Source: Massalongia carnosa
Lineage: Eukaryota
Direction of reading: 5' to 3'
DNA length: 64,000 nucleotides
NCBI GenBank assembly: GCA_965645245.1
Contig: OZ287067.1
Coordinates: 496,001 to 560,000 of the forward strand
Position 1 is the stretch's first letter; each line of letters starts with the position of its first letter. Positions 1-64,000 of this stretch are shown here, one piece after another. The position numbers and the translations under genes were made by a program. The notes beneath the pieces were generated by a model that saw only the letters and a program-made list of their open reading frames with translations, searched no databases and was not told the DNA's origin.

Positions 1-770
1 CAATGACGCCAGAAAATGCCAACATTCTGATGTCTGGATCTGCCCATGGGGACGGCTCAGGAGTAAGGCCTGAAGCAAAAGCGCAACACCTGGCTTGTTT
101 TACGGGCGGCATGGTTGGCATTGGGGCGAAGATTTTTGAACGCCCCGATGATATGGCTATTGCGCGAAAGCTTGTCGATGGCTGCATTTGGGCCTATAAC
201 GCTACACAAACTGGGATCATGCCAGAACTATTTCGTCTTGTTCCTTGTCAAGACCCCGACAAATGTGAATGGGATGAGCTTAAATGGTATGGCGCTATTG
301 TCAACAACGAGGGTGGTAACCTTACCACAGAGGACGTAACGCTTGCAAAGAAGCTCATCAAAGATTATCGGCTTCCCCAAGGGTTTTATGATATTTTGAA
401 TCGGCAGTACATACTTCGACCGGAGGCGATTGAATCCGTCTTCATCTTGTATCGCCTGACTGGGGATCCAGCGCTGCCGGAAGCCGCTTGGCGGATGTTC
501 ACTGCCATAGAGAAGCACACGAGGACTGAGATTGCAAGCGCAGCGATCAAGGATGTGACGCTTGAGGATCCGCCTAAAGATAATCGCATGGAGAGCTTCT
601 GGTTGGCGGAGACACTGAAGTATTTCGCTTTGATTTTCAGCGAACCTAACGTTGTGAGTCTGGATGAATATGTATTGTAAGTAACCTTCAATTCCGTTGC
701 ATTCATGAAGTAATTCGCTAACCCCTGGAGCAGAAACACGGAAGCTCATCCATTCAAGCGTCCGGTCTAA
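1..770 (+). CDS. Glycoside hydrolase family 47 alpha-1,2-mannosidase, 3' part (5' end lies outside the window)
   Basis: Motifs QHLACFTGG, YILRPEAIES and MESFWLAETLKY. Intron 677-733 (GTAAGT..GCTAAC..CAG) restores the canonical C-terminus LNTEAHPFKRPV, stop 768-770. Confidence 0.93.
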
Positions 771-2238
771 GTCTCGAGTCATGATAAGCTTGATTACTAG
801 GGGTGTTATGTTGTTTCAAGACAATAACTATCTTGTCCAAGAACTCCCTATCCCGCCATGGGGTTGAATATCGAAATCGTCAATTGAAGCCATTAAAACA
901 GTCAACAATGTTCCCTAACTTTAGGCTGCTTTGCCGCAAGGTCTTCAACCCTCAAGTGACTGGTTTTCTTAAGCTATCCGATCGCCAGATGTGACGAAAA
1001 CGAGAATGCCTAAGCGATTACCGTCAGCATGAACAGCAAGCTCATGTCTGCCACTAGATAATGGTTCGGCAGCTAGGAATACGGCTTTTGATAACGAGAA
1101 CCTACACTACCGATCCTAGGCGTAAAGGAACGAGAGCCAAACCCAGTAGCTTGGAGCATCAGCACAAACGCGAGCATTGGTACATTGACGTCTACTCAAC
1201 ATACCTTGCTCCGTAAGGACAGATAGAGGTTATCACTTGAGCTTTTGCCCATGCAATCTCAATACAATCTCCCTTTATAGTTTCCAAACCCCACCACCAC
1301 TTCCACGATAAGCCTTGCACTACTCCTAGGGCCCCTATCGAATAAACGGTACCTCGAGATTGGACGAGCCATCGATCACCACCATCTTCGGAGGACGGGA
1401 ATCCAATATGAATGACGCAGAGGGGAATGCTTCCGGAGGGAGAGACGTTTATCTATCACTCTATCTGTCGTCTATCCTATCTCTCCATCTAACTACCAAT
1501 GCTATCCTGTTCTTGTCTCATCTCCTTTAGTTCTCGACCGACACCTTGATAAATATTTACTTACATACATACATACACACGCACGCAAGGCTATTTCAAG
1601 GGAGGGGGGGGGGGGGGGGTTTCTAAAAGGACAATACCAGCATACCTTCTGAATCTTTGTACATACACTTTCTCTAGATTCCTGTCTCTATATCTATGTA
1701 TACATACGTATGTCATGTGTATACATATATATATATATATATATACTGCAAACAATCTTCAATCATTAATTCCCCATCCCTCAATTTCTCCCTACTCCTT
1801 TACCTATCCTCCTCCCGTTTTCCACTTCCTACACTCGCTCACTTGCGCCTCTCTCCGTACCTTACTATTTATTCCTATTCCCCAATTTCCATCATCTATA
1901 AACCTCGATGCTCCCCCCCCCCCCCGCGCCTCCATCCTTCCCATCCTATCTATCCGAAACGGACGACAGGAAGAGCAAAAATGAAATGGATGAATGACTG
2001 AACGACCGAAAAGAGAAAAGAGAGGAGAGAGAGAGGGAGAAAGCATTGTCGTATCCTATCTTGATTGACGTTTACAGGTAAGAGATGGATAGGTATGTAT
2101 CAGTACTACTCGTCGTTACTCGATTGATGCATTCGTTCCCCCCGCCTCGAAGGCTCTTCGCTGTTCATCTCTGCATTCAAATCCAATGAATTCCCTCCCC
2201 CGCAGGCCCTTCAACCATACCCCCCCCCTTCTCTAACC

Positions 2239-3453
2239 TCAGCTCCGTACAGTCTCATCGCCCTCGCTATCGCTCAAACTATCCCTCATGCCCCTCCCGC
2301 CCCCTCTCCGAAACCCCGCCACCTCCCTGCCCCTAAACCTTCCATTCCCTATGTCCCCCGACCGAGCGCTCAACCCAGGAATGGGATGAAAATACGCCTT
2401 CGTCCCGCGACTGTGATCTGTCTCCGCGGCCTCGCTGGGCGCGTACCGGGTGTCGAAGTCGAGGGGCTCGGTGTAGGTGTTGGCATAGCTCGCGGAGCTG
2501 ATGGTGGCGGAATGCTGCGAGGGAACGCGCGATTGGCGGCGTGAGGATGTATGTTTCCGGGGAGAGGACTGGCCGGAGCGGGTTGGCGTTGTGGAGGCTG
2601 AGGTTGATTCAGGGCGTAGGGGGCGGTGGGAGGACGTCGAATCGGGAGTTTCAATCGTGGTGGCGTCCCTGAAAGGTTTTTTGACGGGGGTGCGGAACGG
2701 GTTGGATTTTTTAGGCTTTTTCTTTGGCGTGAGAGGAATACTGGCTACGGTGGGTTGCGAGAATTCCGAAGGTTCGGTGGGGGAGAAGACAGAATCCTGG
2801 TGATAGCTACCGTCCGCTTCTCTATTCAGGCCGCCAACGCGAGCGGGTTTCTCGTGGCGGTAGGCACGCACGTCATTATCAGCGTTATTCTTACTACCCC
2901 GCGGCGCGCGAGCTTTGTGTGCATGTAACTTCTTGATGAACACAGCGTCATCCTCCTCCTCCTGGGCCATATCAGCTACAACGCTGCCACCGCCCAGCTC
3001 AGTGGATTTGGTGGCATTGCTAAGGGTTTTCCCATCAGGGCCCTTGCGGCGGAGCACGGTGGATTTGTAATCTTCCCAGTCGCCCTCACGGAAATGAAAG
3101 CCGCCATTTTTGGCCCAGAAAAAGAACCAGATGCTCGCAAGGACGAGGCCTGCGGCTATCAGGGCAAACAGTGCGAAGATACCGCGGTTGTTGATATCGT
3201 GCGGGTCAAAGGTACCGCTACCTGGAGGATCAGGGCTAACTGGGGGTGCGGGATCGCGGGTTCGAAGGTAGGCGTTTTCTTGGAGCGGGGAGAGGGAAGA
3301 TGCTCGTTTCGACGTGTTGGGGTTGGTAAGGGAGGTTGAGCGCTTGAAGGTTGCGAGAGGATAGAGATTGGAGGGAAAGCGGCGGTCAAGTTCGAGGGAG
3401 GAGCTGAAGACATCGAAGACGAGAGGAGATTCAGCGACAGGAAGTGGAGCCAT
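2239..3453 (-). CDS. Conserved fungal single-pass membrane protein of unknown function
   Basis: ORF of about 404 aa from ATG 3453. TM segment GIFALFALIAAGLVLASIWFFFW is followed by KNGGFHFREGDWEDYKSTVLRRKGPDG and a long Ser/Pro-rich tail. Confidence 0.8.
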   Translation of the reverse strand: MAPLPVAESPLVFDVFSSSLELDRRFPSNLYPLATFKRSTSLTNPNTSKRASSLSPLQENAYLRTRDPAPPVSPDPPGSGTFDPHDINNRGIFALFALIAAGLVLASIWFFFWAKNGGFHFREGDWEDYKSTVLRRKGPDGKTLSNATKSTELGGGSVVADMAQEEEDDAVFIKKLHAHKARAPRGSKNNADNDVRAYRHEKPARVGGLNREADGSYHQDSVFSPTEPSEFSQPTVASIPLTPKKKPKKSNPFRTPVKKPFRDATTIETPDSTSSHRPLRPESTSASTTPTRSGQSSPRKHTSSRRQSRVPSQHSATISSASYANTYTEPLDFDTRYAPSEAAETDHSRGTKAYFHPIPGLSARSGDIGNGRFRGREVAGFRRGGGRGMRDSLSDSEGDETVRS

Positions 3454-6400
3454 CAACTGCTGTCCTCGAGCCGAAGCTCCGCAGTTACTTAAGGTTGAGT
3501 ACTCTGTAGCTCCAAACCGATTCCCGTATATGATGAAAGAAAAAGATAGAAAAAGGTTGGAGTCGATGCAAACCTCAGCTATGTTGTGCTTATTTGGATT
3601 TGAATAAGAGAAGAATTACCCTACTTGGATTGATCGTACGGCCATAATGATTAGAAGGTATTTGCATCAATTGTCGATGGGGATGCCAACTGTTGTTTAC
3701 TTTCGCTTAGTTCCGTTACCCGAAGCAACATGTGATACAGAGTAGTGCTAAACCACTTACGTATTATGAGAAAGACTTCTTCTCAGAGACCTTCCAGGTC
3801 GCTTTTACCCCTAAATTTCTTCCTCCAGAAATTCCCCTTCACTTTGTCGTTCCCTTTCAAAAAATTACCCCCCTGTTTTTATTCAAAACCCTGAGACTTT
3901 GCGCGTTTCTCTATGGTCTCTTTTACATTGGCGACCCTATAATGGCTGAAGAACCGTTTCGTGCTATTTTCAATATCTCGAGAACTCGTTCCTGATCTCA
4001 CGGTCAACGTGATCATTCAAAGCATGTTCCGTAAGGAGGGGCAGAGTTATCGGGACCATTCCATTTTCCAAGGCGGGAGCGGGTAAAGTGATGTCTGTAA
4101 ATTAAATCGAGAAGCCGAGTTCTATCAGGGTGCCGGAAAGAGTATATCCGTGCCCCACACTTTCCTTATTTCGCGCGCATCCCCATATCCTTTCCTTCAG
4201 GCTCAATCCCTTGCACGCACCCAACCAACCCGCTCCCCCCAGGCAAGTAAGCCCGCCTACCTGCTCAAGTCCTCCAACTCAGCCAGCTAGTCAGACTGGT
4301 ATTTAAAAAAGAGAAGAAGAGAGGGTAGAAGGGTGTTAGTTTCAGGGAGGAGAAGGATGGAGAAAAAGATTTTTCTATAAGACAGATTTCCCCTTCTCTT
4401 TAGATCAATCTCAAGACTTCGGCGGATGGCATGCATGCATGAGTTCTTTTATATATCACCCGCTGTTGGAGGAAGAAGAAGCATAATAAAAAGCACGAAT
4501 ATATACACACAAAAGCAGCAAGGGCGATCTAAACGAAATCACCCTCGTCAGGAATTTTTACCGTATCCTAAACGTTTAGGTAGAAGTACGCATATACAGA
4601 TGACGCTTTACGTATGAGTGGGGTGGGGAATTAGTAGGTTCGAGAGGAGAAGCAGAAGCAAGAATGGGGACGGTGATAGGGATGGGGATCGTTTGGTTGG
4701 GGCCTATGCAAGCTAGAAGCATATTCGCCCTCTCCTCTTATCCAGCTTGTGATAGAAGATCCGACTTAAGCATTGAGCCTTGTCCTACAAGATTTATACA
4801 TTCATCGGTCTTCACCAACTGAGGTTTCTGCACACTGGCCGAAAGCTCTTAAGAACATTTCGCTTTGTTCGATCATATGGCAAAGACCAAACGACCCTGA
4901 TTTCAGCCATTCATCAAGACTGATCCTTGACAGAAAGACATCCTCATCCTGTACCTACTCTTAAATTCAAACTTTCACGCAGGCGGGATTTTGCGTAAAA
5001 CAAGACTCCCTGAACCATAAGATCCCGGCATCCGTTCTCATCGAATACATCTTAACTTTAACCTTTATCCCAATCCCAACAACAACCCCAACTGCCCCAT
5101 CATAACAACATAACATAACGACGAACGAACCAGAAATAAAGCAATACAAACCGCCGGAAACCCAAAACTTTGGATTTTTTCGTCGGGCTAGTGTATAAAA
5201 AAAACAGAGCACTTCTGGACGACTCGAGTAGGAAACTGATTATTAAGCTGCTTACTCACTATCGAACTTCTATCTTTCTTATCTTATTGTTCATCTTCTA
5301 ATTCATCTACTTGTTAACCCATCTCTCATTCATGAAGCTGCTTTCTTATCTTCTTCATTCATTACCTTCCCAGCTTCTCAAAAGAAAGCTATCATTTTCT
5401 TCCTTTTTTCACTCGTCTGCTCATTCGCTCATATCTTTCATTTATGGACCCGCAAATCCCACTTCATCTCATCTCTCCAGTCTATTAGGGAGAAACCCAT
5501 CTTTTTACTCCTTTCCTCTCTTGCAACCTTGTAAAAACTCAAGTCGTAGGATCAAGCAAACAGTTAACGACAGAAAGAAACGAAATTGGCTGATTAAATT
5601 TCTCTTAACCAGCATTGGTTAATCAAACTAGGTTGTGTTTTGATAACGGGTATGGAGACAACTTGCCCCCATCTATGTCATGGCATAGTAAGGTAGGCAT
5701 CTAATAATGATATATACGACGGAAACGGAAGTGGAAAATACACTGAGCATTTGGGGTGAGGCGTTAGGGCGAATCCAAAGTTTTGCTTTTGGCCGCCCGT
5801 TGAACTCAGGCTTTTAGACGCGAGTTCGAGGTAACCAGAAGAAAGGGTCAAAATGTGCAAAAGCAACTAACTCCTTGCTCCTAACTGAATTCCTAATGGG
5901 ATCGGGAAATGAAATAGCTTGACTAGGGGTGGACCGACGGCCTATCTCGACCCAGAAAATCGCTGCAGGGAATAGCGGTCTCGTGAAATGTAGGAGGCGA
6001 CTGAAAAGTAACGATGCGGAAGCAACTGGCCAATCGACGCAGCGGACGGTCGTGTACGATGTGTCCAGACACTGCGTGGTGTAGGTTTAGAGTAATACAA
6101 AACATAACAGCGAAACAGCCAAGGTCAGCGGTTGCCAAATCCTGTAGGATACTCACCACCTTCTGGTGGATCATGATAATGAGGCTTCTCTAAGAACATA
6201 AAAGGAAACATACTTTAACCGTAGCCAACACATATCAAACTGTCGTAGACACATTATTGACACCAGTAAAGCATAATTGAAAAAGTTTAGCTCATCGGCT
6301 TAACAGTAACTTTGCCTCTATTCAGGACCAGCGGGAAGTGCTCGCTATCCGCTAGCACAACACATGCACCTCGTCATATTCATCCGACAGACGATGAAGA

Positions 6401-7412
6401 ACGTTCTTGAACCATACAGTAAGGAGCATTGCACTTTTGATACTTAGTCTGCCACTGGAGTTGGGTCAAGTGCATTGGAGAAACGTCACGAGTTCAGGAA
6501 CGGACTCTGAAATCGGCGATACACGAAAGTGCGAGGAGAGACCTTACAGCATGGGCGACATGTGGGCCGCAAACCGTCCATGTGCAGATCACAAGGTTTC
6601 GTCCGACCTTGGATGCAAGGGGTAAAGCAAAAAAGGTGAGAAGTGAGAAGCGAAGTAACTAAAGTGCATCACATGTTAAACCAATACGCCTGAAATCTTC
6701 GGTACTGTGTAATCAAACGATACCGGAACGTCGATCACGATTATGACCAAGTATTTCGTCATCAATTATTTCATCATTCTGCTTAGAAGAGCGAGCATTC
6801 GAGCATTCGAGCATTCATTCCTCTTTCTTCACGGTCATAGCTTCGTAAGCAACCAGGGGTCCGGCCTTTGGGTTTGATTTATAATAATACGTCAGTGAAA
6901 TTGAATATGTGAGTACAGAATACTGATGACAAGCACTAGCACGTAAGATGGTAAAGAGGTAGTAGGTAAATGGAGTTCTCCGTGTTTTATAGGGAATATT
7001 TGGCGATAACCAGCACCCATGAGCCTCATGTTATTGACTCGTGACCGCAATTGGGTCATCGACTGGCTGAGCTGATAGATTGTCTCCCATTTGCCGTAAA
7101 CAAGGTCAACATAGTTACTTAAGCTTTACGGGAGCTTTCCCACATTGGCTGAAGAGGAGTATCAGAGGCGAAATCAACCAAACTCAACAAGCCCCACGTT
7201 TCGTCTCTGTAACTTCATTCCCTCAAATGCACTCTATGCAGGACCCAATGGTCTTCTGTTTCACGCGGGAGCATCAACTGCAGTAATACGAAGTTTACCA
7301 ATATACCTCAGCGATTTGTATATTAACTCAACTCTCGTTCCAATCTGCCGACATCTCAACTCAGCCTTTCCGTCTTACCACCCACCCCATTATCTCAAGA
7401 TTCACTCTGATC

Positions 7413-9422
7413 ATGTCCCATCCCAGACGAGACAGCCATACCTGCCTGGTAGAATCTGAAACTTGCCATCCACGCGATCGAATACCTAGAGAGCCCACCA
7501 ATATTCCAAAATTATCCCTGACTCCTCGCCTCGATATCGACCAAACGAATAACGAGGCATCGACCTCCTTTGAGTATGCGTCCTCCTCCGACATTTCCGC
7601 CCCAAACACACCTGCAACAGACCCTCAGGTCGATGAATCCTCGGATATCTTCAATGAGGATAAAATACTCGATGATTCTCCAACAATAACGCCAACAAGG
7701 CGGGCATCGACGGTGCTGATTTCGCAAAGCCCTGATGATGTACGAAGAATGCTGCTGGGGTCGGAGGAGGTCGAAACAAAGTTAATTGAGAAGGTCTGTT
7801 GCGGCGGTGGCTGCTGTTTATTGAACGCTCTCGTCGAAGACCCGTTAAAGGATCCCTCTCGTCTGGTTACGCTACCCGAAAACGCTGCTTTCAGAAGTCT
7901 CGGTTTACAGCTCGGCCCTCTCAATCTTGACAGTGAGCTGACCAAAGTTGCGGAGCTTCCTCCGGAGCATGTAGCCTTTAAGCCTCTGCCGAAGGATACG
8001 GTTCCCGATAGGTCCGCTGTCTATCAACATCCTCCAAAATTTGTCACTCCACACCATCCGTATGAAGTCTACTCGGCCAAGGTTCATCATGCAAGGCAAT
8101 TAACAAATCCAGGTGCGGAGAAGCGCACGTATCATTTTGACTTGGATGTTACAGACTATCCGGGAGAGAGCGGGGACGTTGATTTTGTGGTGGGCGGTGC
8201 AATCGGCGTCTGCGCCCCAAACCCAGACGCTTTGGTCGACAACATCCTCGATTTGCTCTACGTCCCCAACTTCGTCCGAGACAAGCAGGTGATTCTGGAG
8301 ACCAAAGCCGGACGTTGGCCGACAGTTTGGGGGGATGATATGTCACGGGAACTGATCACCACTCGCAGGGAGCTGTTAACCTGGTGCTCAGACGTGCAAA
8401 GTTACCCTCCAACCAAGGCACTTCTACGCTTGCTTGCCGAGTATACCGAAGCTCCCAACGAGAAGAAGATACTGCTGTACCTTGTTTCAGCACAGGGCCA
8501 GGCGGCGTTTTGCGACCTTCGTACCGGCCCTCATATTACCATCACCCAGCTGCTCAATGCATTTCCCTCTTCGCATCCTCCCTTGTCTCACCTACTTTCG
8601 GTCCTTAACACCTTGATGCCACGCTTTTACTCCCTTTCTCAAGACCCTCAGATTTCCCGCACGCGGGAAGGCCTGAAGGATCGTCGCTTGATCGAAATCG
8701 CCGTCACGGTCCATGAAACTCCCAACTGGCGCGACGGACCCCGAACGGGCGTCGGCTCGGGCTTCCTGGAACGCGTGGCACAAAAGGTCCTCGAGGCCGA
8801 GAAAAACGGCACCAACGTTCATGATCTCGACCTTCGAGTCCCCATGTTTCGTGGTCTTATGTCTAATCCTCTCGCACGCGAGTTTGTCACCGATGGACCT
8901 ATGCTCCTCATCGGTGCCGGAGTTGGCGTTGCTCCCTTTCGAGGGTTCGTTCAGCGCCGGCTTAAATCCGCGAATTGCATCAACAAGGTCTGGGTCTTGC
9001 AGGGGGTGCGGGATTCGCTGCTTGACGAGCTATATAGCGGGGAGTGGGGTGTGGAGGAGGAGAAGGTGAAGAAAGTGGTGCAGAGTCGGCGGGGAGAAGG
9101 GAAGTATGTGCAGGAGGAGGTGAGGCACCAGGCGGATTTGGTATGGTATATTATTAACTCCTTGGATGGGAGGATTTTTGTGTGCGGAAGTAGCAAAGGT
9201 ATGGGAGAGAGCGTGGAGAAAGCGTTGGTAGACGTTGCAGTTGATAAGGGTGGGTTGAACCTTGAGGAAGCTGAAGGATTCTGGCAAAGGAAGAAGCAGG
9301 CGGGACAGTATATCGCTGTAAGTTTTTCGGCTTCTTTTGGGGCAACTCCTTTCCTTCACGGCTTTTCAAGGATTGGATGATGATGAACAGCCGCTTACCA
9401 TTTTTTATAGGAGACGTGGTAA
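7413..9422 (+). CDS. FAD/NADPH-binding FNR-type oxidoreductase (methionine synthase reductase/cytochrome P450 reductase-like, without a flavodoxin domain)
   Basis: Motifs PRFYSLS, GVGSGFL, LLIGAGVGVAPFRGF, KYVQE and IFVCGS. Intron 9318-9410 gives the typical terminal YIAETW*. Confidence 0.88.
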
Positions 9423-10210
9423 GATTAGGGTCACTGATGAATTTCACGAAATCAATAACGATGGAACGACGGCGCTTCTGTGCTAATCTTCTAACAATGG
9501 AGCGGAAGTTGGATGGGCGTATATGAAGATTTTTCGCATGCTCCTTATAATTCCTTCTGAATACGGTTGGGCAAGCGGACTGCCTGATAGTCGGAAGGGA
9601 AAAGCCAACAGCATTTCCCTTTCGCGATCCGGGATTGGGTCTCATTCGCTCCATGCACGGGTGGCTTCGCTTTACGAATTTGGGTCATGTGCTTGATAAT
9701 ATTTAAAATCCGAAACCCCGGAAAAGCGAGGGAAACAACGGGAGCGGAGCCATTTGAGGAGGTCTGCCCTGTTAACGACTGATAGATAGAGATCTGAGAT
9801 AAAAAGACTATGGTGAATGAGAGCTGTCTGGCTGGCTCAGGAACCCGGGCGAGGGAAAACCACTTGCTCGGCATAATAGACTTGGAAGATTATGTATATG
9901 GAACTGTACAGAATCGATGAAGAAATGGCATTGGGGAACACGTTTACGATGCAAAAGCAGCCGGGGATAGAAATCCTACTAACCAGTTGTTTTTTTGGGA
10001 CGAGAACCCCATCAACACGGAACACATGGGACTCGATTCTTCTAAATAGATGTTATATAGAGTAAGTAATTGTACCTCGTAGAAACCACAAGCTGTACGA
10101 AACACAGCTAATTAATATCCCCACTCCCAGCGTATGTAGATTTACCAACCTCCCGGGGCCCCTTCCCAACGGAGAAATCTTCATTCATTTTGTCTAGGTA
10201 TTCGTGATTC

Positions 10211-12526
10211 ATGCTCCGCCGCCTCCCCCCCACCACCCTCTTCCGCACCCTTCCCCGCAACCGCCATTTCCAACCCCGTACACTTCTCCTTCTCTTCCAT
10301 ACCATTCCACCCTTTGCTAATTCGCCCATCATGGCTGAACGCATTTCTCCCCCCACCTCTCATTCTCCCAATCCTCATCCTCCTCCGCCTTCGGCCACGG
10401 ATGCATCTCCCCAACCCCCCCCCCCACCCACCACCACAGCTCCTGCTACCGCTATTAACCCCTCCACTAGCACAAACGCAGACACAGACATAAATCCCAC
10501 AACTCCAACCGACCTCCCCAACCCGATCGACTTCTACCGCGCCGAAATCGCCCACCTGCTCGCGCCCCTCACGGGGAAATCGCCGTCGGAAATCGGCCCG
10601 CGCCTTGCATGGACGCAAACTTTCGACAAAGGCGACCTCGGCCTCGCGGTGCCCTCGCTGCGGGTCTCGGACAACGGCAACAAGAAGCCTGCGGAGCTGG
10701 CGAGCGAGTGGGCGACGCGCTTCCCGGAGTCGGCGTGGGTAGAGCGGCCTGTCGTCAACGGCACGTTCTTGCAGTTTTTCTTCAAGCCGGGCCCGTTGAC
10801 GGCGATGGTGGTGCCGGCCATATTGGCGAGGAGGGCGGCGTACGGGACGAATCCTGCGTGGGGATTGAGGGACTCGGGGGACGCGGGGGACGCGGGAAAG
10901 GGGAAGGGGAAGGGGAAGGGGAGGAAGAGGATAGTTGTGGAGTTCTCGTCGCCGAATATTGCGAAGCCGTTCCACGCCGGGCATTTGCGGAGTACCATCA
11001 TTGGGGGGTTTTTGGCCAATCTCTACGAGGCGGCCGGGTGGGAGGTGGTGCGGGTGAATTACTTGGGGGATTGGGGGAGGCAGTTCGGCTTGTTGGCCAA
11101 TGCCTTCGAGATGTACGGGGACGAGGGCAAGTTGGAGAAAGACCCGATCGGGCATTTGTATGATATTTACGTGGAGATCAACAAGGTGTCGAAAGCGGAG
11201 GAGGATGAAATCAAGGCAAAGCGGGAAGAGCTGCTGCAGTTGGAGACCAACGGCACGGATACGGCGAAGCTCAAGGAGGAGATTGCAGCCCTGGAGGCGA
11301 AGAGCACCAACGAGAAGGCTCGGCAATACTTTAAGAAACTGGAAGACGGCGACCAGAACGCTCGCGCTACGTGGGCTCGCTTTCGAGACCTTTCTATTGC
11401 GAAATACGCAAAAACCTACGCCCGGCTGAATATCCATTACGACCACTACCTGGGAGAATCGCAGGTGGAGATGTGGAGGATGGAGCGTGCGATGAAAGAA
11501 CTGAGGGACAGCGGGCTTTCGGAAGACTCAAAGGGAGCGGTGATTGTCGACCTGACCAAACATAAAGACCCCAAGGTCAAGAAGCTGGGCAAAGCATTGG
11601 TGAGGAAAACCGACGGATCCACGTTGTACTTGACTCGTGACCTGGCGGAAGCGGTCAAGCGGAACGAAGTCTTTCAGCCCGACAAGGTGTTGTATGTCAT
11701 TGCTTCCCAGCAGGATCTATACATGTCGCAGTTCTTCAAGATCCTCGAGCTCATGGGCCACGGGGAGATTGTGAAGAAATACCAGCACGTCAACTTTGGA
11801 ATGGTCTTGGGGATGAGCACGCGCAAAGGCACGGCCAAGTTCCTGGATGACATTCTTCGAGATGTGGGGGAAAAGATGCATGAGGTGATGCAGAAGAATC
11901 AGTCCAAGTACGAGCAAGTCGAGAATCCCGAGCAAACTGCCGATACCCTTGGCATTACCGCCGTGATGGTGCAGGATATGACCGGGAAACGGTAAGCTTT
12001 TCTTAACTGCATGAGCGGTAGGATTGCTAATATATCTCCTTAGGATCAACAACTATGAGTTTTCCCTAGAACGAATGACTTCGTTCGAGGGCGACACGGG
12101 CCCCTATCTCCAATACGCCCATGCTCGTCTCTGCTCCATTAGCCGGAAGGCAGGATTGTCGCCGGAAGATCTGGAGTCCGCCGACCTTACCCTACTCACC
12201 GAATCTCATGCTGTGAATCTCGTCCGTGCGCTCTCCTCGTGGCCAGATGTGGTCCAGAATACGCTGAAGACCTTGGAACCCGTCACCGTGCTTGCCTACC
12301 TATTCAAAATGACTCACATGCTAAGCTCGAGCTATGATGTGCTCAAGGTCGTTGGCAGCGAGCATGAAGTGAAAAAGGCGCGGATGGCTTTGTACGAGGC
12401 GGCAAGGCAGGTACTGAATAATGGGATGAAGTTGCTCGGTCTGAATCCTGTCGAAAGGTTAGTACCCCCAGTATTGCGTCTTCCTTGTCAGGCTTAGCAT
12501 TAGTATTGACGCTGTCCAGAATGTGA
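10211..12526 (+). CDS. RRS1: Arginyl-tRNA synthetase
   Basis: VVEFSSPNIAKPFHAGHLRST (HIGH motif), NYLGDWG, MSTRKG and GDTGPYLQYAHARL. Introns 11992-12043 and 12458-12519; ends VERM*. A second in-frame ATG lies at 10331. Confidence 0.97.
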
Positions 12527-13975
12527 TACAATCGGAAGACATTATACCAAAAAGCGAGCGTGGGAGATTTATCGACGCCTTCATCTGCTGCGCTCCTGAG
12601 CATCGGGGCATAGGTTTAAGGAGAAATCCCGGGGAGGAGTGATGAGCGACAAGAGGATTCAGTATCTATTGAATGCCACTCGATGCCGATGCTGTCAAAT
12701 GCTTGGGACGGTTTGAAGAGAGGACGGTTTCATGTGCAGGTGGACGCGTTAGATCTGTTGATCCGAGAATCACTGGCTTAGAAAGTAACCAGCGCACCAC
12801 CACAGACACGGAAATGTCGGTCAAGTTCCACGGACCGTGGTGGAACTGTAGAAGGGATGTAACGAATCGTGTTAGCTCGCTCTCGAGACGACCAATGCCA
12901 TAGAAACCTAGCTAATCAAGTTGAACGAGGTGTTCATGACGTTAGTCGTATCCTTGATGTCCGGTTCATCCAGGAGCGGGGGGCAAATGCCGCTGCTGCT
13001 GATGTACCGGCGAGCCGATGCTCGTCATCCCCTTCCGTGAATCCATCGAGTCTTCAGTCCCATTTTTTGTGCATCACGGTCGGTCCAGTGTCAGTGGGAG
13101 TTCTTTCTGTGTCGGCTTCCTCTCAATCTGGCCAAAAAGGTTGAGCCGACAGAATCCACGCCGTAGCAGATGCATCGTGAGTATCCTCAAACTTTTCCCC
13201 ATACGAATGGCGGCGGGATTGATAGGCTACGATGATCTTATTGCGATTGGCCGTGCTGGTCTTCCCCGGTCATCTGATGGGGAAATTGACGTGGTTGACG
13301 GATAACATTGGATGAAGGTGTGGAAGTCCAATGGGGGCCGTGCGATGCTTGCGAATGCGTCAAATTGACGAATAGACGACGTCGTTTATTCAAGGCTTTC
13401 AAGTTTCATGGGCCACGCCTGCCGAACGGCGACGATGCACTGGATGCCGGGATGGGCATCAGGCATGAAAGGGACTGGACTACTGCCCGATGTGCGTCAT
13501 CATCCTGGCAAGCGGAACTGTGCGATTCAGCGATACATCTCTCGGTTGTTGACGAATCTCTCGAACCCTTAGTTAGGCAGCCACTGCGCATTGGGCGACC
13601 AATTGCTCCTATCGGGCTAGGATCAGGCACAAAGTACGCAGCACACCAGCGTCCAGTTCTACAGTTGTTTTATTTAATTATTTTTTTTTACTTTCGCTTG
13701 CAACTTGGCTCAGTCTTGTTTCACTTAGATCCCGCAGCATTGGCTGCCAACTTTCGCCGCCTGCGCCCAATGCCTTGAGGGGACGGGGTTGGCGCTTTCC
13801 CCATATTCGTCCTTCCAGTCCCCGTATGCTCTATGCTAAGCCTTCCGGATATGATGCACAGGTGGTCACCCGGCCAGTGGTGGACGACGACGAGCCATGC
13901 AGAAATTTGAGGACGACCGACGACGGCCAGCGCAGGATGAGTACAACATGCACTTTGGACGAGTTTTTGTTTTGA

Positions 13976-14046
13976 ATCTTCGTCTCGTCTGGTCTGGTCT
14001 GATCTTGTCTCGTCTTGTCTTGTCTTGTCTCGTCGCGGTCTCTGGT
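13976..14046. repeat. Degenerate pentanucleotide microsatellite (TCTCG/TCTGG/TCTTG)n
   Basis: Run of tcgtc/tctgg/tcttg units read directly from the sequence. Confidence 0.8.
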
Positions 14047-15163
14047 CCAGACCGTTGATCACCGATGAGATGGCCACCTAACCGTTGTAGCGTTTGGTCG
14101 AATGGCGGGCAGCCAATTGAAGGAATCCGTGACCACGAGCAAGTGCAAGTCCAATCAGTGGGTGTATTTCCGTACTGTAATGCCGTACCAGAGGATTTCC
14201 GCGTATTTCCCTCGTACGTTCTAGTTCGGTCATGGCATGAATAATATCGCTCATTATTACCAATGAGTGCATCGATTTCACTTGCATTGATTTGGGTTCT
14301 GCTTTTCCCACCCAACATTCCCCCCGGGTGGGCCTGTCCAGTGCCTGAGCAGGACGTACTACGTCTTTCACTCGAGGAATTTACATTTGCTGTATTTACC
14401 CTCTTTCGGACCAAGCCCGACCAAACCTGACGTGACCGCTACATTGAATATTCCCATTTGCTTTTTTGCTTTCATTTTACTTTCCTTGTTATACTTTCTT
14501 CCTACCTAAAGGGTCTTTCTATCCACTATCGACGGCTTGCTACCCGTTACTATACATATTTGCTACCGTTGTCACGGCATCATCTACTCCCTTAACCTCG
14601 ACTCGTTTCCGTACCTACTGTACTTTGTTCCTTGCTCGTCTGGGTTCGGGTTCTGTCAGTATTCCCCCCCCTCCCCCACCCCCCCCTCCCTCCTCTTTCC
14701 TTGTCCGTGTCGGTTTCTTCCTCGCCTCTCCTCCGCCATCATTCCGTATCTTGAATGACACATGTGCGGTATCGTACGTGTCCGGCGTATATTACTTGAT
14801 CCATCCAGATTGGAAACATGTTTTAAATGGCAAGTGCCGATCCATGGCGGGGCACGTCCACCAGAAAAGACTTTTAAAATGCTGCGGATCAATCAACATC
14901 TCTTACCACATCGGGCTAGCGTCACCGTGCTTTAGCCCTCGCTTACGATAGACGATAGATAATAAGTCCGCCTAACCCCAAACCGGACCGTCCGCCTCTT
15001 TGAACACCCCGTCCCACCCAACCATCCAACCAGACAATCCATACCCGACCAACGCAAAGATTCGTCTCGCTCACTCCACCAACCCCCCCTTCTTCTGTCA
15101 TTGGAGCAATCCCAGGACAAATATCTTTGCCCGCCAGGCCTGGCGATTCTTAATAAATCAGTC

Positions 15164-17134
15164 ATGTCAAGAAGTCCGACTCATCCTCGTGCGGCCTACT
15201 TTGAAGAGTATAACGAAGAGGCACATACCACCCTTCCCGAGACTCGGCAAACGGCCAACGTGGCTGCCAAGCGATCCAGATTAGACATTGCCAAAGTTAG
15301 ATCTTCCCAGAGCGGCCGCGAGGAAACCACGGATTCCGGGGATTCTAGTCCTACCGTCGCCACGGTCGGGACCGGAGGCTCGTCACGGGAGTCCAAGGCG
15401 GGCAATCCGTCCTTGAAGCTAGACACGAACGTCGCCATGAGCAAGAGGAAGCCCGAGAGCGCGGGGAGGAAATCCGCGAGCACGCCGAAAAGTGCACAGA
15501 AGCAAACGTTGAGACGGACCGAGTCCAGACCTCGAGGCGGGAAAGGTGCAGAAGAGGAGTGCACGTGCGATGACTGCATGAGCACGACACGGCCATCGGC
15601 AACGACACGAAAGTCGTCGAGGCCGACGAGTTATTATTTTATGCCTCGACCGAAACCCGAAGGACCCGTGGCTCCTCCACCAACCAAAACCCCAGCACCG
15701 AAGCCGACCAAGGAAATTCCCGTCATTCAACCCGCTCAAGCTCGTCCTCGAGCCTCGACAATGCAATCGTATCAAGCAGTCCGGCCGGTGAGTTTTCATG
15801 GCGGCATGATGCTTGAGCCTCTGTATATGCCACAGGTCTTTGTCGAACAGCGTCCGATGTCGACCTTCCCCACTCCCCTCCCCTTTCAACCACCGTCGTA
15901 CCCTCCGCCGAAACCCTCCTACTTCCCGGCCAATCCCCAGCCGATCCCGCGACCGCAGGAAGCACCAGCCATGAGGCCGTTCACATACGACTTGCCTCCC
16001 CCACTCCCGCGTCCTCAACCTCGCCAGTGGACTTCGGAGCATCCATCGAACCATCAGCCCATCATCTACAGCGCGTCTCCGATCATGGAGTACCCGCCGC
16101 AACTACATTATCCGCCGCCCCCTTTGCTGTCTCAGTCCTTGCCGCATCGTCCCGTTATCCATCGCCCGGCCACCGTCCCGGACGTAAGTTACTTCTACGA
16201 TGAGGACGCCTACCGCATGCCTCCGCCGCCGCGAGTGAACGGGAGCTCGAAACACTACCGGCCCACCATTCGCCACGCAGTAACCGCCAACACAACTTAT
16301 TCCAACCCCCACGACCGCCGCACCATCCGAATCGAAGACATCGCTCCTGAGCACCTTGACCGACGGAGCCCGCGGAAAACCAGCCCTGAGAAGCAGGACC
16401 GTACTCGTCGACCCTCCATCCCGGGCCGATCCTTGCAGACCCCCGAAAGACCTTTCCCCCGCATCCGCGTGGAGAGCAATAGCTCCGCGGCCGCCAAACA
16501 ACGTCACCGAGCCAGCTACTACGGCCACGAGACCCCGTACGATCTTGAACGCGAAGTCGAAGCCTACCAAGCTTCGACATCCTATGCCGCGTACGCTCCG
16601 TCCCCCCCGTTCCATGATTTCTCCGCCGACTCCCTCAAACTCGTGCGCAAGAAGCAGCATCACGGGGGAGGCAGCGACACCGCTAGCCGCGTATCCGGCG
16701 AGGGCCGAGGCAGCCGCGATGGGAGCGAGGTGAAACCCCGCAATTCCACCGATCGTCGCAGCGACGTCAAGACCCGCAATGCCACCGCCGGTAGCTCGAG
16801 TGGAAACGAAAACGAAGGGTTCACCATGCGCTTCAACGCCTCGCAGGGCGTCAACGTCGACCTGAAAGGCGGGGGCGAAGGCCGGACGATTAGTCTGCGG
16901 CAGAGCGGGGAGGAGGATGGAGGGATGGAGCTGAGCATTGGGTCCCGGATGGGGAGGGAGAGGAGTCAGAGGGGTAAAGCCGCGTACCTGGACGGTAGCG
17001 GGGGTGGCGGAGGTGGCGGAGGAAGGGAGTTGGAGTATGCAAGGAGCGTTGGGAGGGAGGGAGGAGCCGGGAGGGAGGGGAAGGGAGGGACGAGTCGGAG
17101 CCGGAGGAGCAGTCGGAGTGGATATGCTGGGTGA
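15164..17134 (+). CDS. Pro/Ser/Arg-rich, probably disordered fungal hypothetical protein
   Basis: Uninterrupted ORF of about 656 aa from ATG 15164 (MSRSPTHPRAAYFEEYNEE) with a CTCDDC motif; no catalytic motif recognised. Confidence 0.78.
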   Translation: MSRSPTHPRAAYFEEYNEEAHTTLPETRQTANVAAKRSRLDIAKVRSSQSGREETTDSGDSSPTVATVGTGGSSRESKAGNPSLKLDTNVAMSKRKPESAGRKSASTPKSAQKQTLRRTESRPRGGKGAEEECTCDDCMSTTRPSATTRKSSRPTSYYFMPRPKPEGPVAPPPTKTPAPKPTKEIPVIQPAQARPRASTMQSYQAVRPVSFHGGMMLEPLYMPQVFVEQRPMSTFPTPLPFQPPSYPPPKPSYFPANPQPIPRPQEAPAMRPFTYDLPPPLPRPQPRQWTSEHPSNHQPIIYSASPIMEYPPQLHYPPPPLLSQSLPHRPVIHRPATVPDVSYFYDEDAYRMPPPPRVNGSSKHYRPTIRHAVTANTTYSNPHDRRTIRIEDIAPEHLDRRSPRKTSPEKQDRTRRPSIPGRSLQTPERPFPRIRVESNSSAAAKQRHRASYYGHETPYDLEREVEAYQASTSYAAYAPSPPFHDFSADSLKLVRKKQHHGGGSDTASRVSGEGRGSRDGSEVKPRNSTDRRSDVKTRNATAGSSSGNENEGFTMRFNASQGVNVDLKGGGEGRTISLRQSGEEDGGMELSIGSRMGRERSQRGKAAYLDGSGGGGGGGGRELEYARSVGREGGAGREGKGGTSRSRRSSRSGYAG

Positions 17135-19229
17135 CGGTTGATCCAAAGATGATCGGGCTGTTCGGGCTGTTCGCAGGTGGATGGGGGATTAAATTGTTTG
17201 TCGCGTCTGATTTTCGTCCTTGTTTCTCTTTCCCTCATCTCTCACAATCTCCCCTTCTCTTTTCGGCATTTCCTCTTCTCTTTTCGGCATTTCCTCTTTT
17301 GTGAAAAAAGACTGTCTTCGTTCTCAACTTAATTTTTTTTTCTGGAAAAGCAAGCAAGCCAGCGAGCGAGCACAGCGGTGGTTTTTGATCAGTAAAACCT
17401 TTTCTTTTTACTTTTTGGCCTGTTTTCTCGCATTCCTTGTAACGGCTATCACGGCTTTTTGCTTGGGTTTTTGGTTGTTTCGTTTTGTTTGATTGGTTAT
17501 ACACATATGATGGATGATGAGAGAGAAGAAGATTGTATTGAGATGAGACCAGATGAACGAGATAACTAGAAGCGGAAGAATAGAAAGAAAAAAATATCGG
17601 TTGGAAGTACAATAGCTGTTGAGAATGAGAACGAAGCGTTGTGTTGTGTGTGTGTGTGTGTAATTGTGTGGAAAGTCTTCGATTGTACTGTTTTTCTTGT
17701 TTTTAATATTCTCATTCACAATCTTCATCTTCTTCTCCCATCCTTCTTTCCTTTCTTTCTATCTTCCATCTCCTATCCTCTACTCAACCGTAACCAACCC
17801 CCCCAAAAAAACAAACACAGAAAAAAATAACTCCGATCAACAGAACCCCGCCGAAATTCCCCACCATGGGGCATTTCGAGACTTGTTACACATATCTAGT
17901 CGAGGGTCGGGAAGGCCCGGAGGAGGGGGAGGAAAGGGGTTGGCGGGGTGCTGTTTTGGGATGTCAGGATTTCTTTTCTTTGGGTTCTTGTTTGTTGATC
18001 TCTTTTTCTCAAAAAAAACAAAATAGTTTCGTGGTTAAATATTTTTCTTTCGTTTACATTTCGATTTCAATTCCAATTCATTTGTTCATTAATTGGTTTC
18101 TCACGTCTTTTCACGATTTCTCTCTCTCTCTCTCTCTCTCTTATTATCTCCTGACTAGATCCTCCCCCCGCGAGATCTGTCCTCTTCGATCAATCATTCC
18201 AATAAGCCAAGCAGTCAATTTCTCTCATTATCTAGTCCGCAAGCCTTGGTTACATATCTCTTCACAAACGCAGTACACAGTCTTTGGGATCTTATCGACT
18301 GGGCAGAAAGTTCGCCGTGGGGGGGGTTCTGTCTTTAGCAGGTCAACCGAAATCGTGTGGCAGACTGTGTTGACCTCCTTGATGATATGCACGTCTTCGG
18401 AATTGCTACCCATCAATAGTCGGATCTGGCTGAAGGGTGGTGCTTCTTGGACGTGCAGAAAAAGAGTAGCTCCTTAATTACAGTGTTTCACAAGGAGTCA
18501 AGCGGAACAGCGTCTTCTGTTACATGGCGTTTGTTTGCCTTATTATCTTAGCGCCATAGTTACTCACGACATGGGGATAAGTAGAACAGCGAATTAAGTG
18601 TGATAGTCAACAAGTATGTAAGCTTCAGACACCCCTTAACGAGGTTGAGAAATGCGGAGCAGAAGGTAAGGTTCGTTGCGATTATCGAAAGAGATCATGA
18701 TTGAGACTGGTTTTTGTTTTGTTTTTATATTGTTAAAGAGCATTTTAGTTACATAAAACTCGTTCTCTCAGGAAGAGCAGTCCAAAAGTTAGCAACGTAC
18801 TAAATTTCTTCAGCTGTCTTCAGAAGTGTGTGGGAAAACAAGGACGGCAAAAGAAGGTGTCTTTGATGACGCTAGGATTTAGACTCGAGTCCCATGAAAT
18901 AACAACTCAAAATCTTTACTTCGAGCTTCCAGTACCGTTTGATCAATAATCCAGATGCTTGTCAACGTCTTTTATTTTAAAAAGATTAGAATCAGTCAGT
19001 CAGTTGTAATCCACTTATTCTTCTAGCGAAAGATAAAATCTTATCAGAGCAGAAAAGGCCGACTTTCAAAGTCAGGAGAATGCTTGTTTCCTTCTTTTGT
19101 CAAATGAAAACTGCCAGCCTCTAACTCGTGCGTTATTTTGCGATCTCTCGAAGCCCGTTTCGTGTGCGCGCGGTCTCGTGATATGAGAGCATGGCGAGGA
19201 TGAGAGGTGGTGTTCTAAATTGAGCATCA

Positions 19230-19740
19230 CCAACTCCGTCCCCTTCAAAAGCTATGTTGCTTTCTTCTTCCACGGCGCGCTGGCAGGGCCGTTACTGTAT
19301 GTTACTGGGGCAGGACCGACGGGTTTCAAGGCCGGTAAATCAAGTGTTGCCTTTCAGAAACCAACTACGCCGGTGCGAGCTCTTCCGAGCCTGAAGTTTT
19401 GAGCCGAGGCAAATAAATGCCATAGAAGCTCATTCACGAATCCTCGCTGCCTGTACAGAGTGCTCTAGGATGGGCTTGTTGCTGAAGCGCAAGCGCTCAC
19501 AAGCCCCGTCCCAGCTCGTGGTTTTAGTCACCTACTTGCAGAGTGCCTGGGTTGGTGATTACCTACGGAGCCAGTGCCGTAAACACGGCTGTTCGGATTT
19601 TTGAGGTAGCCGCCAAGGCCGTGAGCGTGGGAGCAAGCCGCACAGAATTCGTAGGCGGAGACGGGAAAGAGGTGGAGATGGGAAGAAAGGGATTGATGGA
19701 GCAGGGGGAAAAGGCCATGGAAGCTATGATTGGGCTTTGA
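19230..19740 (+). pseudogene. Frameshifted remnant of an Ifi-6-16 (IFI27/ISG12)-like Gly/Ala-rich membrane protein
   Basis: Pieces in different frames read GALAGPLLYVTGAGPTGFKA / GLVAEAQALTSPVPARG / TYLQSA / YGASAVNTAVR, matching the recalled fungal pattern GFxxxGxxAGS..Q..V.AGSLF..LQSA.MGGYG. Probable intron from 19335. Confidence 0.4.
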
Positions 19741-21929
19741 CGGGTTTTGGGGGGGGATGGAAAGCCCTTGATACGATCATGAGACGAGCTTTACAGTACG
19801 CTCGAGGGATGCTGTTTAGGTATGTCGGACGATAGGATTCCTAAAGCCAGATAACTAGAGCAGGGTTTCAAGATAATATTCTCAAGCTGAGATACTGCGT
19901 ACTGAAATACCTACAATTACAGAGTAAAAACCCTTAATATCATACCCGCATAAGGTGAAAGCCTTTCCCCCAACATTCAAATAGTTAACGCGGGGTTAGA
20001 TACGAACTCGACGTTTAGTGACACATTTTAGAGAAATCATCCTATACACGTTTTCCAGACCGAAGAAAGCGTGGTTTACAAACTCAACATCATATTCTCC
20101 AACAAACCTTTGTTTTTCTTCATCTTCATCCTCTTCTTCTCATCCTCGCAAGATTTCCTGTACTATTTTAGGGTGTCTGCCGTCTGGTCGGTATGGTAAG
20201 TGTCCATCCAGTATTCCGTACTTTTCGTTCGTATATATAAGAACTTAACCCAGGCTTTCCTTTGTATAAATAGCAAAAGATTTTGGCCTCGCAGCACCAA
20301 TAATGTTCGGGGAGCGCTGAAATCCCCATCAGAACCCTGGGTTCGACCATCTTGTAACCGAGTGTACTGAAACCTGCTCTTGCTCCTATCAAATTTTCGT
20401 CTAAGCTTAGAAGCAATGACCGATTCTTTCCCATAGCTCGACTTGTCCGGGCCAATCGACGAGAAAGCTTCATTTCGCATCTGCATACGCGGGGAAACCA
20501 GAAGCAGATGTGACCAGTGGACGGAGGCCATTTCTGGAATGGAAACCCATGCCCGCAGGAAGTATTCGGCCGCAATGCCCACTAGGATCGAGTGTGATTT
20601 GTGAGATCTTGTCTTACGAGATCCCTGCTGCAGACGCGGTTGAAAAGCGAGATTATAGATATTTAGCCCGCGTTGTTCTCAAGTAATTTCGCTATGGCGA
20701 ACGGTGGTACTCGGACCGAGTGGTATGTAGGCGGTTTAGTCGGAATGTCGTTAGGTGAGGCCGGTCACTAAATAAACACATTAGGGGGCCGGTTCCCGAG
20801 TTGAGTATAGTAATCGGCCGCATATGTTGAAAGAAGCTTTTCCACCATTGCTGCTAGAACGGAGCCGCAATAAGAGGGGTCCCTAGCATACGTAGGCGCA
20901 AGCAAGGGCAGCGGTGGATGGGTTTTTGCCCTTTCGTAGATAGGAATGGGGTCTATACCTATATTGGCCCTAACAGAGGGAGACCGAAATACAGTAGTTA
21001 AGGTTTCACAGATGAGGCCTAGCCGTAAGTTATGACGTCTTCAGAACATGGCCATTTTTGACAGGTAGTTCCGTGCTAAAGCAGAGACTCCTGCAACCGC
21101 GAAAGATTTTACACTCATGCATGTGTACTCCGCAACCCGAAGCAGAAAATCATGTTGTCATAACTGCATGAATCGCTTCAACGCTCTTTGAAAGGCTAAC
21201 CCTTCGCTGGATAAAGATGAGGATGGAGTTAGAGGATGGATATAATTTATCTCTATTAAAACTCCCCTAGCCCATCCTGGACCATATAGAAAAACGAACG
21301 TATTTCTGTGCACCAAGCAGGAATGCAACTTTCTAATCAAGACATAAATCAGACCGTTTAGCCGCAAATTTTTTTTTTAGACACGGAATCTTAAGTAGGG
21401 GGCCGAACAACTCCACTACATAAGTGATCAGCAAAATGGAGCGGCTCGTAGGCATTGTTCAAGCACAGCACTGAAAGCGGCTTCTACCGGATCTTTCTAT
21501 GATGTCTGCCATAAGCATTTCATCCAAAACAAAACACAGTGTTTGAAATGCAACTAGTAGTGTGCTCTTGCATTGGGTGATGTGGCTCACTTCCCAACTC
21601 GCTGCAATGCAGAAAGAAGGAAAAGGCTCTTGTGTCATCCACAATCGAATCATTCATTTCATTGTGTGAGACTAGTGAGAACGTAATTTATAAAACAGCA
21701 TGTGTAAATTGTTCTGGACGACAAATGACATGAAGGGTAGGAATAAAACATTTTCAAGCTTTGGGTTGTTTGGTTTTTGTCGGACTGAGCATGAGGTTCA
21801 AAAGAGAAGTGGATCATTGCTTAGATAGTGCGAAGAGAATAAAACCTGTTACTTCTGAATAACAAAGCCATGAAGACAATAAGTAGTTTAGGACTCATAT
21901 GAACGTTCACGTTTCAAACTCGCTGGCCC

Positions 21930-23400
21930 CTTGGAGTGGCGGAAAGATGCCCTTTGTGGTAGTCCAGTTATGCTCTTAACACCTTCTCTTTTGCTATTGA
22001 ACAACAGGATCTTAAGCCTTGTCTTCAGTTCAAGATCAGACTGCTTTTAGAAGAGCTCCATGAACACGAGTGGCCAGGAAAAGTCTTTCGTGAGAAGTTC
22101 GTGGGTGGTGTCAATGGTCTCAAGATCAGCCATAAGATAAACTACGCCAGGTATAACAGCGAGCACAGAACCAAGCAGGCTGAACCATCCATCCTTAGTT
22201 GAGGCCCTCTGTAGACGTGCGCAGCTCAAGACATGGAACGCGGTGTATATACGCAGATAGGTTCAATCTGAAAGCTTGAAAGAGAAGTATTTCAGTAAGT
22301 CAAGAACGGAAGAATTTTGCGCCGTCGGACCCTCTCCGCTTGTCTCCATGGCTTAAAGTACTGAGTATTTGGCTCTCTGGGGAGCCTCCACTATGTCTAT
22401 GCAGAAATATTTTCCATCAAAACGCGACCAGAAGGTTCCTTTAACAAAACAGGGATGATTTCGGAGTCGATGGCCACGCTTGCAATCATAGCTCAAGTCA
22501 AAATGACGCAGACGTTGATTTTCTCAGTCGCTTGTTCCGCAAAGGATCTGGCAATGACAAATCTGCTGTGGAATTCATGATTTGCGATACTGCAAATCTG
22601 AAAGGTGCAAATTTGTGTCAAATAGGGAACTTGTACTTATTGATTGTATGGAACGCTGAAAGAAACATTTAGTTAGCGAAGCATAATTAAAATACAACCT
22701 ATGTTGGAAAACCGAACAGATCATCAACAATAGCATCCGAATCCTTCAATATTAAAGTGACTTCCAACTTCTCATATATCGACTATAGCTCCGCTTAAGC
22801 TGCTGATGCGGCCAGGTGATCGACTGTACGCGAATAATATGTAATGTTATCAATCAAGTCTCTGTACCGAAGTCTTATAGTGGAGTGAAGTACATGGAAA
22901 AAGGTGTTCTCTTGGTACTACGAGTAGTCTTGGGCCCTTATGAAAAATCTTATGATGTATGCGTACAACCCTTCAACCGCTTGCTTCTTTTTCTCGTTTG
23001 GATATAAATCTATGACGAGCTTGGCATAAGGAAGTGCATCCGCGATCTGGCTAAGACTTTGCTATAGAAGAGATCAGTCCTGGTTCAAGAATGCCGGCTG
23101 ACGGTTAAAAATCTTTTACTCTGAGCAGCAAGAAATCACTTGATCTCCTTTGCTACCGGCTTCGGAAGAGCTTTGCAACTCACCACAAAGAAGAACTTCA
23201 TGGTGCCCCATGCAAGAGCCACATACCCAGGATTATGCTTTGCCAGCAAATCCATGATATTCCTATAGAATTGCATACGGGTAGAGATCTTCCTAGGCCA
23301 CTTTCTTGTTTTCTAGTTATTATGAGAAGCTTCGAAGTTTGATCCAGCATTCATGACTGCCTGCTGGACATCTTCGAAACTTTGCATGACAAAAATTTCC
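21930..23400 (-). pseudogene. Degenerate DUF7708-type / STAND(NACHT)-associated gene, 5'-truncated
   Basis: Minus-strand fragments in order: SFEDVQQAV..KTRKW..FYRNIMDLLAKHNPGYVALAWGTMKFFFV, SQIADALP..LYP..AVEGLYAYIIRF, LQAWPSTPKSSL..VKGTFWSRF, SVLDLLKY, CARLQRASTKDGWFSLLGSVLAVIPGVVYL. Many stops and frameshifts; intron remnants. Confidence 0.7.
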
Positions 23401-23404
23401 CGCT

Positions 23405-24100
23405 GCGTGCATAAACGAGTAACTCAAAGAGCTCAAGTCCTTCGTTGGCAAGGTTTGTAGATAGTTATACCTCCTACCTCATGGCTACGCGGCGGATGTA
23501 CTTTCTGCTCTTAATGTGCGAGGTGAAGTGCGGCGCTATAGCTCTCGATATTGTAGATCGCTAGAATGCTCACAATATGACTCTTGCTGTGAGAGGGTTC
23601 GTCGAACTCTACAAGGCTATGAAGCGCGAAAAACAACTTCATAGGTTTATACTCACCTTTTTGGTCTCACATGATCACAGCGCGGTAAAAATTTATGATC
23701 ATTATCCTCTTATCGAAGGAGATGAAGTTTCCTTTTATCGCCACCTCGTTCGAAAATTTGATTCTACCGAACAAGATGGGAAAGAGAAATGAACGACTTA
23801 CAAGTTCACTAAGATCATCTACGAGGTGTTTGTACCAGCCTACTTGAAGAAGATTCGTATTGCCATCGATGACTCGCCTTCCGGTATAAATTTTAGACTT
23901 TCCCAGTCAGCTTCTTTTGAACAAGAAGCTAAATATCAGAGCTCTCAGCACTCAAACGCTAAATCTATCTCTCTAGTGAAGGGAAATGATAGTCAATCTA
24001 TAGTCTCGTAGGTTCGCAGGACGTAAACACCGAATACGTCCTTTTCTCACAGAACTGAGCGGTTTTTCAAAAAGCCAAGGAATAACCGCGCTCCAGACCA
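23405..24100 (+). pseudogene. Degenerate DUF7924-type (PD-(D/E)xK nuclease-like) gene, C-terminal half only
   Basis: YLMATRRMYFLLLMCEVKCGAIALDIVDR*NAHNMTLAVRG..SHDHSAVKIYDHYPLIEG..FYRH..DGKEK*TTYKFT, with in-frame stops where Q and W are expected. Confidence 0.75.
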
Positions 24101-25084
24101 GTAGCTGAAACATCTGAAGTAAAGGAGCCTCCAACAGTTAAGAGGAGAGTTTTTGTGTTTATGAGTTAAATAAAGGCTTACTTTCTTCGGCTATCCGCCC
24201 GCCATTTGGCCTTGGCTGCTTGGCATCTTGCTTTCGAGGCCGGACGAAAAATGTTCGATGTCATGCTTATGTTCTTCGGTCTATGTTCGCTTGATTCATA
24301 TCGGAAGTTACAATTCCGAAATTTCCCTATTTCCCTAGATTTAGGAGTATAATTTGCAGTTGCTGATCTGAAAAGGCGAAGTAAAATAAGAAAATATAAC
24401 GAGGGCAAGAGGAGTTGAAACTCTTGAGAGACACGAAAACGATTGGACTAAGAAGGGTAAAGAAAGTCGATGAAATAAATGAAATGGTCGGTTTATTAAT
24501 AGGAACTTTGTCTGTTATATATCAGCCTCGAAATTCAGAATCAAGCAGCTTATCAAATTTAGGAAAATGAGCAAACAAAGGCTAGAAATTAAAATCGGGG
24601 AAGGAATGGCTCGTTGCAGGCTTTCGGGATATTGTCAATCGTTCAAGGTATTCTGCTGCACCTCAGGAGACGAGGAAGCTGCAGGTAGATGGTGCACCCT
24701 GAAACACCGCGCAATTCCCCGAATTCTGTAGTTCGTTTACTTACGTCGGTGTTGCAAGCGTTGAAAAGGCAAATACGGAAAGGACTACATCTGGATTTTG
24801 GCAGCAAAACTGTCTTTGAGGATCCCAGGCGCCCAGGCCCATTACGAAAGCATCGCGATCTGCACAAAAATTGTCAATCACGGATTGCTTTGTCTTCGGC
24901 GTCGAATGACTGACTCACAATGTATTCACCGTTGTCGAAGTCGAAATAGGACACGAAGTAAACAGGATAGGAGCACCATTTTTGCATTACCGCTCCCGAA
25001 TCGCTATTGCCAGCAGGCTCCGGAAGCTTGGATGCTAGATCCACGTTATCGCTCTATGGATGGGTGACACTTGGAACCGAGGTA

Positions 25085-26422
25085 CAGTCCCGTGTCAAAA
25101 GTTTCCGACTCTACCCGCGATTTTCGTGATTTCGCGTTTCAACCCCTCCAACCCATCAACTTTGACCTCATCATTTCACCATGCCACGCACTCCGTTGGC
25201 TTCAATTTCTGGTAATAAGCCTCGTAATACCAAATTGAATCAATGTCAAAGAGGTATGATTATTGGAGCCCAGGCGTTGGGGCATGCACCGGCCGAAATT
25301 GCAAAGACATTAAATGTGCCTCGAACCACCGTCATTTACACTCTTCAAAAGCACTCAGAACGCAACAACGAAAAGTCCAAATCGCGATCAGGTCGGCCTG
25401 GAATATTTTCGGATCGCGATAGAAGACGTATCATCAAATTTGCACGAATCAATCCACGCATCACCTATGCGCAGCTGCGTACGGAGGCCGGGGTGCAATG
25501 CAGTCGATCCACTCTCTATCGGACGCTCAAAGACTACGGTATAACAAACTGGCTGGCTAAAAAGCGGCCTTTATTGACGCCCGAGGTGGCAAAGAAGAGA
25601 TTAGAATGGTGCTTGCTTCGGCGTGAGTGGACTTTTGAGCAATGGTCAAAAATTATATGGTCAGACGAGTGTTCGGTGGAAAAGGGGTCAGGAAAATAGC
25701 GTCAATGGATGTTCAGATTTCCGGAGGAAAAATGGAAAAAACTTATGATACAACCGTACGCCAAAGGCAAGGAGGTCAAGGTTATGGTATGGGGGGCTTT
25801 TTGTATGAGAGGAAGGTCAGATCTTTACAAATTGGCCCGCGATTTCGAAGCAAAGAAGATGGGGTACTCCGCGAATTCATATTTGGAATTATTGAACGAT
25901 AATCTGCTTGAAATTTGGGAACCGGGCTTCATTTTCATACAGGATAATGCACCGATTCATACTGCCAAAAAGGTGAAGAAATGGTTCGATGAAAACGGTA
26001 TAACAATCATCGATTGGCCTCCTTATTCTCCTGATTTGAACCCCATCGAGCACGTTTGGTATGTGCTCAAACAGCTCTTTTATCAAGTCAATCCGGACAT
26101 CGATTCGGTGACTGGTAGTGATGCTAAGGTCCGCGAGGTACTTTGGAAAGCGTTGGAAGAAGCATAGGCCTTGATAGATGAGGAAATGTTGAGAAGTTTA
26201 ATAGAGAGCATGGAAAGGAGGATTGAAGCTTGCATCCAATCGAAAGGATGGTATACGAAATATTAAAAATATATTTCTCATCCCAAATTCCTTGCTAGAA
26301 TGTATGTAATCATCGTACCAAGTTTCAAGGCATAAAATAAAAACTTGGTGGTTGATAATTCAAAGCAGTGGGGGGGGTAAAAAGTTGATGGGGAGCTGTC
26401 GGAAACTTTTGACCTAGTACTG
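25085..26422 (+). mobile_element. Tc1/mariner (Tc1/impala-like, DD34E) DNA transposon, full length, inactivated
   Basis: TA duplication at 25083-84 and 26423-24. 25-bp imperfect TIRs: CAGTcccgtGTCAAAAGTTTCCGAC versus CAGTactagGTCAAAAGTTTCCGAC. Length 1338 bp. Confidence 0.95.
25181..26266 (+). pseudogene. Tc1 transposase with two premature stops
   Basis: HTH N-terminus; IIWSDE, FIQDNAPIH and SPDLNPIE with 34 residues between the second D and E; ends GWYTKY*. In-frame TAG at 25697-99 and 26165-67. Confidence 0.93.
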
Positions 26423-26759
26423 TACCGGTCTAGAATGATTCTCCTTCATCCCCAGCCGAACTAGCGATATCTCCGCTTGAGCCTTTGATGGTCTGGCATT
26501 CAGCTCGCGATGAGAAAAGTCATCTCGAGAGGCTGTCGTGCCTGTCTCCGCGTTGCTCAAGTCAAACCCCGACTCGAAGCTGGAGCGCTCATTGTACGGA
26601 AGCGGGTTTGCCAAAGCGACAGGAGCGGATGCGACAAGAAGAATCCCGTTAAAGATGTGCATCCCTGAAGTACAATGCAAGCAAAGTAGTTTTTTAGGCA
26701 GGGGCAGCCAGCTTTAGATGCCCCACAGGAAAAGATGGGAGATTCGAGATATTGGAGCC

Positions 26760-28710
26760 CGAGATGCTTAGGGACAGTCCCCCCGACCGTCCCCCCCTCC
26801 TGTGTAGATCTTTACTAGTAAACAGCCACTTTACTACTCATCCAGGGTGCGTACAAGCTAGCAGTTACACTACGTACAGACTAAGTGTATTCAACATCTA
26901 CAAATCTACCTATTGCGATGACTTCAACTCCAAAAACTTGTCAGCCAATTGCGATACATCATCTTTTCTAGGCTTCATGGTTTTAGCCACCTTTCTCATC
27001 GCCGTTTCCTTTCTCGCTTGAGCCCTAGCCTGTTTGACTGATTTCTCGACTCTTTGCTGAGATTCCAACTCCAACTGAGCCTTTGATTTCTTCACCACAC
27101 CCCGAGACCTTCGCGTTGTTGCAGAGAAAGTAAGGAGAATTTGACTGGCGCGCACGTTTTGACTAAGACTATAAAGAGATGAAGACGGCGCTGCCTGAGG
27201 TAGGGCTTTTTGACTATGCTTGGCAAGCACATCGTCAATATCTTCGAGCGAATCCGACGAGGCTTCTGATGTAAGAATAACATCATTATCGTCATCCGAA
27301 GGAAGCATAGGACCCATAGAACGACCGAGAATGGGCTGAGTGCTTATATACTACACCTCGTCATCGTCGTCGGAGACTATAGACGCGTTTTCGATTCTCT
27401 CAATAACTAAGTTTTCTCCTGAACCTATTGTACCCAATATTAGCCGACCCGGGCGCAATAACTTTGCAACATCGTGAGTTTTATCTTCTGTTTCACCTTC
27501 AACCTCATCGTCGCCCCCAGCACGCAATCTATTATATCTAAGCCTCCTCCCTTCGCCTAGTACGTCGCTGTTCAGTTTCTCTAGCCTCAGCTGCCTCGCG
27601 ATCAGTGTAGGCACGTCGACGACTCCCTCCTTTCTTACACATGAAGTTTTCTTTGGGCCGTATTTCGTCGGGGAATGTGGTGGGGATGAGAGGTCTTATC
27701 AGCTCCTTCTTTTGCCATTTCTTATTGAACTTTTCAACGATGTGAGCATGCTCGCGAGCGTACTCCTTCCTTCGATGAGAATCTTCTATTGATTGATGCA
27801 GGTCATTAGATTGATATGCCACAGAATGTAGCAAATCAAGACCCTCGCGGCGAAATCTATCCTCACTCAACACGCCTCCTTCGAGCTCGACCTCATCCTT
27901 ATTCGCCTCAATCTCTCTCTTCCCTTCGACCTCATCGACGATCTTTTCGACCTCGGGCTCCGAGCCGCGAGCGAGATCGAAGGTCATTTTTCAAGAGACC
28001 GCATAAGGTGGGCCATCAAAAAACAAGCGGGCGTGAATGAGGGAAACGGGAATAGGGATCGAGTCGCTGATGCATTTATACAATCAGCATTTGTATGGGA
28101 GACCGTACCTTAAAGGCAATTCACAATCATAAACACAGCTTTCATCATCAGGGACAATTGAAAGGATTCGTTCAGCTAATGATTTGGCGGCATCGAGTTC
28201 TCTTGAAACGAAGCCAATGGCATGATGCGTAATTTTCTCAATGAGTAGCGTAAAAGTATTTCTATCTATCAATCTAGGATTGCGTATTCGCTGTCGATTG
28301 CACAAAATCTCCTGATCTAATTGTTTTTTCCGCACCTCATCACATATTTTCTGCACCGATTGTCTTACAGGAGTGTTTCTATTGATCACATTTTTAATCA
28401 ATGAACGCAGACCTTCTGAACGCTGTGTGCTGTGTGCGCCTAAATTAGGGAGTTTAATAGTACTCCGTATATGCATGCACGAATTGAATTTCTTGATGTT
28501 GATAGAAATTCATGAGATAATCCTGCGAAAGAGATAGCGTTAGCCGAGTAGGAAGTAGCAATAACACGTCTTAAACCGAAAAGAGTTTAATGTGCTGTTG
28601 AAAGTTGCATTACTAGCTTGTACGCACCCTAAGCAGTGAAATGGCTGTTTACTAGCAAAGATTTACACAGGGGGGGGACGGTCGGGGGGGGACTGTCCCT
28701 AAGCATCTCG
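26760..28710 (-). mobile_element. Mutator-like (MULE) DNA transposon, internally deleted and non-autonomous
   Basis: TIRs of about 100 bp beginning CGAGATGCTTAGGGACAGTCCCCCC. 9-bp TSD ATTGGAGCC at 26751-59 and 28711-19. Minus-strand transposase C-terminal remnant: PNLGAHSTQRSEG and SWIM-like C..C.LPLRYGLP.KC. Confidence 0.92.
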
Positions 28711-29417
28711 ATTGGAGCCGAGATGAAGCACCTTAGTTTGCAATGCAAGGGGAAGAAGATAGCAGAAATTACCTATTTCAGCATGCCATCAAACTTATTC
28801 GAGAAATTCTCCGAATATCCAACCATCCATCCATGCATCCATTCATCCCGTCCATCGACATGACTAATTTTGAAGCTTGACCAGGTAGTAGGTACCTACT
28901 CAGTTCTGTGCCCTAGCTGAAAGCGGGAGTCACTCCGTACAAAGTCCTGTAGCGTGGTTCTTTTTCCCATAGCTAACTACCAGACCCACCCGAAACAACC
29001 CAATACTAATCACGGGCCATCTGTAAATTTTTCGCCAAGAGAGAGAGTTCTCGAAGAATTTGTCAAGTTCATGTTAGGTGATCCTTTACATGAATACTTT
29101 GATGGATAAGTGGACGATTGAGTCCACGATTGAGTCGTTGGAACAATGTAGATGGATGGATATATATACAGATGGAAAAGATGGAGATAGAGAGATAGAG
29201 AGATGGCTAGGAGGGAGATTAGGTAGGTGATTAGGAGAGTAGGGCAGGGCATGTAGGGTAGGTAGGTAAGTATGTTAGGGGTAAGTATATAGGTAGGTAA
29301 GACCGAGTAGGTAGTTAGATATGTAGGTATATAGACAGGGGTTTTTTTTAGTTATTAAACCACATAGTTACGTACTTACATTATTTCCGGACCCTTATAT
29401 CTATATGACCAACTAGC

Positions 29418-29860
29418 ACCCTCCATAGCGCAATCAGTCCCACTGAGCAAAAAACGACTGAAAATACACACGCTGCTAAAAAAGGCAGAAAGCGCCCTGA
29501 CAACACAGATCCGCACCGGTAAGATCGGTCTAGCTGACCGAAACATCAAAAACTCTAAAGATATTAACTACTTGGCTAATGAAAATAGGTCTACTGACCC
29601 AATTCTCACTGGCATCTACACTATTGTACAATTAACAGTAGTTTCACTTCTCATTTCCTTATCTCACAAGCCGTCACAGTTCTCACATAATTTTCGCTCT
29701 GCGTCTCCTGTCCGACGTCGACCCGGTGTCACATCGGACAGGTATCAAGGGATATGGTTTTTACACCTGAAAAAGGGTTTCCATGTAACATAACTTAGAT
29801 AGCTTTGTCCGCATGGGCCGGCCTACGGCCGGTGACATATCGGAGTATGAATACATCATC
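29418..29860 (+). mobile_element. 5'-truncated Tad1-type LINE fragment
   Basis: Direct repeat ATGACCAACTAGC at 29405-17 and 29861-73. ORF2 C-terminal remnant RLKIHTLLKKAESALTTQIRTGKIGLA..LKILTTWLMKIGLLTQFSLA (stop 29633-35). The 3' UTR has hairpins and ends ATGAATACATCATC. Confidence 0.8.
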
Positions 29861-30796
29861 ATGACCAACTAGCTAAATTTCCTCAACTCTTCTTCTTCTT
29901 CTTTCTGCTGCTGCTCTATCTTCCTCCATCCCTCCCTCTCTCTTCTTCATTCATCATCACCGAATCATTTGCGTATCTCCCTTTCCCCCTCCCCCCTAAA
30001 CTTACTTTCCTCCTATCCGTCTCGTACAGAGTTTGGGGTTTTTGGTGGGGGGAGGTGGGGGAGGTAGGTAGGTGAAAATGCGTGAAGGGCGGAAGGGGGG
30101 GGGCCATGTACTCGATATGTATCTTATGTTTTTGTATTTTTATGAAACTTTCCAACTTCATGAGAAGATACATTTTTGTCAAAGAAGAAAAAGATTCTAG
30201 GTGTAAATGACGATATGGGAACTAGAGACAATCGCGGCAACATAGAAGATGGCTATTCCTTAAAATTGCCTTTCCTGCGCCATAAGCCTTCCCCCTAAGC
30301 TATTTCTTAACCTTCCCTCTTTAGAACAAGGCGCAAGAAAGCGCTCTTGGTAGGGAAAATGCTAACATGTACAGAAAGCTTCACGGGATATCAGTATTGA
30401 ATGGTTATTAAGTTAGTGACTTACTGGCTCAGCTCCCTTAGATATCTTCGACGAACAGGTGCGGAAATCTCCGAGTACTTAAATATGCACGAAGATCCAT
30501 CGGTCTCCCCGCCTTGTAGTTTTCCTCCATAATAGGAGAATGACAGCGGCGGTTTCGGTTGATATTAAAACATTATGCATTAGGTGCAATTCAGGGTGGA
30601 TAGTTGGAGGCATGGAAACTGGAGCTGGCAGATTGGGCAGAGTGGAACTTAAATACATCCCATAACCTGCGTCATTCCAGAGTGTATAATCCAGCTAGAA
30701 AACGGTAACCACATTTAATGCAACGTTCCAGAGATGAAAGCGAACAGAAGGAAAACCGGGGGTTATATTTTTTAATGTGTCGCGCTAACGTCGCGC

Positions 30797-32840
30797 TTAC
30801 ACGCTGAATGTCTTTAAGGGATCTGATTTCCGCCCGGAAGGTTTCCTTCCTTTGCCCTTCATACGATTATGCGTTCGTGCCTTTCTAATTCTGTTATCGC
30901 TTGCCTTCCACATCGGAACAAAGCCTATGTCTCCTCCCGCTATTCCTTTTGTTCCGTTACTTGGCATCAAGTACAATGGTACATGCTTTAAATGTGCCTG
31001 TACCCTTACAGCCCTGAGCTCGCCGTCGTGCCTTAAATGATGGAGATCTTCGGGATTCTCCTCAAAATGCCTCTTCAACTTTTCGCTTTTCAGCAGCTCC
31101 TGCCTCAGCTCCCTTGTTCTTGCTTCCCGGATGGCGATACGTGTGATCGCCCTCAGCGCATCCATCATACGGTAACGAAAAGCATCCACCTGCTTCATGT
31201 CGAAATGATAGGGTTTAACCTCTTTGCCCTTATCTGTCTGACATTTGATAATCTTCTCTAAGACCTCTTCATCATGTTCTGCCGTTCGAAAAGTTGTTGC
31301 CTTATGCTTATGATAGAGCTCAGGGGGAACTACGAACGAGAGCGCCATCCCAGCCTTTCCGGCTCTAGCCGTTCTTCCAATACGATGCGTGTACGACCTC
31401 GATGATATTGGAAGGTCAAAATTCAGCACGCAAGCCACATTCTTGAAATCAATACCACGAGAAATGCCATATTCTTTGTCTTTCTTCAGGGGTTTTTGCT
31501 TCTTCTGCTGTGGCTCAGTATAATTTTCATCAATCTTTTGCCTTGTAGGCCCGTTGGCGTCTCCTTCGCGCGCTGCTTGAGCCTGCGGAACTGTGTCGAA
31601 AGGTAAGTTCAAAAAATCAACGCGAGACGCATTCTTGTAGCTGGATCTGTTATTGTCTAGTCCTTTCCCTGTTCCTTTCCCTAAAACCTCATGCTCATCT
31701 GTAGCAATTATGATATCGTATACGTTCTTGTTGAACTCTTCCACCACATGAATACGGGAATTGACTGGCAATTCGGAATTCAAAACGCAGCTCCGAATTC
31801 CGAATTGCTCAAGGAAGAGCTTTAGTCGATAACATCGGTCAATATCACCAACAAACAAGATGCATTTGCCTTTAAGGAGCTTCAGCTTGAAAATGACATA
31901 GACCAGTAGAAATTTGTCGTCCTCAGCACATCTAAAGTATACTGGCGTTAATTGGAGCTCCCCGCAGTGCTGAGTTTTCGGACGTACTTTACAACGAATT
32001 GACTTATACCCTCGGCTTCGTCTGCAGCGTCATCCAACTCTAAAACAACCGGGCTCCGACTAAATAGGCTTTTTAAGGTCTCAAGCTCGGTAGCCAAAGT
32101 CGCGCTCATCAGGAACAGCTGTGCTTCTTCAGGTATTGTCCGTGCTAAAATTTGTAGATCTTCTTCATAACCGTATGATAGAACAAGATCAGCCTCGTCA
32201 ATCACAATGTGAGACAGCGCGTCTAATGACATTGCGGAGCTATTCAGGTTGAGAGAGATGCGGGATGGTGTAGCAACGATAATGTCTGGTAATTCCGCTA
32301 ATAGCGAGCGCTGTACAGCGTCACTGATATTCTGTGCGAGGTTGACGAGCCGAATCTGGCTTGTGCAGTATGCGGAGAATATAGCTACGGCTTTTGATAC
32401 TTGTTGTGCGAGTTCTCGGGTGGGAACTAAAATAAGAGCTGAAATGCCTTTGGTGGCTTGATTACTCTGTTATCCTTATTAGTATCTGATGGATGATACT
32501 TAGAAGGGTGGTTTACAGCCTTTCGACGTAGAATGGCCTCAAGGATCGGTAACAGATATGCGGCAGTTTTCCCAGATCCAGTCATCGAACGCGCTGCAAA
32601 TGTTAGAGAACGATAACAGTGGAGCGATGAAGCTATCAAGATACCTAAAATGTCTTTACCCTCTATAGCTAAAGGTATGACCTTTGACTGTACCAAGGTC
32701 GGTGTAGAAAAACCCTCCTTTACAATAGCTTGGAGAAGCCGCGAGTCTAAGCCGAGAGAGCTGAAGGCTGAAGGATTTTGGCGTCCTTGATCAGCGAGTA
32801 CAAGAGTAGGTACATCATCTTGGTTAAGTTTGCGCTTCAT
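30797..32840 (-). CDS. DBP9: ATP-dependent DEAD-box RNA helicase DBP9 (3 introns)
   Basis: MKRKL start; [68 protein letters not shown] and a DPLKTF C-terminus. Confidence 0.96.
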
Positions 32841-33670
32841 ATTGAGTGCGGACAGGGTACTTTGTAGAAAGCCAAAAGATCTAAACTATTTTGGCTGAAG
32901 ATGGGAAAAGTTCGCAGTTTTGGACCGTTCGCTTGCTCGCTCACTTCCCTTGTGGGGTTTGGAGCTCCCAGGGCTGAAGATCCTACGTCTTAATTTTCAC
33001 TTTTCTCTCTTTTCCTCTTCACAACACCACCTCTGTAAACTCTTAGATATCTACCCTCTATTCCTTTGGCACGTTCAATTTTCTAATCTACCTATATACC
33101 ATTTATTGTAGCAGATGGATGTAGTCCTGCAGAATCCATTCTGTTGATGTTTCAGGGTTACGTTATCTACTTGTTTAAAGATTCTCTGGCCTTCGGGGTT
33201 TGAAGCTGAAGGACGGTGGTTTCGTACGGCTGAAATACATATCACAGCTGATGAATGATGAATGATATATAGGTATTTATTTTCTACCCTATGCAAAGTT
33301 GGAAAAAGGCCGTTACTATCTCTCTCAACATCGTCATGAATAACGATGCTAAACATATTAAGCCAAGAAAAAAAGCGAGAGGATCAAATGAGCAGTTCTT
33401 AGAAAGGAAAAAAACGCTATCTCATCCAACTAGACTCTTGACCCAAAGCTTTGCTGTTTCGTGTATATATCAAACGAAAAGACTGTTGGAACGCGTTATA
33501 TTCATAAGGCTGCAAAACATTGGCCCCAGGAATTGGGCCAATGCACTCGGGCTAGTTGTCCATGGATTGTCACATCAAGCAGCTCTCTGGCGGTGCCTGA
33601 TGCATTGCTACTGGTAGCTGGAAACTCGTCCGAGTAACGTATTTCGAACTCATAGGCGTAGCTTGTGAGA

Positions 33671-35418
33671 TTACTTGTCTCTAACGGCTTTCCGGTACGC
33701 AAGAAGTTTTGGCAGAGACTTCTCTACCACATCACCGATATCTTTTACCTTCATATTATGATCGATTGGGTAGACCCTCCCCAGGTTGATTCTCGACTTG
33801 ATGTCCAGCTTGTCGTCTGGGCTGCGGAGATTTATTTGAAGGGGATCCTTGTTCATATTTGTCTCCCCTGCAAGCCTTTCTGGTGGAACCTTCCCACTAT
33901 ATACGATTGTGTGGTTACTCTGATCAACCCCTGGCTTTGTCGTTGCCCTGCCTCCATAGGTGGTAATCGGGCTTGGCAAGTTGTTAGACAAATACTGAGC
34001 AGCAATACAAACCGAAGACTCACCAACAGTAACAAAAGTTATTATCTGACATCTCTTCCACTACAACAAAACGTCTGAACTGATGGTGTGCCACTTCCCC
34101 ATAGGCTACGGTGGTGAAATTTGTACCATTCAATGGGCCAAGACCTGCTGTTTCCCCAGCATTCTCAATGTACAACATCATGAAAACCTTTGCTTCAGGT
34201 CAGTCTAGGAAAGTCTTGCAGTGAAGCACTTTACCTTTCCTCGAATGAAGAACCTGTTTCGCTTCCTCGTGATCTGCTTGAACTCTCCTGTTTTGGGTAA
34301 GGTTTCGGGTAAGTCTTCATCTCTCAATCGAGCTTGATTTTACTTACTTGGATCTAGGAAATCACTAATTGTCGGCGCTGACACTGAGTTTGGAATGGAC
34401 CATTGTCCTGGATAAGATGCAGTTGCCGTAAGTGCTTCCTGCGAGGGTCCGCCTGTTCTGCTTTCGCGGGAAAAACTCGATCCGTTAGCATGCTGTGCTT
34501 GCAATTGTGTTCGATGATCCGTCGCTGTTATCAATCAGATAGGTCCATGTCGCAGGTTAGCGAAGATTGTTACTTGCCTGGAGCACGCCCTGCATTATGA
34601 TACAGTATCGGGTTTCTCCCGTGACTATTTCCAAATACTTCATTCGCCGGTAGCAAATACCCATGCGACACCTGGCCAACAGGATATCTATTGGGCTGAG
34701 TATTGCTGTACGTGTAAGAGCGGGGTGATGTGCGGTTTGCTGTATGCAACGTAATTTATTAGTGGGCGCTGGAAAAGCCGCTTCTACTTACTTCGACTGG
34801 GCTCAATCATTATCGACGATGTTCCTACAGGGTGATACGTTGATCCTCGTTGCGCTTGTCCTTGATATGTTAGCCCCACGAACGAATAGAAAGACTCTAG
34901 CACTTACCTTGCAATCCCAATCTTGAATCTGCCATAGCAGCTTGAGAGTGTGAATGATTTGGTTGCCCACTTCGTTGCAGGTTTCTAGGAAAGGTCGGGT
35001 CCCCGCTTACGCTAAGCTGGTTGAAAATCTGGGTGATTTCAGCCCCCCCTGCGGATTTGGATGGCATGTGAGCATGTGCTCCAAAAACGGTGGTTTGAGT
35101 TCCATATGGATCCACTGGCTGAGGAGGTGGGTCATTGAGCGGTGGAATGAATGGTGTTCGGGGCGTACTGACAAACATTAGACAATGAAGAGGAGCATAT
35201 TAAGAGAGGTGGAGGGAAAGCACTCTGATCCCTTTGCCCATTGATACTCCCATTTCCCTTGAAGCGGTCAGCCTTTACTCTGAAGCATTTTTATTGCATG
35301 AGACGTATTAGGGCAGGATTCAATTACTCGTGGCCGGACGATATTCGGCATGATAAAAGTCTTTACGGTCCACACTCCATATCCAGTACGGAGTCGGTGT
35401 TGGTGTTTTGCTGGCCAT
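33671..35418 (-). CDS. DUF6590-type protein, copy 1 (N-terminal WW-like segment, low-complexity linker, C-terminal DUF6590-type domain); 8 inferred introns
   Basis: Manual splicing gives an open frame: MASKTPTPTPYWIWSVDRKDFYHAEYRPATRKWEYQW...LDPREFK..FFIRGKVFMMLYIENAG..FRRFVVV..FCYCCPITTYGGRATTKPGV..SRINLGRVYPIDHNMKVKDIG. The last introns are 34525-34577 (GC-AG), 34288-34347, 34188-34234 and 33972-34023. Confidence 0.85.
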
Positions 35419-38400
35419 TGAGACAGCAGGACGTGATGGACATCACCCTGGTTGGTGCTGGAAATATTGCTGGTAATGGAAAGATATCATGACATTCGAT
35501 TCTAGCTATATACATGATGATGGCGCTTGCGGCTCAACTCTAGCTCTACCCACCCGCTCAGATGCAAGAGTGACTTTTGCGACGAAAGTTTACAGCGGAT
35601 CGGTATTGATGCACACGCACCAGCGCTAGAGCTGACTTTGAGCTTTCTCGTGATTGGTCGATTGTGTGATTGAACAACAAACCCAACATGACAATAATTG
35701 CTCAACAAGGTAATCAACAACAGAAAGTGGAGGTGATAGAAGGGAGTGGATGTGATGATTGGCACTTACCTATCTTGGGTAGGCTCCGGAGATATCCCAG
35801 AAGGTTGGTATGGCAAGGCGTGAAAGGGTTGCACAATCTTGAATTGCGCTTTTTTGGAGTCGTTGCATAAGGTCACGGCCTAATCCAACACACCATCAGA
35901 TGATCCGACCGACTTCCCGGCCCTTGCGCTGCTTTAATCATCCTGCAACATGCTCGGGACGAATACAAGATCCGCTCTACGCAACAGCAGGCCTCCCACA
36001 CCTTGAGTTTATGCACGCCAATGATAGGCTCATTTCCGTAATCGCCTTGACGAAGACTCATCTGCAAATGGAGTATTTTCGGAACGTGGCGGAACAAATT
36101 ACAGCAAAAATATATCCATATCAGGACACTACGTCCACTGATAGCTTATGTCTACCCATCGGTTGCTTTCTTTCGGCGATACTCGAACACAGGCAGTGTT
36201 GTACAAGCAAAACTTCAAGCACTAAGTAAAGGCTATAATGACGTGAGCATCTCAGTAGCGAAGGAAGTTCAGGGCCACTGACTTCGGAGAAAGCTGTGCG
36301 AACATAAAGGCTTATATTGTAAACACATCTTTAGCCATATTTTCCATAACATACCAGAGCCTAGGAAGTCCATGGCCCAGTACAAAGGCACCTGCGAATC
36401 ACCTATTACGGCCTCAAAGTTCCACCCATTACTCCTAGAGCGCAAGCCAGCAACACTCGCAGAGGAACAGCTATGCATCGTAAGAATCGGGTCGCTACGA
36501 TAAGAGAGAATATAGAAGACTTACGTGTCAGAGTGATAAGAAGCTGATAGGGCTTTGTGAGCTCAGGGCCGGAGCAAGGCAGCGTCATGCCACTATTCGT
36601 CAATGTATGTGCGGTTCTGGCGAGGTTTACAGAAGCACTAGGAAGCCAACGGCAGTGCTGACAAAGGAAGCTTGAAGGTTCCCTATGGTGATATTCACAC
36701 AGCTATTGACAAATTGAGATTAAGCCACCCAAATCAATCTCATGCCGAAACAATTTCAATTTTATCGCAGCCTTGTTAATTGATATATAGAGTGAGAATA
36801 ATTGTCAGATCTCGAGGCCGAACCCCCCCCCTGTTTTGTTATCAAGCAGGGCTGCAAAACCTCGAGTCTTGATCTATATCAACTCAAACGTGGAGTTTCT
36901 AGCATCGTTCAATAAAAAGTACAAGGCTCAAGTTGACGAGCTTTACGAAATTGGAGACGGTCTACAGAGGCCAGAGAACTTTAGCTTTTATCCGCATTAG
37001 CACATACACGTCAACTGAAAGAATGGAACTTACTTTCCTTCTTCTAAACCCAGCCGAAAAACATGATCATTTAGCAACTCAGAATTATACAAGCCCTTCT
37101 ATTCGAGGGATTAACAGTAACTTGGTGATATGCCCCACATATAGATCAAGTATTCGTCCAAACACAGTCAGTGGATACTTGAAAACTCAAGCACATCTGC
37201 TCGAGGGCGAGCCCTCCGTCAAGCCATCCCCAAAAATAGCATCCTTGACGAAACCGCTCGGTGGTTCTTCGTCCGAGAATATCGGTGGGGGATCCAAGCC
37301 GAACATCAACGCATACATGGCATCGAAGTGATTTCAGCGTCTCGAGCCGTTTCTCTGCGCAACCGAAGGCACCCTTGGTAGAATCATAAATAAACTCTTC
37401 TAATATGTTGAGGATGACGAGTTGAAAATGCTCGCCTTCAGTAATCCGCTAAACATAGATGATGTAGGACTCGACCTGGCTATTGGCCACCGTTCTTCAT
37501 AGACTTCCGCAAACGATCCATTTTTCGACAGGCCTCGCCACAATATCGATTGACCACAAATATCCTAGGGAGGTCGAGCTGCATAACACTGCCTCATGAT
37601 TACCGAACGACGATGTATAAATCGCTTCGTAGTCTAGCCAAGCTTAGTCTTCTGTTGTGAGTTATGATAGGATTCTTCAGATGCCAAACTTCTCGCGAAT
37701 CGCTTTATTTCCCCTTTCGTCGGTCTGCAGTCGCAACGTCGCTCAGCTAAAGCAGCATCATCTTGGAACTGCTAGACTCATTCCGGCGCCTCGTACATGA
37801 TGGGAAACCAGGCCTCATGCAGCCAACCTGCGGCGTATATATCACCCGTCCCATAAGGACAGACCCATTACCCTGCAATTCTCACAACAGAGTCATGCTA
37901 CTTGTACTTTGTTGATCCACGTTTCTAGCCTGGTAATGCATCTGTATCTCTGTAGAAGATCGAGGATCGATTCTGAGAAAGAATGCTGCAACGCTACTGC
38001 ATGTGCTTTAGCCCTAAGTTTAACGTGTATGTAATCAGGACGGAAGGAGGCTTTCTGTTTTAAACCCGATCTTTTAAACTGGGTTGTCACGTTATCTACC
38101 GAGTACCGACGTTCAGGACAATGTCTTCATATCATATCCGTATGTAGGCTAGTTAAGGATAGGACGCACAGATCCTTACCGCCACCAACCTAAAACTCAT
38201 CGCAAAATTCAATACATCATCAACCCTTGAAGGGAGCGTTGATGCGTATCCAAACAGATCTTCCTTTGAAGAGTACTAGAATGTTGAGCTATTCGTTGTC
38301 AGTACTTTGAAACTCCTGAATCAGGTAAATTCTCTCTAGTCACTCTACCAACCAAACTTTCCTCATTTAAACGTGGACATATATTGTTGTTGTTTTTTTC

Positions 38401-38494
38401 CAAAAGAAACCAAACTAGAGCATGGGTATATGCTTCATTAATTCACTGTAAGAAATTGACAGCGGCCAGATTCAGAACCACCCTGAGCCCCAAT

Positions 38495-38588
38495 AATTGC
38501 TCCAGATGAACCAAAAGTTATTAAGGCCATTACAACACAAGAATTGCTCCAGATGAACCAAAAGTTATGAAGGCTATTACAACACAAG
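38495..38588. repeat. Two-copy 47-bp tandem duplication
   Basis: aattgctccagatgaaccaaaagttat(t/g)aaggc(c/t)attacaacacaag occurs twice with 2 mismatches. Confidence 0.9.
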
Positions 38589-38737
38589 AATGTATGACTG
38601 AGCAAGATATACTTTCGGAACAACCTAGACCAAGCCCGTACTCGGTTTGTGCGAATTGTGCGAATAACTCCATGACAAGTGTTGGCATGGCGATGCGACA
38701 TGTGATTCTCGTGGACGGTTTGCTGCACGGATGTTAT

Positions 38738-40277
38738 CTACCGGAAATCCCTACTCACTTCATTCCGATGATATTCCAGAAGAGTACGCAAATCGAGACC
38801 TATTATTTGTCCCACAAGGCAGACTTTAACATTGTGCTCTACCGGATAGCTTTTCCCTAGGTTAACCCGAGAGATAGGATCGAGTTTTTCAGTTGGGTTG
38901 ACGGGCATAACCCGAATAGATCTCTTATTGAGATATATCTCTTCTGGAAGCCGTTGTGGAGGGCTCTCGCTTGTATGGATTATCGTGTGTTCTTCCTGAC
39001 GCAGCCCCCTCTTTGCGGCCCCCCGGCCGCCGTTGGTTGAGATTGGCCTTTTTGGATTTAGTGTTTGATAGACTTTCGCAAGCACGAGGTTACGAACAAA
39101 CATTTGGAGTATCCTTGACTAGGCTTTGGTTTGACCACAACGAAACGCTGGATCTTTGCGTGAGCATTAGGGCCGCAATCGAATAGACTGCCATCGAGGT
39201 CACTATGCGTAGCATTTGAGCCGCGGGGTGTGACCCAGAATATTTTGAACACCTTTGGCGCTCAGCAAGTTTTCTGGGAATGAGAGATGAGCTTTACCGT
39301 TCCCTCAACGAAGAATGTCCGATGATTCTCGACCACTTGGAAGCCTTGAATATTGTGAGCATGCTCCAAGCTGACTGGACGGGAGGTACTGTACTTACTT
39401 GGATCTAACATCTCCCTTGTGCCCTCGGTACCTCGAATAAGCCTTGTGGAGACGTTGTCGTCCACTGTTTCATTTTCAAGATCTGCGACTCTGGATCTAT
39501 CATATACAGTCCCAGGATTACCTTGCAACAGCCATTAATGCGATTTCTCGATAGGGTATGGTGAGACATACCGTGCACTAATCGTAGCCTGGGATCGTGG
39601 CTGTTGCCAAAATGATATTGTTGAGCTCGTTCTGGGTATGACCCATATGTATTTGGACGATCTTGACCCAAGCTGTATGTTTGAGCGTCATAGCGGTTCT
39701 GCTGAGCATAAGAAAAACTCGGAACTAGTGGATTGTTCGAGCCCGCATTTATTAGTTACGTCGTGTTAGGGATTCCTGGATATCACACCTCCTGAAGGGA
39801 CTTGCGGTTCAGATATTGTGGTATATGATTCCGCTCCTAATGCGATCATGAACAAGTTCCAATTATTCCCCATTTTTTTGGGTTCTTCATTCATTACCTC
39901 CTTGCGTAGCTGGTGTTCGCCCATAGGATGCTTGATGATCCGAGTTCCGGTACGCGTTCCGCGTCTGTTGCTATCCGAAGAGACTCAACAAACTTGCTCG
40001 CATGCTTGCAGGAATACAGACACCTACAGGAGGGACTTGTGGGTCCCACACTCGAGGCTGGCTGTCTAGAATTAGCGGGCTTCGACAGTAGCTCTGGTAC
40101 TCCTAACCTTCCTTGCTGTAGATTTCCACTGGGCTCACCCTCTAATCCCAAACGCCAGGTCAGTATGCATGGATAGAACTTGAGAGGATCACTATTACGG
40201 TATGAGCTCCTCGAGTTCTGCTGGGAAGACATATCGTTCCTCGACCCTCGACGCCGCGTACTTGGTTGGAATGCCAT
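38738..40277 (-). CDS. DUF6590-type protein, copy 2 (multi-intron; 5' exons uncertain)
   Basis: EMLDPSFQVV..FFVEGTVFKIFWVTPRG..AKIQRFVVVKPKPSQGYSKCLPISTNGGRGAAKRGL..EHTIIHT..KLDPISRVNLGKSYPVEHNVKVCLVG. Its three 3' introns fall at the same positions and phases as in copy 1. Confidence 0.82.
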
Positions 40278-40880
40278 GCTACACTGTTCCACTTGCGCTT
40301 TTGTTCAGTTAATACTTTGTTCAAGACAACCTATATACGACCGTGAAGGCTTTACTATCAGGAAATATATGGATGATGCGGCTCTGCATCAAGCAGCTGT
40401 GACAACATGTAGTATGTACCACCGAATAAAATGCTTGGTCACAAATTAAAAGAAGCCTAAATGGCAGCGCTATGCATCGTCACCACTGCTTGGGCTTCCT
40501 TCAGGTTTGCGAAACTTCATCTCCCCTATAATCAACAGGTGCAGCATAGTGCCGTAGACTGCATTTCTCGTTTAAAATTGCCTCCGCTGCTTTAAAACCA
40601 GCCAATCATCTCTCTTGTCAACCAGGCTTGTTTTTTTTTGGTCTCATAGCTGAGCTAACTAACACACAAAGGCTGCTGTCACACATGTTATTTCTCATAC
40701 TCATAATAACACTCTATCGCACTATGCTCTGCATCTACCCATTCTTTACAGCCTTCCTCGATCATAATCGAGCCTCTAGGAAACCTGTTGGAACTTTGAA
40801 GGTTGACACCACGGCGCTATCAGAACTATTTGGTGAGTGTTAGCAAGATCCACCCTATTTAGGATAGGTTTCGAGAAATT

Positions 40881-42374
40881 ATGGGAGGGGACACGTGTCA
40901 TTGGACACCCACATCACATGGAAAATCCACCAGGTATAGATCGATTTCAGAACTACGAACTCCCTCGATCCAACATCCAACTTTCCGAAACTTGAAATCA
41001 GAAGCAGATCTAAATCGCAGTCACGAAGAGGTTCACCTAAAAACCACCGTACCCGACATAATCGCAAAGCCCAGACAGCATAGTTCCATGCAAGATGACA
41101 ACATAAATTTGAATACATCCGAATGTGATCATAAAGCGTTGAAAGAGGTACTGCGGAAGGTATCAAACCTACGCGAGAGATTGTATGGTATGAGACTTCA
41201 GCTGAAAGAAAAGCGTAATGAATTGCGGCAGAAGCGACTTAGCCTTGGAGAGACAGACGCAACGCTCATGAAATATGTACGTCATTTTCAGGAGCCAAGT
41301 AACTTTCGAAAATTTGCATTTGATGAGAGACTCTACACCGAATTAGAGCTGCAACGGGATGTGGTTGGTTCATTACAATATGATTATGACCAGGCTGAGG
41401 ACGAGTATGATATGGCTGAAATTGAGCTGGAGAACGAGGAGGTCAAGCTGAAACTTATGTTTTCCGATTTAGTCGGTAAAGAGTCCGATTATGAAGACCA
41501 TAGCATGAGTGCATCGCTGGGTGGTCATGAGAGACCTGAAGAAATAATGCCTCCGAACGAGGACGACGAAGCTGAGTTGCGTATAGCAGAGTTTCAATCT
41601 CGTGTTGGTGATGCCAGGATTATGCAAGAAAGGCTGCAAGATCTTTTGTCGGAGAAATGGGAGCGACGTGGCAATGTTAAGAAAATGGCAGCATTCAATT
41701 TGAAGCCAGCCATGTCCGATAGAGAATTTTCCGAAGACTTTGACTATCAATATTCCAAGATAGTTACCGAGCTAAAGATTATCGAAGCAGATGTTGAGCA
41801 ACTGAAGACGGGACTAATAGAAGCTGGTTACTGGATGCCCGAAATGAGGCCTAGAAATCGGCCGGAAGAGGGCTTGACCACTGAAAGCCATCCTCAAAAA
41901 TCTTACGACCTTTCTCCTGCTGTAGGCCAAAGACCTGTGAGCGATGGCGTTCTCAATGATCTTCAAAATAATTTTGCCGCTGCACGAGCTCGTATTAGTC
42001 GGTGGCTTCTAATCACATTTGGAAGCTCTCCAGTTGAGCATGCGCGCCATAAGGAGATAATCCGAGCTCTTGGAGACCGATCCATGGATGATAAGGAATG
42101 GGCACGCCTAGTCTTTGAGTATTGGAAGAAAGATGAGTTTGATGACGACTCTTCATGGGACGAGATTTTTCCACATGATCTTTTGGAGCCCACGCCTGAC
42201 AACAAGCTCAACCGCACAAGAAACTCAATATTACTATCCGGAAAATTAGAGGCCACAAATGCTATGAGCGATTTCCAACAACAGTTTCCTCTCTCCAAAA
42301 AAGATCATGCTACTCCTTATGCAAAGGATTTAGAAGCAGACGTGCTATCCGTGTATGAGTCACGGAGCATTTGA
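40881..42374 (+). CDS. Coiled-coil-rich hypothetical protein with a C-terminal helical motif; start uncertain
   Basis: 497-aa ORF with E/K/L heptad-like stretches and a C-terminal RISRWLL...SSPVEHARH...EWARLVFEYW motif. A possible upstream exon has a GTGAGT donor near 40833. Confidence 0.8.
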   Translation: MGGDTCHWTPTSHGKSTRYRSISELRTPSIQHPTFRNLKSEADLNRSHEEVHLKTTVPDIIAKPRQHSSMQDDNINLNTSECDHKALKEVLRKVSNLRERLYGMRLQLKEKRNELRQKRLSLGETDATLMKYVRHFQEPSNFRKFAFDERLYTELELQRDVVGSLQYDYDQAEDEYDMAEIELENEEVKLKLMFSDLVGKESDYEDHSMSASLGGHERPEEIMPPNEDDEAELRIAEFQSRVGDARIMQERLQDLLSEKWERRGNVKKMAAFNLKPAMSDREFSEDFDYQYSKIVTELKIIEADVEQLKTGLIEAGYWMPEMRPRNRPEEGLTTESHPQKSYDLSPAVGQRPVSDGVLNDLQNNFAAARARISRWLLITFGSSPVEHARHKEIIRALGDRSMDDKEWARLVFEYWKKDEFDDDSSWDEIFPHDLLEPTPDNKLNRTRNSILLSGKLEATNAMSDFQQQFPLSKKDHATPYAKDLEADVLSVYESRSI

Positions 42375-43679
42375 TTTGCTTCGGGGACGATTTGAGGTTT
42401 AATTTTCACTGGCAAATGTGCTTTCGCTTCACCTTTGGCTCCTTTTATTGGCCATACAAACTCGTGCAGCAAAAATAACCCTCGAAATGACTTGATCAAC
42501 GAATCAAGATAAGCACATATCTTATCGAGGCCGACAAGTAAGGGAGGGCCATATGTCTTTACGCCAAATTCTGGAAGCGGGGAGGGATTTGTTCTCGAGG
42601 GGACCAATCAACAAGAATCCAAGTGTTGGCTTAAAGCAGCAGCAAATGTGGCTTTCTTAGCAGTGCAGGAATTCCTGCGTATAAGCATGGGTCCGAGCCG
42701 CGCCGCTCGGGTGACAATATGCTGGGAGACCCTAGTTGCGCGCTGAAACCAATCCCATTTTTCTGCATGCACCCAACTTGGAGACTATTGCACAACATTC
42801 GGCCATAGCTACCAGTTGGTCAACTTTTAATCAGGGCTTTCATAACACTTAAAAGTACACAAAGCATATCGTGGGCAACGCGCCTAGTATTCTGATGGTT
42901 ACCGTTTAGCATTTAGATGACTTGCGCATTTACATTTTCGCAAAATATCGTCATGCCTTGCATGTCGCTGACTGCACAATTCACCCACCTACTCCGTATT
43001 GGCTGTGCGAATGTGACATGGCGTATCACAGGCATTTCTCGACCAATCGCACTGGCTGGGTTTCGCGTCACGTCCTGCAGTTTCTCCTTGCTTTGTTTGA
43101 CCACACACAAGCCTCTATTATCTACTCTTTTTGCCAGGGCCACGATGAAGCTAAGACCTGGATCAAAGAGGGCATAGAGAGCAGACTCAGGCTTCGACTA
43201 TCAATACTGCTATTCTCATAAATTGAATGGCAGCAAGTTAGTACTGCAAGGTTAAGAAGAATACATTATTCCTTTCACTACCTCGGAGTGTCACCGTTGG
43301 ATGCATGGCTTATGCACCACCAGGAAATAACGCATTAGCCAAGCCAACATTCAAGGATGCATACCAATGATTAACTTTTACATATTTGTTTTACTTATAC
43401 AGAGTAGCATATTTTCTATGCAACATTATCTCGCACGGATGGAACATAGATAGATACACAGCAGTCTAGTTCTGCCGCTTCCAATCATCGCCTGGTTCTT
43501 AAAATTGAGGCTCTGCCTAAACTTCGTAGATTGACATATTCGGGGTGTCTTATTTTATTTACCCTTTTTAGTCTTCGGCCTCTATATTTGCCATGTAGGT
43601 ATCTCAAATGCAAAATATATAATTATTCAATGAAGAGTGCATCTCCAGTCGCTTTTAAAATACTTCGAACACAATATTC

Positions 43680-44490
43680 AACATGGAACCCTCTCCTACG
43701 GCTTAGCAAACTATATGATGCTCGGTCTACTCGTGCGGACAGCAAGAAGGAAATTTCCTCTCTCAGCAATGAATTCTGACTTATTCAAGCTGTCTATGCC
43801 TTTTCTACTCTGTAACCTCTTCACATTATTCATTTACATTCATCTCCCATCTTTGCCCCTCTGGTATCACGTTATATGGATGCAGACAAGCCCCTTAAGC
43901 CTTCCTTACAATCTAGACTTATTCATCACACGTTTGAGTGTACGAGCGGCGAGTTTCATATTGTCAATCTTATAGCAAAACGCGTTGCTTAAAGAAAATT
44001 ACGATTCAACTAATTTCCCGTTCGGGTGAATGCTGTTGAAAAGTTATTTATTCATATGGTTTGGATTTTTCTAGAAATAGATTCTTCAGCATGAATTAGC
44101 TCGTGCAGATAACAATATAACCAACAAGAAATATTCATGGCACTCGCAGATCGCCGCCACTTCAGAACAACCAAATGGCGATATATGGCATGTTGAACCT
44201 ATCATCAACGAATCCTAGATTCTTTTCCTGAACTTTGTTATTTTGCGTACATTATATTCTCGATTGCTAGAACAACTCTGGGTTTCATTGATGAGTAAGA
44301 CTTCAGAAATAACGAGTTTCGTGACCCATATATACACTCTAGTTTTTGAATCGGGTAAAACCACCGTTGGCTCAAGCCAAAACGATCCACCCTATATTAC
44401 ATACTTTGAAGACTGCTATGGTCTTAGCTTTACGCTCATTTTCTTCTACCTATTAACTAGGGAATCATGAGTGGACAGGTAAGTAGCCCT
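43680..44490 (+). pseudogene. Possible highly degraded gene (helical N-terminal STAND-like segment plus ubiquitin-like domain fragment)
   Basis: Fragments LSKLYDA..ADSKKEISSLSNE and PPYITYFEDCYGLSFTL followed by a GTAAGT donor; resemblance recalled by eye only. Confidence 0.25.
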
Positions 44491-44817
44491 CGCTGCGCTT
44501 TACTTCTTGGTCCGTTTAAGTATTAGAGAATTGGCAAGGCACATCCACCGCTGTGATATGACAAAGCCTATCCTCGCAGTTCATTGGCCATCAGGCACTT
44601 AAACACGGGACAGTATCGATCTAAATTCCACCCTCCACCGTTGTCCGAGGTTGCCGTATACCATTACTCTATCCCAGCGATATACAAATCTATCTTTCTC
44701 TCTTCCCTTTTTCGCTTCCATCTCTACTCAAGTCTCTTGAGTCTCTGCGTCAATCGTGGAAATCAATATCTCGTTATACCGCTCCGCCTATGATATCAAA
44801 TTCCAGTGCGCTTTATC

Positions 44818-45382
44818 ATGCGTCTTTCAAACACCTTCGTTCTTATTACATCTATTCCTGTGATGCTTGCAAACCCTCTTCCATACGACAACAATTTTGA
44901 TCGTACCAGTTTTGAATCAAAGTATGATGCGAACAACGTCGGGACAGATCTATTCAATACTGAACCCCTGGACGAATCTTTTCCACCTGGAATTGAACAG
45001 CAGGCCGATCAAAGTTCTACCCAGCAAACAGCTAGCTTTGCGGGCGAGTCGGGTTTTACCAAATCAAAGCCAGCATTCAATCTCCAAGAAGTTCAGCACG
45101 ATAGCGGATTGGATTTAGAAGCCATTTCAATCAAAAACTATCCTAGAACCTTTGAGCCCAATTTCTACTCTAGAAAATGCCTGAATTGTGGGGTTTTCAC
45201 CAAAAGCCCATGGGTAACGTGACTGATATGTTTGTGCAGATTTTCGAGGTAGCTTACCCTTTCAAGACCGCCATTTGGCTGGATTTAAATTTTGCTGTCA
45301 GAAACCAAAGGTAGGCATCTTTACTTCTGACTGCTTACCGTGTTCCTTTGTACGCGCTGTTGACGTGGAATCCCCTCTTTGA
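44818..45382 (+). CDS. Small secreted Cys-rich protein (about 170 aa)
   Basis: Signal-peptide-like MRLSNTFVLITSIPVMLA followed by NPLPY. Inferred phase-1 intron 45188-45239 (weak GTGGGG donor, CTGAT..TGCAG). Exon 2 encodes FKFCCQKP..DCLPC; 3' structure uncertain. Confidence 0.62.
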
Positions 45383-46644
45383 CGAGCGTAGCCATCAAAA
45401 AATGCTCTGTGTTTCAAGGCATTCAGTTGGAATCGTACATGGATAGCTTGACAAATGACAAAACATGCTGTTGACGGGCCTCTGAGATCGGGTCCGAGGA
45501 GCATACCACCAATGTATGAGGTCTCGCCCTTTCGCCTTAGCTACGTTGCATTCCTGCATCGTGCGATCACCGTCTCTCCCGACCCCGTGATGACTACATA
45601 TAGCATCCGGCGAAACGTCCCTAGTGCTACATCTTACATGTATGATAAAGTGCCAAGAGTTGTTAATGTACGAGAATCCATCTCATCCTTTGAACGCAAG
45701 AACTTGAACGCGACGACACTTATATTTGCTACAAAAGGAAGGAGGCCTATAAATAAAGAACCAAATAATTATTATAACGTCAATTGTGGTTTTCTATGTA
45801 TCTATACAAATCTCACAATATTGGGAAAAGCTCAGAATACCGATTATGACAGTGGAAGCAAAAGAGCGCCAGAGTCCGGAAGGTCCACCCTCTACCCATA
45901 TCCAAATAAGTCCAGCAATTCCCGATATCACTTCAATGTATCTCGGAATACCCAACTTCAGCATCGAAAAGGCCGCTTAAGCTCGAAATCTTCCAAGGGC
46001 CTGACTCCACTCCTAGTAAGTTTGTAAGTACAGGATGCCATATTCTCTCCGGCCAGCTGTTAGCTTATGAGATCGTTGCACGACTACTATCCTGGTCTCG
46101 GCATCACAATGTTGTCACCCCCGTTGTACTTCGCCCGAATGGTGATGGTTCTTCCATGTCTGCTAGGATCCATGACCTGCGGAAGAATGGTGTTTTCGAA
46201 ATGCTTTTCTCATTAGACTTCTACGTGCGTCTTACTTTTACGTGAGCGAGCGCAGATTTTATTCAATAAGCATTACTCAGTTATAAAAGCCAAAAAGGCA
46301 ATCGCCAGTAAGTTGTACTTACTACATGTTACTAGAATAAAAAAACCACTAAGAGAATGCAAAAACTACCTGAGGTCGCATTGGGGGTTCTCTTTTTATG
46401 AGTGCGGTTTACCGTCTTTGTAATAGGGGAGTATGCTTTATAGAATTGAAGATACATACCTAACGAAAAACGAGGTTGCTTCGTCCCATCCATTGCCCAA
46501 CTCCCAAAGTTCCCTGTTAGACCTATGAGATCGTAGGCTTGTTGACTTGCAAATAGCTCGGGTCATCATGGTGCTCATTAATTACATGTAGGGAAAAAGG
46601 ATATGATAAGAATTTGAGACAAGAGCAAAAATTAGATCATAACT

Positions 46645-46748
46645 TAGTCGCACTGAGGATCGAACTCAGAACCTTCTCGGCGCATGAGAAATGCGAATTG
46701 CTCAGATTTTATGTGAACGAGAAATCATAACCATTAGACCATGCGACT
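46645..46748 (-). tRNA. tRNA-Val (anticodon CAC) with a 31-nt intron
   Basis: Acceptor stem AGTCGCA/TGCGACT, anticodon stem TCTCG/CGAGA, T-arm CTGAG-TTCGATC-CTCAG. Intron 46681-46711 follows position 37; mature length 73 nt. Confidence 0.95.
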
Positions 46749-47079
46749 TAGACATACGTTTAAAACATGATCTAATATTCATATCTAATTAAACTAAAAT
46801 ATACAAAATATTTCTTTTTCTTTCAGAATCAACATGAAGATCATGAAAAGTAAATCGCTGTGACATGACTTTCGAAACCTAAACGTTTTCAATTTCTATA
46901 AATTATTTTTACATCGACATAACTACATCGAGCAAAAAACAGGTTTGCACATGTGTCAGGATTCCTATACGGAGTACTAAGAACGATATTTCGAGTTTAT
47001 TCTTTCTTTATATCATATTGCTTCTATCTGATATCATCGCTGATTCATGATCGTGATTTAGTTTTTCTCAGTCTAGTTT

Positions 47080-47830
47080 CCTCTTGTCCCTTTCGTCAAT
47101 CTCCCCGTCCACGAAGACAAAACTGGCTCTGCCAGCACGGTCTTGACTTTGTAGTTAATTTCTGCCTTGTAGGTCCGCAATTTTGCTCTAGTTTGTCAAG
47201 CGAGAACTTTAACTCCTTGCCATCATCATGCCTTTTGCTTCTAGTCTTGATATATATAGTAGATGGACAGATCTCAGATGATAGATCTCGCAGCTTAGGC
47301 AGTAAGCATGGCTTGATGCTCTGACGATATATACTGCTGCGATAAGTATGCAAGAATGGAATAGGAGTCGTCTTTTCTCAGGCGGCTGTATTGCTCTTTA
47401 CTACCATTGACGTCTTCGAGAACAAAATAGCAGTTAGCAGATAACGACACAGTCTACGGTTCTCGACAAGCCCGGATCATTAAGATCCATCAAACTGAGC
47501 ACAAATTCCCCAACGTCGCTTTACTTCAGCCCTAGCATCTTATCCTCAATCCTCTAGTCCAGCAAGCGCGACCAAAACCACGGGAACTCTCAGTTTACCA
47601 CAAAGTTAGGTATCGGAATCGCCGTGCCTATGGGTATTCTTTTCCTCAGTATAGCAGCGTTCTTTGCCTTATGGCGCCAGCGCTAAATCAAAGCTAGCGT
47701 GCCTATCAAGCTACAGGAAGGAGCAAATGCAGAATTAAAACCTAAGCTGCAACCACATGAGGCATCGATGATAGAAGTACCATCGGAATTGAATGAATTT
47801 ACCACAACACCTGCGGAGTTAAAATGCCTG
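47080..47830 (+). pseudogene. Degenerate Mid2-like type I membrane protein (Cys-rich ectodomain, Ser/Thr stalk, TM helix)
   Basis: Fragments PQFCSS, CSDDIYCCD, KLGIGIAVPMGILFLSIAAFFALWRQR* and a tail with PSEL/PAEL motifs; stops and frameshifts present. Confidence 0.5.
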
Positions 47831-49048
47831 CTCCACCGCCGCAGCATGAATTGTCCTCATGGCTTGCTTGCGACGACGATGGAGTCATGGTTGTTCTTCA
47901 TTACACCTCTGACATTCCCGAACGGAACCGCATCGGCCATACTTCACGTGATTGTGCCTTTCACAAGAATAGGTCATTCAGTTTAGCTTTACATAACCAT
48001 TAATGAGGCCAACGCCTTTTTAGATTGAACATTCAACTTGATGACGGGAAAGTTACACACGTATACTACGGTTGAATGGTTGGTCAGATTGTCTTTCTGT
48101 CTAAGCACTTGCGCCCTCTCGGTTTACAGAGGTCACGAAGGGCAAATTAGCAATGGCGTTTGTGAAGTGGCACAGTTGCATGAGTGCAGCATGCACTCAC
48201 CTGGCAAACACCGATAGACCAGGAGTTACTGGTATTAGTTATGATTGGCCGCTGGCTTCGTTGCCAAAATAGTCTCTCGCTAGCATTGGAGGCAAGTACG
48301 ACGTATTTTTGGTCCATGGTACATCATTCACCGATAACAAACGGCTTTGCAGCTCTATTGAGGTTAAGAACAAAGTCCGGTCAGTCTGAGCTTTTATCCA
48401 AGAATTTTTGGATTTCAGCCCTTTCATACTCGCATATCTTATAGCTATTGGTCTAGTTAACTTGAGCTCAGCTCTTAATATGCAAAGTTCAGACTTGATA
48501 TATCTTCACGGTACACGAACAAACATGTTCTTCCCCAGTTATCATTTGTATATGCTTAGTGTGTGTACAAATTCATTCGCTTGATCCAGGCTGACACTTA
48601 ATCGCCATTAATATTGACTTGAAATGATACTAAGCTGAACTCGAGCTGCAAGCCTGTGGCATGGAATTGGGCAGCATGCCAGTACTCTTTTTTTTTGACA
48701 CATTGCCTTCCCCAACCTTTTTTCGATTTCGATTTTCTCACGACAACCAAGGTCGTATCATTCTCGGTTATGATGTTGGCTTGATGTTCGGACGAGGTTT
48801 CATAACCTTGAAATGGTCCGGTTGGCTGTGCCTCAAAAATCCCTATGCTTGCCTCCGCCATTGGCTGAGAAGAGTATAATACGATGCCGGAAGAAAATCA
48901 TCAGTAGCTGGATACTTGTTATTGACGATTTCTAGGCTGTTCGTAATTTTTCTCCTTCTTCCCTTAATTCACAGATTGTTCCTTATTTTTCAAAAGATAA
49001 TCCCTTTGAAAAACAAAACTCGAACCATCCTCTCACTCTATCTCTCTT

Positions 49049-49320
49049 ATGAAGTCTCCCCAAGCGTCTAGTATGCTGTTGGCAAGTTTTATACCTATTT
49101 TTGTAGCTGGCGCAAACGCTGCTTACAAAATATATTCTATATGGCCACAAGCCGTCACGGCTATGGACAAGAATCAAAAGCTTACTGATGACTTCAACTC
49201 TAGAACTGGAACGACAATGTTCACATTTAAAAAAGCGGTCTTGCTAATCATTATTGGTACACTCTCTTCAGCGGCGACGATAAGTAGTATTAGTTATGGT
49301 GGTACGAGTATCCACCGGGT
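49049..49320 (+). pseudogene. Possible remnant of a secreted protein (signal peptide plus subtilase-prodomain-like segment)
   Basis: MKSPQASSMLLASFIPIFVAGANA followed by YKIYSIWP; a second frame gives KSGLANHYWYTL. No catalytic domain was found downstream. Confidence 0.27.
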
Positions 49321-50379
49321 AATCAATATGTGAACATAGATCAAAGGAAGTACAGCCGTTAAAACTAAAAGGTCCGCTAAGTCGCACTGTCCAAAACAGA
49401 TGCAGCTTCCGCATCTTCTCTCCAGTCGCCAAACGCGGCACGCCTCTGCAGAAGAGGCCCCCCCCCCGAGTAGCAAAAATTCGCACGCGATTATCTAAAA
49501 ATCTTTTCGCAATCGGAGGGTCAAGCTTTCAAAGATCTGGATAGCTACTATAGAATGGCGACCTCAGCTATTTAGAGGTCGATGGTGAATAATTGATCAA
49601 ATCAAGGTACATTTTGGGCGTCCCGGTAGCTATTCGAGCATCTGGTTTTTTGGATGAGGAGGTTTCCAAGTTTGTCTCGTGCTTCTCTCTCCTTGAAGGG
49701 GCAATCTGTTATTCTTGTACCACCGTCTTTTCAACTCGACGTAGGGCGTTCAACGGAATTGGATATACATGTATTATGATTTGCACAGATATCCTTTCGG
49801 CAAAGTTTAGATATTCTTATGGCTCGGGTACTATTATAAGAAGAGAGGGTGAATATAGGGTAATCTGCCAGTAAAAGCTCCGCAGTGGATTCGATCACGT
49901 TATTGACGTTGTGGAGGACAAAGAGAAGGGGTTGTGAGGGTGATAGAATGTATTTCGGGAAGTGGGGCTTGAGTTTTTTCTTTCCGTTTCTTCTGGTATC
50001 TGGATTGGATCCGAAGGAAGAGGGGGGTGAATGGGATTGTTGGGGAGATGTATTTGGCCGGAGGAAAATCTTCTTAGCCCATGGAAGGAAATTTGGGGGA
50101 GATAAGCAAATCGGGCGTTCTGATAGGTATGTACTAACTTTGTGGTAAACGTTCTATTGCCGTGTATATGCTATCCTCTCCTCGTTGGTTCGCTACAACT
50201 TCACGTCTTCAGATATTAAACCACCCTTCCGCCGCCCCAGGCATAGCTGCAACATCAAGTGAACCGGCGGTTCCCTCCGGATTTAAGATTGCCTCCAGGT
50301 CGAAAGAATCCGCCGCACTATCACTGCTCTCTAGAACCTTGAGTTGCGGGTCTTTTTGCGCGTAATCTGGACTAGGAGG

Positions 50380-51071
50380 GTTGAGGGGCGCGGGTTGATA
50401 TTTGAGTTTCAAGCAGCATGAAAGAGAGCCTAGGTTTGACCCAGGGCTATAGCCTCTATTCAAGGTACGGGGTTATTTAGTAAGCGCCGGCCTAGGATGG
50501 CTAGGGAAGATTGGTTGCCCCTAGAAAGGGGAGGAGGCTGGGGGAAGAGCAGGGGAAAGCAGGGAAAGAGACGTACTCGACAAAACCATCTTGGCCGCCG
50601 GCGCACTTGTCATGGTCTTCGATCCAGTTCAAACAGATGCCGTGCGCGTACGCTTGGTAGCAGGGTTAGATTTTCGCACAGCATTGTCTGATAACGACTT
50701 CTGTTCCCCCGTGGAACTTCCTTGTCAGCGGATTTCTGTAAGTGGGAGAAGAGAAAGATTTTGTGGGCGATGTATAAGAGTGATTTCATACCGCCTTCCT
50801 AGTTCCGGACATGGCATCCGGCTCTGAAGCGTGCTGGGGCGTGGAGTCTGACTCACACTCCATGGCGCAGATTCCCACTCCGCCCTAGGAAATTGAGTCA
50901 GCATTAGGATCTGCCATTTATAATAGAGCGGGAATGAAGCATTACGAGCGCTAAACATTATTCGGGCACGTTAGGTGGAGCTAGTAAAGCGTAGGATGAT
51001 GAATCTATGGGCGATGCGTACATGAGAGGGATGGCAACAGCGAAAAAGAGGAGAGAGAGGACGCATAACAT
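50380..51071 (-). pseudogene. Multi-exon small secreted Cys-containing protein gene with premature stops
   Basis: ATG 51071 begins MLCVLSLLFFAVAIPLMYASPID. Later exons read AEWESAPWSVSQTPRPSTLQSRMPCPELG and QCCAKI*PCYQAYAHGICLNWIEDHDKCAGG, with intron-like branch/acceptor sites between them. The 3' end is approximate. Confidence 0.5.
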
Positions 51072-51477
51072 GCTGACCGAGTCTGACTAGCATCATACAG
51101 GAGCAAACAAAAACAGAGAATCTTCAGCCCAATAGGAGAAAGCGGAGCACAGCATCTTTATAGAATGCGGTAAAGGCAGGAAAGGCTTCATTAACGTTAC
51201 AGCGGGGATGCTTAGAGTACGTGGATCAAACATTTGACATTCGCTACCACGCCCAAACCTAGATCATAATCTTCCCAATTGACCAGCATATTTAGTTGTC
51301 CTAGGATTCATAGCATGCTGGACGGCCTGCTAGGTCAGAAACCTCTACGTGGTGCAGACTATCAACACCTCCTCGGAGGTGGTCAATATCTGATCATCGC
51401 CAACGCTGAAGCCCACCTCGGTGGCCGTTTGAATGATCAACGTCTCTACTGATCATTCACCACTTCGAAGGCATACA

Positions 51478-51752
51478 AAGCCTATTCATTCGGAATGGCC
51501 ACACCCCTCAGGCGGAAGCCTTTCACCTCATCGAAAAAGCCTCATCGAAAAAGCCCATTTAGTCGAAATGGCCACACCCCCAAGGCGGAAGTCTTTCACC
51601 TCATCGAAAAAGTCCATTCAGTCGGAATGGCCACACCCCCCAGGCGGAAGCCTTTCACCTCATCGAAAAAGTCCATTCAGTCGGAATGGCCACACCCCCA
51701 GGCGGAAGCTTCTCACCTCATCGAAAAAGCCCATTCATTCAGAATGGCCACA
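51478..51752. repeat. About 4.5 copies of a 58-59-bp minisatellite containing an internal hairpin
   Basis: Unit agtccattcagtcggaatggccacaccccccaggcggaagcctttcacctcatcgaaaa, with an extra partial duplication ctcatcgaaaaagc near 51541. Confidence 0.92.
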
Positions 51753-52480
51753 TTTTCACATCTTCATTTATACGACACCACGATCTACCCTCGATCATGG
51801 CCAGTCTATCATCTATTGAGTCAAAACGGTTAAAGAGAGAGAATTTTCGTCGAACGTGTGGAGATACACTGTCTAGTTCATCGGGTCTATAGGATTCCTA
51901 GCGCTTGAAGATCTGGGTGTATGCACTGCGTAGTAGAAGAACGATCTCGTTGCGTTCAATATGGAATAAAAGGGAGTGGTTTTACCCTGGGGGCCAGGTT
52001 TCCGCTTCCTGACTGTTGTTTATGTACATAAATAGCAGTCACAGCGTCATATCCTAAGGATGCATACGCTTAATGAATAAATAAATAAAATAGCATGTTG
52101 GACGATGAAGACGGGTTTAAGTGGCTACAGGTACTCTGTAAGCGAGTCATGTTTCAACTTTCGGGCTAAGCTCAATCATAGACCATTCCTGACCAACAAC
52201 CTTCCCGTCCCGCCTCTTGGCGGAGTGGCTTCAGTTCTTCCGCCGCCTTACCGTTTATGCACTAATCTATCTGGAGTTAGACTTTTTCGGAGAGGATAAA
52301 CTTCTATCCTAACTTAGTCAGACCCACCAGTTACCCGGCATTGGAGGTCGCCACCACTAACGTTGAATGACTCCTACATCGTTCCCTCCATCACCTAGAA
52401 GGTAGTTGATGTTCCATATCAGAGCACAACTTGAAGAAGTTAATAAATTCATATAGACATCAATTAACACTAATAACCTA

Positions 52481-54157
52481 ATGCCCAAGAAACGAGCTCC
52501 GATTCACTTTACGAAGCCAGTCAATCCTATACATCCCTCCCTCACACCATCCTCGAACGAATCGAAGAACAGATTAGGCACCCATTCGCTGCATTCCACG
52601 ACCGATCCTCCTGGAAACTCGGTCAATGACAAGATTCATAATCTGCGTCTGAGTCAGGCTCCATCGAACTGGAAGGATCAATCACGGAATCTTGCCCATG
52701 CGCCTACAGTCCATCCATCGTTAAAAGCCATGTTGCAAGTCCAAGAGACTCCCTCGCCAAAGCCTCGATTTCTTACAAACACTGCGGGTCGAGCAAGGGC
52801 GAGAGGTCCAGCTGGTCCACCTCCACCCAGTAGTTGGCTGAATCATAGGAACCAAGCTCCTCCCCATTCACAAAGGGTAAGCGCCCAGCAGTCACTGCGT
52901 GTCGCACACGTTGCACCTGAGCATCTCGATGCATTACCCGATCTCTATTTGCCACCTGGGCGGTCACTCATGTTCCAGGCGTTGAAGGCCCTCGCAATAA
53001 ACTGGGAATGGCATTTGGAGTTTGATCGATATTACCTCGCTACGCTTCCAACACGATTAAAACAGGCGCTGCTATGGTTTATATCGAATTTCAACCAGCA
53101 AGGGATCACCCGTCAAGGTCTTGAGACTCTTTTTTTGGACGATACAGTGATAGAAGACGCCACTGACAGCGAAAGTCTCACCCACATTGATCTTTCAAAC
53201 TTCATTTGCAAGAGCCTTGATCTGAAAGATCTTAAGGAATTCCTCGCTAATCCACGTATTGCGCCCAATTTTGGCGAACTAGATGCCAGCAATAGCATCG
53301 TGCCTGATACGTGGGATGCTCCGTCGACAACCCAGCTCTTACACCTTTCCACGCCTCGATTCCCATCTCTAACGCATCTCTCTTTATCCCATCCTACCAA
53401 CGCTTCTTGGAAATCCCTTCTTTCCCTAGCCCCACACCTAACTACTCTTACCCACCTTTCCCTTGCATTCTGGCCTGCCCCATCGTTGAATTCGAATCCC
53501 ATTGTAGAAGGAGTGGCTCCGTCAGGCAACTCCGACAGTTATGATTTTGGAAAAACTCTTACCGACGAATTTCGGACCGAGGCGGCTGAAATTCTTCGGC
53601 ATTTCAGTAGAAAGACGTATTGCTTAAAGTGGCTGGATCTGACGGGATGCTGCGCTTGGATAGGGGCTCTACGGTGCGAAGGCGGTGTTGATTGGGTCGG
53701 ATCCTGGCGCGGGGTGAACACGGTAAAGGTTGGGCCAGGCTGGGTCCCTGAATTTCTAGAAAAGGAGAACATAAATCTCGGCAAGAATTGGAACCCAAAT
53801 TCCCGCGAATCCCAAACGTGGGAACTGACGGACACGCTAGCTTTGGCGGATTGGCTCCATCGCCAGCATCGCCTTGGTGAACTAGAAGAAGACGTGAATG
53901 CGCTGAAGTTAAGCATTCGGCCGAGAAAGGCAGATCAGCCGGCGGCAGCAGCTCAAGGAGCGGATGGATTAGGATTGGGAGATAACATGTCTGAAATGTG
54001 GTGGGAGGATTCGGCGAAGCTCGCCTCGCGCGGTGCGGACGTCAAGGACCGTGGTCCAGAGAACAGGGTGACTTTTGATAGAGGCTGGAAAGGTTGGCGG
54101 ATTGAGGATGCGATTAAGACGTATGGTTCTTCCTTTCCGCCAAGCGACAGGAGCTGA
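52481..54157 (+). CDS. Conserved fungal protein with RNI/LRR-like repeats
   Basis: 558-aa ORF with GPAGPPPPSSW and the repeats LTHIDLS, LTHLSLSHP, LTHLSLAFWP and LKWLDLTGC. Confidence 0.82.
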   Translation: MPKKRAPIHFTKPVNPIHPSLTPSSNESKNRLGTHSLHSTTDPPGNSVNDKIHNLRLSQAPSNWKDQSRNLAHAPTVHPSLKAMLQVQETPSPKPRFLTNTAGRARARGPAGPPPPSSWLNHRNQAPPHSQRVSAQQSLRVAHVAPEHLDALPDLYLPPGRSLMFQALKALAINWEWHLEFDRYYLATLPTRLKQALLWFISNFNQQGITRQGLETLFLDDTVIEDATDSESLTHIDLSNFICKSLDLKDLKEFLANPRIAPNFGELDASNSIVPDTWDAPSTTQLLHLSTPRFPSLTHLSLSHPTNASWKSLLSLAPHLTTLTHLSLAFWPAPSLNSNPIVEGVAPSGNSDSYDFGKTLTDEFRTEAAEILRHFSRKTYCLKWLDLTGCCAWIGALRCEGGVDWVGSWRGVNTVKVGPGWVPEFLEKENINLGKNWNPNSRESQTWELTDTLALADWLHRQHRLGELEEDVNALKLSIRPRKADQPAAAAQGADGLGLGDNMSEMWWEDSAKLASRGADVKDRGPENRVTFDRGWKGWRIEDAIKTYGSSFPPSDRS

Positions 54158-55134
54158 AGGGAGCCATGCCTATCCTATCGGTCGAACCTGAACTTAGAAA
54201 CACAGCCCATCGCCGAGTCGCTTGTCTAGGAGCCACGAACCGTTCTCGCTGCTGTGGAAATTGGAGCTTCCTACAGTAACCCACAAAAAAAACAACACCA
54301 GCCTTCTTTTTCCTTGGGCCTAAAGACGACATAAATATGATCCTAAACCCCCCCAAAAACCCTCTCTCTCTACCTCCTCCGCTAGGGCAAGCTCTAATAA
54401 CTCCTACGTAGCTGCCGATATTGTTTTTGTTGTTCCCCCCCCTCCCTTTCAAAAACATTTTAAAAAAAAATATAGATCTATATATACATGAAGCAAACCC
54501 ACAACCAACCCGTTCCCCTAACATGAAAAGGAATTAAGAAACCGCCTCTATCCCAAACCATGAAGGGGACTGATCAGCCGGTTAAAAGCCGAAACGTAGC
54601 CGATCCAAAAAAAACTTCCACGCGTTTCTTGTGGACGGAAGTCGATTCGGCGCACCCAGCCACCAAAATATCTCAGGAGCAGGAGCAGGAGCAGGAGTAG
54701 GGAGCAGGTTCTTTTTTCGTTTCTGCTTCTTATGTTAATGCATGCATAGATCGGTGGAGGCAGACCGACAGACTGACCGATAGATCGACAAACGGACCCC
54801 CCCCAAAAAAAAACAAACAGGAAAAAAGAGGGAGGAGTGTAGTGTAGTCTGATAGTTTATGTTAATCCCCCTTTTCCCTTCATCCAAAAGGGGAAGGCTT
54901 TACGAAAAAATTGAACAGATATATAGTCCGGGCAGGTAGGTGGTTAGGTAGGCCTGAGACAACGAGTAAGAACGAGGAACGCTGACTGTGGGCATGTGTT
55001 TATGCGGGAGCCCATCATCAGGAATGATCTTGTCAAGTTGAATCTGTGAATGTAATAAGATACCTCCCCGACTTCGATCTCGTTCCTTGAACTTTCCTTC
55101 AAGTTCCTCCACACAACAATAGGTGCCGATATTA

Positions 55135-58094
55135 TCAAACAAACTTGATCTCATCGACAAACAACCCCGCTCTCACCTCCACCACAGCCGCCAACTCCAA
55201 TACAAATTCCTGCAGAATCACCACGTTGGTCAACAGATGACCCAAAGTAACCTCCCGTACCTCAGCTTCGTTACCCCTTACATCGGTCGAGTCAACGCTA
55301 CGTAGGCTGGTCGTTTCGCTGCTGCCGTTCCGGAGAGGAGTCCATGGGATTTCGAAAGTTCCGGGGAGGGTGGCGTGCCGAGTTATCGGCATTCGGACTT
55401 TCTGAAGCAGGACGTCTGGGGGTCCCATTGGAGTGGAGGGGGTGGAGATAGGAGGGGTTCTATTGCGGAGCGGCGAGGAAGAATACGCTCTCACGCCTAG
55501 CTTGGACGGACTCCGTGAGGGAGAAATGCGGAGTTGGTTAAACCGCGGTGCGAGCTTCGAGACGGCAGACTTGTCTTGTTGTCGCCCTCTTGGGGAACTG
55601 GAGCGGGAGACATTAGATGATGGACTGCCGTCGAATAGGAGCCGTTGTGACATGGAGCCAAGAAGATGCGCCTGCGTTTGAGGACTTGGTACTATAGAGG
55701 AATGGGATTTCGGATCTTCGGATTTCTGGCGAGACAATGAAGGATCTGCGAGGGCCGAGTCGATTTCATCGCTAATTCTGAATATGTGCTTACGTTCAAC
55801 GAGATAAGTATCAAAGTTTGGAATTTTCTGGCGGAAATTATCGATTTGTCCAATTAAGGAGTAAATGGCAGCAAAAACAGGGGAGGTAGACGGACTGTGG
55901 CGAGCAGATGGCGGCTGGGCTATCTTCAACGAGCGGGACTCTGCCGTTTGATTTCCATTTGTGGCCATACTAGCTTCGTCAAAGCCATCCTCTGAAGACA
56001 TGTCGTGATCGCTCCCACTCCCATCATCGGCGCTAACACCAAGGAGCCAGCCCTCCAAACGAGTATAACCACAAGACGCCAGTATTGTAAATGTCTGGGT
56101 CAGACTGAGGTTTGTCTCAATATCGTTATACAGGAATTGGTTCAACAGCAACACCAAGCCATTTAGCAGTGGATCATCAATTGCAATTCTATGCGGGCCC
56201 ACCTGTTTCGATCTTAATGAGTTATGTGTCTCTGATTTCATTTGATCTGAAATTTGTGAAAAATCAGGTAAAGCAAGAATCTGCGCGGAGCATGAATGTG
56301 CTTCTAATAGATGGTGTACATCCAGCATATGCGTTTCGTAGGACGCCTCGAGGTCTTCTTCGATTGCTAGGTCTTCAGCCATTGACAAAATTATATCTAC
56401 TCCAAGGTTGTGCGCGTCCAGCGTGCGTGGAGAGTTCATCACATCGAGCGGTTGAACCTTGATAAGGGTGGAAATTGCATACCGATGCTGGCTGTGGAGA
56501 ATAACCGAATATAAGCGTAAGCTGGCTGTTACCGTTTGTTGATTGTGGGACTGAAGACTTGATAAAAGTAGATCCACAAGAGTGAATAGATTCGGCGATG
56601 GTTTGGCTTCCCCCTTTGCTAAGTTGGTGATCAATGTTTCGGATTTTCTTCGCCGGGCAATAGTGGTAGGCCTTAAAGTAGGGAGTTTTTCTGGCGGAGG
56701 GTCTGGAAGAGCCAGAAGATACTGTAAAATAAGTTGAATTAAATCAATTTGATTGATAGACTCAAGAATGCACCTCAGGTATGTCAGAACTGCGACGGAT
56801 GAGCCGCCATCCACGTCCGATGATTCTACGAGTGACGGATACCTAATTCTGTTCAGCATCGCCCGTTCGTCATTTTTGTGCCAGCTACCCACAATAGTTG
56901 ATGTAAGAAGAGAAATCGAAAATGATCTAGGAGAGTTTGCTTTATATCATTCGAAGTACAATGTTCCAGAACATCCTGCCAAAACATAAGATAAGATAAA
57001 AACGTTCCCAGGTGGGCTTGAAACTCGGCTGAGCCGGTCTCAGTCGCATCATAAGGAGGCCGCGGCTGGGCGATGTTAGAAATGGCGACAACTGCAGGAA
57101 CAGAGCCTGTTGTAAACATCATCACAAGCTTCCTGATCGTCTTAGTTGCGTGTTTTAATTAGCTTGGAAGTGAAGCATACCGACTCAATTGGCTATACAG
57201 AGCCCCTAACCCGCTTGCCATTAACGCTGCAAGGTCACTTTCCACAATCCATCTTTCAAGCTCTTCGGTATAGACGGCCGACTCGATAATATATAATAAA
57301 CCAGTCCTTGCAAAGTCCCCAGCACGTCCATCATGATGCACATAGTCCAGGAGGAAATAAAACAACGGGAACTCCAATCTATCCAAATTCGTTGTAACCA
57401 CCACGCTGTTGGGTTTCATTGGAGAAGTTATGGCTCGTTGAGCCCGCGGTCTGAACCATGCAGGCAGCGTTTCTGGCCGAAGCCTTAATTTCGTAGCCAG
57501 CCCAAACAGAATTTCGGCAACGTTTCCCTCAGTCTGAATACTAGCAAAGGACCTAGGTGGAGATATGTTATTGACAAACCCAATCAGAGTATTGGCAAAG
57601 CCTTCGTCGTCCAAAAAACCCCCCTCTTCGCCCTCGATGAGAACATTGAAGATATCAAGAGCTTCGTTAACAACATGTTCGCTGTGGGATTGAATAGCAA
57701 CTTTCGCCACCACGTTATAAACTCGAGCCTCTACTACGTGTGCTATGCACGGATGAGGGACTGGCGCCTGGACTTCATCCTGTAGAATACACTTGAGGGT
57801 TTCGAGATATTTACGAGGGGTTTCTATAGTAATAGAATCGATAGAAAGTTTTTTATTCTTAAGGTATAAGTGCTAAATCAAGTCAATCCTGCCAACCAGA
57901 CGGCGCCGTTCATCGTCATACCTGTAGTTGTTCACAAACCCGCGTAAATCGGTTCAGTCGTAGCTGAGGGCCAGTAGGAGCTTGTAAGGGGACAGTTGAT
58001 TTGCCACTTCCACCAACTAGACGCGACCACTGAACGCAATTATAAGCAGCTCTTAATAAGTATAACTAGACGGAATGATGCTCACAAAGTCCAT
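55135..58094 (-). CDS. fhipA: FHIP / FAM160 (RAI16-like) FTS-Hook-interacting protein, multi-intron
   Basis: Spliced start MDF|WSRLVGG; FPLFYFLLDYVHHDGRAGDFARTGLLYIIES, LMASGLGALYSQLSR, FLSYLMFWQDVLEHC, YPSLVESSDVDGGSSVAVLTYLR and HLLTNVVILQEFVLELAAVVEVRA. Confidence 0.9.
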
Positions 58095-58487
58095 CGCCGC
58101 AGCCACATGGTTAATAGTAGAAAGCTAGTAGGTTTCCCTTCTCCTTCTGCTGAGCCAACATATTGCAAATGGTGTCTGACTTGAGGCAAAATGCTGGATG
58201 ATAGTTGAAGGGCGGAAACATTCCGATTATTAGGTAATTTTCCTTGCATTGCATTCACTCTACGAAGTATTTACGTTTAGATCCATCCAAGCACTCCACG
58301 ATCACGGTCCATCCCTCAAAATTTGTTTTTAATCTGCCGCTCTGGGTTCTCAATAGTATTCAAAAGATCTACTATTGAACAACATGGTTCATGGATAAGA
58401 CTACCAAAATTGCTATGCAGATATGCCTTGGTCTATGCTAATGCAAACGCTCGAAGTACACCTGACACGGAAAAGAAATTCAATTGC

Positions 58488-59267
58488 TTAGAAGTCATCA
58501 GGCTCCTTCTTCCTCTTCCTTGGCGCGGATCTTCTCTTCTTCCCGTCGCCCGTCTCCTCGCTGTCCTCGTCTTTCTTCGTTAAAGATGTATCGGGAACTT
58601 TTGCGATGATTGTTGCTAGGAAATCTAGTTGCTCGTCCTTTTCCACCGCTTGTTTGAGATGAGCCGCTGTGACTCGTTTCGAGGATTTTGCTTTTGCTTC
58701 CTGAGCAGCCTTGCCCACTACAGAGATCATGAAGAGCTCGAGGGCCTTAGCTAGGGGGTTTGGTAAGTTTATATTTCCTCCAGTAATGGGGCTTTGGTGT
58801 TACTTACAAACCGCGGTTGGCGTAGCCTGTGACACTTTCCCTACGTCCTCATCGGCTTGCATTATACGCTTGATGCGAGCGACTGGGAACTTTGTCTTCA
58901 CCTCAATACCTTCTGCTATCCCTGGTGCTAGCTTGTCTGAAGCCCTTGGGTACTTATCTTTTCTTGTTTTACGTCCGTTGCCACGAGCTGCCATGTTGGG
59001 AACCCATTCGGGGTTATCGCCGCTGTCATGGTGTTGTATCTGTCCGTTTCTCTCCATCTTGGAAGGTAAATATTGATTTGAGGCTGGTGAGGGCATCTGA
59101 GGTGCATAGGGGTGAGGATGGTAGTCGGTGGGTGGGTGGTAGGATGTGGTGTATGGTGGTTGCTGGGAAGCGTAGTATGCGTTTGCAGACTGCTCGGGTG
59201 CATATGAGGAATGATAGGCGGAAAGATCTGGTGACTGAGGTGCGTATGGACCATCAGGGTCATCCAT
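58488..59267 (-). CDS. BUR6: Negative cofactor 2 alpha subunit (Bur6/DRAP1/NctA), histone fold
   Basis: [56 protein letters not shown]; intron 58751-58807. Confidence 0.93.
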
Positions 59268-60169
59268 GGTGAACGGTTGTGAACGCCGATGAACAGGGAT
59301 CTGGTCGAATGTGGATGATCCGAACGTGAAATCTTTACGTTCTCTTTCGTTTCTTCTATTCACTTTTGCTCAAGAGAATTGAACTCCAAGAAGAACGTTT
59401 GATATTGCTTCGAGTCGACAAAGCCCTAAGAACTAAGCGTCTCGATGCGGAAGTATTGTGCACAAACTTGTGAAAGAAAGGATTTGTGCAGGATGTGCAT
59501 AAAGGGGGAGATGTGCAGTCACGTGCGAGGACCGGAAGTGTGGCTCCTTGAGGGCCGGGGTCTGCCCATTCGCATTCAAAACGGGGAAAATCGCGGTTCT
59601 TATCTCTCGAGCGAGTCTTGGGGCGGGGGTCAAAATGACGCTAAGTCGCATTTTAAATTAGCGGCAACAAATGACGATCAACAAAGGAGGTAAGGTACCG
59701 AATCACGTGCAAACGCACCGTAAGTTGTTGTAAAGCTATTTTCTTCGCCGTAAACACACCACTATGGACCAAACACAACGAATCTCCCAGCTACGGGCAT
59801 ATAATCAGCTTCGTAATCACGATCAGCTGCGATGAATGATGATAAGTATTGTGCCTGATGATTGTCTGAGATTACACTCTCAGCGGAACCAGCAAATGTG
59901 GATAGCCTGACGCGATATGTCATGATAGGAGCCTTGAGCTTTTCATATGGTTCCTGCATGCATCGAGCTGAAGCCTATTCACCTTGCTATGGTTCTGCAA
60001 AGCAGTCGATGAAGGTCCAAATTACTTGATCTAATCTGACAACAACCATGGAGTTTTTCCCATAATCAAGATCCATGGCGCGGTTGAGGGAAATCTCGCT
60101 TGTTCTAACATTCCAGGAGAATCATCCTTTTCACTCTCATGATCTATGTACAGCAGTTTTGTATGGCTT

Positions 60170-61208
60170 TTACATAGCATCTAGCACAGCCTGATCTGCA
60201 AAGATGTTTTTTCCTTCCATGCATCTTTGAACAAGGGCATCCCACTCAATGGGATCGAAATAAGGCATCCCGTTATCATCCAACCATTCATCATTGTCCG
60301 TTCCTGTATCAAGGATTTCATCGATAGTCTTGTCTATCGCTGTTAGTTCCGCTGTTGGGGGACTGCACTGTATCAGGTATTAGCTGCTTTCAATGTAAAG
60401 TCTCACATCCAACGCGCACCTCTGTAATCACCAATAGTGGTGGATTCTCTTTGTTGATCTCAGAGATCATTTCCTGATAATCTGCATCGTTCGACAATTT
60501 GACCGATCGGTGGTTCACAGGTCCTGAAACATCTTGCGGAAGAATTTGATACTTCCATTCTCGTGGTTTCTTGCCCACCGGCTCGTCCGACAAATAATCC
60601 CTCCAATACTCACCCTCGGATCTGCCAATCTCTTCCAGCATTTCGCCAGCCTCCGCGAGCGACGCTGCGATTGGTAAGTAGACCGAAATTTTCCGTTCAA
60701 GTTTCCGCCCAAGAAATAGCCAAGCGATAACGCCATCTCGAAACTTTGAAGCCGGGTGCTCGAGCTGATACAACATACACACCAGATATGCAAGTGGCGG
60801 TTTTCTAGCCATGTATCTCTCGACTTCCTCCTTCGATTTCCCCCCGTGCACAAGCCTTCGTTGTACCTCTTCCACTGTTTTACCAAGGAGCGGTTTGTTG
60901 GCAGCCATGATGTCCATTCGTTTCTTCATCCGGACAATTTCCGTGTGCATCTCCTCCACGACAGCCTCTGCTTCATAAGGCGCATTGAGATTATCTTCCA
61001 CCCCTGCCGGGAGATACGGGAAAGCAGGGTCCTGTTTGAAGATCTCTTCTGCGCTGAAGGATCCCATGGTGAAGCCTATCATTCCCGTACGGAAGCCTTG
61101 CTCGAGGACCCATTCCATGAAGTCATCCACCGTTGGCTCCTCCGCACCGGTCAGGACTAACTCGTCGTGATCCATCGTTTTGTCGGCTGTTGGATGCTCG
61201 CTAGGCAT
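60170..61208 (-). CDS. Hypothetical protein (two exons)
   Basis: The long ORF joins through intron 60368-60419 (GTGCGC..GCTAAT..CAG) to an open second exon ending AVLDAM*. No family recognised; start uncertain. Confidence 0.65.
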
Positions 61209-63159
61209 ATCTAGGGTTGACGATGATCCGTTTTTGGTAAGATGATGGCTTTTGGTACGCAACTTATCAGAATGGAAGGTGCGTCTTGGAGATTATTTCT
61301 GAGGGTTATTATCCTAAGTGATTCTTTTGGTGACTGATTCCTTCATCAATAATTTTCCTTCCTCTCACTTTTGCATCGTGGAAAGAACTTGCTCGCTCCC
61401 GTCACTTTTCCCTCTTGTCACGTAAAGAAGCCAGAAGTCGAAAATCTCACGAAAATCCCGGCCTACCAAGCTAGATTCGGAGTGCCCTCACTTTATCCTC
61501 TGTCGGTGCCTGTCATCTCTGACTCATAGAGTCACCCAGAAGTGAAGTCACCAATCGTCACGGCTCTACTCATTCGTTATATTTTACATATACTCACCAT
61601 CAACAACCACTCACACCTTAAGCTCCCACTTCCATTAGATCACCAATGTGATTGAATAGTGAAGGAAATCTAACAAAATCCATGCATCGCATAATGAGAA
61701 GGCATGCTGATGGTACCAATTTGATTTGATGTCGTCGCTGTATATCTATCATCCATGACAATGAGTGTAAGCTTTCATAGTAGTTCAAAGTCCTGTCATC
61801 CCCGCATTCCTTCCCTGTTTCCGTCTCTTCTCTTCTTTACCTTCCCCCCTCCATCATTCATCGGTCCCTGGTGATAACTACCAACCCCACTCCACCTCCC
61901 GCCCCATCATCCCTTACGCCATACCTTAAGGAAAAGAAATCTAGTTCGTCGCAAATCCTCTCCCATCCGAAACAAGCTACAGCTAGCCAGGCTACTATAG
62001 ATATCTAAGAATGCAACTCATCGTAGCGGCCCTGCGTTAGAGAAGAGGGAGGTTCAGAAGGGGAGGGGTGAGACTAGGAATTCATGTCCTTCTATCCTGC
62101 TTTCTCCTTTGCTGGTAAACGGGGAGGTTATATACCGCTGTACCTATATACCTACATAAAATAGTGTCTACGAACCTAGGTACCTATGTAGTTTCCCTGC
62201 CCTGTCTCTTTCTGGGAACCAAACTTTTTGCAGATTACCTACTTACTACTACTTTAGACGGTGCGGGAAGAGTCGAGAAGAGGGCTTGTGGTAAGTAGGC
62301 TGTTGGTTATAGTCTGCTTCAGCGGGATGGGGTGGATGGAATGGAACGGAACGGAAATAGAAATGGGGAAATGGAATTTAAGAGAAGAGATATTCTTCAC
62401 TAAGACATATGTATCACCAGTGAAAAAGGAACGTCTCTCGTATGTATAAGTAGCTACGTAGGTTAATTTTATGTTTACGTTATAGGTAAGTAGGTATGGC
62501 AAGAATACCAAATGGATGAATGAATAAATGGAACGGATAACACGAGCAAGCGAAAAGAAGAGAACGGAGAAACTTTGCGCGTTCTGGGTTTGGAAACGAA
62601 CGGAATTTAAGAGTTGGTGTTTTTTGCACGGAGGGGTTATAAGCGGGTTTAGTGGAGATTAGGAGTGGTAGATGAGTATGTAGGTAGGAGATGCTAGGTT
62701 GGGGTGAGAGAACCTAGAGATAGGGAGGAAGGAGGAGAAGGAGAAATGGGGTGAAAAATGTATTGAATGTAGTATTTAGCGGCAGAGGTCGATGTTTCAG
62801 GGTATAGAAAGAAAATGCAAGGCATTTGGCAGCGGGTTCGAGAGCACAATGGCCTGATTCCATTGTAAGGTATGATATACGTATACACTGAACTATTGTT
62901 TGGGTTAGAAAATCAGTGAACCCCACAGTGTGTTTTGACAAATAGTTATAGATACAGGAAGATTCTGCGGGACGAGCGAATGAGGAGGTTGGAGCGAAGA
63001 TGCTGGGTTTGGAGGGATTGACTGGAAGTTGATAGGGGTTTAGGTTGATATTGTGGAAGAACTCGAGTTCTGAAACGATTTCGAGGAGGCATGAACAGGG
63101 TTTCCTATTTATACTGCTGGTTGGTGTGACGAGGGGAATGATTCCCCTGGGAGATCTGG

Positions 63160-63878
63160 TTAGAAGAGGGCTCGCCGCGTGATCTGCAGCAGAGATTGCA
63201 AACAAGTCAGTCTTAGAAACCAACCCTTTCTTCCTCAAAAGCGCTCCGAAAAATTGATAAACTCACCGCCCACGCTCCCGCTGCCCCGGCCACCAGCCCG
63301 CCGGAAATCAACATCGGCCGTAGTCCCCGCGTACTCTTGAACAGCATCCCGCTCAACGCGCCCGCCACTACCGAGTTCACACTATCGTGCCTCCCTCTCC
63401 AATGCCCAATCGTCGAGTTTAGCCCGTTATAAACCATGGCAATCACGCCCGCCGAGTTCCCCAAAAACGGACCTCGTCTCGTCACGCTGTTCAGCACGCT
63501 GTTCAATCTCAACTTCGGCGGCGCGCTCGGCGGTAGCCGGTTCAGACCCTCGATCATGCCCCATGCGCCACCGAGAGTCAGGGCCGAGAGATAGGTGACG
63601 CCGGTGCCGTAGCAGAGATCGTCGGACCAGCCGCGGGAGGGGAGCGCCGACTGCGAGCCAGGAAGGTCGTTCAGTGTACTTTCTTCGAGGGTGAGATAGG
63701 AGAGTGTAGAAGGGTTGAGGCCGGCGAGGGGGTGTAATTGGGAGGGGTCGGGGAGTGAGTCGGGGGAGAGGAAGGAGGAGACGTCGGTTGCGGTTGTAGG
63801 GTCGAAGGGGGGGGGTTCGAAGGAGGAGTGAGTGGAGGAGGAAGAACGGCGGCCGGTAAGGGTATCCCAGAATGACAT
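63160..63878 (-). CDS. TIM23: Mitochondrial inner-membrane translocase subunit Tim23
   Basis: LPSRGWSDDLCYGTG, KLRLNSVLNSVTRRGPFLGNSAG and GALSGMLFKSTRG. Intron 63184-63266; last exon ITRRALF*. Confidence 0.97.
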
Positions 63879-64000
63879 CTTGTAGATTTGGATAAGGCGG
63901 ACGATAATTAAGGGACGATTTATGAGAGGAGAAATGGCAAGCTGAGCTTGAGGCGGCCAGAAAAAAAGTCGGCTAGTGACTCACTATACGGAGTACAAGG

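Follow-up and report, generated by a model that had tools for sequence, protein, structure and literature searches.

Predicted MazF/CcdB toxin fold of the DUF6590 domain in a spliced gene of Massalongia carnosa

Toxins of the MazF/CcdB type are regarded as prokaryotic. The 64,000-nucleotide stretch of Massalongia carnosa DNA analysed here (contig OZ287067.1, positions 496,001 to 560,000; referred to as the window, with all coordinates counted from its first letter) contains a gene whose product ends in a domain of the DUF6590 type, for which the Pfam library used (PF20233) assigns no fold or function. The question raised by the locus is whether this domain is a eukaryotic relative of the MazF/PemK toxins and, if so, whether it could still cleave RNA. 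A sequence-only reading had proposed both, from an alignment by eye in which RRFVV of the domain was set against the segment of Escherichia coli MazF beginning with the catalytic Arg29, and PITT against the one containing Thr52.

The gene, which we refer to as copy 1, lies on the minus strand. An exon map built with tblastn gives a coding sequence at 35418-33671 in nine exons that, when spliced by coordinate, form one open frame of 436 amino acids; seven of the introns are GT-AG and one is GC-AG, each of 47-70 nt. Exons 1 to 6 (35418-35328, 35257-35224, 35167-34908, 34860-34792, 34739-34578 and 34524-34348) precede the domain, and no domain was recognised in the roughly 265 N-terminal residues of the product. 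The domain begins in exon 7 (34287-34235, EFKQ..FFIRGK). Exon 8 (34187-34024) encodes beta1, an inserted hairpin, beta2 with an RR doublet (codons at 34076-34071) and beta3 as far as FCYC, the strands being assigned from the secondary structure of a model of an ortholog together with the translation. It is followed by an intron of 52 nt (34023-33972, GTGAGT..AG) that splits the Cys codon preceding PITT. Exon 9 (33971-33671) encodes PITT itself (Thr codons at 33964-33959), an insert specific to DUF6590 with conserved Lys, His and Glu residues, the SR and N.K motifs, the C-terminal helix and the stop codon (33673-33671).

Both main domain exons match DUF6590 in Pfam, as had been claimed, exon 9 with an E value of 3.5e-30 (105.4 bits) and exon 8 with one of 2.1e-7 (31.5 bits) against a gathering cut-off of 27, and residues 266-436 score 226 bits against a DUF6590 profile built from relatives. 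Over residues 11-436 the product is 49% identical to the hypothetical protein P0003 of Sticta canariensis; the identity to P0004 of Pseudocyphellaria aurata is 51%, rising in the last domain exon to 76-78% for the orthologs from the two genera. This similarity points to a related lichen-forming ascomycete as the most likely source of the window. There is nothing unusual in copy 1 as a spliced fungal gene; its product has a long N-terminal region devoid of recognised domains and a C-terminal DUF6590 domain. The strings quoted from it in the sequence-only reading, GKVFMMLYIENAG, HQFRRFVVVEEMSDNNFCYCCPITT, SRINLGRVYPID and KDIGDVVEKSLPKLLAY, are all found in the spliced C-terminal part. In HQFRRFVVVEEMSDNNFCYCCPITT the junction between FCYC and CPITT crosses the intron at 34023-33972. 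The boundary at 34360 given in that reading is slightly upstream of the domain, whose start is in exon 7.

The domain belongs to a large family. When 1.84 billion representatives were scanned in full with HMMER, the Sticta domain returned 2355 sequences at E<=1e-3, of which 1304 also reached E<=1e-10. Ten members looked up by cluster were all unnamed or hypothetical, and six of the seven that carried a source label came from ascomycete species; every member inspected that bore a species name was from an ascomycete. Our literature searches found no paper naming DUF6590 or PF20233, and nothing relevant for MazF in combination with fungi or eukaryotic homologs.

The domain of the Sticta canariensis ortholog was modelled with AlphaFold2 from an 83-sequence alignment with this domain at its head. 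The model (pLDDT 92.8, pTM 0.86) is all-beta with a C-terminal helix. Among the matches listed by Foldseek against the PDB, 30 of 31 were MazF-family toxins and the remaining one was the type III toxin CptN, with probabilities of 0.91-1.00, the best E value being 5.3e-3 and none reaching E<=1e-3. A VIA-align search of 48,161 representative chains, independent of Foldseek, gave 11 with Z>=8; each is MazF, Kid, CcdB or the toxin of a toxin-antitoxin complex (Z 8.3-10.0, rmsd 2.4-3.5, 91-107 residues aligned to targets of 94-118 residues). Lower down were CptN at Z 6.9 and, interspersed with unrelated barrels of Z 5.2 or less, AbiQ and ToxN at Z 4.6-4.8. On re-alignment of the Foldseek list, 146 of 996 chains were at Z>=8. 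E. coli MazF (5ckd_A) superposes on the model with Z 9.8 and an rmsd of 2.9 over 105 of 109 residues, and compared with the toxin the model has two additions, a hairpin within the beta1-beta2 loop and some 40 inserted residues following beta3. With toxin chains at the top of two independent searches, the proposal of a MazF/PemK fold held up well.

Small barrels recur widely, and unrelated Tudor-like, SH3-like and ribosomal-protein barrels also align to the model, at Z 4-5.2. DUF6590 might on this account be an unrelated barrel of the SH3/Tudor kind that superposes on MazF by chance, and it would fit such convergence that every sequence statistic is sub-threshold. We consider this highly improbable. 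The alignments take in near-whole MazF chains including the C-terminal helix (101/111 and 105/109 residues), a clear gap separates the superfamily at Z>=8.3 from the unrelated barrels at Z<=5.2, and three independent weak sequence signals, from PemK_toxin, hhalign and ESM features, all choose MazF. Because the matches span whole toxin chains and stand well above the background, we accept the shared fold. It is strongly supported by the model that DUF6590 has the fold of the CcdB/PemK(MazF) superfamily, made up of a small beta-barrel and a helix C-terminal to it, and we regard it as very likely that DUF6590 and the MazF/CcdB toxins share both this fold and a common descent. DUF6590 is probably a eukaryotic branch of the CcdB/MazF superfamily that has diverged and become larger, lying in sequence nearest to the MazF/PemK side.

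The sequence signals are individually slight. PemK_toxin (PF02452) was detected in one of three close orthologs, P0004, with an E value of 0.013 and 16.1 bits; P0003 and P0005 gave no match to it. As this score is under the gathering cut-off of 23.1, the domain is not a formal member of PemK_toxin in Pfam terms. Among the 83 members of the alignment PemK_toxin was the most recurrent family other than DUF6590 (4/83 at E<=1); in PHROGs the only family was phrog_1936, annotated 'MazF-like growth inhibitor', in two of the 83 with a best E value of 0.11, and in NCBIfam no MazF-like family was found in them. A search of E. coli K-12 with PF02452 returned MazF and ChpB only, with no loci from the control genomes, and the MazF profile therefore stayed narrow, an alignment of 59 sequences at least 57% identical to E. 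coli MazF. In hhalign the family matched either E. coli MazF or this alignment with a probability of 16-27% and never above 27%; the global mode failed, the greedy mode mis-threaded beta2, and the only confident columns were those of FCYCCPITT against MCLCVPCTT. An HMM made from the narrow MazF set put beta3 in the same register in several family members, aligning this motif alone. By ESM features, once clusters of DUF6590 itself were set aside, PemK/MazF toxins made up two of the three nearest matches listed (0.83), which we take as a lead. Neither the sequence of one ortholog nor the family profile retrieved MazF from the PDB; the searches gave an unrelated entry at E 1.1 and a low-complexity TBP at E 4.7. 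The sequence link between DUF6590 and MazF is faint but consistent, no method having given a significant score, and the best-conserved MazF-like element of the domain is the beta3 motif C.C.P.(T/S)T.

This bears on the colinearity of blocks that had been proposed between copy 1 and E. coli MazF. The MazF strings used in that comparison were confirmed on the mazF product of NC_000913, in which the Arg is residue 29 and the Thr residue 52. Its third block (FCYCCPITT against MCLCVPCTT) is the only part aligned confidently by the profile methods. Blocks 1, 2 and 5 are consistent with the succession of secondary-structure elements and with the structural matches. Block 4 (SRINLG.. against GVALAD..) found no support; a low-confidence hhalign path pairs LRINL with VALAD.

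The Arg/Thr pair is described in PMC10893535 as essential in MazF of Bacillus subtilis and Symbiobacterium. The catalytic Arg was taken as the one at the start of beta2 (Arg29 in E. coli, Arg25 in B. subtilis) and the catalytic Thr or Ser as the one at the end of beta3 (Thr52 and Thr48). In copy 1, going by the model, the RR and TT doublets occupy the part of the beta2/beta3 hairpin that bears Arg29 and Thr52 in MazF. A model of the domain starting just before the RR doublet has a pLDDT of 94.3, and its strand limits suggest that the second Arg is opposite the first Thr and the first Arg opposite the second Thr. The structural register was read only from rows that do not start in a loop, gaps in the loops spoiling most rows. 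In the first aligned pairs of these, two of five E. coli MazF entries (5ckf_B and 5ckd_A) place the first Arg opposite Arg29, Bacillus cereus MazF likewise places it opposite the equivalent Arg, and Staphylococcus aureus MazF (4mzt_A and 9g1y_B) places the second Arg there. The pairing of the first Arg of RRFVV with Arg29 is thus found in some rows, the S. aureus ones favouring its neighbour. In the sequence register Thr52 corresponds to a variable column, 339 in P0003 numbering, and Thr53 to the conserved Thr340; the residue that copy 1 has opposite Thr52 is the first Thr of PITT. One Arg and one Thr would then occupy the catalytic positions of MazF, in a register good only to within one residue.

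Conservation was assessed in 199 DUF6590 stretches from 153 proteins, using P0003 numbering. Arg319 is found in 161 and Arg320 in 156 of 179 residues at their columns, and Thr340 in 163 of 189. The column before it is much less constant, with Thr in 52, Ser in 34, Asn in 22 and Phe in 16 of 189; this Thr52-equivalent position is therefore Thr or Ser in 86 of 189, and it is Gln in P0117, a relative fused to NLR-type modules. Tyr341 is present in 169 stretches, Lys348 in 163, His356 in 170, Ser395 in 169, Arg396 in 173, Asn408 in 170, Lys410 in 167 and Gly415 in 189. RR and Thr340 occur together in 115 of 158 gap-free domains, and with His356 and Arg396 as well in 108. Copy 1 has every one of the best-conserved residues (Arg319, Arg320, Thr340, Tyr341, Lys348, His356, Ser395, Arg396, Asn408, Lys410 and Gly415). 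A near-invariant RR doublet is thus present across the predicted hairpin from the beta3 motif, where MazF has its catalytic Arg and Thr. The claim of an intact catalytic pair is only partly supported: both doublets are found in copy 1, but the Thr52-equivalent column varies across the family; likewise the expected conservation was seen for the first Arg of RRFVV and not for this Thr.

CcdB, a gyrase poison that is not an enzyme, matches the model as well as MazF does (Z 9.1 against 8.3-10.0), so that RNase activity does not follow from the fold alone. DUF6590 could have kept the MazF/CcdB fold without enzyme activity, as a binder of RNA, DNA or protein that acts as an adaptor, inhibitor or poison and in which the conserved polar residues form a binding surface. 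The variable Thr52-equivalent column is in keeping with this. We nevertheless think it rather unlikely, given that the sequence signal is only ever to PemK_toxin and the MazF-like PHROG family and never to CcdB, that the motif held in common is the MazF beta3 motif bearing the catalytic Thr, and that a near-invariant set of Arg, Thr, Tyr, Lys, His, Ser-Arg and Asn.Lys would be more usual in an active site than on a binding surface.

If there is an active site, it may differ from that of MazF. The only invariant columns of the 83-sequence alignment are His93 and Arg133, equivalent to His356 and Arg396 of P0003. These residues do not align confidently to any in MazF, which suggests that an active site, if any, may not be the same, and they are within or beside segments specific to DUF6590, so that the site may have been elaborated or rebuilt. 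At the extreme, DUF6590 could be an enzyme on a MazF scaffold in which His356, Arg396 and Lys348 of the inserts carry out catalysis in place of the Arg/Thr pair, possibly acting on something other than the MazF substrate, for example tRNA, rRNA, DNA or a nucleotide. Such wholesale replacement seems improbable, as RR and Thr340 are nearly as conserved and are placed in the model at the catalytic positions of MazF, and no other nuclease class gave a structural match above Z 5.2.

Relatives with more than one domain add to this comparison. Two or three DUF6590 stretches are present in 39 of the 153 proteins, and in many of these tandem proteins one copy has the full signature and the other is without Arg396 or Glu372. 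The degraded copy often keeps RR, suggesting that it is Arg396 and Glu372 that define the functional copy, a point in favour of the rebuilt site. The pattern of one full and one degraded copy would also fit a tandem that forms a pseudo-dimer within a single chain, and is suggestive of it. Among 42 relatives of at least 454 amino acids, P0117 combines DUF6590 with NB-ARC and TPR in an NLR-type arrangement and is the sole case with NB-ARC. P0052 has two DUF6590 domains and ankyrin repeats, P0037 a protein kinase domain and DUF6590, and P0101 and P0125 Cdc37_M and DUF6590. The ankyrin, TPR and Cdc37_M fusions would suit a domain engaged in protein interaction, as in the non-enzymatic alternative.

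Copy 1 itself has a neighbour of the same family. Copy 2 is on the same strand 5 kb away, with domain exons at 39342-39298, 39252-39098 and 39047-38738 (minus strand, tblastn E 8.6e-22) and a gene start probably near 40277. Its last exon matches Pfam DUF6590 with an E value of 7.7e-26; once spliced, the domain reaches 177 bits with the family profile and has 36% identity to that of copy 1. Its motifs are QRFVVV and CLPISTNGG, with Gln instead of the first Arg and Asn instead of the Tyr that follows the Thr, so that copy 2 lacks these two residues of the conserved set. Also around copy 1 are a DEAD-box helicase gene, a Tc1/mariner remnant and a conserved gene devoid of recognised domains. A Pfam scan of 19 ORFs of at least 110 amino acids between 24 and 48 kb revealed no antitoxin family near copy 1. 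Copy 1 is not a type II toxin-antitoxin module, being a spliced eukaryotic gene with no antitoxin family next to it among ORFs of that size.

The account that we favour overall, with somewhat better than even confidence, is that DUF6590 derives from a MazF-like toxin, may still be an endoribonuclease or RNA binder, and serves as a regulated effector. The domain would descend from a MazF-like toxin and may remain a metal-independent endoribonuclease or, at least, bind RNA; that it actually retains RNA cleavage we put at a little short of an even chance. Its working form would probably be a dimer, or in the tandem relatives a pseudo-dimer, and the RR/T site would likely be supplemented by the family-specific Tyr, Lys, His, Glu, Ser-Arg and Asn.Lys residues. 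Its output may be growth arrest, cell death or defence, with the N-terminal region or a partner protein holding the domain inactive; the effector role is suggested by the fusion of relatives to NB-ARC-TPR, ankyrin, kinase and Cdc37 modules.

A bolder version of the same idea, which we find doubtful, is that DUF6590 is the first large family of eukaryotic endoribonucleases derived from MazF, a bacterial toxin that ascomycetes domesticated and multiplied to thousands of genes as a self-contained, regulated effector of death or defence. It would take three forms: a stand-alone one, in which an inhibitory disordered N-terminus serves as a built-in antitoxin; pseudo-dimers within a single chain, in which one site is live and the other degenerate; and an effector head on NB-ARC-TPR immune receptors.

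A fungal family of at least 2355 sequence clusters, not named in any paper that we found, is in this way given a predicted MazF/CcdB fold and a hypothesis that can be tested, RNA cleavage by the RR/T site with the participation of His356 and Arg396. It would add a candidate effector type to the NLR-like immune and cell-death systems of fungi, and one more case of a toxin from bacterial conflict systems reused by a eukaryote. If active, DUF6590 could account for fungal phenotypes of growth arrest or incompatibility and be a source of new sequence-specific RNases.

Among known systems, copies 1 and 2 are plain members of Pfam DUF6590 (PF20233) and do not differ from it. Copy 1 does not group with the fungal NLRs, its close orthologs P0003, P0004 and P0005 having DUF6590 only and neither NB-ARC nor NACHT by Pfam. 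The type III toxins ToxN, AbiQ and CptN, which are endoribonucleases by their PDB titles, are remoter structural matches (Z 4.6-6.9) and differ in being inhibited by RNA repeats and in being bacterial or phage-defence proteins. CcdB of the F plasmid and of Vibrio fischeri shares the superfamily fold (Z 9.1-9.2, 92-98 residues aligned), with no CcdB sequence signal in any Pfam search of the close orthologs and the 83 members; it works by binding to GyrA and is not known to have a catalytic Arg/Thr pair. The closest system is that of MazF, PemK and Kid (PF02452), in which a homodimer forms the RNA groove. DUF6590 differs from it in being encoded by a eukaryotic, intron-bearing, monocistronic gene without an adjacent antitoxin gene, in its length of about 150-170 residues as opposed to about 110, with the beta1-beta2 hairpin and the insert of about 40 residues as the additions, in the variable Thr52-equivalent column and the extra invariant His and Arg, and in that its domains are often found in tandem, or in one protein with NB-ARC-TPR, ankyrin or kinase modules. 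It resembles MazF in its barrel and C-terminal helix (Z 8.3-10.4), in the beta3 motif C.C.P.TT common to both and, according to the model, in an Arg at the start of beta2 that would face a Thr across the hairpin.

At its N-terminus, the protein encoded by copy 1 carries a short aromatic-rich motif (35328-35418 and 35224-35257, minus strand), which reads ..YW.W....RKD.YHAE.R..W.Y.W.. and is kept in the Sticta ortholog. The motif precedes a poorly conserved region and may serve as a docking or inhibitory peptide. The fifth intron of the gene (34525-34577, minus strand) seems to be of the GC-AG type, with GCAAGT as its donor site, and the matching place is read through in frame in the gene models of both the Sticta and the Pseudocyphellaria orthologs. 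Either the intron is real in the Massalongia gene or it is retained in the models of the orthologs.

Directly downstream of copy 1 lies a DEAD-box RNA helicase gene (30800-32885, minus strand), with at least three exon-sized ORFs bearing its DEAD and Helicase_C domains. A Tc1/mariner-type transposase remnant is found at 25169-26167 on the plus strand, where a stop codon splits the HTH_Tnp_Tc3_2 and DDE_3 domains into two adjacent ORFs. Adjoining copy 2 and divergent from it is an intronless ORF of approximately 497 amino acids (40866-42374, plus strand), in which no Pfam domain was found. This ORF has 45 relatives at E<=1e-3, of which the few that are named come from the lichen-forming fungi Pleopsidium, Schaereria and Xylographa.

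Copy 2 itself, the second DUF6590 gene (38738-40277, minus strand, with its start probably near 40277), shares 36% identity with copy 1 across the domain. In place of the RR doublet it has QR, the first arginine having given way to glutamine, and an asparagine is present where the conserved tyrosine after the threonine would be expected. Among the DUF6590 relatives P0006-P0155, proteins with tandem domains usually keep the full conserved signature in one copy, while the other copy has lost Arg396, Glu372 (both in the numbering of the Sticta ortholog, P0003) or the first arginine. Where Arg396 is substituted in this other copy, its place is taken by leucine, tyrosine, methionine or phenylalanine.
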